Source: Bacteroidota bacterium (GTDB taxonomy: Bacteria > Bacteroidota > Bacteroidia > Bacteroidales > PUMT01). Taken from it: a stretch of 64,000 nt of DNA. Position numbers and translations under genes: made by a program. Under the pieces are notes generated by a model. It was not told the DNA's origin. It searched no databases and saw only the letters and a list, made by a program, of their open reading frames with translations. Positions 1-64,000 of the stretch are shown piece by piece. The stretch lies in contig JBBIHY010000011.1 of the NCBI GenBank assembly GCA_037446695.1, positions 23,172 to 87,171 of the forward strand. Direction: 5' to 3'. The first letter of the stretch is position 1. Each line of letters opens with the position of its first letter.

Positions 1-15
1 GCTAAACATCATTAA

Positions 16-1539
16 ATGCACAATTCTGTTCAAATTAAGTCGGCTCTTATATCAGTTTATTACAAGGATGGCCTTGAAAAAATTGTAAAAAAGCTTCATG
101 AACTTCATGTCGCCATTGTTTCCACGGGCGAAACCATGAAATTCATTGAAGATTTAGGCATCCCCGTTCAATCAGTGGAATCCATCACCTCTTACCCCTC
201 ATTACTTGGGGGCCGTCTAAAAACACTGCACCCCAGAATATTCGGAGGAATATTATCCCGCAGAGAACTGGGGTCTGACATGGAAGAAAGTGCCAGGTAT
301 GAAATACCTTTCTTTGACCTGGTTATAGTAGATTTGTATCCCTTTGAAGAAACCGTGCAAAAGACAAGCAGCGAGGAAGAAATTATTGAAAAAATTGATA
401 TCGGAGGAATTTCCCTTATCAGGGCGGCTGCGAAAAACTTCAGGGATGTGCTTGTCGTATCGGCGCGGAATCAGTATGAGGAGTTACACAGGATACTGGA
501 AAATGGGAAGGGTTTTACAACATTGGAAATCAGGAAAGAATTTGCCCTGCAGGCATTTCATATAAGCTCTCATTACGACCAGTTGATTTTTAAGTTTTTT
601 GCAGGCGATGTACCGAAGGTTTTCAAGGAAAGCACCGAGGGAGTAAAGATTCTTCGCTATGGGGAAAACCCCCATCAAAAAGGATATTTCTACGGTGATT
701 TTGATAAACTCTTTGAGCGGCTACACGGAAAGGAAATTTCATATAACAACCTGCTGGATATAGATGCAGGGATCCGATTAATTTCAGAATTCAGTGAGCC
801 AACAGTTGCCATTTTAAAACACAACAATCCATGCGGACTGGCCAGTCGTCAAAACCTTGTTGAGGCATGGAAAGATGCTCTTGCTGCAGATCCGGTATCG
901 GCCTTTGGAGGGGTAATTGTCATGAACCGCAAGCTGGACAGGGAAACAGCCATTGAAATGGATAGGATATTCTTTGAAATAGCGATAGCACCTTCCTTTC
1001 AGCCGGATGCCCTGGAGATTTTGAAAACAAAAAAAAACAGGATACTGCTTATCCAAAAAAGTCAAGATCTTCCGGTGAAGCTGTACCGTACCGTACTTAA
1101 CGGAGTGCTGGTTCAGGATGCCGATTTGCATACCGGGATTAGGAAGCACATGAAGGTTGTTACAGGGCAAGTACCATCCGAGAAGGAGTATGAGGATCTG
1201 GAATTTGCAAATAAAATTGTAAAGCATTGCAAGTCGAATGCAATTGTTCTGGCAAAAAACGGCCGGCTTCTGGCTGCGGGCGTGGGACAAACCTCCCGGG
1301 TAGATGCCCTGAAACAGGCTATTGAAAAAGCAAAATCATTTGATTTTGACCTGAAAGGTGCTGTCCTTTCATCCGATGCGTTTTTTCCATTCGCTGATTC
1401 TGTAAGCATTGCGTACGATGCTGGAATAAGGGCAATAATCCAGCCCGGCGGCTCGGTAAGAGACCAGGAATCCATAGATTTTTGCAATGAGAAAAAAATG
1501 AAAATGGTTTTTACAAATATTCGCCATTTTAAACATTAA
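16..1539 (+). CDS. purH: bifunctional AICAR formyltransferase / IMP cyclohydrolase PurH
   Basis: The 507-aa ORF has an N-terminal MGS-like cyclohydrolase region (KSALISVYYKDGL, STGET) and a C-terminal AICARFT region (LRYGENPHQ, SDAFFPF). It is full-length for PurH. Confidence 0.95.
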   Translation: MHNSVQIKSALISVYYKDGLEKIVKKLHELHVAIVSTGETMKFIEDLGIPVQSVESITSYPSLLGGRLKTLHPRIFGGILSRRELGSDMEESARYEIPFFDLVIVDLYPFEETVQKTSSEEEIIEKIDIGGISLIRAAAKNFRDVLVVSARNQYEELHRILENGKGFTTLEIRKEFALQAFHISSHYDQLIFKFFAGDVPKVFKESTEGVKILRYGENPHQKGYFYGDFDKLFERLHGKEISYNNLLDIDAGIRLISEFSEPTVAILKHNNPCGLASRQNLVEAWKDALAADPVSAFGGVIVMNRKLDRETAIEMDRIFFEIAIAPSFQPDALEILKTKKNRILLIQKSQDLPVKLYRTVLNGVLVQDADLHTGIRKHMKVVTGQVPSEKEYEDLEFANKIVKHCKSNAIVLAKNGRLLAAGVGQTSRVDALKQAIEKAKSFDFDLKGAVLSSDAFFPFADSVSIAYDAGIRAIIQPGGSVRDQESIDFCNEKKMKMVFTNIRHFKH

Positions 1540-1599
1540 ATTTGTAACCTTAATAAACAGAATAAGTTCAAGAGTAAGTAATTAAAACAATTCAGAAAA

Positions 1600-2622
1600 A
1601 TGGGCATTTTTTCCTTCCTTACCCAGGAACTGGCTATTGACCTGGGGACTGCCAATACCATAATTATACATAATGACAAGGTAGTTGTTGACGAGCCATC
1701 GATAGTTGCCATTGACCAAAAAACAAATAAGCTGATAGCTATTGGTGAAAAGGCAAGGCAAATGCATGGTAAAACGCACGAAAATATAAAGACCGTAAGG
1801 CCCCTGCGTGACGGAGTAATCGCTGATTTTAATGCTGCCGAGCAAATGATCAGGGGCATGATTAAAATGATCAATTCCAGGAACACGTTCTTTCAGCCCT
1901 CGCTCAGAATGGTAGTTTGTATCCCCTCGGGAAGTACGGAAGTTGAAGTACGCGCCGTGAGGGATTCTAGTGAGCATGCGGGTGGCCGAGATGTATACCT
2001 GATTTACGAGCCAATGGCCGCAAGCCTTGGAATTGGCATTGACGTTGAAGCCCCGGAGGGAAGTATGATCATTGATATTGGCGGGGGAACAACAGAAATT
2101 GCTGTTATTGCCCTGGGTGGCATCGTGTGCAACAAATCCATCAGGATAGCGGGAGACGGCTTTACAGGCGATATTCAGGCTTACATGCGTCACCAGCATA
2201 ATATAAAGATAGGGGAAAAAACGGCCGAAGACATTAAAATTGCAGTTGGCTCTGCCTTGCCTGACCTGGAAGATCCCCCGGCAGATTTTATCGTAAGAGG
2301 GCCCAACCTCATGACTGCAATGCCAATTGAGATCCCTGTTTCATACCAGGAAATAGCGCATTGTCTGGATAAATCCATTTCGAAAATTGAAACAGCCATT
2401 CTGAATGTGCTGGAGCAAACTCCGCCGGAACTGTATGCCGACATTGTGAACAAAGGAATTGCACTTGCAGGAGGAGGTGCACTTTTGCGTGGTCTGGCCA
2501 AAAGGTTTACCGACAAGATCAACATTCAGTTCAAAGTTGCCGAAGATCCTTTGCATGCTGTAGCCCGTGGTTCAGCCATCGCACTCAAGAATGTTGACAG
2601 ATTTAGTTTTTTGATGAGGTAA
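1600..2622 (+). CDS. mreB: rod shape-determining actin homolog MreB
   Basis: The 340-aa ORF carries actin/Hsp70-fold motifs (IDLGTANT, DIGGGTTE, LAGGGALL). It is followed by mreC and mreD. Confidence 0.95.
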   Translation: MGIFSFLTQELAIDLGTANTIIIHNDKVVVDEPSIVAIDQKTNKLIAIGEKARQMHGKTHENIKTVRPLRDGVIADFNAAEQMIRGMIKMINSRNTFFQPSLRMVVCIPSGSTEVEVRAVRDSSEHAGGRDVYLIYEPMAASLGIGIDVEAPEGSMIIDIGGGTTEIAVIALGGIVCNKSIRIAGDGFTGDIQAYMRHQHNIKIGEKTAEDIKIAVGSALPDLEDPPADFIVRGPNLMTAMPIEIPVSYQEIAHCLDKSISKIETAILNVLEQTPPELYADIVNKGIALAGGGALLRGLAKRFTDKINIQFKVAEDPLHAVARGSAIALKNVDRFSFLMR

Positions 2623-2652
2623 AAACAGAATAAAATGATCGGGGCGTGAGAA

Positions 2653-3477
2653 ATGAAAAACCTGATAAAACTGATAGAGCGTTATCATTTCTTTCTTTTG
2701 TTTATTGCAATTGAAATAGTAGCCCTGTCAATTGTTTTTTCCTCCAATGATTTTCAAAAAACGGTTTTCGTCAATATAAGTCGTGATATTTCGGGAAGAT
2801 TTTACCAAAGGGTTTCTAACTGGAGTAATTACCTGAAACTAAAGCAGGTCAATGAAAACCTTGCATCCGAGAATAGAAAACTGAAGCGTTCTGTTCTTGG
2901 TTCAGCTCTTCTTTTGGATATTTCATCCTACTCACCCGACTCCCTTTTGCTTGACCGGTATTTTTATAGTTCCGCAAGGGTGATCAACCAGTCAGTAAAT
3001 CATCAGAGAAACTTTCTCACACTCAATATTGGCAAATCAAGCGGTGTTGAAACAGAGATGGCTGTAATTTCTGCCCAGGGAGTGGTTGGAATAGTCAACG
3101 GGGTGTCCGACAATTTCGCAACAGTAATGCCACTTATAAACATTGATATACGAATAAGCTCCAAGCTGAAAAGCAGCGGTTATTTTGGTTCGCTTTACTG
3201 GGACGGGCAGGACTACAGGCGCGTTATTTTGTCAGAAATACCACATCATGCAGTTATTACCCCTGGCGATACCGTTGTTACCAGCGGATATTCTGCAATC
3301 TTTCCTTATGGATTGCCTATTGGAACAGTTGCAGATTATGAAATCAAAGGGGCGAATTTTTATGAAATCAGGGTAGATCTTTTTACTGATTTTAAAAAAC
3401 TTTCGCATGTATATGTATTGGGCGACAGCCTGAAGACGGAAAGAATTCACCTGGAAAATCAGTTGAAATATGATTAA
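2653..3477 (+). CDS. mreC: rod shape-determining protein MreC
   Basis: The 274-aa ORF has an N-terminal TM helix, a coiled-coil segment (NENLASENRKLK) and a C-terminal beta-rich domain. It sits between mreB and mreD. Confidence 0.85.
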   Translation: MKNLIKLIERYHFFLLFIAIEIVALSIVFSSNDFQKTVFVNISRDISGRFYQRVSNWSNYLKLKQVNENLASENRKLKRSVLGSALLLDISSYSPDSLLLDRYFYSSARVINQSVNHQRNFLTLNIGKSSGVETEMAVISAQGVVGIVNGVSDNFATVMPLINIDIRISSKLKSSGYFGSLYWDGQDYRRVILSEIPHHAVITPGDTVVTSGYSAIFPYGLPIGTVADYEIKGANFYEIRVDLFTDFKKLSHVYVLGDSLKTERIHLENQLKYD

Positions 3478-3976
3478 ACTGTTCCCGAGATATATATTCA
3501 GGTTTCTGGTATTGATTTTTATTCAGGTCTTTATCCTGAGCAATCTGCAATTCAGTGGGTTGGTAAATCCCTTTGTTTATATTCTGTTTATTTTATTGCT
3601 GCCCTTTGAGGCACCCAGGTGGTCTTTACTTGTGCTGGGGTTTATCGCAGGCCTGTCGGTCGACCTTTTTTTTCATACCCCCGGAATACATGCTTCAGCA
3701 ACTGTATTTATGGCTTTTCTGAGACCGTTTGTACTTGAATATCTTTCTCCCAGGGACGGGTATGAACCGGGCACTTTCCCACGGGTTCATTATTATGGTT
3801 TTCTGTGGTTTCTCAAATATGCTGCCATCCTGATACTGGCACACCACATTTTTTTGTTTTATATTGAAGTTTTTCGGTTTACCGATTTCTTTCTTACCCT
3901 TGGCAGAGTAATAATAAGTTGGGTGTTTTCGGTGTTTTTTATAGTCAGCAGCCAGTATTTTATTTTCAGAAAATAG
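3470..3976 (+). CDS. mreD: rod shape-determining protein MreD
   Basis: The 168-aa polytopic membrane protein overlaps the mreC stop. The call rests on position and hydrophobicity. Confidence 0.75.
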   Translation: MIKLFPRYIFRFLVLIFIQVFILSNLQFSGLVNPFVYILFILLLPFEAPRWSLLVLGFIAGLSVDLFFHTPGIHASATVFMAFLRPFVLEYLSPRDGYEPGTFPRVHYYGFLWFLKYAAILILAHHIFLFYIEVFRFTDFFLTLGRVIISWVFSVFFIVSSQYFIFRK

Positions 3977-3983
3977 GGTTTAA

Positions 3984-5798
3984 ATGGGCACGCAAAGAAG
4001 GAATATTATCATAGGGATTATTCTGTTTGTTTCACTGGTTTATGTGATACAACTTTTTGTGCTTCAGATTATTGATCCTACCTACAAGCTCAGCGCAAGC
4101 AACAATGTTCTCAGGTACATCACACAGTATCCCGCACGGGGACTGGTGTTTGACCGTAACGGGAAAATGATTGTTTTAAATGAACCGGCATATGACCTAA
4201 TGGTTATTCCGGCACAAACACGGGCATTCGATACTCTTGAGTTCTGCTCAATTCTTGAAATATCAAAGGAAAGACTGGACGAGGGGTTAAAAAAAGCAAG
4301 GGATTTTCACCGCTTTGTACCTTCGGTATTTCTGAAGCAAATTTCTTCTGTGACCTATGCTGTTTTACAGGAAAAACTTTACAAATTCCCGGGTTTTTAT
4401 GTGCAGCCCAGAACCCTCAGGCGATACAACGGAAATTACGGGGCACATATTCTGGGGTATGTTGGTGAGGTGGATGACAGGATGATCAGCTCCATGCCTT
4501 ATTACAGGATGGGGGACTATATAGGTATAAGCGGTATTGAAAGTACTTATGAGGAAGAATTGCGGGGACGGAAGGGAGTAAATATCTACCTGGTGGATGT
4601 ACATAACAGGATCAAGGAATCCTATCAGGACGGGCGGTACGATACAGTAGCTGTAGTTGGAAACAATATTACACTTACAATTGATGCAGTATTGCAGGAA
4701 TACAGTGAAAGGCTCATGCAGAACAAAACCGGCAGTATTGTTGCCATAGAACCCTCCACAGGAGAAATCCTTACACTTGTGTCGGCTCCGACCTATTCCC
4801 CTGATTTGCTCGTAGGCAGGCCCAGGACCAAAAACTTTGCAACCCTTTCCAGAGACACTCTTAAACCTCTTTTTAACAGGGCATTGATGGCGTTTTACCC
4901 TCCCGGATCAGCTTTCAAAGTGGTTAATGGACTGGTTGCATTACAGGAAGGATTATTGAGAACCACTTCCATGCATTCATGCGGTGGTGCATATGTTGCC
5001 GGAAGATTATCAGTTGCCTGCAGGTTTCATATTTCTCCCCTGAATCTTTCCCAGTCAATACAGTATTCCTGTAACACCTATTTCTGTCATGTTTTCAGAA
5101 ATACACTGGACGCCCCAAAATTTGCTAATGTTACCGAAGGATATAATACATGGAGAAATCATCTACTCTCTTTTGGACTGGGCGAAAAGCTGGGGTCTGA
5201 CTTTCCCAATGAACTAAGGGGAAATGTGCCTTCGCCGCAATATTATGACCGGTACTATGGTGCAAACAGGTGGAGATCACTTCAGTTGGTTTCACTTGCC
5301 ATCGGCCAGGGAGAGCTGGGGGTTACACCACTTCAAATGGCCAATTTGGCTGCAATTATTGCCAACTGGGGATATTACAAAACGCCCCATATTGTAAAAG
5401 CAATTCAGGGAAAGGAATCCATCGATCCGCGTTTTCTGGAAAGAAGATATACAAGCATTGATTCGGTACATTTTGAAGCAATTATTAAAGGGATGGAAGA
5501 TGCCGTGAACAGTGAAATCGGTGGAACCGCCCGAATAGCAAAAATTCCGGAGGTGATTGTTTGTGGTAAAACCGGCACGGTTCAGAATCCGCATGGTAAG
5601 GATCATTCTGTTTTTATTGCATTTGCACCAAAAGAGGACCCTAAAATAGCCATTGCTGTTTATGTGGAAAATTCGGGTTTTGGAGGCACATGGGCTGCGC
5701 CACTGGCCAGCCTTGTAATAGAAAAGTATCTTACCGGTGAGGTGAAAAGAAAATGGGTGGAGGATTATATACTTAATGCAAATCTGATAGGCTTATGA
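3984..5798 (+). CDS. mrdA: penicillin-binding protein 2 (elongasome transpeptidase)
   Basis: The 604-aa ORF has an N-terminal TM helix and the transpeptidase motifs SxxK (SAFK), SxN (SCN) and KTG (KTGT). It lies next to rodA. Confidence 0.92.
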   Translation: MGTQRRNIIIGIILFVSLVYVIQLFVLQIIDPTYKLSASNNVLRYITQYPARGLVFDRNGKMIVLNEPAYDLMVIPAQTRAFDTLEFCSILEISKERLDEGLKKARDFHRFVPSVFLKQISSVTYAVLQEKLYKFPGFYVQPRTLRRYNGNYGAHILGYVGEVDDRMISSMPYYRMGDYIGISGIESTYEEELRGRKGVNIYLVDVHNRIKESYQDGRYDTVAVVGNNITLTIDAVLQEYSERLMQNKTGSIVAIEPSTGEILTLVSAPTYSPDLLVGRPRTKNFATLSRDTLKPLFNRALMAFYPPGSAFKVVNGLVALQEGLLRTTSMHSCGGAYVAGRLSVACRFHISPLNLSQSIQYSCNTYFCHVFRNTLDAPKFANVTEGYNTWRNHLLSFGLGEKLGSDFPNELRGNVPSPQYYDRYYGANRWRSLQLVSLAIGQGELGVTPLQMANLAAIIANWGYYKTPHIVKAIQGKESIDPRFLERRYTSIDSVHFEAIIKGMEDAVNSEIGGTARIAKIPEVIVCGKTGTVQNPHGKDHSVFIAFAPKEDPKIAIAVYVENSGFGGTWAAPLASLVIEKYLTGEVKRKWVEDYILNANLIGL

Positions 5799-7219
5799 TG
5801 CGCAGGGTTAACATATGGGGCAGCCTTGACCTGATTTCAGTATTGCTTTACCTGGCATTGGTTTTTATTGGCCTTATTAGTGTGTATGCTGCGGTTTATG
5901 ATGAAAACCACAGCAGTATATTTGATTTTTCACAACGCTACGGGAAACAGTTTGTGTGGATTATTGCTGCGCTACTAATAGCTTTTTCTATTATTCTGAT
6001 TGATGGCAAGTTCTTCACGGTATTTGCCTATGTTATTTATGCAGGAACCCTGATCAGCCTTGTGGCTGTTTTACTTTTTGGCGTGGAAATCAATGCATCC
6101 AGGTCCTGGTTCCATTTCGGGAGTGTCGGTCTTCAGCCTGCCGAGTTTGCCAAGGTCGGGGTTGCACTGGCACTGGCTCAATATCTTAGTACGCCAAATA
6201 TTAAGATTCAATCTTTTCACGTGGTTAGTCGTGCAGTTGTCATAATTTTTCTTCCGGTAGCACTTATATTACTTCAACCAGATGTTGGTTCTGCCCTTGT
6301 TTTTTTCGTCTTTATCCTTGTACTTTTCAGGGAAGGACTTTCTTCTGTTTATCTTCTCCTTGCCCTTGTTATGGGAGTTTTCTTTCTGCTGGCCCTCTAT
6401 CTTAATGACCTGAATATGCTGGTAGTCCTTATAGGGGTATTAATTCTGTCTTCCTTTTTTGTTATCAGAAGCATGCTGGTTGTGGCATCAGGTCTTTTAA
6501 TTATCGGATTTTCAACTGCCATAGTCTGGGGTACTCTTTTGTTATTCGGTAAAAGCCTTTCGTGGCATTTGATTCTCCTTATCGCCATCGCTTTTTCCAC
6601 ACCCTTTATTTTTTTCCTGGCATTCCGTTACAAAATAAAATATGTAACCGGACTGCTTGCCTTTTTTGTTACGTCCATTGTGTTTACCTCATCGGTGGAT
6701 TATGTTTTCGACAATGTACTTAAACCCCATCAGCAAAAGAGAATTCATATCATGTTAGGTATTGAATCAGATCCTCAGGGTTATGGTTATAACCTTAACC
6801 AGTCCAAAATTGCCATTGGTTCAGGAGGACTGGGCGGAAAAGGCTTTCTTCAGGGAACCCAGACCAAGTTTAACTTTGTTCCTGAGCAAACAACCGATTT
6901 CATTTTCTGCACCATTGGAGAGGAATACGGTTTTGTGGGAACATTCCTGTTTATTGTCATTTTTTCTGGTCTGCTCATCCGTCTTGTTTTTCTGGCCGAA
7001 AGGCAGAGGACTGCTTTTAGCCGTATTTACGGATATTCCGTTGTTGCGGTATTATTTTTTCATATGGCCGTCAATGTTGGCATGACCATTGGACTGGTTC
7101 CCGTAATAGGAATTCCCCTTCCTTTTATTAGCTATGGAGGTTCCTCTCTGTGGGGTTTTACTGTTTTGCTCTTCATTTTCCTTCGCCTGGATGTGTCGCG
7201 ACTCGAAATTGCAAGATAA
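5795..7219 (+). CDS. rodA: SEDS-family peptidoglycan polymerase RodA
   Basis: The 474-aa polytopic FtsW/RodA/SpoVE-family protein contains QSKIAIGSGG and PEQTTDFIF motifs. Its start overlaps the mrdA stop by 4 nt. Confidence 0.9.
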   Translation: MMRRVNIWGSLDLISVLLYLALVFIGLISVYAAVYDENHSSIFDFSQRYGKQFVWIIAALLIAFSIILIDGKFFTVFAYVIYAGTLISLVAVLLFGVEINASRSWFHFGSVGLQPAEFAKVGVALALAQYLSTPNIKIQSFHVVSRAVVIIFLPVALILLQPDVGSALVFFVFILVLFREGLSSVYLLLALVMGVFFLLALYLNDLNMLVVLIGVLILSSFFVIRSMLVVASGLLIIGFSTAIVWGTLLLFGKSLSWHLILLIAIAFSTPFIFFLAFRYKIKYVTGLLAFFVTSIVFTSSVDYVFDNVLKPHQQKRIHIMLGIESDPQGYGYNLNQSKIAIGSGGLGGKGFLQGTQTKFNFVPEQTTDFIFCTIGEEYGFVGTFLFIVIFSGLLIRLVFLAERQRTAFSRIYGYSVVAVLFFHMAVNVGMTIGLVPVIGIPLPFISYGGSSLWGFTVLLFIFLRLDVSRLEIAR

Positions 7220-7312
7220 ATATTGCTTAAAATTTTTTACCAGTTCAGGGATTGAATAATTTTGTTCTCATTACAAGCCTGTTAAGTTTGAATTAATTTA
7301 CAGGACTATGAT

Positions 7313-7473
7313 TTTCATCCGCACAAAATAATTATATTATTAATTATCAACACATTACCTTCTGTCTTTTAACATTCATTATCGAGCCGATGCCTGCCTG
7401 CCGGCGGGCAGGGAACTCCATGTAGGCTATTTTCAATGGTATTTGTGTTTATTCGCAAACATGTTCGTTTCAT
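7313..7473 (+). repeat. copy of structured intergenic repeat (linker + hairpin with GC-rich palindromic insert)
   Basis: This copy is collinear with the units at 32107-32495 and with the reverse complement of 43191-43351. It contains CCGATG, the insert CCTGCCTGCCGGCGGGCAGG, and hairpin arms GAACTCCATGT (7413-7423) and ACATGTTCGTTTCAT (7459-7473). Confidence 0.85.
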
Positions 7474-7604
7474 AGTAATTATTTTTGTATGGAACCTGAT
7501 GTTTTATTCAGGGGAATACATACGTCAGAAAAAAAATATAAAATGAATTTCCACTGTAACTTTTTAATTGGCATGAGCGTCTTTCTTATAAAAGCTTGCA
7601 TGGA

Positions 7605-8090
7605 ATGACCGCGGAAGAATACAACAAATGCGTTGATCTTTTTTCAGACAATGTTTATCGCTTTATTCTCAAAAACATTAAGGATAAAGAGAAAGCGAGG
7701 GATATTGTTCAGGACACCTACGAGAAATTGTGGATGAAGGTGGAGTATGTAAATTTCCAAAAAGCCAAATCCTATTTGTTTTCAGCAGCCTATCATACCA
7801 TGATTGACGTAATAAGAAAAAACAGCAGACAAAGCCTGATGGAGGATGTTCATGTCTTGAGTCACTCACATATTGAGCAATACAGTGATTTAAATGAAGT
7901 ATTACATGAAGCAATTAGCAAATTGCCTGAATCGCAACGCTCTGTCATACTTCTGAGAGATTATGAAGGATATTCCTACGAAGAAATAGCGGAAATTACA
8001 TGCCTGTCGGAGTCACAGGTAAAGGTCTATATTTACCGGGGACGCATGTTTTTGAAAAATTATATCAGGAAAATGGAGGCTGTGATTTGA
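7605..8090 (+). CDS. ECF-type RNA polymerase sigma-70 factor
   Basis: Region 2 (DIVQDTYEKLW) and the region 4 HTH (LPESQRSVILLRDYEGYSYEEIAEI) are present. The ORF track begins at TTG 7596, and the ATG at 7605 is the more likely start. Confidence 0.88.
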   Translation: MTAEEYNKCVDLFSDNVYRFILKNIKDKEKARDIVQDTYEKLWMKVEYVNFQKAKSYLFSAAYHTMIDVIRKNSRQSLMEDVHVLSHSHIEQYSDLNEVLHEAISKLPESQRSVILLRDYEGYSYEEIAEITCLSESQVKVYIYRGRMFLKNYIRKMEAVI

Positions 8091-8091
8091 T

Positions 8092-9144
8092 ATGGATAAG
8101 ATAAACAGACATAATTATGAAGTGTTTTTCCTCGATTATGTTGAGGGGAATCTGGATGCTTCACAAAAGGAGGAGCTTTTTACCTTTCTTTCACTGAACC
8201 CAGATCTGAAAGTCGAGTTGGATGAATTTGAAATAATTACATTAGGTAACTCTTCGGAAAGGTTTGATATCAAGAACGATTTAAAAAAACTATATTATGA
8301 GGGGGACATTGTACATGGGAACCTGGATCAATTTATTATTGCCTCCCTGGAGGGAGACTTAAATAATTCACAGCAGGAAAAGCTGGATGAATTTTTACAT
8401 AATACTCCTGCTTACAGGGGAGATTATCGGTTATACACCCTGACAAAACTGCAGGCAGACAATTCCATCGTTTTTTTTGGCAAAAAGGGTCTCAAGAGGA
8501 GTGTTACGGGAAAAATTCTCCTGCTGAAAAAAATATCTGTTGCAGCCTCCCTTCTGATTCTTGCCGCTATTTTATTCTTTGTTATCACCGGAGAAGGTGA
8601 AAATAAGGGTTCCTTAATCGCCACGGAAACCAAGATTAAAGACAATGATTCTCTCATGCAGGATGATGTTTACCCCGGGAAGGCGGTTGAACAAAATCAG
8701 TTTACACCGTACAATAATAAAAGTTCAGTAATTATAAATCCAACAAAGACAGATGATTATAATAGGTTAGCAGAATTAAAGGTAGAGCAGGAAAGGTTTT
8801 TTCTTTCACCTGTTCAATCAATAAATCATGTCAGGATTAACTCCCAGCCGGACAAAATCCTTTTTGCACATATACCCGTGGGATCAGCCATTATCGAAAG
8901 GACAGATTTGATTTCAACCATACGACAGGGGGTGGATGATATTGCCCTTGCAATGGAAACCGGAGGGATTGAGGGTTCCGGAAGACTCACAATCTGGGAT
9001 ATTGCCGATGTTGGCATCAACGGTTTTGGAAAAATCACAGGCGTAAATGTTAAGCTGGATAAAACCAGGGATCTGGAAGGGAATGTCATTGCCCTGGCTT
9101 TTCAGTCAAGTCGGCTAAATTTTACAAAAAGGGTAAATAATTAA
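8092..9144 (+). CDS. putative membrane-anchored anti-sigma factor
   Basis: The 350-aa ORF starts 1 nt after the sigma gene stop and has a single central TM helix (ISVAASLLILAAILFFVI). The call is based on architecture and position only. Confidence 0.5.
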   Translation: MDKINRHNYEVFFLDYVEGNLDASQKEELFTFLSLNPDLKVELDEFEIITLGNSSERFDIKNDLKKLYYEGDIVHGNLDQFIIASLEGDLNNSQQEKLDEFLHNTPAYRGDYRLYTLTKLQADNSIVFFGKKGLKRSVTGKILLLKKISVAASLLILAAILFFVITGEGENKGSLIATETKIKDNDSLMQDDVYPGKAVEQNQFTPYNNKSSVIINPTKTDDYNRLAELKVEQERFFLSPVQSINHVRINSQPDKILFAHIPVGSAIIERTDLISTIRQGVDDIALAMETGGIEGSGRLTIWDIADVGINGFGKITGVNVKLDKTRDLEGNVIALAFQSSRLNFTKRVNN

Positions 9145-9205
9145 GCTGCTGTAACTTTTTACTGTACCTAATCGTCACAGCAATAAATAACAAATTTATA
9201 AAGAG

Positions 9206-10114
9206 ATGAAAAGAATTGTTTTAACCTTAACTATTTTATGCTTTACATTAAGTGCGTTCAATCAGCAGGAATCCTCTGTTGAAAAAAACGAAGAAGCAAT
9301 TAAGAAACTTCAGTTCCTCGAGGAATCTATTGATACTGTAAAAATACCAGGCGACACAACCAGGATTAAGATCGGCCGCAAGGAGGTGAGCATTTTTGAT
9401 TCGGGAGACGAGACAGAAATCAGGGTGAGACCTTTGGAGCAAAGTCAGGTGAGTCCCGAAGTGAAAACCAGGATGAGCCGCGTACGCAAGTTTCGTGGTC
9501 ACTGGTCAGGCTTTGAAATGGGCCTGAATAACTTTCTCGATGCGGATTTTTCTACATCCCACGGAGTCGATTATATGGAACTCAGGGCCAGCAAGTCGCT
9601 GAATGTGAACCTCAATTTCCTGCAGTACAATCTAAGACTTGCAAACGACAGGATAGGCCTGGTTACCGGGATGGGTCTGGAGTTTAATGATTACAAGTTT
9701 ATCAATGATTTTACAATTGAGCGAAACGGGGGTATTATTGAAGCATTGGATTTAAGTGCTTTTGACCTGGAAAAAACCAAGCTGTCCACCACTTACCTGA
9801 CAGTCCCCCTGCTTTTGGAGTTTCAAACCTCACAAATCAAAAGAAGTCACAGGCTATACCTTTCCGGCGGGGTTATCGGGGGTGTAAAGTTGGGGTCTCA
9901 TACCAAATTTGTACATTTCGAGTCCGGAAAGAAGAGAAAAGAAAAACTCCGTGACGATTTCTATATCAATCCTTTCAGGTATGGGGTAACTGTAAGGGCC
10001 GGATACAGGCAGCTCAATTTGTTTGCCAACTATTACTTCACTCCCTTGTTTCAGAACAACAAAGGACCTGAATTATATCCCTTTACAATAGGACTTTCGC
10101 TCTTTGGGTTTTAA
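9206..10114 (+). CDS. outer-membrane beta-barrel protein (porin-like)
   Basis: There is a signal peptide (MKRIVLTLTILCFTLSAF). The C-terminal half has alternating beta-strand character and ends in an aromatic residue (LSLFGF). Confidence 0.6.
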   Translation: MKRIVLTLTILCFTLSAFNQQESSVEKNEEAIKKLQFLEESIDTVKIPGDTTRIKIGRKEVSIFDSGDETEIRVRPLEQSQVSPEVKTRMSRVRKFRGHWSGFEMGLNNFLDADFSTSHGVDYMELRASKSLNVNLNFLQYNLRLANDRIGLVTGMGLEFNDYKFINDFTIERNGGIIEALDLSAFDLEKTKLSTTYLTVPLLLEFQTSQIKRSHRLYLSGGVIGGVKLGSHTKFVHFESGKKRKEKLRDDFYINPFRYGVTVRAGYRQLNLFANYYFTPLFQNNKGPELYPFTIGLSLFGF

Positions 10115-10134
10115 CGGGTTTTTGACTAAAATTT

Positions 10135-10168
10135 AAAATGCTGTTCATTGCTGAATAGCATTTTTTTT
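10135..10168 (+). terminator. rho-independent terminator after OMP gene
   Basis: The stem AAAATGCT/AGCATTTT has an inner TTCA/TGAA pairing and is followed by T8. Confidence 0.7.
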
Positions 10169-10212
10169 ACTTTGAGTGGCTTTTATTTTCAATAACCCAA
10201 TATTGAATAAGA

Positions 10213-10956
10213 ATGGAGCTGTTAAGTAAACCGGAAAAACGCGGGTTTCACCGGTATTATCCTGCCGGAGATTGGTATTGAAGGGCAGAAATTACTAAAG
10301 AAATCAGGTGTGCTACTTATTGGCGCAGGCGGACTTGGGGCCCCGGTTCTCCAATACCTGGCCTCAGCCGGAATTGGCCGGATTGGTATTATGGACGATG
10401 ATAAAGTGGAGGAGAAAAACCTGCAGGGGCCGGTATTATAAGGCGACAGGGATTTGGGCAAGCACAAAGCCATTATTGCCAAGACAAGGCTCGAGCGGTT
10501 GACCTCCCTTGTGAATTTCCAGATTTTCAATTTCAGGCTGAGAAAGGAAAATACAGGCGAATTTATCTCAAAATATGATTTTATCGTGGATGCATCAGAT
10601 AACCTGGAGACCCATTTTCTGATCAATGACACTTGCATAAAGCAGAACAAGTAATGCCTTATGCTTCTGCCGGGGGTTTTAAAAAAGTTGTATTCATATT
10701 TAACTACAATAACGGTCCATCCTTCCGGTGTGACTGGGAATCTGGTGTTATTTTCACCGTGTAGCATCCAAAAGTAAATGGAATGCTCGGCGTATTTTCA
10801 TGAATTACAGGTGCCAATGAAGCCTGTGAATTGATTATAGCTGTTTTGGGGCGGAAGGATGTACTTTCAGGTGAAGCACTCAGGATTGATATTCTGATAA
10901 CGGAGTTTTTGAAAGTTCCCGTGATAAAAAACAACAGAAATTTCGAAATCCTATAA
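10213..10956 (+). pseudogene. moeB: decayed moeB/thiF-family adenylyltransferase (E1-like) gene
   Basis: Stitching two reading frames gives ..[57 protein letters not shown].., ..YDFIVDASDNLETHFLINDTC.., ..YASAGGF..VFIFNYNNGPSFRC.. and ..GMLGVF..GANEACELI..LSGEALRIDIL.. The reading is interrupted by frameshifts near 10250 and 10655 and by in-frame stops at 10439, 10652, 10762 and 10801. Confidence 0.85.
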
Positions 10957-11069
10957 TCTTCTTTCTCCAACTGTATTCATCCTGACAGTATTGCCACACC
11001 CATACTTTAATAGACATACATTTCTACAAAATCATTAATTTTGCTTCATATTAACCAAATTTTACAGAA

Positions 11070-11774
11070 ATGAGACTACTATTGATCAGTAATTCCACAA
11101 ATGCAGGAGAAGCCTATCTTGATTATCCAAAGAATCATATCCGTGATTTTCTTGGCAGTAAGCCTGTAAAAGGACTTTTTATTCCATACGCGGGTGTTAC
11201 TGTTAAGTTTGATGATTATGCAAAAAAGGTGTCTGACCGCTTCAGGGAAACAGGACACGACATTGACCCCGTTCATTTGCATAAGGACCCTGTAAAAGCT
11301 GTGAATGAAGCAGAAGCAATTATTGTGGGAGGAGGAAATACTTTTCAGTTATTGAAAATGGTAAAAGAAAACGGCCTTATTGAACCCATTAGAAAAAAGG
11401 TTCTTGAAGGAACTCCCTATGTAGGATGGAGTGCCGGCTCAAATCTAACCTGCCCGACCATAAAAACCACCAACGACATGCCTATTGTTGAACCCGCAGG
11501 ATTTAGCGCACTTAACCTGGTGAAATTCCAGATTAATCCGCACTACCTCGATGCTAATCCCGAAGGCCATGCCGGTGAAACCCGCGAGGCAAGAATTGAG
11601 GAATTCATAGAGGTAAACCCGGGTGTTTATGTAGTGGGGCTCAGGGAAGGAACTATGTTCCTCCTGGAAAATGGTAAAATCAGGCTGATAGGTCCTCGTA
11701 ACGCAAGAATCTTTCTTAAAGGCCAGGCACCCAAAGAACTTTCATCTTCAGATGATTTTAGCTTTTTGCTATAA
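11070..11774 (+). CDS. pepE: dipeptidase E (peptidase S51)
   Basis: The 234-aa ORF matches the S51 pattern (MRLLLISNS, VGGGNTFQLL, GWSAGSN nucleophile region, QINPHY). Confidence 0.88.
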   Translation: MRLLLISNSTNAGEAYLDYPKNHIRDFLGSKPVKGLFIPYAGVTVKFDDYAKKVSDRFRETGHDIDPVHLHKDPVKAVNEAEAIIVGGGNTFQLLKMVKENGLIEPIRKKVLEGTPYVGWSAGSNLTCPTIKTTNDMPIVEPAGFSALNLVKFQINPHYLDANPEGHAGETREARIEEFIEVNPGVYVVGLREGTMFLLENGKIRLIGPRNARIFLKGQAPKELSSSDDFSFLL

Positions 11775-11790
11775 CAAAACCCCGTCAATG

Positions 11791-11817
11791 AACCAGGCTC
11801 AAAGGCCTGGTTTTTTT
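11791..11817 (+). terminator. rho-independent terminator after pepE
   Basis: The stem AACCAGGC/GCCTGGTT is followed by T7. Confidence 0.75.
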
Positions 11818-11889
11818 ATGTCATGCAAACACTTTTGATCTTACCTTTGCGTTTCATAAGGAAGATTTTGGTTCATATACTTTTTCATC

Positions 11890-14553
11890 ATGAAGTTTTT
11901 CAGGAGGTTTGTCATATTTCTTTTTATTCTCATTCTTGTTATTATTTCAGCAGGTATTGCTGTATCCTATTTGTATGCCGACGAGGTAAAGCAAAGGATT
12001 ATCGGAGAAATCAATAAAAACCTCAGGGCCGAAATAGCTGTTGAGGATATAAGGTTTTCTGTTCTTCGCAAATTTCCGAATGCCTCGCTTGAGTTTAAGA
12101 ATATATTAATTCGTCCGGTAAGGGAATTCAATAAGAGAGATTTCCCGGAACGAACAGCAGACACGCTCCTATATGCAGGCAGCTTTTTTTTGGAATTCAA
12201 TCTCAGAAGTCTTCTCACAAGGAATTATGTTCTCACCAGTCTGCATCTAACTAACGGAAATGCAAATGTGTTGCTGGATCAGAGAGGCATTGAAAATTTC
12301 CGGTTCTGGGACAGTGGAGGGGAAAGCAGAGAAGATTTCCGAATAGACCTTCAGGATGTAAAATTGAACAATGTCAATCTTTACTTTTCTGATTTGCAAA
12401 ACGATATTAACCTGCATGCCCAAATAACCAGGCTTTATCTGAAAGGGAATTTTTCTGCGTATCAGTATAATTTGCAGGCAACCACAGATTTTACAATTGA
12501 TTCCCTGTATTATGAAGAATTTATTCTGAACGGTCCGCTCCCTGTTTACGCGGCAATGGAACTCGATGTGCTTGGCGACCTTTATAAAATTACGAAGGGG
12601 AATCTGCAACTTGGCAAAATGAAATTTCTTGCTGAAGGTGAGTATTTTGGAGCTGGAATCAACCGGATTGACATCGGGATTGTAGGGGACGGGCTGGATT
12701 TAAAATATGCCGGTTCTTTTTTGTCGGGTGAGTACCTGAGATTTTTCCAGGAGTATAACCCATACGGACTGATGGTTTTCAATGCCAGACTAAAGGGTAG
12801 GTACAGCAGGCATGAACGTCCGGAACTGAAAGGTGATTTTGCCCTTCAGGATGCTGGATTAAGCCGCAGGGGGATAAAAACCCGGCTGCACCAACTGGCA
12901 GTAAAAGGATCGTTTTCCAACGGGCCTCTCAGAAATCCTCTTTCTTATGTGTTCGAACTCGAATCTTTTTCAGGCTACATGGGAAATTCCGCTTTCAGGG
13001 GAGACATGAAAATTGAAAATTTGATTACTCCTTACTTAAAAGGATATTTGTTTTTTGACGGGGCAATGGACGAACTGGCTGATTTTTATAAACCCGATGA
13101 TATTGAGAAAATTTCCGGAAAAATGAAGGTGAGTGTTCAGGTGAATGGTTACCTGAATAACCTGTCAGAACTTTCCCTTGAAAGCCTTCCCCAGTCCATA
13201 CCTGAAGTAAAAGTTGAAATAAGCAACGGAACGCTGTTTCTGAAGGAAGGACCATGGCAGTTTGAATCCATAAACGGGCGTATGCATCTTACCAGGAAAC
13301 TAATACTTGACAACCTTGCTTTTATCAACAGGGGGAATAGCTTTGTTGTGAGCGGAGAGCTATATTCAGACGGGGTGTATGTTTTTCGCAAAGGGGCAGT
13401 TCTCAACCTGAAGGGAACCGTGCATTCGGATTACCTGAATCTGGATGTACTTCTGCCCGATCCTGATTCCAGGCCAGATGAGAAAAAGCTGCTGGTATTT
13501 CCCGAAAAGCTGAACTCCTCGGTATTTTTTTCCTGTAATGAGGTTATTTTCAGGAACTTCAAGGCCAAAAATATCAAAGGAAATGTAAGTTATAAGCCCA
13601 GGATGTTTACACTCAACTCCATTTCCTTTCAATCTATGCAGGGTAACGCCGCCGGCGGCGGAGCAATTATTCAGAATTTGAACCATGATTTTCTGTTCCA
13701 GGCTCAAACCAGTTTTCAAAATATCAATATCAGTGATTTGTTTCACTCTTTCAATGAATTCGGGCAAACATTTATTACCAGCAAGCACCTGCGGGGTTCA
13801 CTTTCGGGGACACTGAACTTCATCTCTGAATGGAACAATGATTTTGACCTGGTTACCGAAAAAACAGTGGCCGACAGCAGGTTGCTCATAACAGGTGGCG
13901 AGCTCGTCAATTTTGAGCCAATGAACGCACTTTCAGGATTCATTGAAGTTGATGAATTAAAGCACATAAGGTTTTCAAAACTCGAAAATGAGATTTTTAT
14001 CAGGAATCAAATTGTTACCATACCCAAAATGGATATTCAGTCCTCTGCTTTCACCATCACTCTTTCAGGTACACATAATTTTGATAATCAGTTTACTTAC
14101 CGGATGCGGGTATTATTATCCGATGTACTTTTCGCAAAGGCACGCAGGGCAAAAAAGGAGAACGAACAATATGCTGTACAGGATGATGGACTGGGTCGCC
14201 CAACACTTCCCCTGATTATTGCCGGCACCCCCGATAACTTTAAAATAAATTATGACAGGAGAGCCGCTGCCGAAATTATCCGACAGGGATTTGAAGAAGA
14301 AAGAAAAACCCTGAGGCGTATGCTGAACGAAGAATTCGGCTGGTTCTCCCGTGATTCAGCTTCGGTAAAATCAGTTGAAACGCCTCAGCAAACACCTGTT
14401 TACAAAATTGAGTGGGAGGAAGTTGACACAATTAAACCAGGAAAATCTGCAACCAAACAGACAGAGAAGCAGGAACTTCCAAAAAAGAAATTTCAGATTA
14501 CCTGGGAAGAAGAGGAATTGCCAGATACCACGAAACGAAAGAAAAGTTCTTAA
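11890..14553 (+). CDS. AsmA-family outer-membrane assembly/lipid-transport-like protein
   Basis: The 887-aa ORF has an N-terminal TM anchor and an AsmA-like N-terminal pattern (KQRIIGEINKNLRAEIAVEDIRFSVLRKFPNASLEFKNI). A long beta-rich body follows, then a K/E-rich tail. Confidence 0.7.
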   Translation: MKFFRRFVIFLFILILVIISAGIAVSYLYADEVKQRIIGEINKNLRAEIAVEDIRFSVLRKFPNASLEFKNILIRPVREFNKRDFPERTADTLLYAGSFFLEFNLRSLLTRNYVLTSLHLTNGNANVLLDQRGIENFRFWDSGGESREDFRIDLQDVKLNNVNLYFSDLQNDINLHAQITRLYLKGNFSAYQYNLQATTDFTIDSLYYEEFILNGPLPVYAAMELDVLGDLYKITKGNLQLGKMKFLAEGEYFGAGINRIDIGIVGDGLDLKYAGSFLSGEYLRFFQEYNPYGLMVFNARLKGRYSRHERPELKGDFALQDAGLSRRGIKTRLHQLAVKGSFSNGPLRNPLSYVFELESFSGYMGNSAFRGDMKIENLITPYLKGYLFFDGAMDELADFYKPDDIEKISGKMKVSVQVNGYLNNLSELSLESLPQSIPEVKVEISNGTLFLKEGPWQFESINGRMHLTRKLILDNLAFINRGNSFVVSGELYSDGVYVFRKGAVLNLKGTVHSDYLNLDVLLPDPDSRPDEKKLLVFPEKLNSSVFFSCNEVIFRNFKAKNIKGNVSYKPRMFTLNSISFQSMQGNAAGGGAIIQNLNHDFLFQAQTSFQNINISDLFHSFNEFGQTFITSKHLRGSLSGTLNFISEWNNDFDLVTEKTVADSRLLITGGELVNFEPMNALSGFIEVDELKHIRFSKLENEIFIRNQIVTIPKMDIQSSAFTITLSGTHNFDNQFTYRMRVLLSDVLFAKARRAKKENEQYAVQDDGLGRPTLPLIIAGTPDNFKINYDRRAAAEIIRQGFEEERKTLRRMLNEEFGWFSRDSASVKSVETPQQTPVYKIEWEEVDTIKPGKSATKQTEKQELPKKKFQITWEEEELPDTTKRKKSS

Positions 14554-14576
14554 TTTTAGGTTTTAAAGCCGGAAAA

Positions 14577-15725
14577 TTGAATCTCTACTACAGGAAACAA
14601 CTTTGGAAGGTCAGCCTCTTATTGCTTGCCATAATTGTGGCTGCACTATCCCTTCTATATACCAACAGGTTGGTGAAATCTCTTGCTGTAGAGGAAAGAA
14701 ACAGAATTGAACTATGGGCTGAGGCAACCAGGGAACTTATCACTTCCGAAGGCCCCGGCGCTGACTTGTCTTTTATTTTAAGGGTAATACAAAACAATGA
14801 GACAATTCCGGTAATGGTAACCAATGAAAATGGCGAAATCCTGTATCATCGTAACCTGGACGAGCAAAAAGCAAGGGACAGTATCTTTCTGCAAAAAGCA
14901 TTGCAGAAAATGAGGACAGAGAACCCGCCTATTTTACTGCCCATTGATGATGATCAAACACAGAGGATTTATTATGGAGATTCTCTGGTCTTAAAACTTC
15001 TTATTTATTATCCTCTTTTGCAGTTTGCGGTTGCAGCACTTTTCATCGCACTTGCCTACCTTGCATTCAGTGCAGCCCGAAAGGCTGAACAGAACCAGGT
15101 ATGGGTGGGCTTGTCGAAGGAAACAGCACATCAGTTGGGCACACCTACCTCAAGTCTCATGGCATTGGCCGAATTACTCAGGGAACAAGCCATTGATTCA
15201 CAGACAAAAATCGAACTGGAAAAAGATATCAGAAGACTTGAAAAAATCACCGACCGCTTTTCAAAAATTGGTTCCAAACCAGTGCTGGAACCTGTTGACC
15301 TTGTTGAAGCAGTCGGTCATGCACTGGACTATGTTAAGAACCGGGTTTCAAGTGCTATTCGTTTTGAATTTATAGCCCCTGAAAAAAACATCCCGGTGCC
15401 ACTGAATGTCTCTTTATTTGATTGGGTGATTGAAAATCTCTGCAAAAATTCTGTGGACTCCCTGAATGGGGATGGCTCTGTCAGGGTTTTGATTAGTGAA
15501 TACTCCAGACTGGTCCACATCGATGTTGCAGATAACGGAAAGGGTATTCCTAAATTTCTTTTTAAAGCGGTATTTAAGCCGGGGTTTACTACCAAAAGTA
15601 AAGGCTGGGGTCTGGGATTATCCCTGGCAAAAAGAATCATTGAAATGTATCACGGCGGAAAGATTTTTGTTTTAAACTCTGAGCCCAATGTGAATACAAC
15701 CATTCGCATTGTTTTATATAAATAA
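14577..15725 (+). CDS. sensor histidine kinase
   Basis: The start codon is TTG. There are two TM segments, an H-box (ETAHQLGTPTSSL), an N-box (NLCKNSVDS), G1 (DNGKGIP) and G2 (GWGLGL). Confidence 0.85.
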   Translation: MNLYYRKQLWKVSLLLLAIIVAALSLLYTNRLVKSLAVEERNRIELWAEATRELITSEGPGADLSFILRVIQNNETIPVMVTNENGEILYHRNLDEQKARDSIFLQKALQKMRTENPPILLPIDDDQTQRIYYGDSLVLKLLIYYPLLQFAVAALFIALAYLAFSAARKAEQNQVWVGLSKETAHQLGTPTSSLMALAELLREQAIDSQTKIELEKDIRRLEKITDRFSKIGSKPVLEPVDLVEAVGHALDYVKNRVSSAIRFEFIAPEKNIPVPLNVSLFDWVIENLCKNSVDSLNGDGSVRVLISEYSRLVHIDVADNGKGIPKFLFKAVFKPGFTTKSKGWGLGLSLAKRIIEMYHGGKIFVLNSEPNVNTTIRIVLYK

Positions 15726-15728
15726 AAA

Positions 15729-16982
15729 ATGTCCCCGCAGAAAAAAAACAAAAAGTTTGAACTACTTGCCCCGGCTGGGTCATATGAGTCTCTCATGGCT
15801 GCCATACAGGGTGGGGCTGATGCAGTATATTTTGGTGCCGGTGAATTAAATATGCGTGCGCATTCCAGCAGGAGTTTTAGCCTGAATGATCTGAAAAGAA
15901 TTGCAGGTATAGCTACAAAAAACGGGGTTCGCGCTTATCTGACGGTGAATACCGTGGTTTATGATGAAGAGGTTTCCCGGATGAAGAAAATTGTAACAGC
16001 GGCCAAAAAAGCAGGTATTTCAGCTATAATTGCATCCGACCAGTCTGTTATACACTATGCCCGTTCCCATGACATGCCGGTACACATTTCTACCCAGGTG
16101 AATATAAGCAACTCGGAGGCTGTGAGGTTTTACTCCGATTTCGCCGATGTAATGGTGCTTGCCAGGGAATTGAATCTCAAACAGGTGAAGAAAATAGCAG
16201 GGACCATTATAAAGCAACAAATCAAGGGCCCGTCAGGAAATCCTGTCCGCCTTGAGATGTTTGTGCATGGTGCTTTATGCATGTCCGTTTCAGGCAAATG
16301 TTACCTCAGCCTGCATGAGCACAACCATTCGGCAAACAGGGGAGCCTGCCTGCAATCCTGTCGAAGGGCATACCTTGTGGAGGATAAGGAAACTGGTACT
16401 CAACTGGAAATTGAGAATGAATTCATTATGTCGCCCAAGGACCTGTGTACTATTGGGTTCCTTGATAAAATAATGGGAGCAGGAGCCACAGTTTTCAAAA
16501 TTGAAGGAAGAGCCCGCTCTCCTGAGTATGTGAAGACCGTGACACAATGCTACAGGGAGGCAATTGATTCAGTGATGGAAGGAACCTATTCCCGGGAGAA
16601 AATTGAAAACTGGAACAGCCGTTTGAATTCAGTTTTCAACCGTGGATTCTGGGATGGATATTACCTGGGAAAAAGGATGGGAGAATGGAATGATTCCTAT
16701 GGATCAAAAGCCAGTAAAAAGAAAGTCTATATTGGCAAAAACACTAATTATTATTCGAAAATAGGTGTTGCCGAATTCCTGATTGAAAACAAAACCCTGA
16801 AACAGGGAGATGAAGTTCTAATTATTGGACCCTCCACCGGTGTGGTGGAGGTAATCATTGATGAAATCAGGACAAGTGAAGGCCCTCGGGAGTTGGTTAA
16901 GAAAGGAGATGTCTGTGCCTTTAAAGTAAAAGAGCTTATCAGGAAATCTGATAAACTCTATAAGCTGGTTGAGGTGAAATAG
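15729..16982 (+). CDS. peptidase U32 family protein
   Basis: The 417-aa ORF has the U32 N-terminal pattern (ELLAPAGSYESLMAAIQGGADAVYFG) and a conserved Cys-rich region (CMSVSGKCYLS). Confidence 0.88.
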   Translation: MSPQKKNKKFELLAPAGSYESLMAAIQGGADAVYFGAGELNMRAHSSRSFSLNDLKRIAGIATKNGVRAYLTVNTVVYDEEVSRMKKIVTAAKKAGISAIIASDQSVIHYARSHDMPVHISTQVNISNSEAVRFYSDFADVMVLARELNLKQVKKIAGTIIKQQIKGPSGNPVRLEMFVHGALCMSVSGKCYLSLHEHNHSANRGACLQSCRRAYLVEDKETGTQLEIENEFIMSPKDLCTIGFLDKIMGAGATVFKIEGRARSPEYVKTVTQCYREAIDSVMEGTYSREKIENWNSRLNSVFNRGFWDGYYLGKRMGEWNDSYGSKASKKKVYIGKNTNYYSKIGVAEFLIENKTLKQGDEVLIIGPSTGVVEVIIDEIRTSEGPRELVKKGDVCAFKVKELIRKSDKLYKLVEVK

Positions 16983-17293
16983 TAGAATAATTTCCAGTCT
17001 GAAGGCTGTTTTGAAGCAACTCATTACTTTTAATTTCTGCTTCCAGCAGAGATTAAATGCCTGGATGCTCAGCACCTGTATTATAGTTCAGCACAATGCT
17101 GGAAATAGCAATCATAAAAGTTGGGGAAATTGAAACAATTGTATGGTATGAACAATAATCGTCCCCCTAATTAAGGGCTTCATATTCCACAACTTGTCTT
17201 TAGTTTTCAATCAATTACTGTGCATTGATATCAGTTTAAAACAGAACAGGCAGAAAAAAATGTAAGGATTAGTTTTTCATATAGAGAGAACCT

Positions 17294-17322
17294 TTGGGGA
17301 GTAACCCCAATTTTATTTTTTT
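17294..17322 (+). terminator. orphan plus-strand rho-independent terminator
   Basis: The hairpin TTGGGG-AGTAA-CCCCAA is followed by TTTTATTTTTTT. It lies about 310 nt downstream of the nearest plus-strand gene. Confidence 0.55.
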
Positions 17323-17400
17323 ACTCGTTCAGTAGTGAAAAAGAGTGTAACAATTCTTCTAATATGATCTGTAAATCATTATCCCTTAAAATAAAAAATG

Positions 17401-18090
17401 CTAATTCCTGATAGAATCGTAATATTCCAATACCATGGCAACCTCCTCTGGATTTCTAATACTTAATTTGTTTGATTTAATAAAGGATAAAACCTCTTTA
17501 TTTCTGTCCTTTAGGACTGCCAGCAAATGTTTTTCCTTTAAGGGTATTTTGCTGGAAATACCTTCAGGGCTAACAATCCAGTAAACACTAACTGGGGCGT
17601 ACCTTTTTTCAATTTTGGATTGGCTGTAACCAGGAACAATCTCCTCAGACAGCCTGATAGAAATCTTTTCAAGGAGTTTTGACTGACCATCATAGTGGAC
17701 AATATAATAAGCCAGAGGATTATACTTCTCTCCCACATTCCAGAAACCATTCCTGAAAACTATCTCATTGAAGCCGGACTCAGGGAGAAACACACATTTT
17801 CTAACCACAGAATTTTTTAAAACAAAAATTTCTCCTTCATGCAATACTTCGAATAAATCATCAAGTGCGTTGTACCTGAGTTTTAGTTCGGTAGTTCGCT
17901 CTGACATGGCATTCTCAACAAATCCGGTTCTCCATTCTTCATTAAAATAAGCAGAACCTGAAATTTCAATTTTTTTGGAAGTTTGAATTGCCCTGCCTGT
18001 TGTAAACTCGGTAATAAATTGTGCTGAGGTGGGCAGATGGGATAAAAAAAATATTGTTGCAGTAAAATAAAAATAGGATATTATTTTCAT
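17401..18090 (-). CDS. secreted hypothetical protein
   Basis: The 229-aa ORF has a signal peptide (MKIISYFYFTATIFFLSHLPTSAQ). I recognise no motif. Confidence 0.6.
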   Translation of the reverse strand: MKIISYFYFTATIFFLSHLPTSAQFITEFTTGRAIQTSKKIEISGSAYFNEEWRTGFVENAMSERTTELKLRYNALDDLFEVLHEGEIFVLKNSVVRKCVFLPESGFNEIVFRNGFWNVGEKYNPLAYYIVHYDGQSKLLEKISIRLSEEIVPGYSQSKIEKRYAPVSVYWIVSPEGISSKIPLKEKHLLAVLKDRNKEVLSFIKSNKLSIRNPEEVAMVLEYYDSIRN

Positions 18091-18138
18091 GGTTGAATGG
18101 TAAAAAAGAAAACTTAAAAAACAAAATTAGAGAATATT

Positions 18139-18846
18139 CTATAACCTGCCAATCTCATTCAGGTACATATCCCGGATTTGTTTCATTCGTTCGGGTGACT
18201 GGTCCCTGTCAAAAATCCGCACAAAATCCAGAATCATATTTTCACGGTACATATAACCGATTGCAGCATCAAATATCTTGTTGTCAATGTTGTGCTTTAT
18301 CTTCATGGTGATATCGTAAAACTCCTTCCATTTTAACCTCTTTGGAAGCAGGATAAAATACTGCTCAGTTTGAACCAGGTTTTTAAAAATTCCTTCATCA
18401 ACTTCTGCTATCTTAAAATACTTGTTCAGGACAATCCTGCCGGATTCATGAATTTTTTTGGCCCGGGCAAACTTAATTCCCTTATCCTTCAAAAGAGCCT
18501 GTATCCTGGCGATGTGGTCAAAGCACGACAACCCGATTAGTCTAATACAATGGTATTTTTTTGTGTAAATTCTGATATACCCTGTGGTTGCATCACAGGA
18601 AAAACCGGTTTCCTTTTTCAGCTTTCCAATTGTCCTGCTCAATGCTACCCTGTTGTATTTTTTGTCGGTAATAATAAAAATGGACCTGGGCACAGAATCA
18701 TTTGGTATGTCTTGCCCGAAATATCCTGGAAAGGGTTCGCTGTTCTCCAGAACAAGTGTGTTTGGCATGATATTATAATCAATACTGGAAAGAGTTTCTT
18801 CTTTGATAATTCTTCCCAGGGTTTCTATCGTTTCCTGTGGTTTCAT
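18139..18846 (-). CDS. uncharacterised protein, paralog A (internally duplicated module)
   Basis: The 235-aa ORF is collinear with the neighbouring 231-aa ORF and shares the motif NTLVLENSxPFPGYxG. The motif FDAxxG..(I/V)RI occurs in both halves. Confidence 0.7.
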   Translation of the reverse strand: MKPQETIETLGRIIKEETLSSIDYNIMPNTLVLENSEPFPGYFGQDIPNDSVPRSIFIITDKKYNRVALSRTIGKLKKETGFSCDATTGYIRIYTKKYHCIRLIGLSCFDHIARIQALLKDKGIKFARAKKIHESGRIVLNKYFKIAEVDEGIFKNLVQTEQYFILLPKRLKWKEFYDITMKIKHNIDNKIFDAAIGYMYRENMILDFVRIFDRDQSPERMKQIRDMYLNEIGRL

Positions 18847-18988
18847 AGCAATTGGTTGAAATGAACGGTATTCTTGATCAGACAGGAATAGCCAAAATAC
18901 AACAAAAAAGGAATCAAATCAAGCAGATACCTCTTTTTAGATTCGAAATAAGGAAAAAAAGCCTCAATCCGGTTTCGTGACCTGATTT

Positions 18989-19684
18989 TCACTTTCTTGC
19001 CAATTCATCAAGATATTTACTCCTGATTTCGGATAACAAATGAACACCGGGCTCCTTCGTAAAAATCCTAATCATATCCGTAATGGTTTTCCCGTAAAGA
19101 ATGCCAAGTGCCGAATCAAAATTGTAAATCTCTACATTCTGTTTAATGAAGGCAGTTGCCTTTTCAAATGCCGGCCATTCGGGCTTGGTCGGAATTTTCA
19201 GGTAAAACATCATAGGGTTCTCGGTGTCCCTGAAAATATTGTCTCCAAATTGATCCAGGGTAAAATGTTTGTAAACTTTAATTAAAGCCTGATCACGGAT
19301 GGATTTTTTCTTGTGGAATTTAATGCCTTTTTCCAGTAACTCCTGTTGAAGGTGGGAAATGTAGGCGAAACTCTCCAGGTCTTTAATACGGATAAAATGC
19401 AGGAGTTCGTTCTGCATTGTGGTTTCCCCGAAGGATGCATCAAAACGGTGAGGGAAGCTTCTTCTTATTTCACAGGCCTTTCTGATGATATCATCGCCCT
19501 GGTATTTTTGATCAGTGACAAAAAACAGATAATTCGGCTTGGTGTCAAGGGGGATATTATTGCCGTGATAACCGGGAAATGGAGCAGAATTCTCCAGTAC
19601 CAGGGTATTTATCAGAGTATTATCTGTAACTGTGCGTAATTCCTCCATTTTCAGAATATAACCGAAACCTTCCAGCTTTTTCAT
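18989..19684 (-). CDS. uncharacterised protein, paralog B (internally duplicated module)
   Basis: The 231-aa ORF is a full-length paralog of 18139-18846. It contains RFDASFG..FIRI and NFDSALG..MIRI. Confidence 0.7.
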   Translation of the reverse strand: MKKLEGFGYILKMEELRTVTDNTLINTLVLENSAPFPGYHGNNIPLDTKPNYLFFVTDQKYQGDDIIRKACEIRRSFPHRFDASFGETTMQNELLHFIRIKDLESFAYISHLQQELLEKGIKFHKKKSIRDQALIKVYKHFTLDQFGDNIFRDTENPMMFYLKIPTKPEWPAFEKATAFIKQNVEIYNFDSALGILYGKTITDMIRIFTKEPGVHLLSEIRSKYLDELARK

Positions 19685-19776
19685 TTTTTTGTAGTTTGAA
19701 CTTTAACAAAGGTATAAAAATATTTATCAAACTACATAGTTTGAAGGGTTCATATGATAGCAGACAGGGAGGTTTT

Positions 19777-20802
19777 TTATAATGATTTGGCAAACCGGAT
19801 GATTGCTTTTGCATTGTTTTGCGGGTCAATGGAATTCATTGGTAATTTATAAACCTCGCCATTTTCTCTTTTTTCCAGCCCAAAATTATAGGCTCTGTCA
19901 TAGTATTCCAGGATCATTGAAGCTGCCCGCTCAAAATTGCCATTCAGAATTGCTTCAACGGCCGGTTGCAGGTTTTGATTGCCAAATCGATTTTTTATTT
20001 TTTCAAGCGATTCAATTAATTTTTCTTTTGGGAAACAGGAATATTCTTCTACAAGCTTTTTAATTCTCTCCTGCTTGGATACTTCAATTTTTAAAACTTT
20101 TGCCAATCGCATCTGGTTAAAAAGTTCATCCGGGATAAATATGGTTCCAATTTTTTTGCTTTCATCCTCCAGCCAGATTATCCTGTCAGGGTCATAAACC
20201 CTCATTTGCTCATACAGATTATTTTCAAACTGTTCGGTACTTGGCTGAACTCCCCTTCCCAGTCCGCCAAATGCCGATCCTTTATGATTTGCAAGAGATT
20301 CAAGGTCTATAACCTGTTGCCCCAGCTTTTTTAATTCCCTCAGGATATCCGATTTTCCTGAGCCGGTCATACCTCCCAGAATCAGCAGATGAAATTGTTT
20401 TCTCAGGTAATTTTTAAGAGCTGCACGGTAGGATTTGTATCCTCCCTTCAGGATGAAGCACTTTATTCCGGCCGTTTCAAAAAGCCAGGACATACTTGAA
20501 CTTCTCATTCCTCCTCTCCAGCAGTGAACAACAAGTTGATTGTTTTTTGCTATTTCACTGGCTCGCATTACCATGCCTGACATTTTAGGGCCAACGATGT
20601 CAAGACCTTTTAATACTGCTTCATAGCTACCCTTTTGTTTGTACGTGGTACCTATAAGTGCTCTTTCGTCATCTGAAAAGATGGGGATATTATACGCTCC
20701 GGGAATATGCCCCTGACCGAACTCGGAAGGGGATCGCACATCGATTAGAGGAAGTTCTCCGCAATTATTGAGATAGTTTGAAAAATCAATTATCTCTGCC
20801 AT
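19777..20802 (-). CDS. selU: tRNA 2-selenouridine synthase
   Basis: The 341-aa ORF has an N-terminal rhodanese domain with active-site HCWRGGMRS and a Walker A motif (GGMTGSGKS). This is the MnmH/YbbB architecture. Confidence 0.88.
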   Translation of the reverse strand: MAEIIDFSNYLNNCGELPLIDVRSPSEFGQGHIPGAYNIPIFSDDERALIGTTYKQKGSYEAVLKGLDIVGPKMSGMVMRASEIAKNNQLVVHCWRGGMRSSSMSWLFETAGIKCFILKGGYKSYRAALKNYLRKQFHLLILGGMTGSGKSDILRELKKLGQQVIDLESLANHKGSAFGGLGRGVQPSTEQFENNLYEQMRVYDPDRIIWLEDESKKIGTIFIPDELFNQMRLAKVLKIEVSKQERIKKLVEEYSCFPKEKLIESLEKIKNRFGNQNLQPAVEAILNGNFERAASMILEYYDRAYNFGLEKRENGEVYKLPMNSIDPQNNAKAIIRFAKSL

Positions 20803-20847
20803 AAGTGTGGTTTTAATCTGAAGGGGAATGTCTTTCGCAGGAGGCTG

Positions 20848-23676
20848 TTAAACAGGTTTCGAAAACCACTTGATAAGTAGATTTTTGATATTATCCACCC
20901 TCACAGGCTTGCTCAAAAAGTCATTCATGCCTACCTCCATTGCCTTGGTTCGGTCTAATTCGCTCACATTTGCCGTGAGGGCAATAACAGGCATGGCAAA
21001 ACCAAGTTTACGGATTTCATATGTGGCATCAAAACCGGTTTTAACGGGCATTCTGATATCCATGAAAATAATGTCGTATTGTTTTTCTCGAACCATATTA
21101 ACGGCCTTCATTCCGTTTGGGGCTATATCGATTTCAAATCCCAGGTTTTTGAAGATAATCTGCGCAACACGCTGATTGATTGCATTATCCTCTGCCACAA
21201 GTATAGAAATATCTTGTCTTATTTTTTTCAGGGTAATTGGTTTTGATACAGGTATTTCAATATGGGTAAAGCTGTTCTGGATAAAATCAAAAATCTCGGA
21301 GGAATCGTATGGATAAAGCAGGTAATAATCCACGCCCATTTTTTGGCATTTTACAAGATTGCCCGGACGATTGTTTGAACTAATCATAATGACCAGGTAG
21401 TTTTGAGAAAGCTCATTGATATACAAATCCCTTGCGATTGTGAATCCATTTTGTGCGGGAGTGTCCATTATGACAATGAGGGAATAATTGTCGGATTTAT
21501 CACTTAGCCTTGCCTTAAGAAGAGGAATTGAGGAATCATTGAATTGTGTAATCTCTGATTTTATTTCCATATCTTTCAGAATTTTCTGTAAAGAAACATC
21601 CTTTCTTTTTGGGTCATGGAATATCAGTACCCTTATATCGGAGTAATTCCTTATATGGCTGAAATCAATATTTTTCTCCGGGCCCTTATTTGAATAAACC
21701 TTCATGGTAAAAGAAACCATGGTTCCGGGATTCTTCCCTGACGCAATCAGGGAGGGTGATTTCACTTCAAAATCTCCGTTGAGCAGTTGTATAAGTTTTC
21801 TGGTTTTCAGCAGGCCTTCGGGGATATTTTGCCTTTCATATGCTTCCTTAACAGGTGATTCGCTGTTTGCTATGGCTGCAATATGCGGGGAAATACCAAC
21901 CCCATCATCCTGAACTGCAACTTTCAATCTGAGACTTTCTGTTTCGGAATGTTCTGCTTTAAAAGATATGAGAATCTTTTCCCCTCCGGAATGCTTAATA
22001 GCATTACTGACAAGATTGGTAAGTATTTGTCTTAAAAGAAAGGGGTCTCCAACAATTTCTTCCGGGATATCCGCTTCCATCTCAGTAAAAATGCTCATAT
22101 TTTTTTCTTCGCACATGGCTGAAAAGGAATTACTTACAATTTCCATTTCGTTTTCCAAAACAAAAGGAATTTCTTCAACAAAGATTTTCCCGATTTCGGC
22201 CTTTGAAAAATCAATCAAATCATTGATGACTGAAACGAGCAACTCTGCTGATTTCTTAATGATTTCTATTTTTTCCCTGTAGTCAGGGGAAAGATTCTTC
22301 TCGCTGCTAAGAGTTTCAGAAATGGAAAGAATTCCGTTCAGCGGGGTGCGAATATCCTGACTGATTTTGGCAATGAAATCAGTTTTTGAAGAGTTTGCTG
22401 CCGCCTCGGCTTTTCTGGCGTTCTCCAGGGGAGTTATGTCAATAAATGCCAGTATATAACTTTTCTCTCCCTGAATCTCAAAGGGAATTTCCTTGAAGTA
22501 AAGGAGAATTTCATTGTCATTTTCGTCATAATACACATAGAGAGAGGTTTCTTCATTAACCCCCTTAAATGAAAAAGGAATTTCCCTGAAGTGAAAGAAA
22601 AGACCCTGGGATTCCTTTCCTATCAGGAATTTTTCATCTGCAATTTTCAGGATTTCAAGAGCTGCGCGGTTAACCGACTGGATGTTTTTGTCTTCTGAGG
22701 TATAAAAAATCCCTATTGGCAGGGAGTCCAAAATTTTCTTTAACTTTCTTTCTGATTGTTTCAGGGTAAGTTCTTCCTGCTGCTTCCTTTGCAATACAGC
22801 CAGAAATATCAGGATAATAAAAATAAGAATCAGAAATGTTGCAGCGGCCAGGATAATAATATTCAAAATAACCGAAGTGATAATTTTGTCAGTTTTCAGT
22901 GAAAAAAGAACCCCCAGTTCTTCTGTAAACAAAACCACCGGATAGTAGGAAGTAAGCACTTTCTCTCGTCCCTTGGAAAGATGCACCACCTGTAACAGGG
23001 AACCATCCTTCCCGTCGGAAAGATTCCCTGTTATGATGTCAATTTGCTGAAAACGGATTTCTTCTGAGGAATGATTATGCAGCCTGGTCGTTCCGTCATG
23101 ATCTAAAAGAGCCTGCCATTGCGTGTCTTCAAGATGATAATTTTCAAAAATGCTTTTTGCCAACTGATTAACTGTAAGCGTTGCCTGTACATTTAATTCC
23201 ACCTTATTCCCTTCACTGAATGAGGGCAAAGCATATATCCAGTCACCGTTCTTTCTCTCAAAATGCTCACGGTTGTGCAGGTTTTTGTGGTTCCTGGGCT
23301 GGTATTCATCTGAAAGTATCTGGTTACTCCTGTCTTTTGAAAGGCTGTAGACCTGATTATTACCATTGAATACCTGGATGGATGAAACAAGGTGTGAGTA
23401 TTTAGAAAACAATACTTCGAGTTGCCTGGCTACAATTGTTTTTGAATCAGGATCAGTAAAAAAATCATTGATATTTTTAGTAAAAAGAATGCGATGCAAA
23501 TCATTTTGAAAATCAGCAACTTTTCGTTCAATTTCCCATCCGCAAATTTGTGTTTGCTTTAATAAAAGATCTTTTTGGTAGTCGAGTTGCTGCCTGTAAA
23601 TGTGGAGGTAAAAAAACACATTTACCAGTACAAGGAGGGCAACGATAAGTAAAAACAGGGAATAAAGTTTTTTCAC
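20848..23676 (-). CDS. hybrid sensor histidine kinase / response regulator with degenerate H-box
   Basis: The 942-aa ORF runs: N-terminal TM, periplasmic domain, TM, PAS-like region, HisKA-like (FIAKISQDIRTPLNGI), HATPase_c (NLVSNAIKHS, DDGVGIS), a receiver-like domain, then an intact receiver (FMDIRMP, ALTA, SKP). Confidence 0.85.
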   Translation of the reverse strand: MKKLYSLFLLIVALLVLVNVFFYLHIYRQQLDYQKDLLLKQTQICGWEIERKVADFQNDLHRILFTKNINDFFTDPDSKTIVARQLEVLFSKYSHLVSSIQVFNGNNQVYSLSKDRSNQILSDEYQPRNHKNLHNREHFERKNGDWIYALPSFSEGNKVELNVQATLTVNQLAKSIFENYHLEDTQWQALLDHDGTTRLHNHSSEEIRFQQIDIITGNLSDGKDGSLLQVVHLSKGREKVLTSYYPVVLFTEELGVLFSLKTDKIITSVILNIIILAAATFLILIFIILIFLAVLQRKQQEELTLKQSERKLKKILDSLPIGIFYTSEDKNIQSVNRAALEILKIADEKFLIGKESQGLFFHFREIPFSFKGVNEETSLYVYYDENDNEILLYFKEIPFEIQGEKSYILAFIDITPLENARKAEAAANSSKTDFIAKISQDIRTPLNGILSISETLSSEKNLSPDYREKIEIIKKSAELLVSVINDLIDFSKAEIGKIFVEEIPFVLENEMEIVSNSFSAMCEEKNMSIFTEMEADIPEEIVGDPFLLRQILTNLVSNAIKHSGGEKILISFKAEHSETESLRLKVAVQDDGVGISPHIAAIANSESPVKEAYERQNIPEGLLKTRKLIQLLNGDFEVKSPSLIASGKNPGTMVSFTMKVYSNKGPEKNIDFSHIRNYSDIRVLIFHDPKRKDVSLQKILKDMEIKSEITQFNDSSIPLLKARLSDKSDNYSLIVIMDTPAQNGFTIARDLYINELSQNYLVIMISSNNRPGNLVKCQKMGVDYYLLYPYDSSEIFDFIQNSFTHIEIPVSKPITLKKIRQDISILVAEDNAINQRVAQIIFKNLGFEIDIAPNGMKAVNMVREKQYDIIFMDIRMPVKTGFDATYEIRKLGFAMPVIALTANVSELDRTKAMEVGMNDFLSKPVRVDNIKNLLIKWFSKPV

Positions 23677-23771
23677 AGGAGATTTACAGAATTGGTTGTC
23701 AGTTCAGATCTTACATAATAATAGCGGCAATTTACGCCAAAAATATTCAAATAATAACAGTATGCAACTGG

Positions 23772-24701
23772 TCACCTGTATTTTTCCTCAGTGTCTTCAA
23801 AATAAATACTCAGGTAACTCTCATATCTCGTCAGGCTGATTTTCTCAGCTTTCACTGCCTCGATGACCTGACAGCCCGGCTCATTAATGTGAAGGCAATT
23901 GTAATACTTACAGAGATGAGAAGCCTGGAATATTTCAGGGAAAAAATGAAAAATTTCTTCTTTATCCATATTAACCATACCAAATCCTTTGATACCCGGT
24001 GTATCAATAACAAATCCACCGAATTTCAATTCGTGCATTTCAGAAAATGTGGTGGTGTGTTTCCCTTTCAGGTGGTAATCAGAGATTTCGCTGGTTTTCA
24101 GGTTTAATTCGGGATCAATTGCGTTTACCAGGGTGGATTTACCAACGCCCGAATGACCTGAAAGCAATGTAACTTTTCCTGTAATTAGTTTTGTAAAATC
24201 CTGCAATCCCTCACCTGATGCTACAGATGTTTTATGACATGGATAGCCGATGGATTCGTAGACCTTGCATAATTTCAGCAATTCGCCTTGTTCATCGGCA
24301 TTGTAAAGGTCGGTTTTGTTAATGAGTAGTATGGCAGGAATCCTGTAGGCTTCTGCTGTTGCCAGGAACCTGTCAATAAACCGCAGGGTGGTTTTTGGGT
24401 AGTTAATGGTAATAATGAGAATTGCCTGGTCAATATTGGCCGCAATGATATGAGTCTGCCTGGAAAGATTGGAAGATTTCCGTATAATGTAATTTTTCCT
24501 GTCAGCCACTTCGGTAATCACTCCGGTCTTGTCCCCCCCCCTGACCAGAATATGAACCCTGTCACCAACTACTACCGGGTTGGTACTTTTGGTACCTCTT
24601 GTGCGTAGTGCACCCCTGATTTTACATTGTAAAACTCCCTCACCGTCAGTTCTTACCAGGTACCAGCTCCCTGTGCTTTTAATTACAACCCCTTGGATCA
24701 A
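23772..24701 (-). CDS. rsgA: ribosome small-subunit-dependent GTPase A
   Basis: There is an OB-fold N-terminus and a circularly permuted GTPase (NKTDL ... GHSGVGKSTL ... DTPG). The C-terminal zinc motif is CKYYNCLHINEPGC. Confidence 0.92.
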   Translation of the reverse strand: MIQGVVIKSTGSWYLVRTDGEGVLQCKIRGALRTRGTKSTNPVVVGDRVHILVRGGDKTGVITEVADRKNYIIRKSSNLSRQTHIIAANIDQAILIITINYPKTTLRFIDRFLATAEAYRIPAILLINKTDLYNADEQGELLKLCKVYESIGYPCHKTSVASGEGLQDFTKLITGKVTLLSGHSGVGKSTLVNAIDPELNLKTSEISDYHLKGKHTTTFSEMHELKFGGFVIDTPGIKGFGMVNMDKEEIFHFFPEIFQASHLCKYYNCLHINEPGCQVIEAVKAEKISLTRYESYLSIYFEDTEEKYR

Positions 24702-24821
24702 AATCTACTTTTTTTGTGTAAAGATAGAAAAATATAGACCTTTAAATTTGCCGTAATAAATAAGGAAGTTCTGAAGACCAAATGAAATTTTGCTCTATAT
24801 TGCAGCTTTTTAAAAGTGAAA

Positions 24822-25592
24822 ATGAGAGTAAGTATTATCTCCTATAATGTGAATGGCATAAGGGCAGCCCTGAACAAAGGTCTGGCGGAGTGGATTGCTG
24901 AAGAAAACCCTGATATACTATGTTTTCAGGAAATTAAGGCCGAGGAGAACCAGATTGAGCAATCTGTTTATTCAAATCTGGGATATCAGGGTTTCTGGTT
25001 TCCGGCGGAGAAAAAAGGGTACAGCGGGGTAGGAATTATTACAAAACTTAACCCTCTTGAGATTGTCAAAGGCATAAATGATGTTAAATTTGATTCCGAG
25101 GGCAGAACTATTACACTTGATTTTGAAAACTTCATACTGGTTAATTCATATTTCCCCTCAGGGACAACAGGAGATACGCGCCAGAACTTTAAAATGGAAT
25201 ATCTCTATGATTTCTACCTTTATATTGAAAACCTGAAAAAATCCAGAAAGGGCATTATAGTCTCGGGGGATTTTAATATTTGTCACAAACCGATTGATAT
25301 CAACCATCCGGAAAGACACCTGAAGTCCTCAGGTTTTCTGCCAGAGGAAAGGGAGTGGATGGATAAGTTTGTCCATGCAGGCTTTCTGGATTCCTTCAGG
25401 GAATTTAATCATGATCCTCATCAGTATTCCTGGTGGAGTTACCGGGCAAATTCAAGGGCAAAAAACCTGGGCTGGAGAATTGATTACCATATGGTAACCC
25501 ACTCCCTGCAAAAAAACCTGAAAAGTGCCTCTATCCTGAAAGAAGTTTATCATTCTGATCACTGTCCGGTTAAGGTGGAAATGGAGTTTTAG
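24822..25592 (+). CDS. xth: exodeoxyribonuclease III
   Basis: The protein is EEP-family (SYNVNGIRA, FQEIK, SGDFNICH, SDHCPV). The ORF track starts at GTG 24816, and the ATG at 24822 is preferred. Confidence 0.92.
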   Translation: MRVSIISYNVNGIRAALNKGLAEWIAEENPDILCFQEIKAEENQIEQSVYSNLGYQGFWFPAEKKGYSGVGIITKLNPLEIVKGINDVKFDSEGRTITLDFENFILVNSYFPSGTTGDTRQNFKMEYLYDFYLYIENLKKSRKGIIVSGDFNICHKPIDINHPERHLKSSGFLPEEREWMDKFVHAGFLDSFREFNHDPHQYSWWSYRANSRAKNLGWRIDYHMVTHSLQKNLKSASILKEVYHSDHCPVKVEMEF

Positions 25593-27781
25593 TTTCCTAA
25601 TTCGGAAATGAATTTGATCCGCATTAAACGAATCATTTCTTCGGAGTACTGATCCTCTCCAAGTTCGGCAAGTGCATCCTCAATTGACTCTGTTTCTGCT
25701 TCTTCCCTGAAATACTCATAGATGTCTTCCTGCTTGTCCTCGTCAATAACATGCTTAATATAGTAATCAATATTAAGTTTGGTTCCCGAGTTTACAATAG
25801 ATTCAATTTCGTTGAGAAGGTCCTCCATGTCCAGATCCTTCGCCCTGGCAATATCCTCAAGAGATATCTTGCGGTCAATGGCCTGAATGATATAAACCTT
25901 AAGGCTGGATTTATTTACCATGGATTTTACAACCATATCCATGGGCCTGACAATTTCCTTTTCTTTTACATACGTTTTAATCAGCTCAATAAACTCCTGC
26001 CCGTATTTTTTTGCTTTTCCTGCCCCAACCCCCGTTATGTTTTGTAGTTCTTCCACCGTTATTGGATACTGAAGGGACATATCCTCCAGGGACGGATCCT
26101 GAAATATAATGAAAGGAGGCAGATTGTGTTTTCTGGAAACTTTCTTTCGCAGATCTTTAAGAATCTGCAGGAGTTCAACATCTACAGTGCTGGTTCCTCC
26201 CGAACCACCTTCCTCTTCATCCCCTCCATAATTATCGTAATCATGATCATGTACCAGCAATATTTGGGTGGGATTTTCCAGGTATTTTTTCCCTTGGGGA
26301 CTTATCCGGAGCAAGCCGTAATTCTCAATTTCCTTGGAAAGAAGTTTGGCTATTAAAGCCTGCCTGATTACTGAGTTCCAGAACCTGGGATCCTTTTCAC
26401 TTCCCTGTCCGAAAATTTCCAATTCGTGGTGCCTGTAAGTTTTTATTTCGGCGTTGACAAGTCCACTGAGAATGTAAGCAATATGTTCGGCTTTGAATTT
26501 TTCCTTTACTGCAAGTACTGCTTCAAGTACCATGCAAATGTAATCCTGCCCGTCAAATTGTGTCTTCGGATGTACGCAGTTGTCGCAATTCTCACAGTTT
26601 TCCTCCAGGTAATCTTCTCCAAAATAATTTAATAGTGATTTCCTCCTGCAGAGTGCAGATTCCGCATAAGAGACTGTTTCCAGAAGGAGCTGCTTCCCTA
26701 TTTCCTGTTCTGCAATGAGTTTACCCTGCATGAATTTTTCCAGCTTTTGTATGTCCTTATAACGGTAAAAAGTTACACACCTTCCTTCTCCTCCGTCTCT
26801 TCCGGCTCTTCCGGTTTCCTGGTAATAACCCTCAAGGCTTTTGGGTATGTCGTAATGAATCACATAACGAACATCGGGTTTGTCAATGCCCATGCCAAAG
26901 GCTATGGTAGCCACGATAACATCTACCTCTTCCATAAGAAACTTGTCCTGGTTGGAAGTTCTTGTAACAGAGTCCATGCCTGCATGGTAGGGCAATGCTT
27001 TTATGCCGTTTAACTTCAAAGTTTCAGCCAGTTCTTCCACTTTTTTCCGGCTAAGGCAGTATATGATACCCGACTTACCTGCGTTGTTCTTGATTAATTT
27101 AATAATTTCCTTCGTTGCATGAACTTTAGGCCGTATTTCATAGTAGAGATTGGGCCTGTTAAAAGAGGATTTGAATACGCTGGCGTCCAGCATTCCCAGG
27201 TTTTTCTGGATATCATGCTGAACCTTTGGGGTGGCTGTGGCGGTGAGGGCGATAATGGGTGCAGACCCTATTTCATTAATAATTGGACGAATCCTTCTGT
27301 ATTCGGGACGGAAATCATGTCCCCATTCCGAAATGCAATGCGCCTCATCAATTGCATAGAATGAAATTTTGACCTGTTTAAGAAACTGGATATTTTCCTC
27401 TTTCGTTAGGGACTCTGGAGCAACATAAAGTAATCTTGTATGTCCCTCCAGTACACTTCTTTTAACTTCCTGAATCGCATTTTTTGTGAGGGAGGAATTC
27501 AAAAAATGTGCGACACCTTCTACCATACTGAAAGCCCGCATGGCATCCACCTGGTTTTTCATGAGTGCTATGAGGGGAGAAATAACAATAGCTGTTCCTT
27601 CCAGAATTAATGCCGGTAGCTGGTAGCAAAGGCTCTTTCCTCCACCGGTTGGCATTAACACAAATGTATCTTTCCCATCCAGTACATTTCTGATGATCAC
27701 CTCCTGGGTTCCCTTAAACTGGGAGAAGCCAAAATTCGTCTTCAGGTAATCAGTCAATGATATTTCTGCGCTAATGCTCAT
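25589..27781 (-). CDS. recQ: ATP-dependent DNA helicase RecQ
   Basis: The 730-aa ORF has a DEAH-box helicase core (PTGGGKSLCYQ, DEAHCISEWGHDFRP), an RQC zinc motif (CxxCDNC) and a C-terminal HRDC region. Confidence 0.95.
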   Translation of the reverse strand: MSISAEISLTDYLKTNFGFSQFKGTQEVIIRNVLDGKDTFVLMPTGGGKSLCYQLPALILEGTAIVISPLIALMKNQVDAMRAFSMVEGVAHFLNSSLTKNAIQEVKRSVLEGHTRLLYVAPESLTKEENIQFLKQVKISFYAIDEAHCISEWGHDFRPEYRRIRPIINEIGSAPIIALTATATPKVQHDIQKNLGMLDASVFKSSFNRPNLYYEIRPKVHATKEIIKLIKNNAGKSGIIYCLSRKKVEELAETLKLNGIKALPYHAGMDSVTRTSNQDKFLMEEVDVIVATIAFGMGIDKPDVRYVIHYDIPKSLEGYYQETGRAGRDGGEGRCVTFYRYKDIQKLEKFMQGKLIAEQEIGKQLLLETVSYAESALCRRKSLLNYFGEDYLEENCENCDNCVHPKTQFDGQDYICMVLEAVLAVKEKFKAEHIAYILSGLVNAEIKTYRHHELEIFGQGSEKDPRFWNSVIRQALIAKLLSKEIENYGLLRISPQGKKYLENPTQILLVHDHDYDNYGGDEEEGGSGGTSTVDVELLQILKDLRKKVSRKHNLPPFIIFQDPSLEDMSLQYPITVEELQNITGVGAGKAKKYGQEFIELIKTYVKEKEIVRPMDMVVKSMVNKSSLKVYIIQAIDRKISLEDIARAKDLDMEDLLNEIESIVNSGTKLNIDYYIKHVIDEDKQEDIYEYFREEAETESIEDALAELGEDQYSEEMIRLMRIKFISELGN

Positions 27782-28185
27782 CGGATAAACGAAGAAAAAA
27801 TTGTTAAAAAAAAGACCAAGAATTTCGGATAAACAATTCTGTTATTTCAAATATGTTACACAAAACATCAAATATTCATGATAAAAGTAAAAAAATTTTA
27901 CATGAAAATTGAAAAATGTACCACAAAGGTGAGGAAAATCACTTCAATAGTTGAGAAAAGGAATTTTCGTTTAAATCAATACCTTTGCAAAACTAAATTT
28001 ACAATTTTTCTGATTGAATTAAAAAAAATTAACTTTTTTTAGAACAAATTGGGCGAAAGAAACCAGGTCACTTTATTTAAGGGACTAAAATTTCGACCGA
28101 AAACGGGAAGACTTTTTTATCTGAAACATCAAAAATTGATTAAGGAATTGTAAAGGTTTAAAATTTACCTGTTTGGTTTTTTCAA

Positions 28186-29022
28186 ATGTCTGCTGATTCA
28201 AATAACGAGATGACTTTTCTGGATCACCTGGAGGCTCTGAGGTGGCACCTTGTACGCTCCATTCTTGCCATTGGGCTTGTTTCTGTCGGGGCTTTTATTT
28301 TCAAGGATATAATTTTCGATACTATCATTCTGGCACCAAAAACTCCCGGGTTTTTTACGAACCGGATGCTTTGTGAGTTTGGACAATGGGTGAATGTTTC
28401 AGCTCTTTGTATCAATTCACAGCCTTTTGAGATTATTAACATTAATATGGCAGGGCAATTCTCCACACATATCATGATTTCCCTTATGGCCGGGCTAATA
28501 CTTGCCTTTCCCTATCTCATTTTTGAGTTATGGAGATTTATTAGCCCTGCCCTTTATCCAAAAGAGAAAAAGCATGCAAGGGGAGCAGTGTTTTTCATTT
28601 CCCTGCTTTTCCTTTTAGGGGTTCTGTTCGGATATTTTGTTATTATTCCGCTTTCGGTTCATTTCCTGGGGAATTATTCAGTGAGTGTCCAAGTGACAAA
28701 TCAAATCAATCTTACCTCTTACATTTCCACCATTAGTTCAATTACACTTGCGACCGGAGTAATATTTGAACTGCCGGTACTGATTTATTTCCTTACCCGT
28801 ATTGGTTTTGTTACTCCTGAATTTTTAAAAAAATACCGCCGGCATGCAATTGTTATCGTACTGGCAATTTCGGCTATTATTACACCTCCCGATGTTTTCA
28901 GCCAGATTCTTGTTGCATTTCCCCTGATGTTTCTTTATGAAATAGGAATTATTATTTCCCGGAGAATATTGAACAAAGAAAAACAAAGAATTGAAAAAGA
29001 ATTAAAGGAAAGCTCCGTTTAA
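28186..29022 (+). CDS. tatC: twin-arginine translocase subunit TatC
   Basis: The 278-aa ORF has 6 TM segments and the TatC N-terminal pattern (MTFLDHLEALRWHL). Confidence 0.9.
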   Translation: MSADSNNEMTFLDHLEALRWHLVRSILAIGLVSVGAFIFKDIIFDTIILAPKTPGFFTNRMLCEFGQWVNVSALCINSQPFEIININMAGQFSTHIMISLMAGLILAFPYLIFELWRFISPALYPKEKKHARGAVFFISLLFLLGVLFGYFVIIPLSVHFLGNYSVSVQVTNQINLTSYISTISSITLATGVIFELPVLIYFLTRIGFVTPEFLKKYRRHAIVIVLAISAIITPPDVFSQILVAFPLMFLYEIGIIISRRILNKEKQRIEKELKESSV

Positions 29023-29046
29023 CCCCTGTAAAAAATTTGCTATACC

Positions 29047-29772
29047 ATGATTTTACGAACAGAAAAACTTGTTAAAAAATACCGCAACCGCACAGTGGTT
29101 AATAAAGTTTCTGTTGAGGTGGAGCAGGGGGAGATTGTTGGTTTGCTCGGACCTAACGGGGCTGGGAAAACCACCACCTTCTATATGATAGTTGGACTGA
29201 TTACTCCTAATGAAGGCAGAATATTCCTGGATGACGAAGATATAACAAAATTGCCTGTTTACCGCCGGGCACAGAAGGGCATTGGTTACCTTGCACAGGA
29301 GGCATCGGTATTCCGCAAACTATCAGTGGAAGATAATCTGAAGGCTGTACTGGAAATGTCAGACATGTCAAAGGAAGAACAGAAAGAGCGGGTTGAAATG
29401 TTGATTGATGAGTTTAACTTGCATAAAGTTAGAAAAAGCCTTGGCATCCAGCTTTCCGGAGGAGAAAGGCGCCGGACAGAAATTGCCAGATCCCTGGCTC
29501 TTAAACCAAAGTTTATTCTGCTGGACGAGCCCTTTGCCGGCGTTGACCCGATTGCCGTTGAGGATATTCAGCATATTGTATCAAAACTCAGGGAGAAAAA
29601 TATCGGGATTTTAATCACTGACCACAATGTGCACGAAACTCTCTCCATTACCAACCGTGCCTATCTTTTGTTTGAAGGAGAGATTTTGAAATCGGGTACT
29701 GCCGAAGATTTATCCGAAGATGAACAGGTAAGAAAAGTTTACCTTGGGCAGAATTTTGAACTGAGGAGATAA
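29047..29772 (+). CDS. lptB: LPS export ABC transporter ATP-binding protein LptB
   Basis: The 241-aa ORF has Walker A (GPNGAGKTT), the ABC signature (LSGGERRR) and Walker B (ILLDEP). Its size and C-terminus are LptB-like. Confidence 0.88.
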
Positions 29773-29866
29773 AAAGCTGCCCCGGGAGTAACATTTTCCT
29801 TCCCTATAACAAATTCCCTGTGGAAGATTCCTTTATTATGTGGTTTTCAGAAATCAAAAAAAGCAG

Positions 29867-29874
29867 TATCTTTG
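29867..29874 (+). promoter_or_regulatory. putative Bacteroidota -7 box (TATCTTTG) for tRNA-Leu
   Basis: The sequence matches TAnnTTTG and lies 12 nt upstream of the tRNA 5' end. Confidence 0.4.
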
Positions 29875-29885
29875 CCCTGCTTTTT

Positions 29886-29970
29886 GCGGATGTGGCGTAA
29901 TTGGTAGCCGCGCCAGACTTAGGATCTGGTGCCGTAAGGCGTGGGGGTTCGAGTCCCTTCATCCGCACCA
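29886..29970 (+). tRNA. tRNA-Leu (anticodon UAG)
   Basis: The sequence folds manually into a cloverleaf. The acceptor stem is GCGGATG/CATCCGC and the anticodon stem CCAGA/TCTGG carries loop CTTAGGA. There is a long variable arm (GCC-GTAA-GGC), a T-loop TTCGAGT and an encoded CCA. Confidence 0.9.
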
Positions 29971-30040
29971 GTGCAAACCGCAGGGCATTTTGATAACTTC
30001 AGAATGTTTTTGCGGTTTCAAAATATAATTCTTTTAAGAA

Positions 30041-31402
30041 ATGAACATTAGCAGAGAGAACAAAGATGAGCTAAATGCCATATTGCGCATTCAGATTGAG
30101 AAAAGTGACTACGAGCAGCAGCTTTCAGATAAGCTGAAGGAGTATAAGCGCACGACTCAAATTCCGGGTTTCCGCAAGGGGATGGTACCAGCTGGAATCA
30201 TCAACAAAATGTACCGCAAACCACTGCTTCTTGAACAGTTGAACAAGATCGTTTCCGATTCCCTTAACAATTATATTCAGGAAGAGAAGCTGGATATTCT
30301 TGGGGAACCTTTGAGCAGTCCTACAGAGCAAAAACCCCTTGACCTGGATTCCCAGGATGAGTTTGAATTTGTTTTTGATCTGGGACTGGCACCCAAAATT
30401 GAGGTTAACCTTTCGAAAAAAGTGATAATCCCTTATTATACTGTTAAGGTAGATGATACCATGGTGGATAATTATGCAAGTGCCCATGCAAACCGGTTTG
30501 GAAAATACAATCCTGCCGAAACAGCCGGAGAGGAGGACCTTCTGAAAGGGAAACTGGAACAGCTTGGCCAGGAAGGGCAAGCGGTTGAAGGGGGTATTAC
30601 AGTTGAAAGTGCACCCGTTTCATTAAAATTACTTGCTGATAAAAAACTTCAAAAGTCATTGAGTGGTGCCAAAGCAGGAGATGTTTTCGAAATTGATGTT
30701 GCAAAGGCCTTTCCCGATGAAACTGACAGAGCAGCCCTTTTGAATGTAAAAAAGGAAGAACTTGGCGGAATCACCAGCAATTTCCGCTATACGGTGAATG
30801 AGGTTTTACGGTTTGATAAGGCCGAAATGAATACCGAACTGTTTGACCTTGTTTTTGGAAAAGATGTGGTTAAAAGTGAGGAAGAATTCAGAAACCGGGT
30901 TAAAAACACCATTCTTGGTGATTATCAAATGGACAGCAATTACAAATTTTTCCTTGATGCACGCGACATAATAGTGAATTCTCTCAAGGCAGACCTGCCG
31001 GTGGATTTCCTTAAAAGATGGATTCTGGAAACAAACAAGGGTAAAATCACGAAGGAAGAAGTGGAAAAAGACTTCGGCCATTTTGAGAAGGACTTGAAGT
31101 GGCAAATGGTAAGAGATCGTATTGTAAAGGAGAACAAGATTGAAGTTACCCCGGAGGAGGTATTGGAAACAGCCAAACAAATGACTCTGCGGCAGTTTCG
31201 TAATTATGGCATGATGAATATCCCTGACACATACCTGGAGAGCTACGCCCAGGAGACACTTAAGAAAGACGAAGAAAGAAAAAAACTGATTGAAAGAAAA
31301 TTTCACGACAAGGTGATTGATTTCATAAAGGAAAACGTGAAGCTGGATACAAAGGAGCTAAGCCAGGAGAAATTTGCTGAACTTTTTAAGCACGGAGAAT
31401 AA
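30041..31402 (+). CDS. tig: trigger factor
   Basis: The 453-aa ORF has the ribosome-binding signature (GFRKGMVP) and trigger-factor domain order. Its conserved neighbours are clpP/clpX. Confidence 0.9.
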   Translation: MNISRENKDELNAILRIQIEKSDYEQQLSDKLKEYKRTTQIPGFRKGMVPAGIINKMYRKPLLLEQLNKIVSDSLNNYIQEEKLDILGEPLSSPTEQKPLDLDSQDEFEFVFDLGLAPKIEVNLSKKVIIPYYTVKVDDTMVDNYASAHANRFGKYNPAETAGEEDLLKGKLEQLGQEGQAVEGGITVESAPVSLKLLADKKLQKSLSGAKAGDVFEIDVAKAFPDETDRAALLNVKKEELGGITSNFRYTVNEVLRFDKAEMNTELFDLVFGKDVVKSEEEFRNRVKNTILGDYQMDSNYKFFLDARDIIVNSLKADLPVDFLKRWILETNKGKITKEEVEKDFGHFEKDLKWQMVRDRIVKENKIEVTPEEVLETAKQMTLRQFRNYGMMNIPDTYLESYAQETLKKDEERKKLIERKFHDKVIDFIKENVKLDTKELSQEKFAELFKHGE

Positions 31403-31434
31403 TAATCAGGACTGATTAGGGTTTAATAAAAAAC

Positions 31435-31470
31435 ATGGGAGAAGGAAAAAACCGGTCTCCCATTATTTTG
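31435..31470 (+). terminator. putative terminator after tig
   Basis: The stem ATGGGAGA/TCTCCCAT is followed by TATTTTG. Confidence 0.5.
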
Positions 31471-31498
31471 AAACATACTGATGTGATCCTTTGCCTTC

Positions 31499-32017
31499 AT
31501 GGTGTCATGCATGGCTATAAAACCTATAATGCTCCGCACCGATAACGGCAGCCAGTTTATCGCCCACGGATTGCGTAACTTCTGCAAAAATAATGGGATT
31601 GCACAGGAGTTCACCCTCGTGGCCACACCAGAGGAGAATTCCTACGTGAAAAGCCTGTTCTCACTGGTGGAAAATGAAGTAATCCAGCGCTGTGAGTTTG
31701 AAAGCCTATACCACGCCAGAGACATATTCCAGAGGTATTTCAACTGGCATAACCACAAAAAAAGAAGGCATACTTTAGGTCGGATCAGTCCTGCAGAGTA
31801 TTGGAATACAGTCTTTAATTTGCATCTTGTTAAGCCACCAGCAGCGCTAAGTGGAGAATTTGTCAAGGGCGATGATACCAATAAAAAAATAAACAATTTA
31901 TCATCGCTCGTATTACCCTTGACAAATTCGAAACGTGGGCTATCTTTGCTTAACGAGGATGACAATGAAAACGTCCTAAACCTTTTTGAAAAATCTGTCC
32001 AAAGAATAGGGGGTTAA
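31499..32017 (+). mobile_element. 5'-truncated IS3-family transposase (integrase-core C-terminal remnant)
   Basis: Only the distal part of the rve/DDE core is present (LRTDNGSQFIAH ... PEENSYVKSLFSLVENEV ... YFNWHNHKKRRHTLGRISPAEYW). There is no N-terminal HTH or the first two catalytic Asp residues. An unusual ~70-aa tail follows. Confidence 0.75.
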
Positions 32018-32106
32018 GACAAAACCATATGAAATATTATTAAAATCTCTATTTTGTCTACGAGCTGACATTATTAAGAGAATTAATAAAGAGCAAACAG
32101 TTATTT

Positions 32107-32495
32107 TTTTCATCCGTAAATAATTTTTTGATTAAGGTCGGATGGAACTCCATGTTTGCTATTTTCATTGGTGTTTGTGTTTATTCGCAAACATGTTCGT
32201 TTCATCATTACAAAATATTTATATTGTTAATTACCAATATATTACCTTCTAGCTTTTAACAGTCATTATCGAGCGGATGGAACACCCATATTTTGTTCAT
32301 TGGTGTTTGTGCTAGCTGTCTTACATGGGTGTTTCATCCGTATAAAATATTTATGTTGTTAATTACAAGCATGTTACACCTTGTCGTTTAATGCTCTTTA
32401 ACAAACGGATGCCTGCCTGCCGGCAGACAGGGAACACCCATGTTGCTGATTTTGTTATTATTGTGTTTGTATTTGCAAAAACACGGGTGTTTCAT
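32107..32495 (+). repeat. tandem array (3 units) of structured intergenic repeat
   Basis: The hairpins lie at 32139-32205, 32274-32340 and 32406-32495. They are separated by conserved ~65-nt AT-rich linkers. Unit 2 has 16-nt arms, CGGATGGAACACCCAT and ATGGGTGTTTCATCCG. Unit 3 carries the insert CCTGCCTGCCGGCAGACAGG. Confidence 0.9.
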
Positions 32496-32507
32496 AATAT
32501 GACTGAT

Positions 32508-32927
32508 TTATTCAAAGATTTCAGATTTTTCAATTCCTAAAATTGCATTCTTACGGGTAATCAAGTATATGACTAGGTGAATGATAATACCAATCCCCCA
32601 GAAAAAAGCTGCGACATAAACAATTCTAATGCTTTCATAGTGTGGATGAAAACCAAATAAAAACCATAAGACTGACACCGTATTGAAAAGCAAGTATGTT
32701 ACAAAATGAAAACGAAATCCAATGTCATATAAAGGTAGAGTTTCATAATCCCTTTTGCCAAATAGCCAACCTATGAAAAGATTATAGAAAAAATAGATTA
32801 CCGCAATAATCCATACCAGAGTATATGTGCGATTTTCTAAAAAGTAACTCAAACCATACCAAAAAACTATGGCACCTATGAAAAAGAAAATCCCAAAATA
32901 CTTAAGGTTTTTTGTTAAAGCTTTCAT
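32508..32927 (-). CDS. small polytopic membrane protein (PadR operon partner)
   Basis: The 139-aa ORF has about 4 TM helices and starts 2 nt after the PadR stop. Confidence 0.6.
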   Translation of the reverse strand: MKALTKNLKYFGIFFFIGAIVFWYGLSYFLENRTYTLVWIIAVIYFFYNLFIGWLFGKRDYETLPLYDIGFRFHFVTYLLFNTVSVLWFLFGFHPHYESIRIVYVAAFFWGIGIIIHLVIYLITRKNAILGIEKSEIFE

Positions 32928-32929
32928 TT

Positions 32930-33301
32930 TTAGCCCTCCTTGTTTATTAAGTTTTTAATGCGATTGTTAAAAAACAGAGAAATATTTCTATCAATAAAAT
33001 TTTCTAGTAGTGTATGACCTACTTCGGTCAAGAAGTAGTATTTACGTTCAGGACCTTTGTTGCCTTCGCCTGTTTCAAAATCAACAACTCCTATGTGTTG
33101 AAATTTTCTAAGTGTTCGATAAAGGCTTTGACTTTCACAAGTCATTGTATGATTAGACTTTTCTTCAACAAAGCCTTTTATTTCATCAACATATTTTTTC
33201 CCATCTTTCAATGAAAGAAAAATCCATAGAGTCAATTGCCCCTTTTTATAGGTTTCCTCCCAGGCTGATAATAATTCAGATAATAGTTTGTTTTCACTCA
33301 T
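32930..33301 (-). CDS. PadR-family transcriptional regulator
   Basis: The winged-helix PadR pattern is present (GQLTLWIFLSL..GKKYVDEI ... SQSLYRTLRKFQHIGVV ... KYYFLTEVG). The start is taken at the internal ATG 33301 because a -33/-7 promoter lies inside the longer ORF-track extension. Confidence 0.8.
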   Translation of the reverse strand: MSENKLLSELLSAWEETYKKGQLTLWIFLSLKDGKKYVDEIKGFVEEKSNHTMTCESQSLYRTLRKFQHIGVVDFETGEGNKGPERKYYFLTEVGHTLLENFIDRNISLFFNNRIKNLINKEG

Positions 33302-33337
33302 AATGTAATCATTTAGTATTAAACAATATGTTTTGTA

Positions 33338-33370
33338 CAAAGGTAATACATTCTTTTTAAGAAAAACAAA
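33338..33370 (-). promoter_or_regulatory. putative Bacteroidota promoter of PadR operon (-33 TTTG, -7 TACCTTTG)
   Basis: On the minus strand, TTTG sits at 33370-33367 and TACCTTTG at 33345-33338. The -7 box lies 37 nt upstream of the ATG. Confidence 0.45.
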
Positions 33371-33775
33371 TAAATTTGAAAAAATAATCACCCGCCTTTA
33401 AAAAGGGAATAACCGGGTTAAGGATAACCGGCAGCTTTATCCACCTGGCAAGCAATGCGAACCGTACAGCACACATCATGAGGATTGGAGCATTGAAACC
33501 CGGTTTGATTACTGTTCAACCCTCCCTTTTGCTTCGGCATCCCGATTTATGGGGACGGGTTTCACAGCATCAATCCCGAGCCCGATGTTGCATTCGCCCT
33601 ACCGGTTTGACAATCAGTTAAATCCTTAAGATAACGTTCCAATAAATTTGACCCTTAGTCGATATTCCGTTCAAAATGAGACATTCCTGAGACTTTCCTG
33701 TAAAATTTTGTGTTATTTATTCATTTTTCTCAGATTATTATACAAAATAGGATATCTTCACAGAAATTATAAATA

Positions 33776-34843
33776 ATGAAATCACTACAAATTGGGAATC
33801 TGGTAATAGCAGTACCAGTTGTTCAGGGTGGAATGGGGGTAGGAATTTCTCTTTCCGGTCTAGCTGCTGCTATTGCCAATGAAGGTGGTATAGGTGTAAT
33901 ATCAAGTGCCGGTCTAGGTCTTTTATATAAAAATTTCTCCGATAATTTTCTTATTGCAAGCATCCACGGATTAAAAGAAGAGATCCGCAAAGCACGGGAA
34001 AAAACAAAGGGTATAATTGGTGTTAATGTATTGGTAGCTATGACAAACTTTGCGGATATGGTCCGAACTGCAATTTCTGAAAAGATCGATATTTTAATTG
34101 CAGGAGCAGGTCTGCCTCTCGATTTACCATCTTTTTTAAAAAAAGACAGTACTACTAAACTTGTTCCTATTGTTTCTTCAGCCAGAGCTGCTAAAATAAT
34201 ATGTGAGAAATGGAAAACAAGTTACAATTATCTTCCTGACGCAGTTATCGTGGAAGGACCAAAAGCGGGTGGTCACCTTGGTTTTAAAGAAGAGCAGATC
34301 AATGACAATGACTATTCGCTTGAAAAACTGGTACCTGAGATCGTCAACGAATTAAAAGTATTTGAAAAAGAAAATAATCAGTCAATCCCACTAATTGCTG
34401 CCGGAGGAATATATACAGGCGGAGATATTAACGAGATATTTAAGCTCGGAGCATCCGGTGTACAGATGGGTACAAGATTTGTAACTACTGAAGAATGTGA
34501 CGCCTCTCCGGCTTTTAAGCAGAGTTACATAGATGCCGAAGAAAAGGATATTGAGATTATTAAAAGTCCGGTCGGAATGCCTGGCAGGGCAATATTTTCC
34601 AGTTTCTTACAAAAGGTCAGGGATGGTAAAAAACAACCCAAAAACTGTCCGTTCAAGTGTATAAAGACATGTGACATTTCAAAAAGTCCTTACTGTATAA
34701 TAATTGCTCTCATAAATGCGCTCAAAGGTAATTTCGAAAATGGTTTCGCCTTTGCCGGTTCTAATGCTTTCAAAGCAACAAAAATTTCTTCAGTAAAGGA
34801 AGTATTTCAGTCCCTAATAAGGGAATATAAAGAAAATAAATAA
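33776..34843 (+). CDS. NAD(P)H-dependent flavin oxidoreductase, nitronate monooxygenase / FabK-like family
   Basis: The 355-aa TIM-barrel NMO pattern is present (PVVQGGMGVGIS, VIVEGPKAGGHLG, AAGGI..G, GVQMGTRF). Confidence 0.8.
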   Translation: MKSLQIGNLVIAVPVVQGGMGVGISLSGLAAAIANEGGIGVISSAGLGLLYKNFSDNFLIASIHGLKEEIRKAREKTKGIIGVNVLVAMTNFADMVRTAISEKIDILIAGAGLPLDLPSFLKKDSTTKLVPIVSSARAAKIICEKWKTSYNYLPDAVIVEGPKAGGHLGFKEEQINDNDYSLEKLVPEIVNELKVFEKENNQSIPLIAAGGIYTGGDINEIFKLGASGVQMGTRFVTTEECDASPAFKQSYIDAEEKDIEIIKSPVGMPGRAIFSSFLQKVRDGKKQPKNCPFKCIKTCDISKSPYCIIIALINALKGNFENGFAFAGSNAFKATKISSVKEVFQSLIREYKENK

Positions 34844-34965
34844 CTGTTCGTAGTCTGTTCCTGAATTTATGTTAGCAAATACTTGGTAAAGGATCTTTTA
34901 AATTTATTTATAAAATAATACAAAATATCAATACAATAGATTCTAAAAGGTTAAAATCTTGATAA

Positions 34966-35289
34966 TTAAACACAACGCACCATAACACGGACAATATGGG
35001 GAAGTTGTATTGTCACACTTTTTGCTTTTGCTCCTGCACTCAAGACAGATTTGTAATGGTTCTTACACCCGGACACGCGTATCTGCCCGTAATAAAACCT
35101 TGTATACCGTGATAGTTTTCTGACTCCGATCAACTTTGTACCGTGACACACATAATACTTAATAAAACCTGTACCCGGACGGCAAAAAGTGCACCATGGT
35201 TTGTTCATTTCGACTGTGTGCCGGGACTCTTCCCCGAAGAATACTTTTTGGTCACAGCCTCCATTCTCAAACCAACACAACCTCCCCAT
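34966..35289 (-). CDS. hypothetical Cys-rich small protein (doubtful)
   Basis: The 107-aa ORF lies in a locally GC-richer patch and has 7 Cys, including a CxxC. I recognise no family. It may be non-coding or a gene remnant. Confidence 0.25.
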   Translation of the reverse strand: MGRLCWFENGGCDQKVFFGEESRHTVEMNKPWCTFCRPGTGFIKYYVCHGTKLIGVRKLSRYTRFYYGQIRVSGCKNHYKSVLSAGAKAKSVTIQLPHIVRVMVRCV

Positions 35290-35594
35290 ATTGCCGGGCC
35301 GATGGTATGCAATACACTTCGCTTAGCGGCTGCTTCATTTAAAAATTGAAGCACTTAGAACAGGGCAGGCAGATCGAATAGCTTTTTTAACTAACTTGTA
35401 CACAAAAATCAGGATGATTTTTAAATTCCAGAGCCCGATGCCTGTAATTTTAGAACTGCAGCAAAAACATGAAATCATTGTGAAATCGAATCTGTTAAAT
35501 AATTGTTTTTTGTAACTTTGATTTTTAGACGATAAAAGATGATTGATATAAAAAAACAAATTGACTATGGATTAAGGGAGCTGGCGATGATTTA

Positions 35595-35918
35595 TTGACA
35601 GCTGAATTGTTAATTCGGGAAAGCAGAATTTTACATGGATTGTTTTTCTGTCACTTAGTGATAGAGAAAGCGATTAAAGCTCATATTGTTAAAACTTCTA
35701 AAGAAATTGCCCCTAAGTCGCACAACTTGATTTATTTATCCGAGAAAGCCAACTTAACATTTGATAATGACACCGAAATCTTTCTGGGAATTTTAATGAG
35801 GTATCAGTTACTAGGTAGATACCCTGATTATAATCCAGTAATACCAGATATTATAAAAGTTAATGGATACTTTGAAAAAACTAAAACTTTATTACAATGG
35901 CTAATAGAGAAATTGTAG
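35595..35918 (+). CDS. HEPN-domain protein (toxin-like partner of MNT), 5' end frameshifted or internally initiated
   Basis: The HEPN helical pattern is present (FFCHLVIEKAIKAHIV ... PKSHNLIYL ... LLGRYPDY). An upstream ATG at 35539 encodes MIDIKKQIDY in another frame, and the main frame continues as WIKGAGDDLLTAELL. Confidence 0.7.
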   Translation: MTAELLIRESRILHGLFFCHLVIEKAIKAHIVKTSKEIAPKSHNLIYLSEKANLTFDNDTEIFLGILMRYQLLGRYPDYNPVIPDIIKVNGYFEKTKTLLQWLIEKL

Positions 35919-36205
35919 ATATTTTGAAAAAGTATATTTTAGTTTTACGTTCAGAGGGAATAAACATTGATAAAGCATATTTATATGGCAGCTATTTGTC
36001 AAATACAGCAACTGATGAGAGCGATATTGATATTCTGATTGTTACTGATAATGAAGACGATTATTTAATTGGTAAAATATGGAGTTTGACAAGAAAGGTA
36101 AATTCAAAAATTGAACCTTATCTAGTTGGAAAAAGAAGGTTTATTAGTAATAATGACTCTCCGTTAATTGATTTAGTAAAAAGGACTGGAATAGAAATAT
36201 CATAA
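35897..36205 (+). CDS. minimal nucleotidyltransferase (MNT, antitoxin-like)
   Basis: The 102-aa ORF has the Pol-beta-type NTase motif (LYGSYLSN...ESDIDILIV). It overlaps the HEPN gene by 22 nt. Confidence 0.8.
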   Translation: MANREIVDILKKYILVLRSEGINIDKAYLYGSYLSNTATDESDIDILIVTDNEDDYLIGKIWSLTRKVNSKIEPYLVGKRRFISNNDSPLIDLVKRTGIEIS

Positions 36206-36487
36206 AAAAACCACAGACTAAAAACACATAGGACTTTAAGCGGTACGAAGTGCCAGGTATCAGGGTATTCAGTTTTCAAGGGTTTTTTAAAGGCGGTTTT
36301 TATATTTCAGCAGGTGGAAAAAGCAGCAGGTTTTAATTTCTTTGCTTCATTTTTTATAGTTTATTAAAAAATTCAAATCAAACATCGTTATTTCGCTCAG
36401 GCAGAAATTTTTTGCCCACAACGGGCAGTAGTACTCCGTTTCGCCCCGGTATGCGATTTATTAGAAAGATTCAGTCAGGTAAAACTT

Positions 36488-36495
36488 TAATTTTG
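36488..36495 (+). promoter_or_regulatory. putative -7 box (TAATTTTG) for clpP
   Basis: The sequence matches TAnnTTTG and lies 49 nt upstream of the clpP ATG. Confidence 0.4.
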
Positions 36496-36543
36496 CTTTA
36501 CGGATTGTTTTTCTAACTTTAACCAAACTTAAATTCAATACCC

Positions 36544-37233
36544 ATGAATCGTAATGATGATTTTTTTAAATATGCCACCAAACACAGGGGCATGAACAGC
36601 CTTGGGCTGGAAAAGTTTCTTTCGGTTTACAATAATTACATATCACCAACCATCATTGAAGAACGCCAGTTGAATATTGCCACCATGGATGTTTTTTCCA
36701 GATTAATGATGGACAGGATTATTTTCCTTGGTCTTCCGATTGACGATTACGTTGCCAACATTATTCAGGCTCAGCTTTTGTTTCTGGAGTCATCGGATCC
36801 GGCAAAGGACATTCAGATTTACATCAACAGCCCAGGGGGCTCGGTTCATGCAGGGCTTGGTATTTATGATACCATGCAATATATCAGTGCCGATGTTTCT
36901 ACAATTTGTACAGGTATGGCTGCTTCCATGGCAGCAGTTTTGCTTGCAGCCGGAACCAAAGGAAAACGATCCGGCCTGAAACATTCACGTATGATGATTC
37001 ATCAACCAATGGGTGGTGCGCAGGGACAGGTAACGGAGATTGAAATCATTGTGCGGGAGATTCAAAAATTAAAGCAGGAGTTGTACGAGATTATCTCGGA
37101 CCATACCGGCCAACCTTTTGAAAGAGTTGAAAAAGACTCGGATCGTGATTTCTGGATGAAGGCCGAAGAGGCAAAGGAATATGGAATCATTGATGAGGTT
37201 TTATTCAGGGAAAAGAAAAAGAAAGCAGAATAA
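36544..37233 (+). CDS. clpP: ATP-dependent Clp protease proteolytic subunit
   Basis: The 229-aa ORF has the ClpP pattern (INSPGGSV, catalytic-Ser region [13 protein letters not shown]). Confidence 0.95.
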
Positions 37234-37324
37234 GTTGAAAGGGATCACTTGATTCTAATGTGTTATTTTTGATATATTTTCAGGGTTTATATGACCAATG
37301 TGCCTGACTTTTAACCTGATTTTT

Positions 37325-37332
37325 TATATTTG
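37325..37332 (+). promoter_or_regulatory. putative -7 box (TATATTTG) for clpX inside a TAACCTG/CAGGTTA hairpin
   Basis: The TAnnTTTG match lies 33 nt upstream of the clpX ATG. The flanking 7-bp inverted repeat spans 37312-37339. Confidence 0.35.
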
Positions 37333-37364
37333 CAGGTTAGAGGACAACCCGAAAATGATAGAAT

Positions 37365-38597
37365 ATGAAAAGTGAACTGGAAAAATGCTCTTTTTGCGGC
37401 CGCCACAAGAGACAAACCAACCTGTTGATAGCAGGGATTGAAGCCAAAATATGTGATGTATGTGCTGAACAGGCCTATGGGGTTGTAAAAGAGGAATCGC
37501 AGAGAAAATCCGCTTTTGATGTTCAGAAAATCAAACTTCTGAGGCCGGTTGAAATCAAAAAATTTCTCGATCAATACGTAATAGGGCAGGAAGAAGCGAA
37601 AAAATACCTTTCAGTTGCAGTGTATAATCATTACAAGCGGCTTATACAGACGAGGCACCAGGATGAAGAAGACATTGAAATTGAGAAATCCAATATTATT
37701 CTTGTAGGGGAAACCGGAACAGGCAAAACCCTTCTTGCAAGAACCATTGCCAAATTATTGCATGTTCCCTTTACCATTGTGGACGCCACGGTTCTTACTG
37801 AGGCAGGTTATGTGGGCGAAGACATAGAAAGCATCCTTACCCGCCTTTTACAGGTGGCTGATTACAATTTGGAAGCTGCAGAAAAAGGCATCGTTTTTAT
37901 TGACGAAATAGACAAAATAGCACGGAAATCTGACAATCCTTCCATTACAAGGGATGTGAGCGGGGAAGGTGTTCAGCAGGGTTTGCTTAAATTGCTGGAA
38001 GGCTCGGTTGTGAATGTGCCGCCCCAGGGTGGGAGAAAACATCCGGAACAAAAAATGATTGCGGTTGACACAAAGAACATTCTTTTTATTTGCGGAGGTG
38101 CTTTTGACGGAATTGAAAAGAAAATAGCGCACCGTTTGAATACAAAAGTTGTTGGTTTCACCGCTATTGAGGAAACCAATCAGGTTGACAGGAATAACCT
38201 CCTGCAGTATATTGCACCACAGGATTTGAAATCCTACGGAATGATTCCGGAGATAATCGGCAGACTGCCGGTTCTAACATACCTTGATCCGCTGGACAGG
38301 GATGCGCTGCGTGCAATTTTGACCGAACCCAAAAATTCCATTGTAAAGCAATATAAAAAGCTTTTCAGAATGGATGGTATTGAGCTGCAGTTTGACGAGG
38401 AAGTGTTTGAGTTCATTGTTGACAAAGCCATTGAATTCAAGCTGGGAGCAAGGGGTTTGCGCTCCATTTGTGAGGTTATAATGATGGATGCTATGTTTGA
38501 ACTTCCTTCCGGGGAAGAAAACAAGATAGTGGTAGATAAAAATTACGCTGTGAAGAAACTGCAAAAAACAGATCAGAAACGATTGAGAGCAGCATAA
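37365..38597 (+). CDS. clpX: ATP-dependent Clp protease ATP-binding subunit ClpX
   Basis: The 410-aa ORF has an N-terminal zinc finger (CSFCG...CDVC), Walker A (GETGTGKT), Walker B (IVFIDEIDK) and a GYVG pore loop. Confidence 0.96.
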
Positions 38598-38626
38598 AAA
38601 AACCCCCGATTGCAGGGGGTTTTGTT
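38594..38626. terminator. bidirectional rho-independent terminator between clpX and convergent lipoprotein gene
   Basis: The hairpin AACCCCC-GATTGCA-GGGGGTT is flanked by A7 upstream and TTGTT downstream. Read on the minus strand, the T-run is strong. Confidence 0.75.
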
Positions 38627-38636
38627 CGAAAGAAGT

Positions 38637-39476
38637 TTACCGTCTGCCCAGCCTGATCCTTTTTGTTTCCCCGTTTACGGTAATTGTGGCAATATTGTCG
38701 CATGTTCCATCTCCGTAATCCAGAATTGCATCTGAACGGCCTGCTATCTGAATCAAAACAGAACCCTGCACAATAAAGCGGCAATTCATTTTTACAATAA
38801 GCGGTGTTTGAACAGTCACCGTGAACTCTTTCTGGAATCTGTTCACACCATTTGTATACCCGGTAATTTCATAAACATCATCCTGGATAACGGATTTGGT
38901 GTTTTCTCCGGCTACCCATTCTCTCTCGCGCACAGATTCCCACTGGAATGTAAGACCTTCAGGGGAAGTGATTTGGGCGCCTTTCACCTCAATTTTCCAA
39001 TACATGTTGCCATTATCCCTGCGGCCCATGTTGGTGATGGTTTTTGTACCCTCAACTTTAAATCCGTTTACTGTAAAGTTTTCAAAGGAAACTACCTTAA
39101 CAGAACCTTCCGTACGGTGTCTGCCGGTAATAAAAATGATAATTTTTCCGGTACGAACATTCCCTTCGGGACCTTCACAGCCAATTTCTCCAAAATCAGT
39201 TGTAATGGTTTTAGGAAAATTTGGTCCTACCGGGTCAACGGTAACTGCAGGACAACTGGTTGTTGTTTCACCGTCACCTGATTTTAAACCGAAGGCTGAG
39301 TTCTCACCCAATTCAATCTGGGCAAAAACATCATCAAAAATAGAGGTTGCCACGGCTTCTTCCTGAACTGTTTCCAGAATTTCCGGATTGACTTCCACTT
39401 CCTTCTTGCAGGAGTGAAATAACATTGCTCCACTTAGCAGGAGCGCTGTTAAAAAAATCGATTTAGTTGGCTTCAT
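38637..39476 (-). CDS. lipoprotein of unknown function, paralog 1
   Basis: The 279-aa ORF has a signal peptide plus lipobox Cys (MLFHSC). It is collinear with 39648-40466 and shares blocks such as MYWKIEVKxAQITSPE and SVREREWxAGENT. Confidence 0.75.
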   Translation of the reverse strand: MKPTKSIFLTALLLSGAMLFHSCKKEVEVNPEILETVQEEAVATSIFDDVFAQIELGENSAFGLKSGDGETTTSCPAVTVDPVGPNFPKTITTDFGEIGCEGPEGNVRTGKIIIFITGRHRTEGSVKVVSFENFTVNGFKVEGTKTITNMGRRDNGNMYWKIEVKGAQITSPEGLTFQWESVREREWVAGENTKSVIQDDVYEITGYTNGVNRFQKEFTVTVQTPLIVKMNCRFIVQGSVLIQIAGRSDAILDYGDGTCDNIATITVNGETKRIRLGRR

Positions 39477-39647
39477 GTTTCAAAAATTTAAATAAATAAT
39501 TAATTTCCTGAACAAACATACATGCGCGAAAATGAAGAAATCATGAAATTTTGAATTTGAGTTTTTTTCCGGGAAATGAATATCATGAAAAAGTAAAAGG
39601 CTGTGACTATATCTCCTGCCACAGCCTTTCGTTTTCTTAAGAACAGA

Positions 39648-40466
39648 TTAGAGTTTTATTACGCGCGTAACCCCTTTTACTGTAATTGAGGCTGTGTCGT
39701 CGCATTTTCCCAACCCATAATCAATTAAAGCATCGGGGAAGCCTTCCAGTTGTAAATGAAGGCTGCCTGCAGTAATATAAGGACAAATAAGCTTGATTAA
39801 CAAAGGATTTACAGTAGAAATAGAAAATTCAAGTCCGTATTGGTTTATTCCTGAGGTTGTTCCGGTTATTTGATATTGGTCATCCAAAAGAAGACGAGGG
39901 GTGTTTTCTCCAGCTATCCATTCCCTTTCCCTTACCGATTGCCACTGGAAAGCATAATCCTCAGGGGAGGTAATTTGTGCTTCTTTAACTTCAATTTTCC
40001 AGTACATTTTTTGATTTGGCCTGCGTCCCATATTGGTAACTTTAATGGTTCCTTCCACTGAGAAACCGTTAACTGAAAATGCATCAAATGAAACGGTTTT
40101 GATCGAGCCCTCTTCCAAATGCCTGTTAGTGAGTGTAAAAATTATCTTACCCTTTCTGATTACCCCATACTCATCTGAACATCCATCAGTTCCAAAATCA
40201 ATGGTGATGATTTTTGGGAAACTGGTTCCCTCCATAGTAATTAGCGGGCATGTGGCGTTATTATCTCCTAAAAGAGATTTTTGAAAAGCAGAATTCTCCC
40301 CGTTTTCCATTACAATAAGAATGTTTTCGAAAACGGCTGTAGCAATTGCTTCCTCTCTTGCAGTGTCAATAATTTTTTTGTCAACGGATTCATCCTTCTG
40401 GCAGGACTGGAAAAGTATCATTCCTGAAAACAGAAGAAAAATGAGGATTGATTTTAATGTTTTCAT
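39648..40466 (-). CDS. lipoprotein of unknown function, paralog 2
   Basis: The start is taken at the internal ATG (MKTLKSILIFLLFSGMILFQSC), which gives a canonical lipoprotein signal. It is a full-length paralog of 38637-39476. Confidence 0.75.
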   Translation of the reverse strand: MKTLKSILIFLLFSGMILFQSCQKDESVDKKIIDTAREEAIATAVFENILIVMENGENSAFQKSLLGDNNATCPLITMEGTSFPKIITIDFGTDGCSDEYGVIRKGKIIFTLTNRHLEEGSIKTVSFDAFSVNGFSVEGTIKVTNMGRRPNQKMYWKIEVKEAQITSPEDYAFQWQSVREREWIAGENTPRLLLDDQYQITGTTSGINQYGLEFSISTVNPLLIKLICPYITAGSLHLQLEGFPDALIDYGLGKCDDTASITVKGVTRVIKL

Positions 40467-40599
40467 ATTAAAAGATTTAATAATTAGCTGTGAAATTATA
40501 ATCATTATCATGAAGTTTTCTTGAAAAATGATAGTATATGTTACGAATCGGGAGGCTATATTGTTTCAGGAGGTTTCATTGAAAAAAATTTGACAGCAC

Positions 40600-41088
40600 T
40601 CAGGTGTTTCTTTCAAGATTGAGGTTGCTGTATGAAAAAGGTAATTTACCATCTGCCGGAATGGTTTCCTCGAAGTTTATTCTCCAATCAACGGGATTAA
40701 TTTCAGGGAAAAAAGTATCTCCCGGGAAGGATTGATGGATTTTGGTAAGGTATAGTTTTTGTGCTACTGGCAGGGCCTGCCGGTAAATTTCACCTCCGCC
40801 GATGATGAAAATTTCTTTCTCATGCCTGAGATCATGCAAGGCCACCTCAAGTGAACTATATACGAGACATCCCTCAGCTTTATAATTCTTATTTCGACTG
40901 ATAATCACATTGGTTCTGCCGGGGAGTGGCTTGCCAATAGACTCAAAGGTTTTTCTTCCCATAACTATGGAATGGCCCATTGTGATGGACTTGAATCGTT
41001 TCAGGTCGCCGGGAATATGCCATATAAGCCGGTTGTCACTGCCAATGACACCGTTCTCAGCTACAGCAACTATAATGGATACAATCAT
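40600..41088 (-). CDS. folA: dihydrofolate reductase
   Basis: The 162-aa ORF has the DHFR pattern (IVAVAENGVIG, LIWHIPGDLKRFK, MGRKTFESIGKPLPGRTN, IGGGEIY). It is adjacent to thyA. Confidence 0.95.
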   Translation of the reverse strand: MIVSIIVAVAENGVIGSDNRLIWHIPGDLKRFKSITMGHSIVMGRKTFESIGKPLPGRTNVIISRNKNYKAEGCLVYSSLEVALHDLRHEKEIFIIGGGEIYRQALPVAQKLYLTKIHQSFPGDTFFPEINPVDWRINFEETIPADGKLPFSYSNLNLERNT

Positions 41089-41099
41089 GAGAATTTCCT

Positions 41100-41894
41100 T
41101 TACACCGAAATATCACCCCTGATGTGCGAATGAGCCTTATAATTAATAAAGGTAAAATCTTCGTACTTAAAATCATCTATGCTTTTTACAGTCCTGTTTA
41201 TTTGTAAACGGGGCAGTTCAAAAGGCTCCCTGGTGAGTTGGAGTTTAACTTGTTCCAGGTGGTTAAGGTAAATGTGGGCATCTCCAAGTGTATGAATGAA
41301 ATCTCCTGGTTTCAGGCCAGTAACATGGGCAACCATATGAGTCAAAAGTGAATAGGAGGCTATATTGAAAGGTAATCCCAGGAAGACATCGGCGCTGCGC
41401 TGGTAAAGCTGACAGGATAATTTCCCCTCTGCCACATAGAACTGAAAAAGAATATGACAGGGTGGAAGAGCCATATTTTCGAGATTTCCAACATTCCATG
41501 CACTCACAATATGGCGACGGGAATCAGGATTTTTTCGAACAGACTCAACAATTGAGTTTATCTGATCAATATTGTGTCCGCTGTATGAAGGCCATGAGCG
41601 CCATTGGTAACCGTAAATGGGGCCCAGGTTTCCCTCCTTGTCTGCCCAGGCATCCCATATTTTGACCTTGTTTGCATTCAGGTAAGCAATGTTGGTTTCT
41701 CCTTTCAGAAACCACAACAATTCATGAACAATAGAAGGGATATGGAGTTTTTTTGTGGTCATCAATGGAAAACCTTCTTCCAGGTCGAATCGCATCTGGT
41801 AACCAAATACACTGATTGTGCCGGTACCTGTACGGTCCTTCTTTTTGGTTCCTTTTTCGAGAATGTGGTTTAAAAGGTTGATGTACTGATGCAT
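41100..41894 (-). CDS. thyA: thymidylate synthase
   Basis: The 264-aa ORF has the ThyA pattern (DRTGTGT, active-site [23 protein letters not shown]). Confidence 0.97.
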
Positions 41895-41959
41895 AATGCT
41901 TTTTTCAGTGGATGGATGACAGATTTCACAAATATATTTTCATTTGACTTAAATCGAAA

Positions 41960-43093
41960 CTAATTTTTTTCAACCTTTAGTTTATAAATTACATTTCTGT
42001 TTTTCAGATAGTCAATGATAAATTCTGCATTGCTTTTGGTTAAGCCAAGTTCCTCGGGAGGGAAAACTCCTTTTTTCGTAAACATTTCGTTCAGCACCAG
42101 GTTAACGGCAGCAGTGCAGGTATAGCCAGTTGTTCTGGCCATGGATGTTGTATTTGTTTTTTTATCAAACCTGTCAAATAGTGTATAATGATAAGTAAGT
42201 TTTTGTCCATTTTCCATACCCGATATAATCACTTTCATAATGGTGAAGTCTTCTTCACCGGGCCGGAGTTGCCATTTTGGAAACAGCAATTTGGCCGTAA
42301 GGTCAATCGGCCTTATTATATTCCCATTCACCTCCACTTCATCGTAGCTGAAAAACCCGGCTTCTCTTAACACCTTCAGGTATTCCACGCAGCCGGGATA
42401 CCTCAGTGTTTTTTCAATCATATTCCGAATCCTGAAACTCTTCATCAGGGATCTTAGCCCGTCAGAATTCCAGGCCTCAAGAGTACCACATTCTTCAAAG
42501 TAAATATGTTCTGCATCACTAAGTGCCTCTTTTATCACCATATCCCCATTTACAATAAACCTTGCCGGCCTGGTATATTCCTCAATTACATCGATTGGAG
42601 AGAATACTGCCTTATATTCAAAAGGCCATTCCCTAATAAAGGGTAAACCACCAACATAACATGTATAGTCGCTTACCTCCATATCCAATGAATGGCAGGC
42701 CAGCAGGATATTCCCCATTCCGGGAGCTACACCGCAGTCGTAGACTGCAGTCACATTGTTCCTGTATGCCAGTTCGTTCAAATCTGCCGGATCTTCCGGA
42801 AGAAACGAAATATCAATAATGTCTTTACCGCATTCAATTGCTGTTCGCATCGTCTGGTGACCCATAAAACCGGGGAGGGCACCAATCACTATGTCGGCAT
42901 CCTGAATTGCAGAAATCATTGATTGTCTTTCTGAAAGATTTGTTTTAACGGTTTTTATTCTCTCGTTTTGGAGGTTTAACAACTTCCCCCCATCCTTGTC
43001 GTGAACGGTAATATCAAAATCATTTGCAAGGTCTAAGGCAATGGCTTTTCCTACAAGTCCTGCACCCAGTAAAACTATTTTCTTCTTTGTCAT
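41960..43093 (-). CDS. saccharopine dehydrogenase family oxidoreductase
   Basis: The 377-aa ORF has an N-terminal Rossmann fold (VLLGAGLVGKAIA). Its C-terminal domain is typical of the saccharopine / carboxynorspermidine dehydrogenase family. The substrate cannot be determined from sequence. Confidence 0.7.
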   Translation of the reverse strand: MTKKKIVLLGAGLVGKAIALDLANDFDITVHDKDGGKLLNLQNERIKTVKTNLSERQSMISAIQDADIVIGALPGFMGHQTMRTAIECGKDIIDISFLPEDPADLNELAYRNNVTAVYDCGVAPGMGNILLACHSLDMEVSDYTCYVGGLPFIREWPFEYKAVFSPIDVIEEYTRPARFIVNGDMVIKEALSDAEHIYFEECGTLEAWNSDGLRSLMKSFRIRNMIEKTLRYPGCVEYLKVLREAGFFSYDEVEVNGNIIRPIDLTAKLLFPKWQLRPGEEDFTIMKVIISGMENGQKLTYHYTLFDRFDKKTNTTSMARTTGYTCTAAVNLVLNEMFTKKGVFPPEELGLTKSNAEFIIDYLKNRNVIYKLKVEKN

Positions 43094-43190
43094 TGATGCT
43101 TAATTATTATTGTTTAGCTTGTTCAAAAGTAAGGCATAAAGAGCAGAAACAGTAATATTTCAGTAAAGTTCCTGCAGAAAATAAAAATTT

Positions 43191-43351
43191 CGGATGAAAC
43201 ACCCATGATAATACCCAGGTCCAAACACGGATGAACAAACTATGGGTGTTCCCTGTCTGTCGTCAGGCAGGCATCAGTTTGTTAAAGAGCATTAATCGAT
43301 AAGGTGTAACATACTTGTAATTAATAACATAAATTTTTTGTACGGATGAAA
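43191..43351 (-). repeat. inverted-orientation copy of structured intergenic repeat (with GC-rich insert)
   Basis: The reverse complement aligns along its full length with unit 3 of the 32107-32495 array. The linker TTATGTT(A/G)TTAATTACAAG(T/C)ATGTTACACCTT is present. The arms are CGGATGAAACACCCAT (43191-43206) and ATGGGTGTTC (43242-43251), and the insert is at 43252-43271. Confidence 0.88.
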
Positions 43352-43354
43352 TCC

Positions 43355-44935
43355 TTAGAAAAGGCTTAAAATCTGGACAAAAATAATGAGTGCCACCATA
43401 GCAACAGGGTAAACCGTAGCATAGGCAACATGTGCCAGGTTGTTACGGGTCATCGGGTCAATTGCTGCCAGGCCAGGGGTACTGGTCATCCCGCCGGTAA
43501 TTATTCCAAGCAGGCTGAAAATATTTATTTTCAGCACATAGTGGCCAATTAAAGCAGCTGTTATCATTGGAACGAAAGTAATTGCTGCACCTGCCACAAA
43601 CAGTATGTAACCATAAGACTGGTAGGTTTCAACCAGATGTGCGCCTGCATTGGTTCCAACCGAAGCAAGGAAAAAGAATAACCCCAGTTGCCTGAGCAAT
43701 TGGTTTGCCGATGCAGACATAGACCAGACTATGGGACCTGTTTTGCCGATATTACCCAGAAAAAGGGCTACAAAAAGAATACCACCGGAGAGGCCGGGAG
43801 TAAAGCTGAAATCAGGCGAAAAAACAATATTTATTTTACCGAACAGGATTCCCAGTACAATGCCTGCTGCTATCGGAAAAAAATCTGTGTCAGAAAGTTT
43901 TCTGTCCTCGTTCCCGAAAAGCTTGGTCACCGCCCCCATGTGATCTTTATGGCAGGCGATGAGGAGTTTATCACCAAAATTGATAACTGAAGAAGCATTG
44001 GGTGTAATATCTATACCGCTTCGCCTGATTCTGGTGATGGTAGCTGAGTAGTTAGAAAGAAGGTTAAGCTGTCCTATAGTTTTATTAACTACCTGTTTGT
44101 TGGTGACCAGGATGGACTGGATATCATAGTTGTCACCCAGCGGAATCTCTTCCTTTATCGGTTTACCTATAAGTAACTCTAACTTTTCCAGTGACTTTTT
44201 TGTGCCAACACCTTTAATAATGTCTCCCTGGTGTAAAACAGTCATTGCTGTGGGAGTAAAAGCCTCCAGGAGGTGTTTCACCCTGGAAATATTGGCTCCT
44301 GTCATTGTTCTTATATTGAGAGAACCAATAGTCTTTCCATAAACATTCGGATTTTCCACAAGGAAATGCTTATTGATGATTTCGGGATACACTGATTGTT
44401 GTTCCTGCACAACAACTGATTCTGCTTTTACAAGGTTTATTCGTAACAACCCCGGCAGAAGCCTTACAAAAAGAATAACACCCAATACACCAAAGGGGTA
44501 GGCAACGCCATACCCGATAGATGCAAGAGGGGATTTTGTGCTGTCAATTGCTGCTGCAAGCCCAGGCGAACTGGTTAATGCCCCTGTGAGCAATCCTACT
44601 GCCACCTTGTGGTCAATGTCAAGGGCATACATCAGAACAAAAGCGGAAAGAGCCGCTGTAAACACCAGCAACAATGCTGTCCCTACCAGCTTAATCCCCT
44701 GCTTTTGAAAAGATTGAAAAAACCCCGGTCCGGCCTGAATCCCAATGGTAAAAACAAAAAGAATAAGCCCAAGATGCTGAAAATCAGAAGAAAGTTCTAC
44801 CCCAAAGTGACCAAAAAGCAGAGCTACAAAAATAATTGCTGAGATATCAAGGGAAATTCCGCGAATTTTAATTTTCCCAAGTAAAAAACCGAGAGTAATT
44901 ATTAAGAAAAGGGCAAAGTAACTGGTAAAGGGCAT
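43355..44935 (-). CDS. AAE-family (YidE/YbjL-like) transporter with two central RCK_C/TrkA_C domains
   Basis: There are two polytopic halves flanking two TrkA_C-like domains (GKTIGSLNIRTMTGANISRV and NKTIGQLNLLSNYSATITRI). The start is taken at the internal ATG (MPFTSYFALFLI). Confidence 0.75.
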   Translation of the reverse strand: MPFTSYFALFLIITLGFLLGKIKIRGISLDISAIIFVALLFGHFGVELSSDFQHLGLILFVFTIGIQAGPGFFQSFQKQGIKLVGTALLLVFTAALSAFVLMYALDIDHKVAVGLLTGALTSSPGLAAAIDSTKSPLASIGYGVAYPFGVLGVILFVRLLPGLLRINLVKAESVVVQEQQSVYPEIINKHFLVENPNVYGKTIGSLNIRTMTGANISRVKHLLEAFTPTAMTVLHQGDIIKGVGTKKSLEKLELLIGKPIKEEIPLGDNYDIQSILVTNKQVVNKTIGQLNLLSNYSATITRIRRSGIDITPNASSVINFGDKLLIACHKDHMGAVTKLFGNEDRKLSDTDFFPIAAGIVLGILFGKINIVFSPDFSFTPGLSGGILFVALFLGNIGKTGPIVWSMSASANQLLRQLGLFFFLASVGTNAGAHLVETYQSYGYILFVAGAAITFVPMITAALIGHYVLKINIFSLLGIITGGMTSTPGLAAIDPMTRNNLAHVAYATVYPVAMVALIIFVQILSLF

Positions 44936-45118
44936 TTTTTTGAAGATTTTCAAGGCAAAAGTAGGAAATCCCCAGAGATTTGAGGTCAATTTCTGAATTG
45001 GTAAAAAAATGCCGCAAATATTTTTTCATTTAAAAATTTATTAAAATTGTATTCAGGAATGTACTATTGCAGAAATGTTTTATTTTTTTATCATTTAAAA
45101 ACCAACTAAATTTTTGTG

Positions 45119-45361
45119 ATGAAGTCGAAAAAAATGTTTGGTGCACCGGGTGACGATTTTGATAGTGCATCATACAAGGGGAAGAAAAAGCACAAATTGT
45201 CCCCCGTGAAAAAGCAAAAATCCAACCGCAACCAGTTTCTTGATGAGTTGGACGAGTTTGATGAAGATGAAATTTTCCTTGAGGAGGATCGGGAGGAATT
45301 TATAGAGGAAAATTTTGAAACAGATTTTGAGGATAGCGATGACGGATTTAAGGACAGGTAA
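45119..45361 (+). CDS. small bipartite basic/acidic hypothetical protein
   Basis: The 80-aa ORF has a Lys-rich N-terminal half and a strongly acidic D/E/F-rich C-terminal half. A strong terminator follows directly. Confidence 0.5.
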   Translation: MKSKKMFGAPGDDFDSASYKGKKKHKLSPVKKQKSNRNQFLDELDEFDEDEIFLEEDREEFIEENFETDFEDSDDGFKDR

Positions 45362-45365
45362 AATG

Positions 45366-45389
45366 AAAATCCCCGTAAGGGGATTTTTA
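45366..45389 (+). terminator. rho-independent terminator
   Basis: The stem AAAATCCCC-GTAA-GGGGATTTT is followed by T/A-rich sequence. Confidence 0.75.
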
Positions 45390-45562
45390 ATTAATCACCT
45401 GATTGTCAGGTTTTGTTTTTGTTGCCTTAACAACCAAAGCCTCACAAATTGAAGAATGCCAGAAATTACTCTTGACAATACTTTATTTTTTCTTAACTTG
45501 CTTCTCCAAAAATCGCCATGCAAGTTGCCAGGTATGGTAATTTGTGGTCAAATTCAAAAAAA

Positions 45563-45961
45563 ATGCCAGAATCAGGAGGCAGACTAATTTTTTTTGTCGA
45601 TGATGACAGGGTTATACTAAACCTTGTTGAATATATTTTCCAGAGCAAGAATGGTTACAGGGTTAGGACATTTGCATCGGGGGAAGAGTGTCTGGAAAAC
45701 CTTCACCTGAACCCAGATTTGCTTGTTCTGGATTACTATTTTGCGGATAACGGGAATACTGCCATGGATGGACTTGAAATTTTGAAGAAAGTAAAGGCCA
45801 AAAATGAAAATATTCCTGTAATCGTTCTGTCCGGGATTGCAGGTGAGGCAATTCGTGACGAATTCTTGGCAATGGGAGCAAAAAGTTTCATTCCCAAAAA
45901 TAATTTCTTTATTGATGTACTTGAACAGGCCATTTCTGAAGAATTAATTAATAACAATTAA
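45563..45961 (+). CDS. stand-alone response regulator receiver protein (CheY-like)
   Basis: The receiver motifs are FFVDDD, LVLDYYF (phospho-Asp), VLSG and IPK. There is no output domain. The start is uncertain (45518 or 45563). Confidence 0.8.
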   Translation: MPESGGRLIFFVDDDRVILNLVEYIFQSKNGYRVRTFASGEECLENLHLNPDLLVLDYYFADNGNTAMDGLEILKKVKAKNENIPVIVLSGIAGEAIRDEFLAMGAKSFIPKNNFFIDVLEQAISEELINNN

Positions 45962-47766
45962 TTCAGAGCCTGCTTTGCCATTCTTTTTCTGTCATTTTCA
46001 TCCAGGTAGATTTTTCTCAAACGGATGGCATTAGGTGTTACCTCAACATATTCGTCCTCCTGAATATATTCCAATGCTTCTTCGAGGGTAAACACCAAAG
46101 GTGGAGCAATTTTAACTTTTTCATCCGCCCCGGATGCCCTGAAGTTCGTCAGTTTTTTCGATTTTGTGACATTCAGAACCAGGTCACCCTGCCGTGTACT
46201 TTCTCCAATAACCTGTCCCTCATAGACCTCTTCGCCGGGATAAATAAAGAATTTACCCCTGTCCTTCAGTTTGTCAATAGAGTAAGCAAAGGCGGTTCCT
46301 GTTTCCATGGCTATCAGTGATCCGTTCTGCCTGCTTTCGATCTCTCCCCTTAAAGTTTCAAATTCCCTGAAACGATGGGAAATTACAGCTTCACCAGCAG
46401 TTGCGGTCAGCAGTATGTTGCGGAGACCAATAATGCCACGAGAGGGAATGTTAAATTCAAGGTGAACCCTGTCAGCCTTTCTTTCCATATTTAAAAGTTC
46501 CCCGCGGCGACGGGTTACATATTCTATTGCTTTTCCTGCGTATTCTTCAGGCAAATCGATGGTAAGGATTTCAATCGGTTCACATTTTTCTCCACCAATG
46601 TTTTTGATAATTACCCTGGGCTGCCCTACCTGGAGTTCATAACCTTCACGTCGCATGGTTTCAATCAGGACAGAAAGGTGCAATACCCCACGACCATAAA
46701 CTGTAAAAGAGTCAGAATCATTTGACTTGTGCACACGAAGGGCAAGATTTTTTTCCAGTTCTTTTTCCAGTCTTTCCTGAAGATGCCGCGAAGTGACATA
46801 TTTCCCTTCCCTGCCGTAGAAAGGGGAGTTATTGATCGTGAAAACCATACTGATTGTAGGTTCATCCACCGAAATGGGGTCCAGCCCTTCCGGCTCAAGT
46901 GAATCAGCTATTGTGTCACCAATGTCAAAGTTTTCAATACCTACAATGGCGCATATGTCTCCACAGGCAACGGAATCCACCTTCCTTTTTTCCAAACCTT
47001 CGAAGGTCATTAGTTCCTTTATCCTGGTTCTTATTATTGTTCCTTCTTTTTTTACAAGAGCAACCGGACTGTTTTTTAAAAGCGTTCCCCGGTGCAGTCT
47101 GCCAATAGCAATTCTTCCCACGTAAGAAGAATAATCAAGAGAGGTAATCAGCATCTGAGGTGTACCCTCAATAAGTTTTGGAGAAGGAATCTCCCTGATG
47201 ATACATTCAAGCAGGGCGGTGATGTCTTTCGTGGGGGTTTTCCAGTCATCCGACATCCAGCCTTCTTTTGAAGAACCGTAAATTGTAGGGAAGTCGAGTT
47301 GGGTTTCTGAGGCATCCAGGCTGATCATCAAATCAAAAATCTCCTCCTGTACTACTTCAGGCCGGCAATTGGGTTTATCCACCTTATTGATTACAACAAT
47401 CGGTTTTAAACCCATTTGAAGTGCTTTCTGCAAAACAAACCTGGTTTGTGGCATTGGCCCCTCAAAAGCGTCTACAAGCAACAGAACACCGTCGGCCATG
47501 TTTAATACCCGCTCAACTTCTCCGCCAAAATCGGCGTGGCCAGGGGTGTCAATAATGTTGATTTTAATCCCTTTATAATTGACTGAAACATTTTTAGCAA
47601 GAATGGTAATACCTCTTTCCCTTTCAAGATCATTGCTGTCCATAATAAGTTCCCCGGGGTTTTCATGGTCTTTGAAGATTTTACAGGCAAAAAGAAGCTT
47701 GTCCACCAGCGTGGTTTTACCGTGGTCAACGTGTGCAATTATGGCAATGTTTCTAATATTGGTCAT
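45958..47766 (-). CDS. typA: translational GTPase TypA/BipA
   Basis: The 602-aa ORF has a G domain ([21 protein letters not shown]) and EF-G-like domains with a BipA-specific C-terminus. Confidence 0.96.
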
Positions 47767-47949
47767 ACAAAAAAATGAGGCCGCAAATTTACTCCAGTAA
47801 AACGGTTTTTTTCAATGTATTACCATAATTTTTATGAATTGCCTGCGTGGATTTTTCATTGTGAACGGGAATTCTTCGGAAACACTCTATTTGAAGGAAT
47901 AATTTGGCGGCAGGCATTTTCTTTTTTTATTTGATATTAATTTATACTT

Positions 47950-48513
47950 TTGCACGATAATTTTTTTAGGAAATTGTCATTTTCAGGCAAATACACAATT
48001 CAATTCAAGGGACTGAAAAACGGACAGCATCCTTATGAATTTGAGTTAAACGAAAAGTTCTTTGCGTTTTTTGCAAATACTGAAGTTGATAAAGGAAATT
48101 TACTTGCAAAAGTACTGATGTTTAAGAAAACGGGTCTGCTGGAACTGGATATGACTATCCAGGGTACCGTTAATGTTTTGTGCGACCGGTGCCTCGAGAA
48201 ATTTGATTTACCTCTGAACTATCAGGGATGTTTGTTTGTAAAGTTTTCCGAAAGTGAAACAGAATCTGAGGATCCGGACGTAATTTTTCTTCATCCGGAG
48301 GCTCATCAGATTGATCTTTCCGGCTACTTGTATGAAAGTATTATTTTAAGCCTGCCCTACCGTAAAGTTCATCCCGAAGGAAAAAAGGCCCAGATTACAT
48401 GTAATCCCGAAATGATACAAAAGCTCAAGAAGATTGTTGTTACAGGCAAAAAAGAAACCGATCCCCGCTGGGATAAACTGAAAGAATTAAAAGAAGATAA
48501 AAACGAACATTAA
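47950..48513 (+). CDS. yceD: YceD-family (DUF177) protein
   Basis: The ORF sits immediately upstream of rpmF, as in the conserved yceD-rpmF-plsX-fabH cluster. It contains the CDRCLE motif. The start is TTG and is uncertain. Confidence 0.75.
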   Translation: MHDNFFRKLSFSGKYTIQFKGLKNGQHPYEFELNEKFFAFFANTEVDKGNLLAKVLMFKKTGLLELDMTIQGTVNVLCDRCLEKFDLPLNYQGCLFVKFSESETESEDPDVIFLHPEAHQIDLSGYLYESIILSLPYRKVHPEGKKAQITCNPEMIQKLKKIVVTGKKETDPRWDKLKELKEDKNEH

Positions 48514-48525
48514 ATTTAAATAGAA

Positions 48526-48711
48526 ATGCCACATCCGAAACGTAAGCATTCAAAGCAAAGAAGAGACAAGCGCAGAACTCATGATAAGGCCGAGGTTCCA
48601 ACCCTTTCGACCTGTTCAAATTGTGGGGCTGCTGTGCAGTACCACAGGGTATGTCCTGAGTGCGGACATTACAGAGGTAAACAGGCCATTGAAAAAGAGG
48701 TCGCTTCCTGA
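48526..48711 (+). CDS. rpmF: 50S ribosomal protein L32
   Basis: The 61-aa ORF begins MPHPKRKHSKQRRDKRR and has the zinc-ribbon pair CSNCG...CPECG. Confidence 0.95.
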   Translation: MPHPKRKHSKQRRDKRRTHDKAEVPTLSTCSNCGAAVQYHRVCPECGHYRGKQAIEKEVAS

Positions 48712-48742
48712 AAGATGTTATAAAAATCCCTAATCTGACAAT

Positions 48743-49687
48743 ATGAAAATTGGTTTAGATGTAATGGGAGGTGATTTTGCTCCTGATGCAATAGTTTCAG
48801 GGGCAATTCTTGCCTTTGGTGAATTGCCATCAGAAACAAAAATAGTTTTGGTTGGAAACAAGCCTGACATTCTCAGAATTTGTGAAAAGGAGAATTTTGA
48901 TGCCGGAAATTTTGAAATTGTGCATACCGAGGAGGTAATAGGCATGGGAGAGCATCCTGCCAAGGCCTTTCAGAAAAAAACGGGATCAAGCATTGTAACA
49001 GGATTCAAACTGCTTGTTTCAGGAGCAATTGATTCTTTTGCCAGTGCTGGCAATACCGGAGCTATGATGGTTGGTGCAATGTTCATTGTAAAATCTATTC
49101 CTGGTATTATACGTCCGGCTATTTCGGCTATGGTGCCTGTTCTGGGGGGTAAATCCACATTGTTGCTGGATGTGGGGTTAAACCCCGATTGTCGTCCCGA
49201 TGTGCTCTATCAATATGGGTTAATTGGAGCCGTTTACTCAAAAGAAGTTTTTGACATTGAGAAACCAAGAGTTGCGCTGTTAAGCAATGGTTCAGAAGAG
49301 GAGAAGGGGAACCTGGTATCAAAAGCTGCATTTGAACTGATGAAAGGAAACCCGCAGTTTAACTTCGTTGGGAATGTTGAGGGGAACGATATATTCAGCG
49401 ATGAAAAGACCGACGTGATTGTTTGCGATGGTTTTGTTGGAAATGTAGTTCTGAAAGAGGCAGAGGCATTTTATACCATTATCAGGAAAAGAAAAATTCA
49501 GGATGAATTTTTTGAGAGGTTCAATTTTGAGAATTATGGCGGTACGCCTGTTCTGGGAATCAACCAGCCGGTAATTATTGGCCATGGGGCTTCCAACGCC
49601 AAAGCCATTAAGAATATGCTCATGCATTCACATGATGTTGTAAAAGCAAAACTAATAGACAAACTAAAACAGGCCTTTAAGGAATGA
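48743..49687 (+). CDS. plsX: phosphate acyltransferase PlsX
   Basis: The 314-aa ORF has the PlsX pattern (MKIGLDVMGGDFAP, SAGNTGA, NGSEEEKG, CDGFVGNV). Confidence 0.95.
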   Translation: MKIGLDVMGGDFAPDAIVSGAILAFGELPSETKIVLVGNKPDILRICEKENFDAGNFEIVHTEEVIGMGEHPAKAFQKKTGSSIVTGFKLLVSGAIDSFASAGNTGAMMVGAMFIVKSIPGIIRPAISAMVPVLGGKSTLLLDVGLNPDCRPDVLYQYGLIGAVYSKEVFDIEKPRVALLSNGSEEEKGNLVSKAAFELMKGNPQFNFVGNVEGNDIFSDEKTDVIVCDGFVGNVVLKEAEAFYTIIRKRKIQDEFFERFNFENYGGTPVLGINQPVIIGHGASNAKAIKNMLMHSHDVVKAKLIDKLKQAFKE

Positions 49688-50688
49688 CCTCCCTGCGAGC
49701 CACCATAACCGGGGTTGCTGCTGACCTTCCCGACTATATTCTTAATAACGAGGAGTTGAGTCGTTTGGTTGATACTTCCGATGAATGGATTATGACCAGG
49801 ATTGGCATTAAGGAAAGGAGAATTCTCAAAGAGACAGGAAAAGGCTCATCTCATTTGGGAGCTGCGGCAGTTAAAAAACTGCTGGCTAAAACAAATACCA
49901 GGCCCGAAGAAGTTGATATGCTTATTTGTGCAACTGTTACGCCCGATATGCAGTTCCCTGCAACAGCAAATATAATAAGCGATTTGGTTGGTATTAAGAA
50001 TGCCTTCAGCTATGATCTTAATGCCGGCTGCTCGGGCTTCCTGTATGCTCTTGCTACAGCATCCAAGTTTGTTGAATCGGGGGGCTATAAAAAAGTAGTA
50101 GTTGTTGGTGCTGAAAAAATGTCGTCCATTGTTGATTATACCGACAGGGCTACCTGCCCTATTTTTGGCGATGGAGCAGGGGCTGTGCTCTTGGAACCTA
50201 CAACTGAGGATATAGGGATAATTGATTTTGCTGTTGCTACTGATGGCTGTGGACGTCATCATTTGCACCAGAAAGCAGGTGGTTCTGTTAAACCTGCCTC
50301 CCATGAGACAGTGGAGGCCAGGGAGCATTTTATTTACCAGGAGGGACAGACAGTCTTTAAATTTGCCGTTTCCAGAATGGCTGATGTTTCAGTCGCCATG
50401 ATGAAAAAGCACAATATTACACCCGAAAAACTGGCATGGCTGGTACCCCACCAGGCAAATATGAGAATTATAGAGGCAGTTGCGAAAAGAATGGGTCTTG
50501 AAAAGGAAAAGGTAATGATAAATATTGAAAAGTATGGGAATACAACTGCTGCAACGCTCCCCTTGTGTTTATGGGAGTGGGAGCACAGGTTACGAAAGGG
50601 AGACAACATTATTCTTACTACCTTTGGCGCCGGATTTACCTGGGGGGCAATGTATCTGAAATGGGGATATACGGGAAATGAAAAATAA
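49684..50688 (+). CDS. fabH: 3-oxoacyl-ACP synthase III
   Basis: The 334-aa ORF has the active-site Cys (NAGCSGF) and the His/Asn regions (VPHQAN, GNTTAAT). It overlaps the plsX stop by 4 nt. Confidence 0.95.
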   Translation: MTSLRATITGVAADLPDYILNNEELSRLVDTSDEWIMTRIGIKERRILKETGKGSSHLGAAAVKKLLAKTNTRPEEVDMLICATVTPDMQFPATANIISDLVGIKNAFSYDLNAGCSGFLYALATASKFVESGGYKKVVVVGAEKMSSIVDYTDRATCPIFGDGAGAVLLEPTTEDIGIIDFAVATDGCGRHHLHQKAGGSVKPASHETVEAREHFIYQEGQTVFKFAVSRMADVSVAMMKKHNITPEKLAWLVPHQANMRIIEAVAKRMGLEKEKVMINIEKYGNTTAATLPLCLWEWEHRLRKGDNIILTTFGAGFTWGAMYLKWGYTGNEK

Positions 50689-50785
50689 AAAAAAAAAAGG
50701 TTTTGTATGCAATAAAAACAAAACGAAACAGTATTAATTAATTATTGTATGCATCTGAATCCGATAAAACTGAAATAAAATAAAT

Positions 50786-51187
50786 ATGGCAAAGAACAAT
50801 GATGTTGAAACAAATGTGATCAATCTGATTGGCGGTGGTACCGAAATTTCCGGTGACATTGTGTCCAATTCAGATATCAGGGTAGACGGTAGTGTTACCG
50901 GCAACCTTACTACAAAAGGAAAACTTGTAGTTGGAGAATCAGGCAGATTAAAAGGTGATATCAATTGCAAGAATGCCGATATCTCTGGTAAAATTGAAGG
51001 AAAGATCAATGTGAGTGAACTGCTTACGCTGAAGCCTTCTTCCTTTATTAACGGGGATATTACTACTCATCGTCTGGCCATAGAACCAGGATCGGTATTT
51101 ACCGGCAATTGTAAAATGGAGAGCCAGAAATCCAGCAATCCTTTTGAGAAGGTGAAAGCGAATGAAACCGCAAGGGCTGGTAACTAA
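50786..51187 (+). CDS. bactofilin-family polymer-forming cytoskeletal protein
   Basis: The 133-aa ORF has repetitive beta-helix windings (GDIxSNSDIRVDGSVTGNL..GKLVVGESGRLKGDI..ADISGKIEG). Confidence 0.8.
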   Translation: MAKNNDVETNVINLIGGGTEISGDIVSNSDIRVDGSVTGNLTTKGKLVVGESGRLKGDINCKNADISGKIEGKINVSELLTLKPSSFINGDITTHRLAIEPGSVFTGNCKMESQKSSNPFEKVKANETARAGN

Positions 51188-51211
51188 CTCACCTTGGAAA
51201 TGAAAATCACG

Positions 51212-51247
51212 GGGTTTGATTGTAAAGTCAAACCCTTTCTTTTTTCT
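51212..51247 (+). terminator. rho-independent terminator after bactofilin gene
   Basis: The stem GGGTTTGA/TCAAACCC is followed by TTTCTTTTTTTC. Confidence 0.7.
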
Positions 51248-51288
51248 GAACCTTACATATCTTTGAGGTTTTAGATAATCTCTCAGAA

Positions 51289-51672
51289 ATGGAAACGCGA
51301 AATTTCATTAACCGCTGTATCACTTTTTTTCCTGTTCTTTTTTTGGCCGGATATATACTTTTTGAAACTGTTTTACAGCAGTTTTATCATGCCACCTATT
51401 ATTACATTTTCTTCCTTTTTTTCATTGTTACAATTTTCTCTGGAATCGTCTTTATAAGACTTTCAGAGAAAAATCCCATTAAATTCTCACTTTATTATCT
51501 TGCCGTCACGGGGGTGAAATTGTTTCTGTATCTATTGATTTTACTAGCTTTTGTAATGAGTTTCAATGAATCGGCTGTAAGAATAAGTATTTTTTATCTT
51601 TCTATGTATTTAATTGTTAAGACATTTGAGATTGTCCTACACCAATCTTTCAGTCGCCGCCTTAAAAAATGA
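51289..51672 (+). CDS. small membrane protein preceding atpB (possible AtpI-like)
   Basis: The 127-aa ORF has about 4 TM helices. The call rests only on its position directly upstream of atpB. Confidence 0.4.
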   Translation: METRNFINRCITFFPVLFLAGYILFETVLQQFYHATYYYIFFLFFIVTIFSGIVFIRLSEKNPIKFSLYYLAVTGVKLFLYLLILLAFVMSFNESAVRISIFYLSMYLIVKTFEIVLHQSFSRRLKK

Positions 51673-51750
51673 TATAACTTTTGCCCTCCTTGTTACGTAT
51701 AGCAATAACAGTTTTTTTATTAGTTTTACATAGGATAAAATACCTAGGCT

Positions 51751-52860
51751 GTGTTTTTCAAACAATTGCTATTTAATGGGTTTGTTTTATGCCTGCTGGC
51801 TTTTCTGCCAACCGGCCTTTTGGGTGCAACACAGTCCCCGCATGCCGTTGAGAAAGGTCATGAAAAGGAAAAAAAGAAATTTGATCCCGGACGGTTCATA
51901 CTTGACCATATTGCAGATGCGTACTACTGGCACATTTTTTCCTACGAAGACAAGCATATCTCTGTTCCTTTGCCTGTTATTCTTTTCAGTCGACATAGCG
52001 GGTTACATATTTTTCACTCAGGCAAATTTCATCACGGTTACGATTCCTATAAGGGTTTCAGTATAGAACAGGAAGCCCCATATAAAGGAAAGATAGTTGA
52101 AAGAATTCATGCAGGAACTGCTGAAGAAATTATTCTTGTTCCCCTGAACCTGTCAATCACAAAAAATGCTCTCGCTCTGTTTTTTGGCGCTGGCCTGGTG
52201 GTATATCTTTTTTTATCAATGGCCTCTCATTACCGAAGGAATCCTTTCAAAGCCCCCGGCGGGGTTGGAGCAATTATAGAACCTATAATTCTTTTTGTAA
52301 GGGATGATATTATAAAACCTGCAATTGGAGAGAAAAAACACGAGGAGTTTCTTCCATACCTGTTAAGCCTCTTTTTTTTCATATGGATTAATAATATGCT
52401 TGGGCTAATTCCCATTTTCCCCATGGGAGCCAATGTGACTGGGAATATTTCTGTTGCAATGGGACTGGCCTTGTTCACATTCGTAGTTGTAAACATAAAT
52501 GGGAATAAACATTATTGGCAGGACATTTTTAACACTCCCGGAGTTCCGGTTTTCCTTAAGCTGCCAATTCCTCTTTTACCCATTATTGAATTGATGGGGG
52601 TGCTTATCAAACCATTTGTGCTTATGGTGCGCTTGTTTGCAAATATAACAGCCGGACATATTATTAAACTTGGATTTTTGAGCCTCATTTTTGTATTCGG
52701 ACAATTATCACCCGAATTTGGATACGGGATTTCGGTTTTGTCAGTTTTGTTCGGGATTTTCATGATAATGCTGGAATTGCTTGTATCACTGATCCAGGCA
52801 TATGTGTTTACATTGCTTACATCGTTGTATATTGGAGCTGCCGTATCAGGCGGCCATTAA
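51751..52860 (+). CDS. atpB: F0F1 ATP synthase subunit a
   Basis: The start codon is GTG and the ORF is 369 aa. It contains the conserved stator Arg region (LMVRLFANITAGH). There is an N-terminal extension with a signal-like segment. Confidence 0.9.
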   Translation: MFFKQLLFNGFVLCLLAFLPTGLLGATQSPHAVEKGHEKEKKKFDPGRFILDHIADAYYWHIFSYEDKHISVPLPVILFSRHSGLHIFHSGKFHHGYDSYKGFSIEQEAPYKGKIVERIHAGTAEEIILVPLNLSITKNALALFFGAGLVVYLFLSMASHYRRNPFKAPGGVGAIIEPIILFVRDDIIKPAIGEKKHEEFLPYLLSLFFFIWINNMLGLIPIFPMGANVTGNISVAMGLALFTFVVVNINGNKHYWQDIFNTPGVPVFLKLPIPLLPIIELMGVLIKPFVLMVRLFANITAGHIIKLGFLSLIFVFGQLSPEFGYGISVLSVLFGIFMIMLELLVSLIQAYVFTLLTSLYIGAAVSGGH

Positions 52861-52906
52861 AAAGAATTTGGAAGATCATTTATTAATATTTAAAAATTTA
52901 AACATT

Positions 52907-53164
52907 ATGTTAAGTTTAATTCTTCTTCAAGCTGCTGAATATGCAGAATCCATTTCAAAGGTTGGTGCAGTCCTGGGTGCTGCCATTTCACTTATTGGAG
53001 CCAGTTATGGAATCAGCCGTATTGGTGTTTCTGCCCTGGAGGCCATCACACGTCAGCCGGAAGCTGCCGGTGATGTCCGCTCCAATATGATTGTTTCTGC
53101 TGCGCTGATTGAGGGTGCTGCATTTTTTGCCATTGTTGTTTGTTTGCTTGTATTGGTACTGTAA
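52907..53164 (+). CDS. atpE: F0F1 ATP synthase subunit c
   Basis: The 85-aa hairpin protein has the loop RQPE and an ion-binding Glu in AALIEGAAFF. The start is taken at the internal ATG of the ORF-track entry. Confidence 0.92.
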   Translation: MLSLILLQAAEYAESISKVGAVLGAAISLIGASYGISRIGVSALEAITRQPEAAGDVRSNMIVSAALIEGAAFFAIVVCLLVLVL

Positions 53165-53228
53165 ACAGGTTGTTTCCTGATTGTTTAATTCCTTTTGTAT
53201 TTATTAGCAGAAGGATAATTCTTGAACC

Positions 53229-53723
53229 ATGGATCTTATAACTCCTGATTTCGGATTGTTTTTCTGGATGACTCTTACCTTCGGAATCGTTTTGTTTATC
53301 CTTAAGAAATTTGCGTGGAACACGATTGTTTTTGCTATAAAGGAGAGAGAAAAGACAATTAATGAAGGTGTTGCCAATGCAATGAAAATAAAAGAAGAAA
53401 TGGTAGAAATCCACAACAGGGCGGAGAAAATCCTGCATGAGGCAAGGATGGAGAAAGATGAACTTGTGAGGCAGGGCAGGGAAATGAAAGAAAAAATCAT
53501 TACAGAGGCTAAGGAACAGGCAAACATGGATGTTCAGAAGATGATGGAAAATGCCCAAAAGAAAATTGAGGAGCAAAAACAATTGGCCCTGAATGAGATG
53601 AAGATTGAAATTACCAATCTTTCTGTGGAAATAGCAGAAAAAATCCTTCGTAAAAAAATGGAAGACAAGAAAGCACAGAAGGAAATGGTTGCCGGATTTT
53701 TACAAAACCTGAAAAGTAACTGA
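53229..53723 (+). CDS. atpF: F0F1 ATP synthase subunit b
   Basis: The 164-aa ORF has an N-terminal TM helix followed by a long charged helix. It sits between atpE and atpH. Confidence 0.88.
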   Translation: MDLITPDFGLFFWMTLTFGIVLFILKKFAWNTIVFAIKEREKTINEGVANAMKIKEEMVEIHNRAEKILHEARMEKDELVRQGREMKEKIITEAKEQANMDVQKMMENAQKKIEEQKQLALNEMKIEITNLSVEIAEKILRKKMEDKKAQKEMVAGFLQNLKSN

Positions 53724-53731
53724 ACTTTTAC

Positions 53732-54289
53732 ATGAGCCAGAGTAAAATTCATGTGAGATATGCAAAGGCACTCTTTCAACTGGCCCTTGAAAAAGGTTTT
53801 CTTGATGAGGTAAAAAAGGATATGGATTTTTTGCTCAAGGCTTATTCCGAAAATGCTAATTTTTCAGGCCTTGCAGTCAACCCCTCGATCGTGGGGAAGA
53901 AAAAGCATGCCATTTTCACAGAACTTTTCGGGAAGTTTATACACCCCTTTACATTTTCTTTTCTGGAATTGCTCCTTGAAAAAAAGAGAGAATTATTTAT
54001 TCCGGGCATTGCAAGACATTTTGCACACCTTTACAGGAAGGAAAAAAATATCCTGAAAGTTACACTGATATCTTCAGATCAACCTGAAAAGGAAACAATC
54101 AAAACGATTTTGTCAAAACTCAGGGAATTGTTATGCTGTGAAGTGGAGTTTGAATTGAAAACAGATGATAGCCTGATAGGTGGATTTCAGCTGAAAACGG
54201 ATGATATTCTGCTGGATGCAAGTGTACAGGGGGAGTTGAAAAAAATCCGGAATACATTGATAGAGAAAACAGCCTTAATAAAAACGTAA
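53732..54289 (+). CDS. atpH: F0F1 ATP synthase subunit delta (OSCP)
   Basis: The 185-aa ORF has the N-terminal pattern [10 protein letters not shown] and the C-terminal pattern LIGGFQLK. Confidence 0.88.
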
Positions 54290-54309
54290 ATTCTGTTAAA
54301 ATATCGGTC

Positions 54310-55905
54310 ATGAGTGAAATTAAACCGGGCGAAATAGCAGCCATACTAAAAAAACAGCTGGAAGGGTATAAATCTCTTACCGAGTATGAAGAGGTAGGGA
54401 CTGTTCTTCAGATTGGTGATGGTATAGCCCGAATATATGGCTTATCAAATGTTCAGGCAAATGAACTGATTGAATTTGAATCGGGTACTAAAGGCATAGT
54501 CCTGAATCTTGAAGAGGATAATGTTGGTGCGGTTTTGCTTGGGTCTTCCGGAGGAATTTTTGAGGGAGGTCTTGTAAGACGAACAAAAAGAATTGCTTCT
54601 ATCCAGGTGGGAGAAGGATTATTGGGCAGGGTGATTAATACGCTCGGAGCCCCTGTTGACGGTAAGGGGGCAATTGCCGGGAAAATGTTTGAAGTTCCTT
54701 TTGAGAGAAAGGCTCCTGGTGTAATTTTCAGGCAGCCGGTTACAGAACCCCTTCAAACCGGAATCAAGGCAATTGATGCCATGATTCCAATCGGCAGAGG
54801 CCAGCGTGAGTTAATAATTGGAGACAGGCAAACCGGCAAAACAGCAATAGCCATCGATACTATCATCAACCAGAAAGAGTTTTATGAGCAGGGCAAACCG
54901 GTCTATTGCATTTATGTGGCTGTTGGTCAAAAAGGCTCTACTGTAGCACGAATTGCAAAGGTGCTGGAAGAAAAAGGGGCTATGCCCTATACAGTAATTG
55001 TATCATCAACCGCCTCAGATCCGGCTGCTCTTCAGTTTTACGCCCCTTTTGCCGGAGCTGCCATCGGTGAATATTTCAGGGATACAGGCCGGTCGGCATT
55101 GATCATTTACGATGACCTATCCAAGCAGGCTGTTTCTTACCGGGAGGTTTCCCTGTTGCTAAGAAGGCCTCCCGGCAGGGAAGCCTACCCCGGGGATATT
55201 TTTTACCTGCACTCCAGGTTGCTGGAACGAGCAGCCAAAATTATTGCCTCGGATGAGATTGCTGCTCAGATGAACGATTTACCTGATAGTCTTAAACCTG
55301 TTGTGAAAGGGGGAGGTTCCCTTACAGCTCTGCCTATAATTGAAACCCAGGCCGGAGATGTGTCGGCGTACATCCCAACTAATGTTATTTCCATTACCGA
55401 CGGGCAGATTTTTCTGGACAATAACCTGTTCAATGCAGGTATCAGGCCGGCTATCAATGTGGGGATATCCGTATCAAGAGTGGGTGGAAAAGCGCAAATT
55501 TCTCCCATGAAGAAAGTGGCTGGTACTCTAAAAATCGATCAGGCTCAATACCGCGAACTGGAAGCATTTTCAAAATTTGGATCCGATTTGGATGCTGCTA
55601 CTCTCGCTGTTTTGGATAAAGGCTCCAAGAATGTTGAGATACTTAAGCAGGGACAGTTTTCACCCATGCCTGTTGAATTGCAGGTGGCTATCATCTATTG
55701 TGGCACGAAAGGATTGCTAAGAGAAATACCTGTTTCCAAAATCAGGGATTTCGAAAAGGAATTTCTTCAGAGAATGACCGAATCACAATTTGAAGTTCTT
55801 GAAAAAATAAAACAGGGACAATTTAATGATGATATTACTGCTGCCTTTGAAAAAGTAGCTGCCGAAGTGGCTGAAAAAATGGTACCTAAAAGGACTGCTA
55901 TCTGA
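54310..55905 (+). CDS. atpA: F0F1 ATP synthase subunit alpha
   Basis: The 531-aa ORF has Walker A (GDRQTGKT) and the alpha signature region ([21 protein letters not shown]). Confidence 0.97.
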
Positions 55906-55921
55906 TTCACCAGTAAACTGA

Positions 55922-56821
55922 ATGGCTAACCTCAAGGAAATACGCACCCGGCTCGCCACGGTTATTTCAACCCGGCAGATTACAAGTGCCATGAAAATGG
56001 TCTCTGCAGCCAAACTCAGAAAATCACAGGATGCAATCATTCAGATGAGACCATTTGCTCAAAAGCTTCATGAGATTTTACATCATTGCCGGGCATGTTT
56101 CTCTGTTTTTGAAAACCCTTTAATGGCTGAAAGGCCGGTAAAGAGAGTGCTTATTATTATGGTCTCTTCCAACAGGGGTTTATGCGGAGCCTTTAATGTA
56201 AATATTGCCAGGTCAGCCATACAGATTGCAAACGAGCATTTCAAATCTCAGCTACTGGACAAGAAGGTGGATTTTCTTGCAATCGGGAAAAAAGGGGCTG
56301 ATTATATGCGTAATAGAGGAATTTCTCTCGTTGAAACAAGAAATGATTTATTGGATGATTTGAACTTTGATAATTCAGCTGCTTTTATTGAGAAGGTTAT
56401 TGAAAACTTTTCCAGCGGGTATTATGATCATGTTGGGTTGGTTTATAACCGTTATAAAAATGCACTTGTTCAGATCATTACAACCGAAACATTTCTTCCC
56501 CTTCAGCCTGAGCAAGTGGAACAGCATGAAGAGGAACTCAGGGAGCTAATGCCTTCAGAAAGTGAATACATCATAGAACCTTCACTTGATTATATTGTGA
56601 AACGATTGATCCCCAAAATGCTTAAAATAGATTTTTACAAGGCACTTCTTGATTCCAGCGCGTCGGAACATGGAGCCAGAATGACTGCAATGCACAAAGC
56701 TACCGATAATGCCACCCAGTTGATTACTGAATTGAGGCTAAATTATAACAAGGCACGGCAGTCATCCATCACCAATGAGATATTGGAAATTGTTGGTGGT
56801 GCTGAGTCACTCGGCAAATAA
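55922..56821 (+). CDS. atpG: F0F1 ATP synthase subunit gamma
   Basis: The 299-aa ORF has the N-terminal (MANLKEIRTRL..TRQITSAMKMVSAAKL) and C-terminal (ARQSSITNEILEIVGGAE) gamma helices. Confidence 0.95.
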   Translation: MANLKEIRTRLATVISTRQITSAMKMVSAAKLRKSQDAIIQMRPFAQKLHEILHHCRACFSVFENPLMAERPVKRVLIIMVSSNRGLCGAFNVNIARSAIQIANEHFKSQLLDKKVDFLAIGKKGADYMRNRGISLVETRNDLLDDLNFDNSAAFIEKVIENFSSGYYDHVGLVYNRYKNALVQIITTETFLPLQPEQVEQHEEELRELMPSESEYIIEPSLDYIVKRLIPKMLKIDFYKALLDSSASEHGARMTAMHKATDNATQLITELRLNYNKARQSSITNEILEIVGGAESLGK

Positions 56822-56945
56822 TTTCAAATAAGGTAATAACCAGGTTTATTAAATTACTTCAGCAAACAAAGATTTTGGAAATGTTGGATACTATAGTATT
56901 TTTACGCCTCGTTTGTCAAAATATTTTTAGGGATACTTTTCTTAT

Positions 56946-59363
56946 ATGTTCACAGTTATAGCCAGGATAATACTTCGAAACAGAATTGCAATCATAATTC
57001 TGCTGGGGCTTATAACTGTCTTTTTTGGCTATCAGGCCCAAAAGGTCCGGTTTTCTTATGAACCTGCAGTTCTTGTTCCCAAAACTGATTCTATATTGAT
57101 TCAGTTTAATGAATACCGTGAAATATTCGGGGAAGACATGAATGTTGTGGTGGTTGGAATTGAGGATTCCCTGTTTTTCCGGTTAGAACACTTCATAAAC
57201 TGGCTTGATTTAATAGATTCTCTAAAAAAACTGGATGGCATTCAGGATGTATTTTCAATTACGGAAGCCTATAATATTATTAAGAACAGTGAGGATCGAA
57301 AGTTTGAAATAATACCGGTGGTGGAGGGCAAACCTTCTTCACAGGAGGAAGTAGACCAGATCGAGTCACTCATAGCCTCGCTTCCATTTTATGAAAATGC
57401 TATTTACAATGCCCAATCGCCTGCATATCTTATTCTTGTAACCCTGGATAAGGAGAAACTTATCAGCAGTGAGAGAAAGAGCCTGATTTCCTCCATTGAA
57501 AAAACAACCCAACACTTTGCCGGCAATAAAGATCTTAAGACTCATTTTTCCGGATTGCCCTTTTACAGAGTCAGGGCAGGGGAAATTCTCGACAGGGAAA
57601 TGTATATGTTTGTTTTAATGGCAATTATCATTACCGGCCTTTTGCTTTTTTTGTTTTTTCGGTCGTTTAAGGTAGTTGTTTTTTCCATACTCATTGTGCT
57701 TACGGGTGTTGTCTGGGCGTTTGGTTTTATGGGCATGATTGGTTACCATATTACAATCCTTACCGCTGTTATACCCCCTGTGATTATAGTGATTGGAATA
57801 CCAAACTCCATCTTTCTCCTGAACAAATATCATAGTGAATACAGGCAACACGGGAATAAAATCCGCGCCCTGCAGCGGGTTATACAAAAGATTGGGGCAG
57901 CAACATTTCTTACCAATCTTACAACTGCTGCCGGCTTTGGCACTTTTATGCTCACCAGTACAAAAATTCTGAGAGAATTTGGATTAGTTGCGTCTGTAAA
58001 TATCATGGGGATTTATATTCTTTCTCTGTGTCTTATACCAATCATTTTTAGTTACCTGGCCCCACCTGATAAAAAGCACACAAAACATCTCGATAATAAA
58101 ATCATAAGCACCATAGTAAGCTTTTTTGAAGGCCTTTCCAACAGCCGCAGGACAAAAACATACATTGCCACCATTGCCATAGTAGTATTTGCATTTATTG
58201 GAATTTCATTCATAAAAAGCACCGGCTATATTGTGGATGATCTTCCAAAGGGTCACAAAATCAATCAGGATTTGGAGTATTTCGAGGAACAATTCAGCGG
58301 CATCATACCACTTGAAATTAAAATTGATACAAAAAGGAGGAGAGGTGTTCTTACTGGGTCCACTCTTCAGCTGATTGATGACCTGCAGGACTCGCTCCGG
58401 AAATATCCTGAACTCTCTAAACCAATTTCCATTGTTGAGGCTGTGAAATTTGCACGTCAGGCATTCTTTAACGGAGCACCTCATCAGTACAGGTTGCCCA
58501 GCAATACCGAAAGAAATTTTATCATGGCCTATGCCGGTAATTTTACTGACCAGTCAAGAATTGCCGGCTCCTATATCGACAGCGAGGGTCAAATTACCCG
58601 TGTGAGCTACAAGGTGGCCGACATTGGCTCAAACAGTATGCGGGAACTTGAACAGAATATTCGCCGCGAGATTGCGCAAATTTTTCCCGAGGAACATTAT
58701 ACCGTAGTGGTTACAGGTACCAGTATTCTTGCTGCGCATGGAAATAAATACCTGACAAGGAGCCTGTTTACCAGTTTGTTTATTGCCGTTCTGGCAATTG
58801 CATTTTTTATGGCTTGGATGTTTTCCTCCTGGGAAATGGTTGTTATATCCATGATCCCAAACTTTATTCCTTTGTTGATTACAGCCTCTTTCATGGGATA
58901 TTTTGGAATACCAATTAGACCCTCTACAGTTCTGGTATTCTCCATAGCATTTGGTATTTCGGTTGATAATACCATTCATTTTCTTGCAAAATACCGGCAG
59001 GAACTAAAAGCCACATGTTTTGATATTGGACGCTCTGTACGTTTCGCAATCCGGGAGGCAGGAATTAGCATGCTTTATACCTCTATCATCCTCTTTTTTG
59101 GATTTGGTATTTTTTCACTTTCATCATTTGGAGGCACAGTTGCATTGGGAGTGCTCGTTTCCTTTACTCTTTTGGTTGCCGCAACATCTAATCTCATTTT
59201 GCTGCCATCCATGCTGTTAACAAGGGAAAAAGCACTCAGGAAGAGGAGGCGGACAGAGAAATTTGAGGAACCACTTATGCAGATTTTTGATGAGGAATCC
59301 GTTGAAAAAACTGCTCTTGTTGAAATTCATGAAGAATTTTCGCCCTCATCCGGTAAATCATGA
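56946..59363 (+). CDS. MMPL/RND-superfamily transporter (two 6-TM bundles with large periplasmic loops)
   Basis: The 805-aa ORF shows an internal duplication of TM bundles with sterol-sensing-domain-like character, typical of MMPL/HpnN-like exporters. The substrate is unknown. Confidence 0.75.
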   Translation: MFTVIARIILRNRIAIIILLGLITVFFGYQAQKVRFSYEPAVLVPKTDSILIQFNEYREIFGEDMNVVVVGIEDSLFFRLEHFINWLDLIDSLKKLDGIQDVFSITEAYNIIKNSEDRKFEIIPVVEGKPSSQEEVDQIESLIASLPFYENAIYNAQSPAYLILVTLDKEKLISSERKSLISSIEKTTQHFAGNKDLKTHFSGLPFYRVRAGEILDREMYMFVLMAIIITGLLLFLFFRSFKVVVFSILIVLTGVVWAFGFMGMIGYHITILTAVIPPVIIVIGIPNSIFLLNKYHSEYRQHGNKIRALQRVIQKIGAATFLTNLTTAAGFGTFMLTSTKILREFGLVASVNIMGIYILSLCLIPIIFSYLAPPDKKHTKHLDNKIISTIVSFFEGLSNSRRTKTYIATIAIVVFAFIGISFIKSTGYIVDDLPKGHKINQDLEYFEEQFSGIIPLEIKIDTKRRRGVLTGSTLQLIDDLQDSLRKYPELSKPISIVEAVKFARQAFFNGAPHQYRLPSNTERNFIMAYAGNFTDQSRIAGSYIDSEGQITRVSYKVADIGSNSMRELEQNIRREIAQIFPEEHYTVVVTGTSILAAHGNKYLTRSLFTSLFIAVLAIAFFMAWMFSSWEMVVISMIPNFIPLLITASFMGYFGIPIRPSTVLVFSIAFGISVDNTIHFLAKYRQELKATCFDIGRSVRFAIREAGISMLYTSIILFFGFGIFSLSSFGGTVALGVLVSFTLLVAATSNLILLPSMLLTREKALRKRRRTEKFEEPLMQIFDEESVEKTALVEIHEEFSPSSGKS

Positions 59364-59434
59364 CCTGAACCCTTTTGGAATAATAATTGTTCCCTTTGTA
59401 TCTTCCGGTAATATTATCCCCTAAATTAGGTATT

Positions 59435-60415
59435 ATGCTTTACAGTTTGGAACAGTTGCAGCAAATGGTTGAGAAAGCTCTGCAGGATCTTGACTACGGC
59501 AGACGAATGCCACCTGGTTTGTATGAACCGGTTGGCTATATAGTTTCCATTGGCGGCAAAAGAATAAGACCGGTTATGTTGCTCATGGCCGCTAATCTTT
59601 TTTCTGATGAAATCAAACATGCCCTCATGCCGTCTCTGGCAATTGAAGTCTTTCATAACTTCACACTACTGCACGACGATATCATGGATGATGCACCAAT
59701 AAGGAGAAATCATCCTGCTGTGCATGTTAAATGGAATCAGAATACGGCCATCCTTTCGGGTGATGTTATGTCTGTTCTTGCTTTTCAATACCTTACCGAA
59801 ACAAAGCAGGAACTTATTCACAGAATTCTTCCGGTTTTTACGCGTGCTGCAATGGAAGTGTGTGAAGGACAGCAAATGGATATTGATTTTGAAACCATGA
59901 CGATGGTTACCGAGGAAGAATACATCAGAATGATAGAGAAGAAAACCTCAGTCTTGTTGGCAGCATCTTTTAAAATTGGGGCCCTGCTGGGGGGAGCTAA
60001 TGAAAAGCAGTCAGATTTGCTCTATGAAACAGGACTAAACCTGGGACTGGCGTTTCAGGTTCAGGATGATTTTCTCGATTCTTTTGGAGATCAGGACACC
60101 TTTGGCAAGTTCATTGGCGGGGATATTCTGATGAATAAAAAAACCTTTTTAATGGTAAAGGCATTAGAGATTGCTGAAGGCTCAGATGCCGCTGAACTCA
60201 AAATTCTTATTTCCTCCAGGGATACAGATCCTGCAATCAAAATTCAAAAGGTAAGGGATCTTTATATAAGAACCGGTGCAAAACAAAAGGCAGAGGAAAA
60301 AATAAAATACTATTTCGATCTTGCCTTATCCAGACTCGAAATGATTCCGGTCAAACCTGAGAGAAAAAAGGAAATTCTATGCCTGGCTAATTTGCTCATA
60401 AGCCGAAAATACTGA
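59435..60415 (+). CDS. trans-polyprenyl diphosphate synthase (FPP/GGPP synthase family)
   Basis: The first Asp-rich motif is LLHDDIMDD and the second is QVQDDFLD. The start is taken at the internal ATG (MLYSLEQL). Confidence 0.88.
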   Translation: MLYSLEQLQQMVEKALQDLDYGRRMPPGLYEPVGYIVSIGGKRIRPVMLLMAANLFSDEIKHALMPSLAIEVFHNFTLLHDDIMDDAPIRRNHPAVHVKWNQNTAILSGDVMSVLAFQYLTETKQELIHRILPVFTRAAMEVCEGQQMDIDFETMTMVTEEEYIRMIEKKTSVLLAASFKIGALLGGANEKQSDLLYETGLNLGLAFQVQDDFLDSFGDQDTFGKFIGGDILMNKKTFLMVKALEIAEGSDAAELKILISSRDTDPAIKIQKVRDLYIRTGAKQKAEEKIKYYFDLALSRLEMIPVKPERKKEILCLANLLISRKY

Positions 60416-60646
60416 AAAAATTCTTCATTTTATTCTGTACGAATACAGGCGTTTGTTGATTCGGGAGCGCCCCTTCTTGTTTTTTCAATTAATACGATAA
60501 TTTTTTCCCTGCATCGTAACAAAGTCCCCGTTATTTTTGTATAAATGGAATATCAATAGTGATAATTAATCTATACCAGTTGTTTTGTCATGCTTAAAAG
60601 CATGATTTAATTATGGCAACCCGCTTAGATATGAATCAAAATTGGT

Positions 60647-60654
60647 TAATTTTG
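60647..60654 (+). promoter_or_regulatory. putative -7 box (TAATTTTG) for atpDC
   Basis: The TAnnTTTG match lies 34 nt upstream of the atpD ATG, at the end of a 272-nt intergenic gap. Confidence 0.4.
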
Positions 60655-60660
60655 TAGTAA

Positions 60661-62196
<1,536 letters not shown>

Positions 62197-62211
62197 GTTC
62201 AGGAGGATGTT

Positions 62212-62466
62212 ATGCAACTTGAGATACTTACACCCGGTAAAACCATTTTCTCAGGAAAAGTAAATATTCTGAGAGTTCCCGGCACCAAGGGTCCTTTTAC
62301 TATTTTGCGAAATCACGCACCGATTATATCTTCCCTTGACAGTGGAGAAATCAGCCTTGTAACCGATAAGGGAGTCGACAAATTCTTCTTTATCACTTCA
62401 GGTGTGGTGGAGGTGAAAAAGAATAAAATCACCCTGCTGGCTGAAAAAATCACCGAAGAGCAATGA
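62212..62466 (+). CDS. atpC: F0F1 ATP synthase subunit epsilon (short form)
   Basis: The 84-aa ORF contains only the beta-sandwich domain. It lies directly after atpD. Confidence 0.85.
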   Translation: MQLEILTPGKTIFSGKVNILRVPGTKGPFTILRNHAPIISSLDSGEISLVTDKGVDKFFFITSGVVEVKKNKITLLAEKITEEQ

Positions 62467-63215
62467 TTTTCCGAATTACTGTTTGTGCACTTTTCGCTTT
62501 TTTGATAAATGAACCGGTTATTCCACAGGTAAAGGTTGTTTTTAAAGCGGAGGATGGATTAACAGTAGTGGCCGATCATTATCCGGTTAACAGAACGTAT
62601 CCCTATATTTTACTTTTTCATCAGATGGAATCGGGCCGGGGTGAATTCAGAGACATTGCACTACGGTTAAACAGATTGGGATTTAATTGTTTAGCGGTAG
62701 ATCTCAGGTCCGGAAATGAAATTGATTTTATCCGTAATGAAACTGCTGTGAATGCACTGTCAGGAAGGGTTTCCAGGCGACTTTACGATAACCGGAAAGA
62801 CATGGAAGCAGCAATTGAGTTCACAAAAATTCACACCGAATTACCCTTGATACTTTTTGGCAGTTCCTTTTCTGCCTCTTTGTCACTCATACTGGCAAAA
62901 GTGAGGGATGATATTTCCGGGGTGGTGGCTTTAAGTCCGGGGGAATATTTCGCCGGGACCTTGCCGGTGAGACAACAGATAGCGGGGCTTGAAAAGCCGG
63001 CCTGGATTGCTGCAGGGGCATCTGAAATTGGGTTTGTAAGAGAATTAACAGAAGGTATAGCCGGGCTTTATAAACAGGTATTTTTGGTCAACCAGGAAAA
63101 TGTAAGGGGAACAAGAATTTTAAGTACGAATGAGCCAGTAAGCAGTGAGGCCTGGTTGTCATTGATGGTTTTTCTGAATAATCTAAAAAATTCCCAGGTT
63201 GATTTGGAAGACTAG
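62463..63215 (+). CDS. secreted alpha/beta-hydrolase-fold protein
   Basis: The 250-aa ORF has a signal peptide, the pattern LLFHQ.. and a nucleophile-elbow-like FGSSFSAS. Its start overlaps the atpC stop (ATGA). Confidence 0.45.
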   Translation: MIFRITVCALFAFLINEPVIPQVKVVFKAEDGLTVVADHYPVNRTYPYILLFHQMESGRGEFRDIALRLNRLGFNCLAVDLRSGNEIDFIRNETAVNALSGRVSRRLYDNRKDMEAAIEFTKIHTELPLILFGSSFSASLSLILAKVRDDISGVVALSPGEYFAGTLPVRQQIAGLEKPAWIAAGASEIGFVRELTEGIAGLYKQVFLVNQENVRGTRILSTNEPVSSEAWLSLMVFLNNLKNSQVDLED

Positions 63216-64000
63216 TTCCGGTCCAAAAGTTCCATATTGGGGCAGGTAATTCACCCTTACGCCAGTGGTAAAAGGAAAGAGAAGGCGCAGTATATGATAA
63301 TCAGCAAGGATTTCTGCTCCGGTTGAAATCAGATAGGCTTTTCTCCAGACAAAGGCTGTCCGGTTTTCATTTAAGATCCTGTATTGATTAAGCGCAACGT
63401 CATAATAAACCGAGCCGCGTATTCTCTTCAGGTATATTATTCCAGGTATCCCTGTGTCGGGATAAAACAAGGGAAAAAAATAATCTGATTTCAGGCTGTG
63501 CAGGATTTCCGTTCTGCTTTCTTCAAATCCTCTCGGAAACTCAATCAGGCTGCGGTATAAGTACTTTACGGGCTCCTGCTTCTGGTAATCACCGCGTATA
63601 CGGATACCGTGATTTCTTAAAAATCCGGGAAAATACCCAATGACTGTTGCGTTGAAAATGGATCCAAAATTTTCTGATTCAAAAGGGGATGTATAAAGCC
63701 TCAATCTGAACTGACTGCCCCAGCGTGGAGAAATGTCCCTGGCTGACATTTTCAGGTAACTGTAATAATTCAGTTGCCAGTCAAGGGTTGTTCTCCCTCT
63801 CCTGTATTCATCAGGAATAGTATAGTGATAGTATGAATTATTATAATTGATCTGAAGGGCAGGAATGAGACCGCGTATGTACCGGTTTCCGGTAAGTTGA
63901 AGAGGAATGGAAACCCTCGTTCTTAGGTTCAGCAGATCATTGTCCGTGTTTTCTATTCCTGTGGTATCTCTGCCCATATATACTAGGGGCTCGTCCCCAT
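63183..64000 (-). CDS. outer-membrane beta-barrel protein, C-terminal part (open at window edge)
   Basis: The reading frame stays open to position 64000. The sequence is Y/R/F-rich with alternating beta-strand character and ends in an aromatic residue (INLGIF). Confidence 0.55.
   Translation of the reverse strand, partial: GDEPLVYMGRDTTGIENTDNDLLNLRTRVSIPLQLTGNRYIRGLIPALQINYNNSYYHYTIPDEYRRGRTTLDWQLNYYSYLKMSARDISPRWGSQFRLRLYTSPFESENFGSIFNATVIGYFPGFLRNHGIRIRGDYQKQEPVKYLYRSLIEFPRGFEESRTEILHSLKSDYFFPLFYPDTGIPGIIYLKRIRGSVYYDVALNQYRILNENRTAFVWRKAYLISTGAEILADYHILRLLFPFTTGVRVNYLPQYGTFGPELVFQINLGIF

Follow-up and report, generated by a model that had tools for sequence, protein, structure and literature searches.

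A head-to-tail array of small hairpin elements bounded by TTTCAT in a Bacteroidota genome, probably built by successive insertions

The DNA analyzed here (the window) is a stretch of 64,000 nucleotides from a Bacteroidota genome. It contains an array of three head-to-tail units, each with one long hairpin. We read this array as three successive insertions of a non-autonomous Bacteroidota element family (probability about 0.6), which may move as single-stranded DNA in a manner similar to the IS200/IS605 PATEs. It is highly probable that the units are copies of a mobile element that inserts specifically at TTTCAT; there is good support both for mobility and for the rule on TTTCAT junctions. This is apparently a large Bacteroidota repeat family that has been undescribed so far.

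The array and its units

The original prediction of three head-to-tail units was confirmed, and the features that it described lie where it had placed them. Its order of linker and hairpin also stands, but the limits of the units had to be moved. Across the solo and foreign copies, conservation begins just after one TTTCAT and ends with another. The unit is therefore a linker plus a hairpin, since the conserved stretch runs from just after TTTCAT through the closing TTTCAT. The features of the window are as follows.

7319-7473, plus strand: solo copy A, with TTTCAT directly before it at 7313-7318
31499-32017, plus strand: IS3-family transposase remnant (C-terminal rve core), a neighbor outside the repeat family
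31976-32113, minus strand: signal-peptide gene remnant of 45 codons, whose ATG abuts U1; the ORF begins MKKITVCSLLILLI
32108-32113, plus strand: target hexamer TTTCAT at the left edge of the array; its minus-strand reading, ATGAAA, is the start of the truncated signal-peptide ORF
32114-32495, plus strand: array of three head-to-tail units of 92, 132 and 158 nt
32114-32205, plus strand: U1, short-linker type, 92 nt; linker 32114-32141 (28 nt), hairpin 32142-32205
32206-32337, plus strand: U2, 132 nt; linker 32206-32276 (71 nt), hairpin 32277-32337
32338-32495, plus strand: U3, 158 nt; linker 32338-32408 (71 nt), hairpin 32409-32495
32412-32431, plus strand: 20-nt GC-rich palindrome CCTGCCTGCCGGCAGACAGG, between ATG and GAAC in the 5' arm of U3
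43194-43345, minus strand: solo copy B, 152 nt, with TTTCAT before it on the minus strand (43351-43346)

The U1 hairpin reads ATGGAAC-TC-CATGTTTGC ... GCAAACATG-TTC-GTTTCAT. As single-stranded DNA it folds at -9.3 kcal/mol (z = -3.25), and its short-linker layout recurs in many metagenome copies. The U2 hairpin, ATGGAACACCCAT ... ATGGGTGTTTCAT, has a z value of -4.21 as single-stranded DNA. The 16-nt arms and 35-nt loop predicted for this unit are present (32274-32289 and 32325-32340, 94% complementary). The outer three base pairs, however, belong to the next unit: the U2 foot CGG (32274-32276) pairs with CCG at 32338-32340, which is the start of U3. U3 ends in GTTTCAT at 32489-32495, and its hairpin is broken by the nested GC palindrome. 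This palindrome lies inside the 5' arm as predicted but is not specific to the third unit, as the same sequence occurs in copies A (7393-7412) and B (43252-43271). Comparable but different GC palindromes are nested at the equivalent spot in two foreign copies (loci L095 and L127). Single-strand folding predicts a side hairpin within the main stem of the palindrome-bearing copies.

A repeat search of the array returned a 116-nt direct repeat with a spacing of 132 nt and 72% identity. Tandem Repeats Finder reported no repeat in the array, because the units are unequal in length (92, 132 and 158 nt) and only about 72-75% alike. The linker motif AAAATATTTATRTTGTTAATTAC has four matches in the window against none expected, and the arm motif CGGATGGAACACCCAT has three against 0.33 expected. 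The surplus matches outside the array led to solo copies A and B.

The array starts about 90 nt past the IS3 remnant and ends 12 nt from the 3' end of a convergent gene; both distances had been given correctly. The rve integrase domain of the remnant was confirmed. Judging from the sequence, the end of the IS3 remnant appears to interrupt the signal-peptide gene after about 14 codons.

A dispersed family

The window contains five family members (U1, U2, U3, A and B). In each unit, an AT-rich linker, about 28, 50 or 71 nt long, precedes a hairpin of 55-90 nt. The 5' arm of the hairpin opens with N'N'N'-ATGGAAC, and the 3' arm closes with GTTTCAT. Folding and comparison of copies give one stable hairpin per unit; the left end is the AT-rich linker. 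Left ends begin CCGTAC, CTGTTT or CATAAT, and the right end is GGGTGTTTCAT. The two ends are not complementary, so the element is without terminal inverted repeats. Read on the opposite strand, the unit starts with ATGAAACACCC and finishes with ACNG-ATGAAA.

The original prediction had called for a search for further copies, and these were found in the window, in other MAGs and in metagenomes. Scanning a genome collection for the AT-rich linker motif gave at least 92 loci, of which 9/92 were genuine and the rest mostly chance matches in AT-rich genomes. Six of the nine true homologues are in 'Bacteroidota bacterium MAG301'; the rest are in two Bacteroidales and one Marinilabiliaceae MAG. Scanning with the hairpin arms found the hairpin at at least 120 metagenome loci. 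Viral contigs gave a single match and PLSDB plasmids none.

No named family had been recognized in the original prediction, which agrees with the Rfam results. Over the whole window only a tRNA reaches the gathering score, and between 31900 and 32700 there is no meaningful match at E <= 10. A description of the family was not found in the searchable literature, and Quentin et al. 2018 do not list the TTTCAT-hairpin motif in their REP tables. A Sternberg-lab paper on dCas12f and sigma-E was judged unrelated to the family.

Junctions and covariation

The samples used below (98 unique copies, 90 evaluable copies and an alignment of 83 sequences) were drawn from the matches listed. All 98 unique copies begin right after (T/A/G)TTCAT and end in TTTCAT, where the right TTTCAT was preset by the search criterion. 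Copies retrieved with the linker motif likewise end in TTTCAT. Of the 98 left hexamers, 91 are TTTCAT and the others A/GTTCAT. The hexamer varies with the second codon of the host gene (Lys or Asn), and it is therefore target DNA. A 6-bp target duplication made by another class of enzyme would be indistinguishable in sequence from insertion 3' of TTTCAT. No target motif longer than TTTCAT was found; the flanks resemble ordinary ATGAAA gene starts, with a modest excess of G at -7 and of A at +1.

Covariation, a check that had been proposed for the array, was found at the foot of the hairpin. The first three nucleotides past the left TTTCAT are complementary to the three nucleotides before ATGGAAC in 76/98 copies, with at least ten pair types. 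In the 83-sequence alignment, 88.8% of the foot-helix cells are paired with the element's own first three nucleotides. Compensatory changes occur at all three foot pairs (11, 41 and 21 sequences), and none of 500 shuffles reached the observed pairing. Between the foot triplet and the right flank, pairing is near chance. The right flank itself is unrelated to the left flank, the fixed TTTCAT apart. The foot thus covaries with the element's own left end and not with its right flank, which implies that the hairpin closes across joined ends. Such closure is physically possible only in a tandem junction, in a circular form or through an interaction between the left end and the guide (see below).

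The two strands fold differently. Pairing of ATGGAAC with GTTTCAT includes an invariant G:T pair, which becomes an A.C mismatch on the other strand. The fold energy is -22.9 kcal/mol for the forward strand versus -17.9 kcal/mol for the reverse, and the forward strand is the more stable in 88 of 100 copies. With the G:T pair neutralized, it is still favored (68 vs 30). The stronger-folding strand is antisense to the abutted genes.

Evidence for mobility

Clean empty sites were found in close relatives at two loci. The first is copy B, which neighbors a saccharopine-dehydrogenase gene. Homologues of this gene that are 95%, 81% and 75% identical lie in syntenic contigs, and all three relatives are without the 152-nt copy. 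In the 95% relative, the empty site reads TTCTAAGGGTTTCAT followed directly by CCGAAAC (in short form, GGGTTTCAT followed by CCGAAAC). The filled site in the window reads TTCTAAGGATTTCAT, then the element (CCGTAC...GGGTGTTTCAT), then CCGAAAT.

The second locus is in MAG301. Here a copy sits between an hdrB-like and an hdrA-like gene, exactly at the ATG of the latter. Neither the 95% nor the 88% relative has the copy; both show a 28-nt operon spacer ending in ACCT followed by ATGAAAAAAG (also written CTTTTTTCAT followed by AGGTAAG). The 80% relative carries a copy of a different subfamily at the same hdrA-like ATG. No further copies were found in the 16-21-kb syntenic loci of relatives.

Compared with related genomes, the window has a 2.4-kb deletion, and copy A lies exactly at its junction. 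The relatives keep sulP and an acid-phosphatase gene between rodA and an ECF sigma gene, and the window has lost both. On its left side, copy A adjoins the first 10 nt of sulP (ATGATTTTCA). Its right flank is homologous to the DNA just past TTTTTTCAT, the start of the relatives' lipoprotein acid-phosphatase gene. Both ends of the deletion therefore coincide with the ends of the element, a hint that neighboring deletions are promoted by the element as well. The relatives have no simple empty site for copy A, because they carry two extra genes there.

The units of the array resemble dispersed copies more than one another. U1 and copy A have hairpins that are 93.5% identical, the linkers of U2 and copy A are 85% identical, and a 110-nt stretch of U3 matches copy B at 91.8% identity. 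Between U2 and U3 the similarity is only about 74%. Tandems of mixed subfamilies also occur at other loci (L175, L182 and L126). We conclude from these similarities that the arrays are stacked insertions and not local duplications. That the units are members of different subfamilies had been missed earlier, as had the TTTCAT junctions and the link to start codons.

Placement at start codons

The CAT of the junction is the opposite-strand start codon of a long ORF in 70 of the 90 evaluable unique copies listed. The same holds for all nine copies from other genomes. The abutted genes are not related to one another; among them are TolC-like, TonB-dependent receptor, NadD, acyltransferase, HdrA-like and many lipoprotein genes. 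Signal- or TM-like N-termini are found in 47 of the 70 abutted ORFs. Other copies follow a stop codon, lie between convergent genes or come after another unit. Copy B, for example, begins 3 nt past the stop codon of a transporter gene.

There are 129 TTTCAT sites in the window: 9 at gene starts, 86 intragenic, 25 at other intergenic positions and 9 within elements. Gene starts account for about 78% of the copies but only about 26% of the non-coding TTTCAT sites in the window. This excess over the share of sites indicates that something beyond the hexamer, either targeting or selection, is at work. It is possible that AT-rich leaders melt easily and are better single-strand targets, that insertions elsewhere between genes are counter-selected, or that copies at start sites are useful and hence kept.

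A different explanation of the repeat is a cis-regulatory leader RNA. The hairpin and linker would form a conserved 5'-UTR module that acts as a translational switch for many genes, often those of secreted proteins. On the sense strand, two sequences would compete for pairing with UUCCAU-NNN: the true start, N'N'N'-AUGAAA, and a decoy AUGAAAC within the 5' arm. The 70 of 90 copies that abut the ATG of a long ORF at fixed distances, and the 47 of 70 ORFs with signal- or TM-like N-termini, are consistent with such a switch. The covarying triplet would lengthen the anti-start helix, and copies are kept at orthologous genes of diverged strains (e.g., L096, L113, L115 and L133). However, copies are present or absent between relatives that are 95% identical. 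Some also lie downstream of a gene, between convergent genes or in tandem stacks. The sense-strand helix contains the invariant A.C mismatch, and its fold loses about 5 kcal/mol. Within one genome, copies are nearly identical over their full length and form mosaic subfamilies, and there is no match in Rfam. We therefore consider the leader-RNA explanation improbable. The small structured-RNA family suggested in the original prediction is weakened by the better fold antisense to genes, by presence and absence in close relatives and by a mini-ORF that is not conserved (see below). The element may possibly have acquired a secondary regulatory effect. Inspection by eye found no good match to the Bacteroidetes -33/-7 promoter (TTTG / TAnnTTTG) in either orientation, and a regulatory role is possible but unsupported.

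Other explanations

The covariation of the foot brings to mind the attC sites of integrons. The repeat would then be a folded site recognized by a tyrosine recombinase acting between G and TTTCAT, and the units would be tiny gene-less cassettes. Like attC, the element is a hairpin of folded single-stranded DNA: its 7-nt boxes, ATGGAAC and GTTTCAT, hold AAC and GTT triplets at the R''/R' positions, and head-to-tail arrays exist. As in integron cassettes, the foot matches the 5' end of its own unit and not the 3' neighbor; this match, common to attC and the element, implies a circular form. The stems, however, are continuous over 13-16 bp, without the extrahelical bases or the unpaired central spacer of attC, and TCA mismatches the RRR of GTTRRRY. 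There is no cassette ORF, and the adjacent genes point away from the unit. The copies are single and dispersed (at least 120 loci), not in cassette arrays beside intI. The left hexamer, which tracks the second codon of the host, is derived from the target. Taken together, these differences make an attC-type site quite unlikely.

A classical MITE with terminal inverted repeats, or debris of the adjoining IS3 element, is suggested by the size of the units and by the 90 nt that separate the array from the IS3-family remnant. This is very unlikely. There is no inverted repetition between the ends (CCGTAC... and ...GTTTCAT), and the flanking sequences do not form variable duplications. Neither the solo copies A and B nor any foreign copy has an IS3 element in its vicinity, and the IS remnant itself appears to interrupt the gene that U1 abuts. 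Debris of IS ends, which had been named as the finding that would overturn the original prediction, is thus not borne out. That prediction had also likened the array to ERIC, BIME or MITE elements. This holds insofar as a dispersed repeat family exists, but the absence of terminal inverted repeats, of a variable target duplication and of a REP-type GTAG foot shows that it is not a classical MITE, ERIC or BIME.

Finally, the reverse strand of the hairpin might encode a family of small proteins (MKHPCK...MGVPSAR), a reading that can be practically dismissed. ORFs of 23-35 codons begin at the ATGAAAC of several copies, but 28 of the 126 copies listed reach a stop after four codons, and translation of the 3' arm falls into three frames (MGVPS, WVFH and GCS). 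With neither frames nor stops conserved, the MKHP... mini-ORF is refuted as a gene.

A possible mechanism

Under the preferred reading, insertion of a mobile element, the unit lands directly 3' of a (G)TTTCAT or TTCAT motif. It carries its own TTTCAT at its 3' end, so that the site looks duplicated and a fresh target is regenerated. With TTTCAT regenerated at the 3' end of the unit, later copies, including those of other subfamilies, can insert behind it and give a head-to-tail array. As TTTCAT is the reverse complement of ATG-AAA, most surviving insertions are located directly before a start codon on the opposite strand. Such an insertion spares the gene, but separates it from its former upstream region by a hairpin and an A-rich leader.

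We propose single-strand 'peel-and-paste' transposition of the IS200/IS605-PATE type, which would be carried out in trans by an HUH (Y1) enzyme. Several features fit this mechanism: a fixed penta- or hexamer on the 5' side, the lack of inverted repeats, seamless empty sites, strand asymmetry and self-regenerating targets. We infer it from these features at slightly less than even odds. Canonical IS200/IS605 ends have two separate hairpins and 4-nt guides. Here a single hairpin may constitute both ends. The succession of motif, spacer, guide, hairpin and motif matches the left end of IS608-type elements (cleavage site, then guide and hairpin) as well as their right end (guide, hairpin, cleavage site), with the hairpin common to the two. 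TTTCAT at either end has its complement in ATGGAA(C), and the triplet adjoining this sequence covaries with the left end. ATGGAA(C) is a putative DNA guide that would pair with the left target motif and with the right-end motif. The three nucleotides of the foot would close the hairpin across the junction of right and left ends in an excised circle.

A search of the window by tblastn with IS200, IS608 and RAYT proteins found no Y1 gene. In 1.4 Mb of fetched loci there are two (L209 and L214), each flanked by its own unrelated GC-rich REPs. With those REPs and no link to the element, both transposases were rejected as candidates. No autonomous long version was found among about 100 loci, which were searched for left-end motifs lacking a hairpin and by ORF maps upstream of 'orphan' hairpins. 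One candidate (L181) turned out to be an unrelated 840-nt insertion within the linker. The Bacteroidetes-specific Y1 subclasses have either no known DNA substrate or atypical ones (PMC6006769).

It is conceivable, though we regard it as rather unlikely at present, that the family represents a new class of minimal single-strand transposon. One hairpin with a 7-10-nt guide would serve as both ends and would home to ATG-AAA across Bacteroidota. The enzyme would be of an orphan Y1/HUH subclass or of a kind new to transposition, and the element would be kept as a portable structured leader of genes that often encode secreted proteins.

Comparison with known systems

The closest parallels are found among the IS200/IS605 PATEs (IS608, ISDra2 and ISGst5). 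These also lack terminal inverted repeats and insert 3' of a fixed penta- or hexanucleotide. In ISGst5, an IS200/IS605 element of Geobacillus, the transposon-adjacent motif is TTCAT (PMC10055086). Further likenesses are the conserved motif at the 3' end, an internal sequence 5' of the hairpin that is complementary to both motifs, a strand-asymmetric structure, seamless-looking empty sites and many gene-less copies per genome. There are also clear differences. PATEs have separate subterminal hairpins, whereas a single hairpin seems to serve the left and right ends here. Guide and site form 7-10 Watson-Crick or G:T pairs inside the stem, in contrast to the 4-nt PATE guide beside it, and the cleavage motif lies within the hairpin stem of the element. 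A cognate TnpA, TnpB or IscB was not found in the window or the fetched loci. Enrichment at start codons is strong, and no replication-strand bias was detected by GC3-skew in 66 short loci (R = -0.015, CI -0.042 to +0.014), a test of low power. The bias expected of IS608-like elements was not seen. Two of the three independent insertion sites in the window (copy A and the array, 4/5 copies) are on the G-rich plus strand.

REP/REPIN sequences, which are moved by RAYT (Y1) enzymes, are likewise short extragenic hairpins in many copies that are sometimes clustered. Presumably the family, too, depends on a single-copy HUH enzyme acting in trans and is passed on mainly by vertical descent. The RAYT-like subclasses of Bacteroidota have atypical or unknown substrates (PMC6006769). 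Unlike REPs, the element has no GTAG/CGTC foot; its foot is ATGGAAC. The hairpin of 55-90 nt is two to three times longer than the imperfect REP palindrome of 20-40 nt and has a linker of 28-71 nt in addition. Its copies are not inverted pairs as in REPINs, and the RAYT-like genes encountered here have other REPs.

The Correia elements of Neisseria, ERIC/IRU and the pneumococcal RUP/BOX elements are also small repeats in transcribed leaders that can alter the expression of their neighbors. Unlike our family, they possess terminal inverted repeats together with TA or other duplications. They are thought to be mobilized by DDE transposases, and insertion exactly at a start codon is not known for any of them.

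Implications for genes and assemblies

If our reading is correct, a common unannotated element of Bacteroidota repeatedly places a hairpin-bearing leader of 90-160 nt between genes and their upstream regions. Some of these insertions are within operons, as at the hdrB-hdrA junction, and the expression of many abutted genes could be altered. Annotation of start sites is affected as well, as the element makes a decoy ATGAAAC upstream of the true start. The compact order of motif, spacer, guide, hairpin and motif would offer a substrate for the study of sequence-guided single-strand transposition, and the element may help to assign a function to orphan subclasses of HUH transposases. Metagenome assembly is affected too: in this species, contigs are interrupted within copy A and at the IS remnant next to the array. 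The trigger factor of the window, for example, was matched in MAG GCA_964506165.1, where the contig stops inside this IS remnant.

Possible element-associated deletion at a solo copy

One solo copy of the element, the small hairpin repeat that inserts right after TTTCAT, lies at 7319-7473 (+) and is called copy A. In relatives, sulP and an acid-phosphatase lipoprotein gene (approximately 2.4 kb) stand between rodA and an ECF sigma gene, as at L220 7296-10001. Both genes are missing from window 7219-7605. Each end of copy A falls at an end of this deletion, with ATGATTTTCA of sulP flanking the copy on its left. Such a coincidence suggests that the loss is an adjacent deletion associated with the element.

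Hairpin loop and nested palindromes

A (T)TTCAT-N-CGTGTTTGCG-like motif, made up of the third TTCAT of the element and a GTGTTTG core, is kept in the hairpin loops across subfamilies (for example window 32290-32324, and many other loci). The 5' arm of the hairpin can carry a small GC-rich palindrome (CCTGCCTGCCGGCAGRCAGG, CCTGTCTGCCGACAGGCAG, or CCCCGATTCATCGGGG), always at one shared position:

7393-7412, within copy A
32412-32431, within U3, the third unit of the tandem array (32114-32495, +)
43252-43271, within copy B, a second solo element (43194-43345, -)
L095 and L127:414-520, loci outside the window

Palindromes at this position were found across unrelated element subfamilies and genomes, and in the window the palindrome is confined to copies of the element. 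Either this site is a REP-like hot spot for secondary insertion, perhaps, or the palindrome may be an optional side-hairpin module.

In an element copy at L181 (minus strand), an unrelated insertion of approximately 840 nt splits the linker and so separates the left end from the hairpin. The insertion has repeated ends (…GAGCGCAAGCGAAACATCTCATGGGGCCGATTAGAGATC…) and no obvious transposase ORF.

Y1/HUH transposase-like genes

L209:1456-2152, Y1/HUH transposase-like gene
L214:8340-8960, Y1/HUH transposase-like gene inside an efflux operon

Each is flanked by its own short GC-rich REP hairpins (CACTAACTCCGCC...GGCGGAG; CCCGTAGGG). The L214 protein carries the Y..Q..HH signature of Bacteroidetes/Cyanobacteria subclass 1.2.

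Region beside the array

31499-32113, IS3-family remnant (C-terminal rve core only) and signal-peptide ORF
35595-36205, two small adjacent ORFs, a HEPN-like/nucleotidyltransferase pair by sequence resemblance

The signal-peptide ORF, whose start codon adjoins the first array unit (U1), appears to be cut after approximately 14 codons by the remnant. The region also holds 2TM/PadR, NMO, and nucleotidyltransferase/HEPN-like genes and, judged by gene order, is a variable insert, since clpP-clpX directly follows tig in relatives. The ORF pair is a putative toxin-antitoxin-type module.

Two same-species short-read assemblies break at these repeats: GCA_964506165.1 (L001, a contig end) inside the IS3 remnant and SRR11582151 (L219, a contig start) inside copy A. 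The remnant and the element repeats fragment MAGs.
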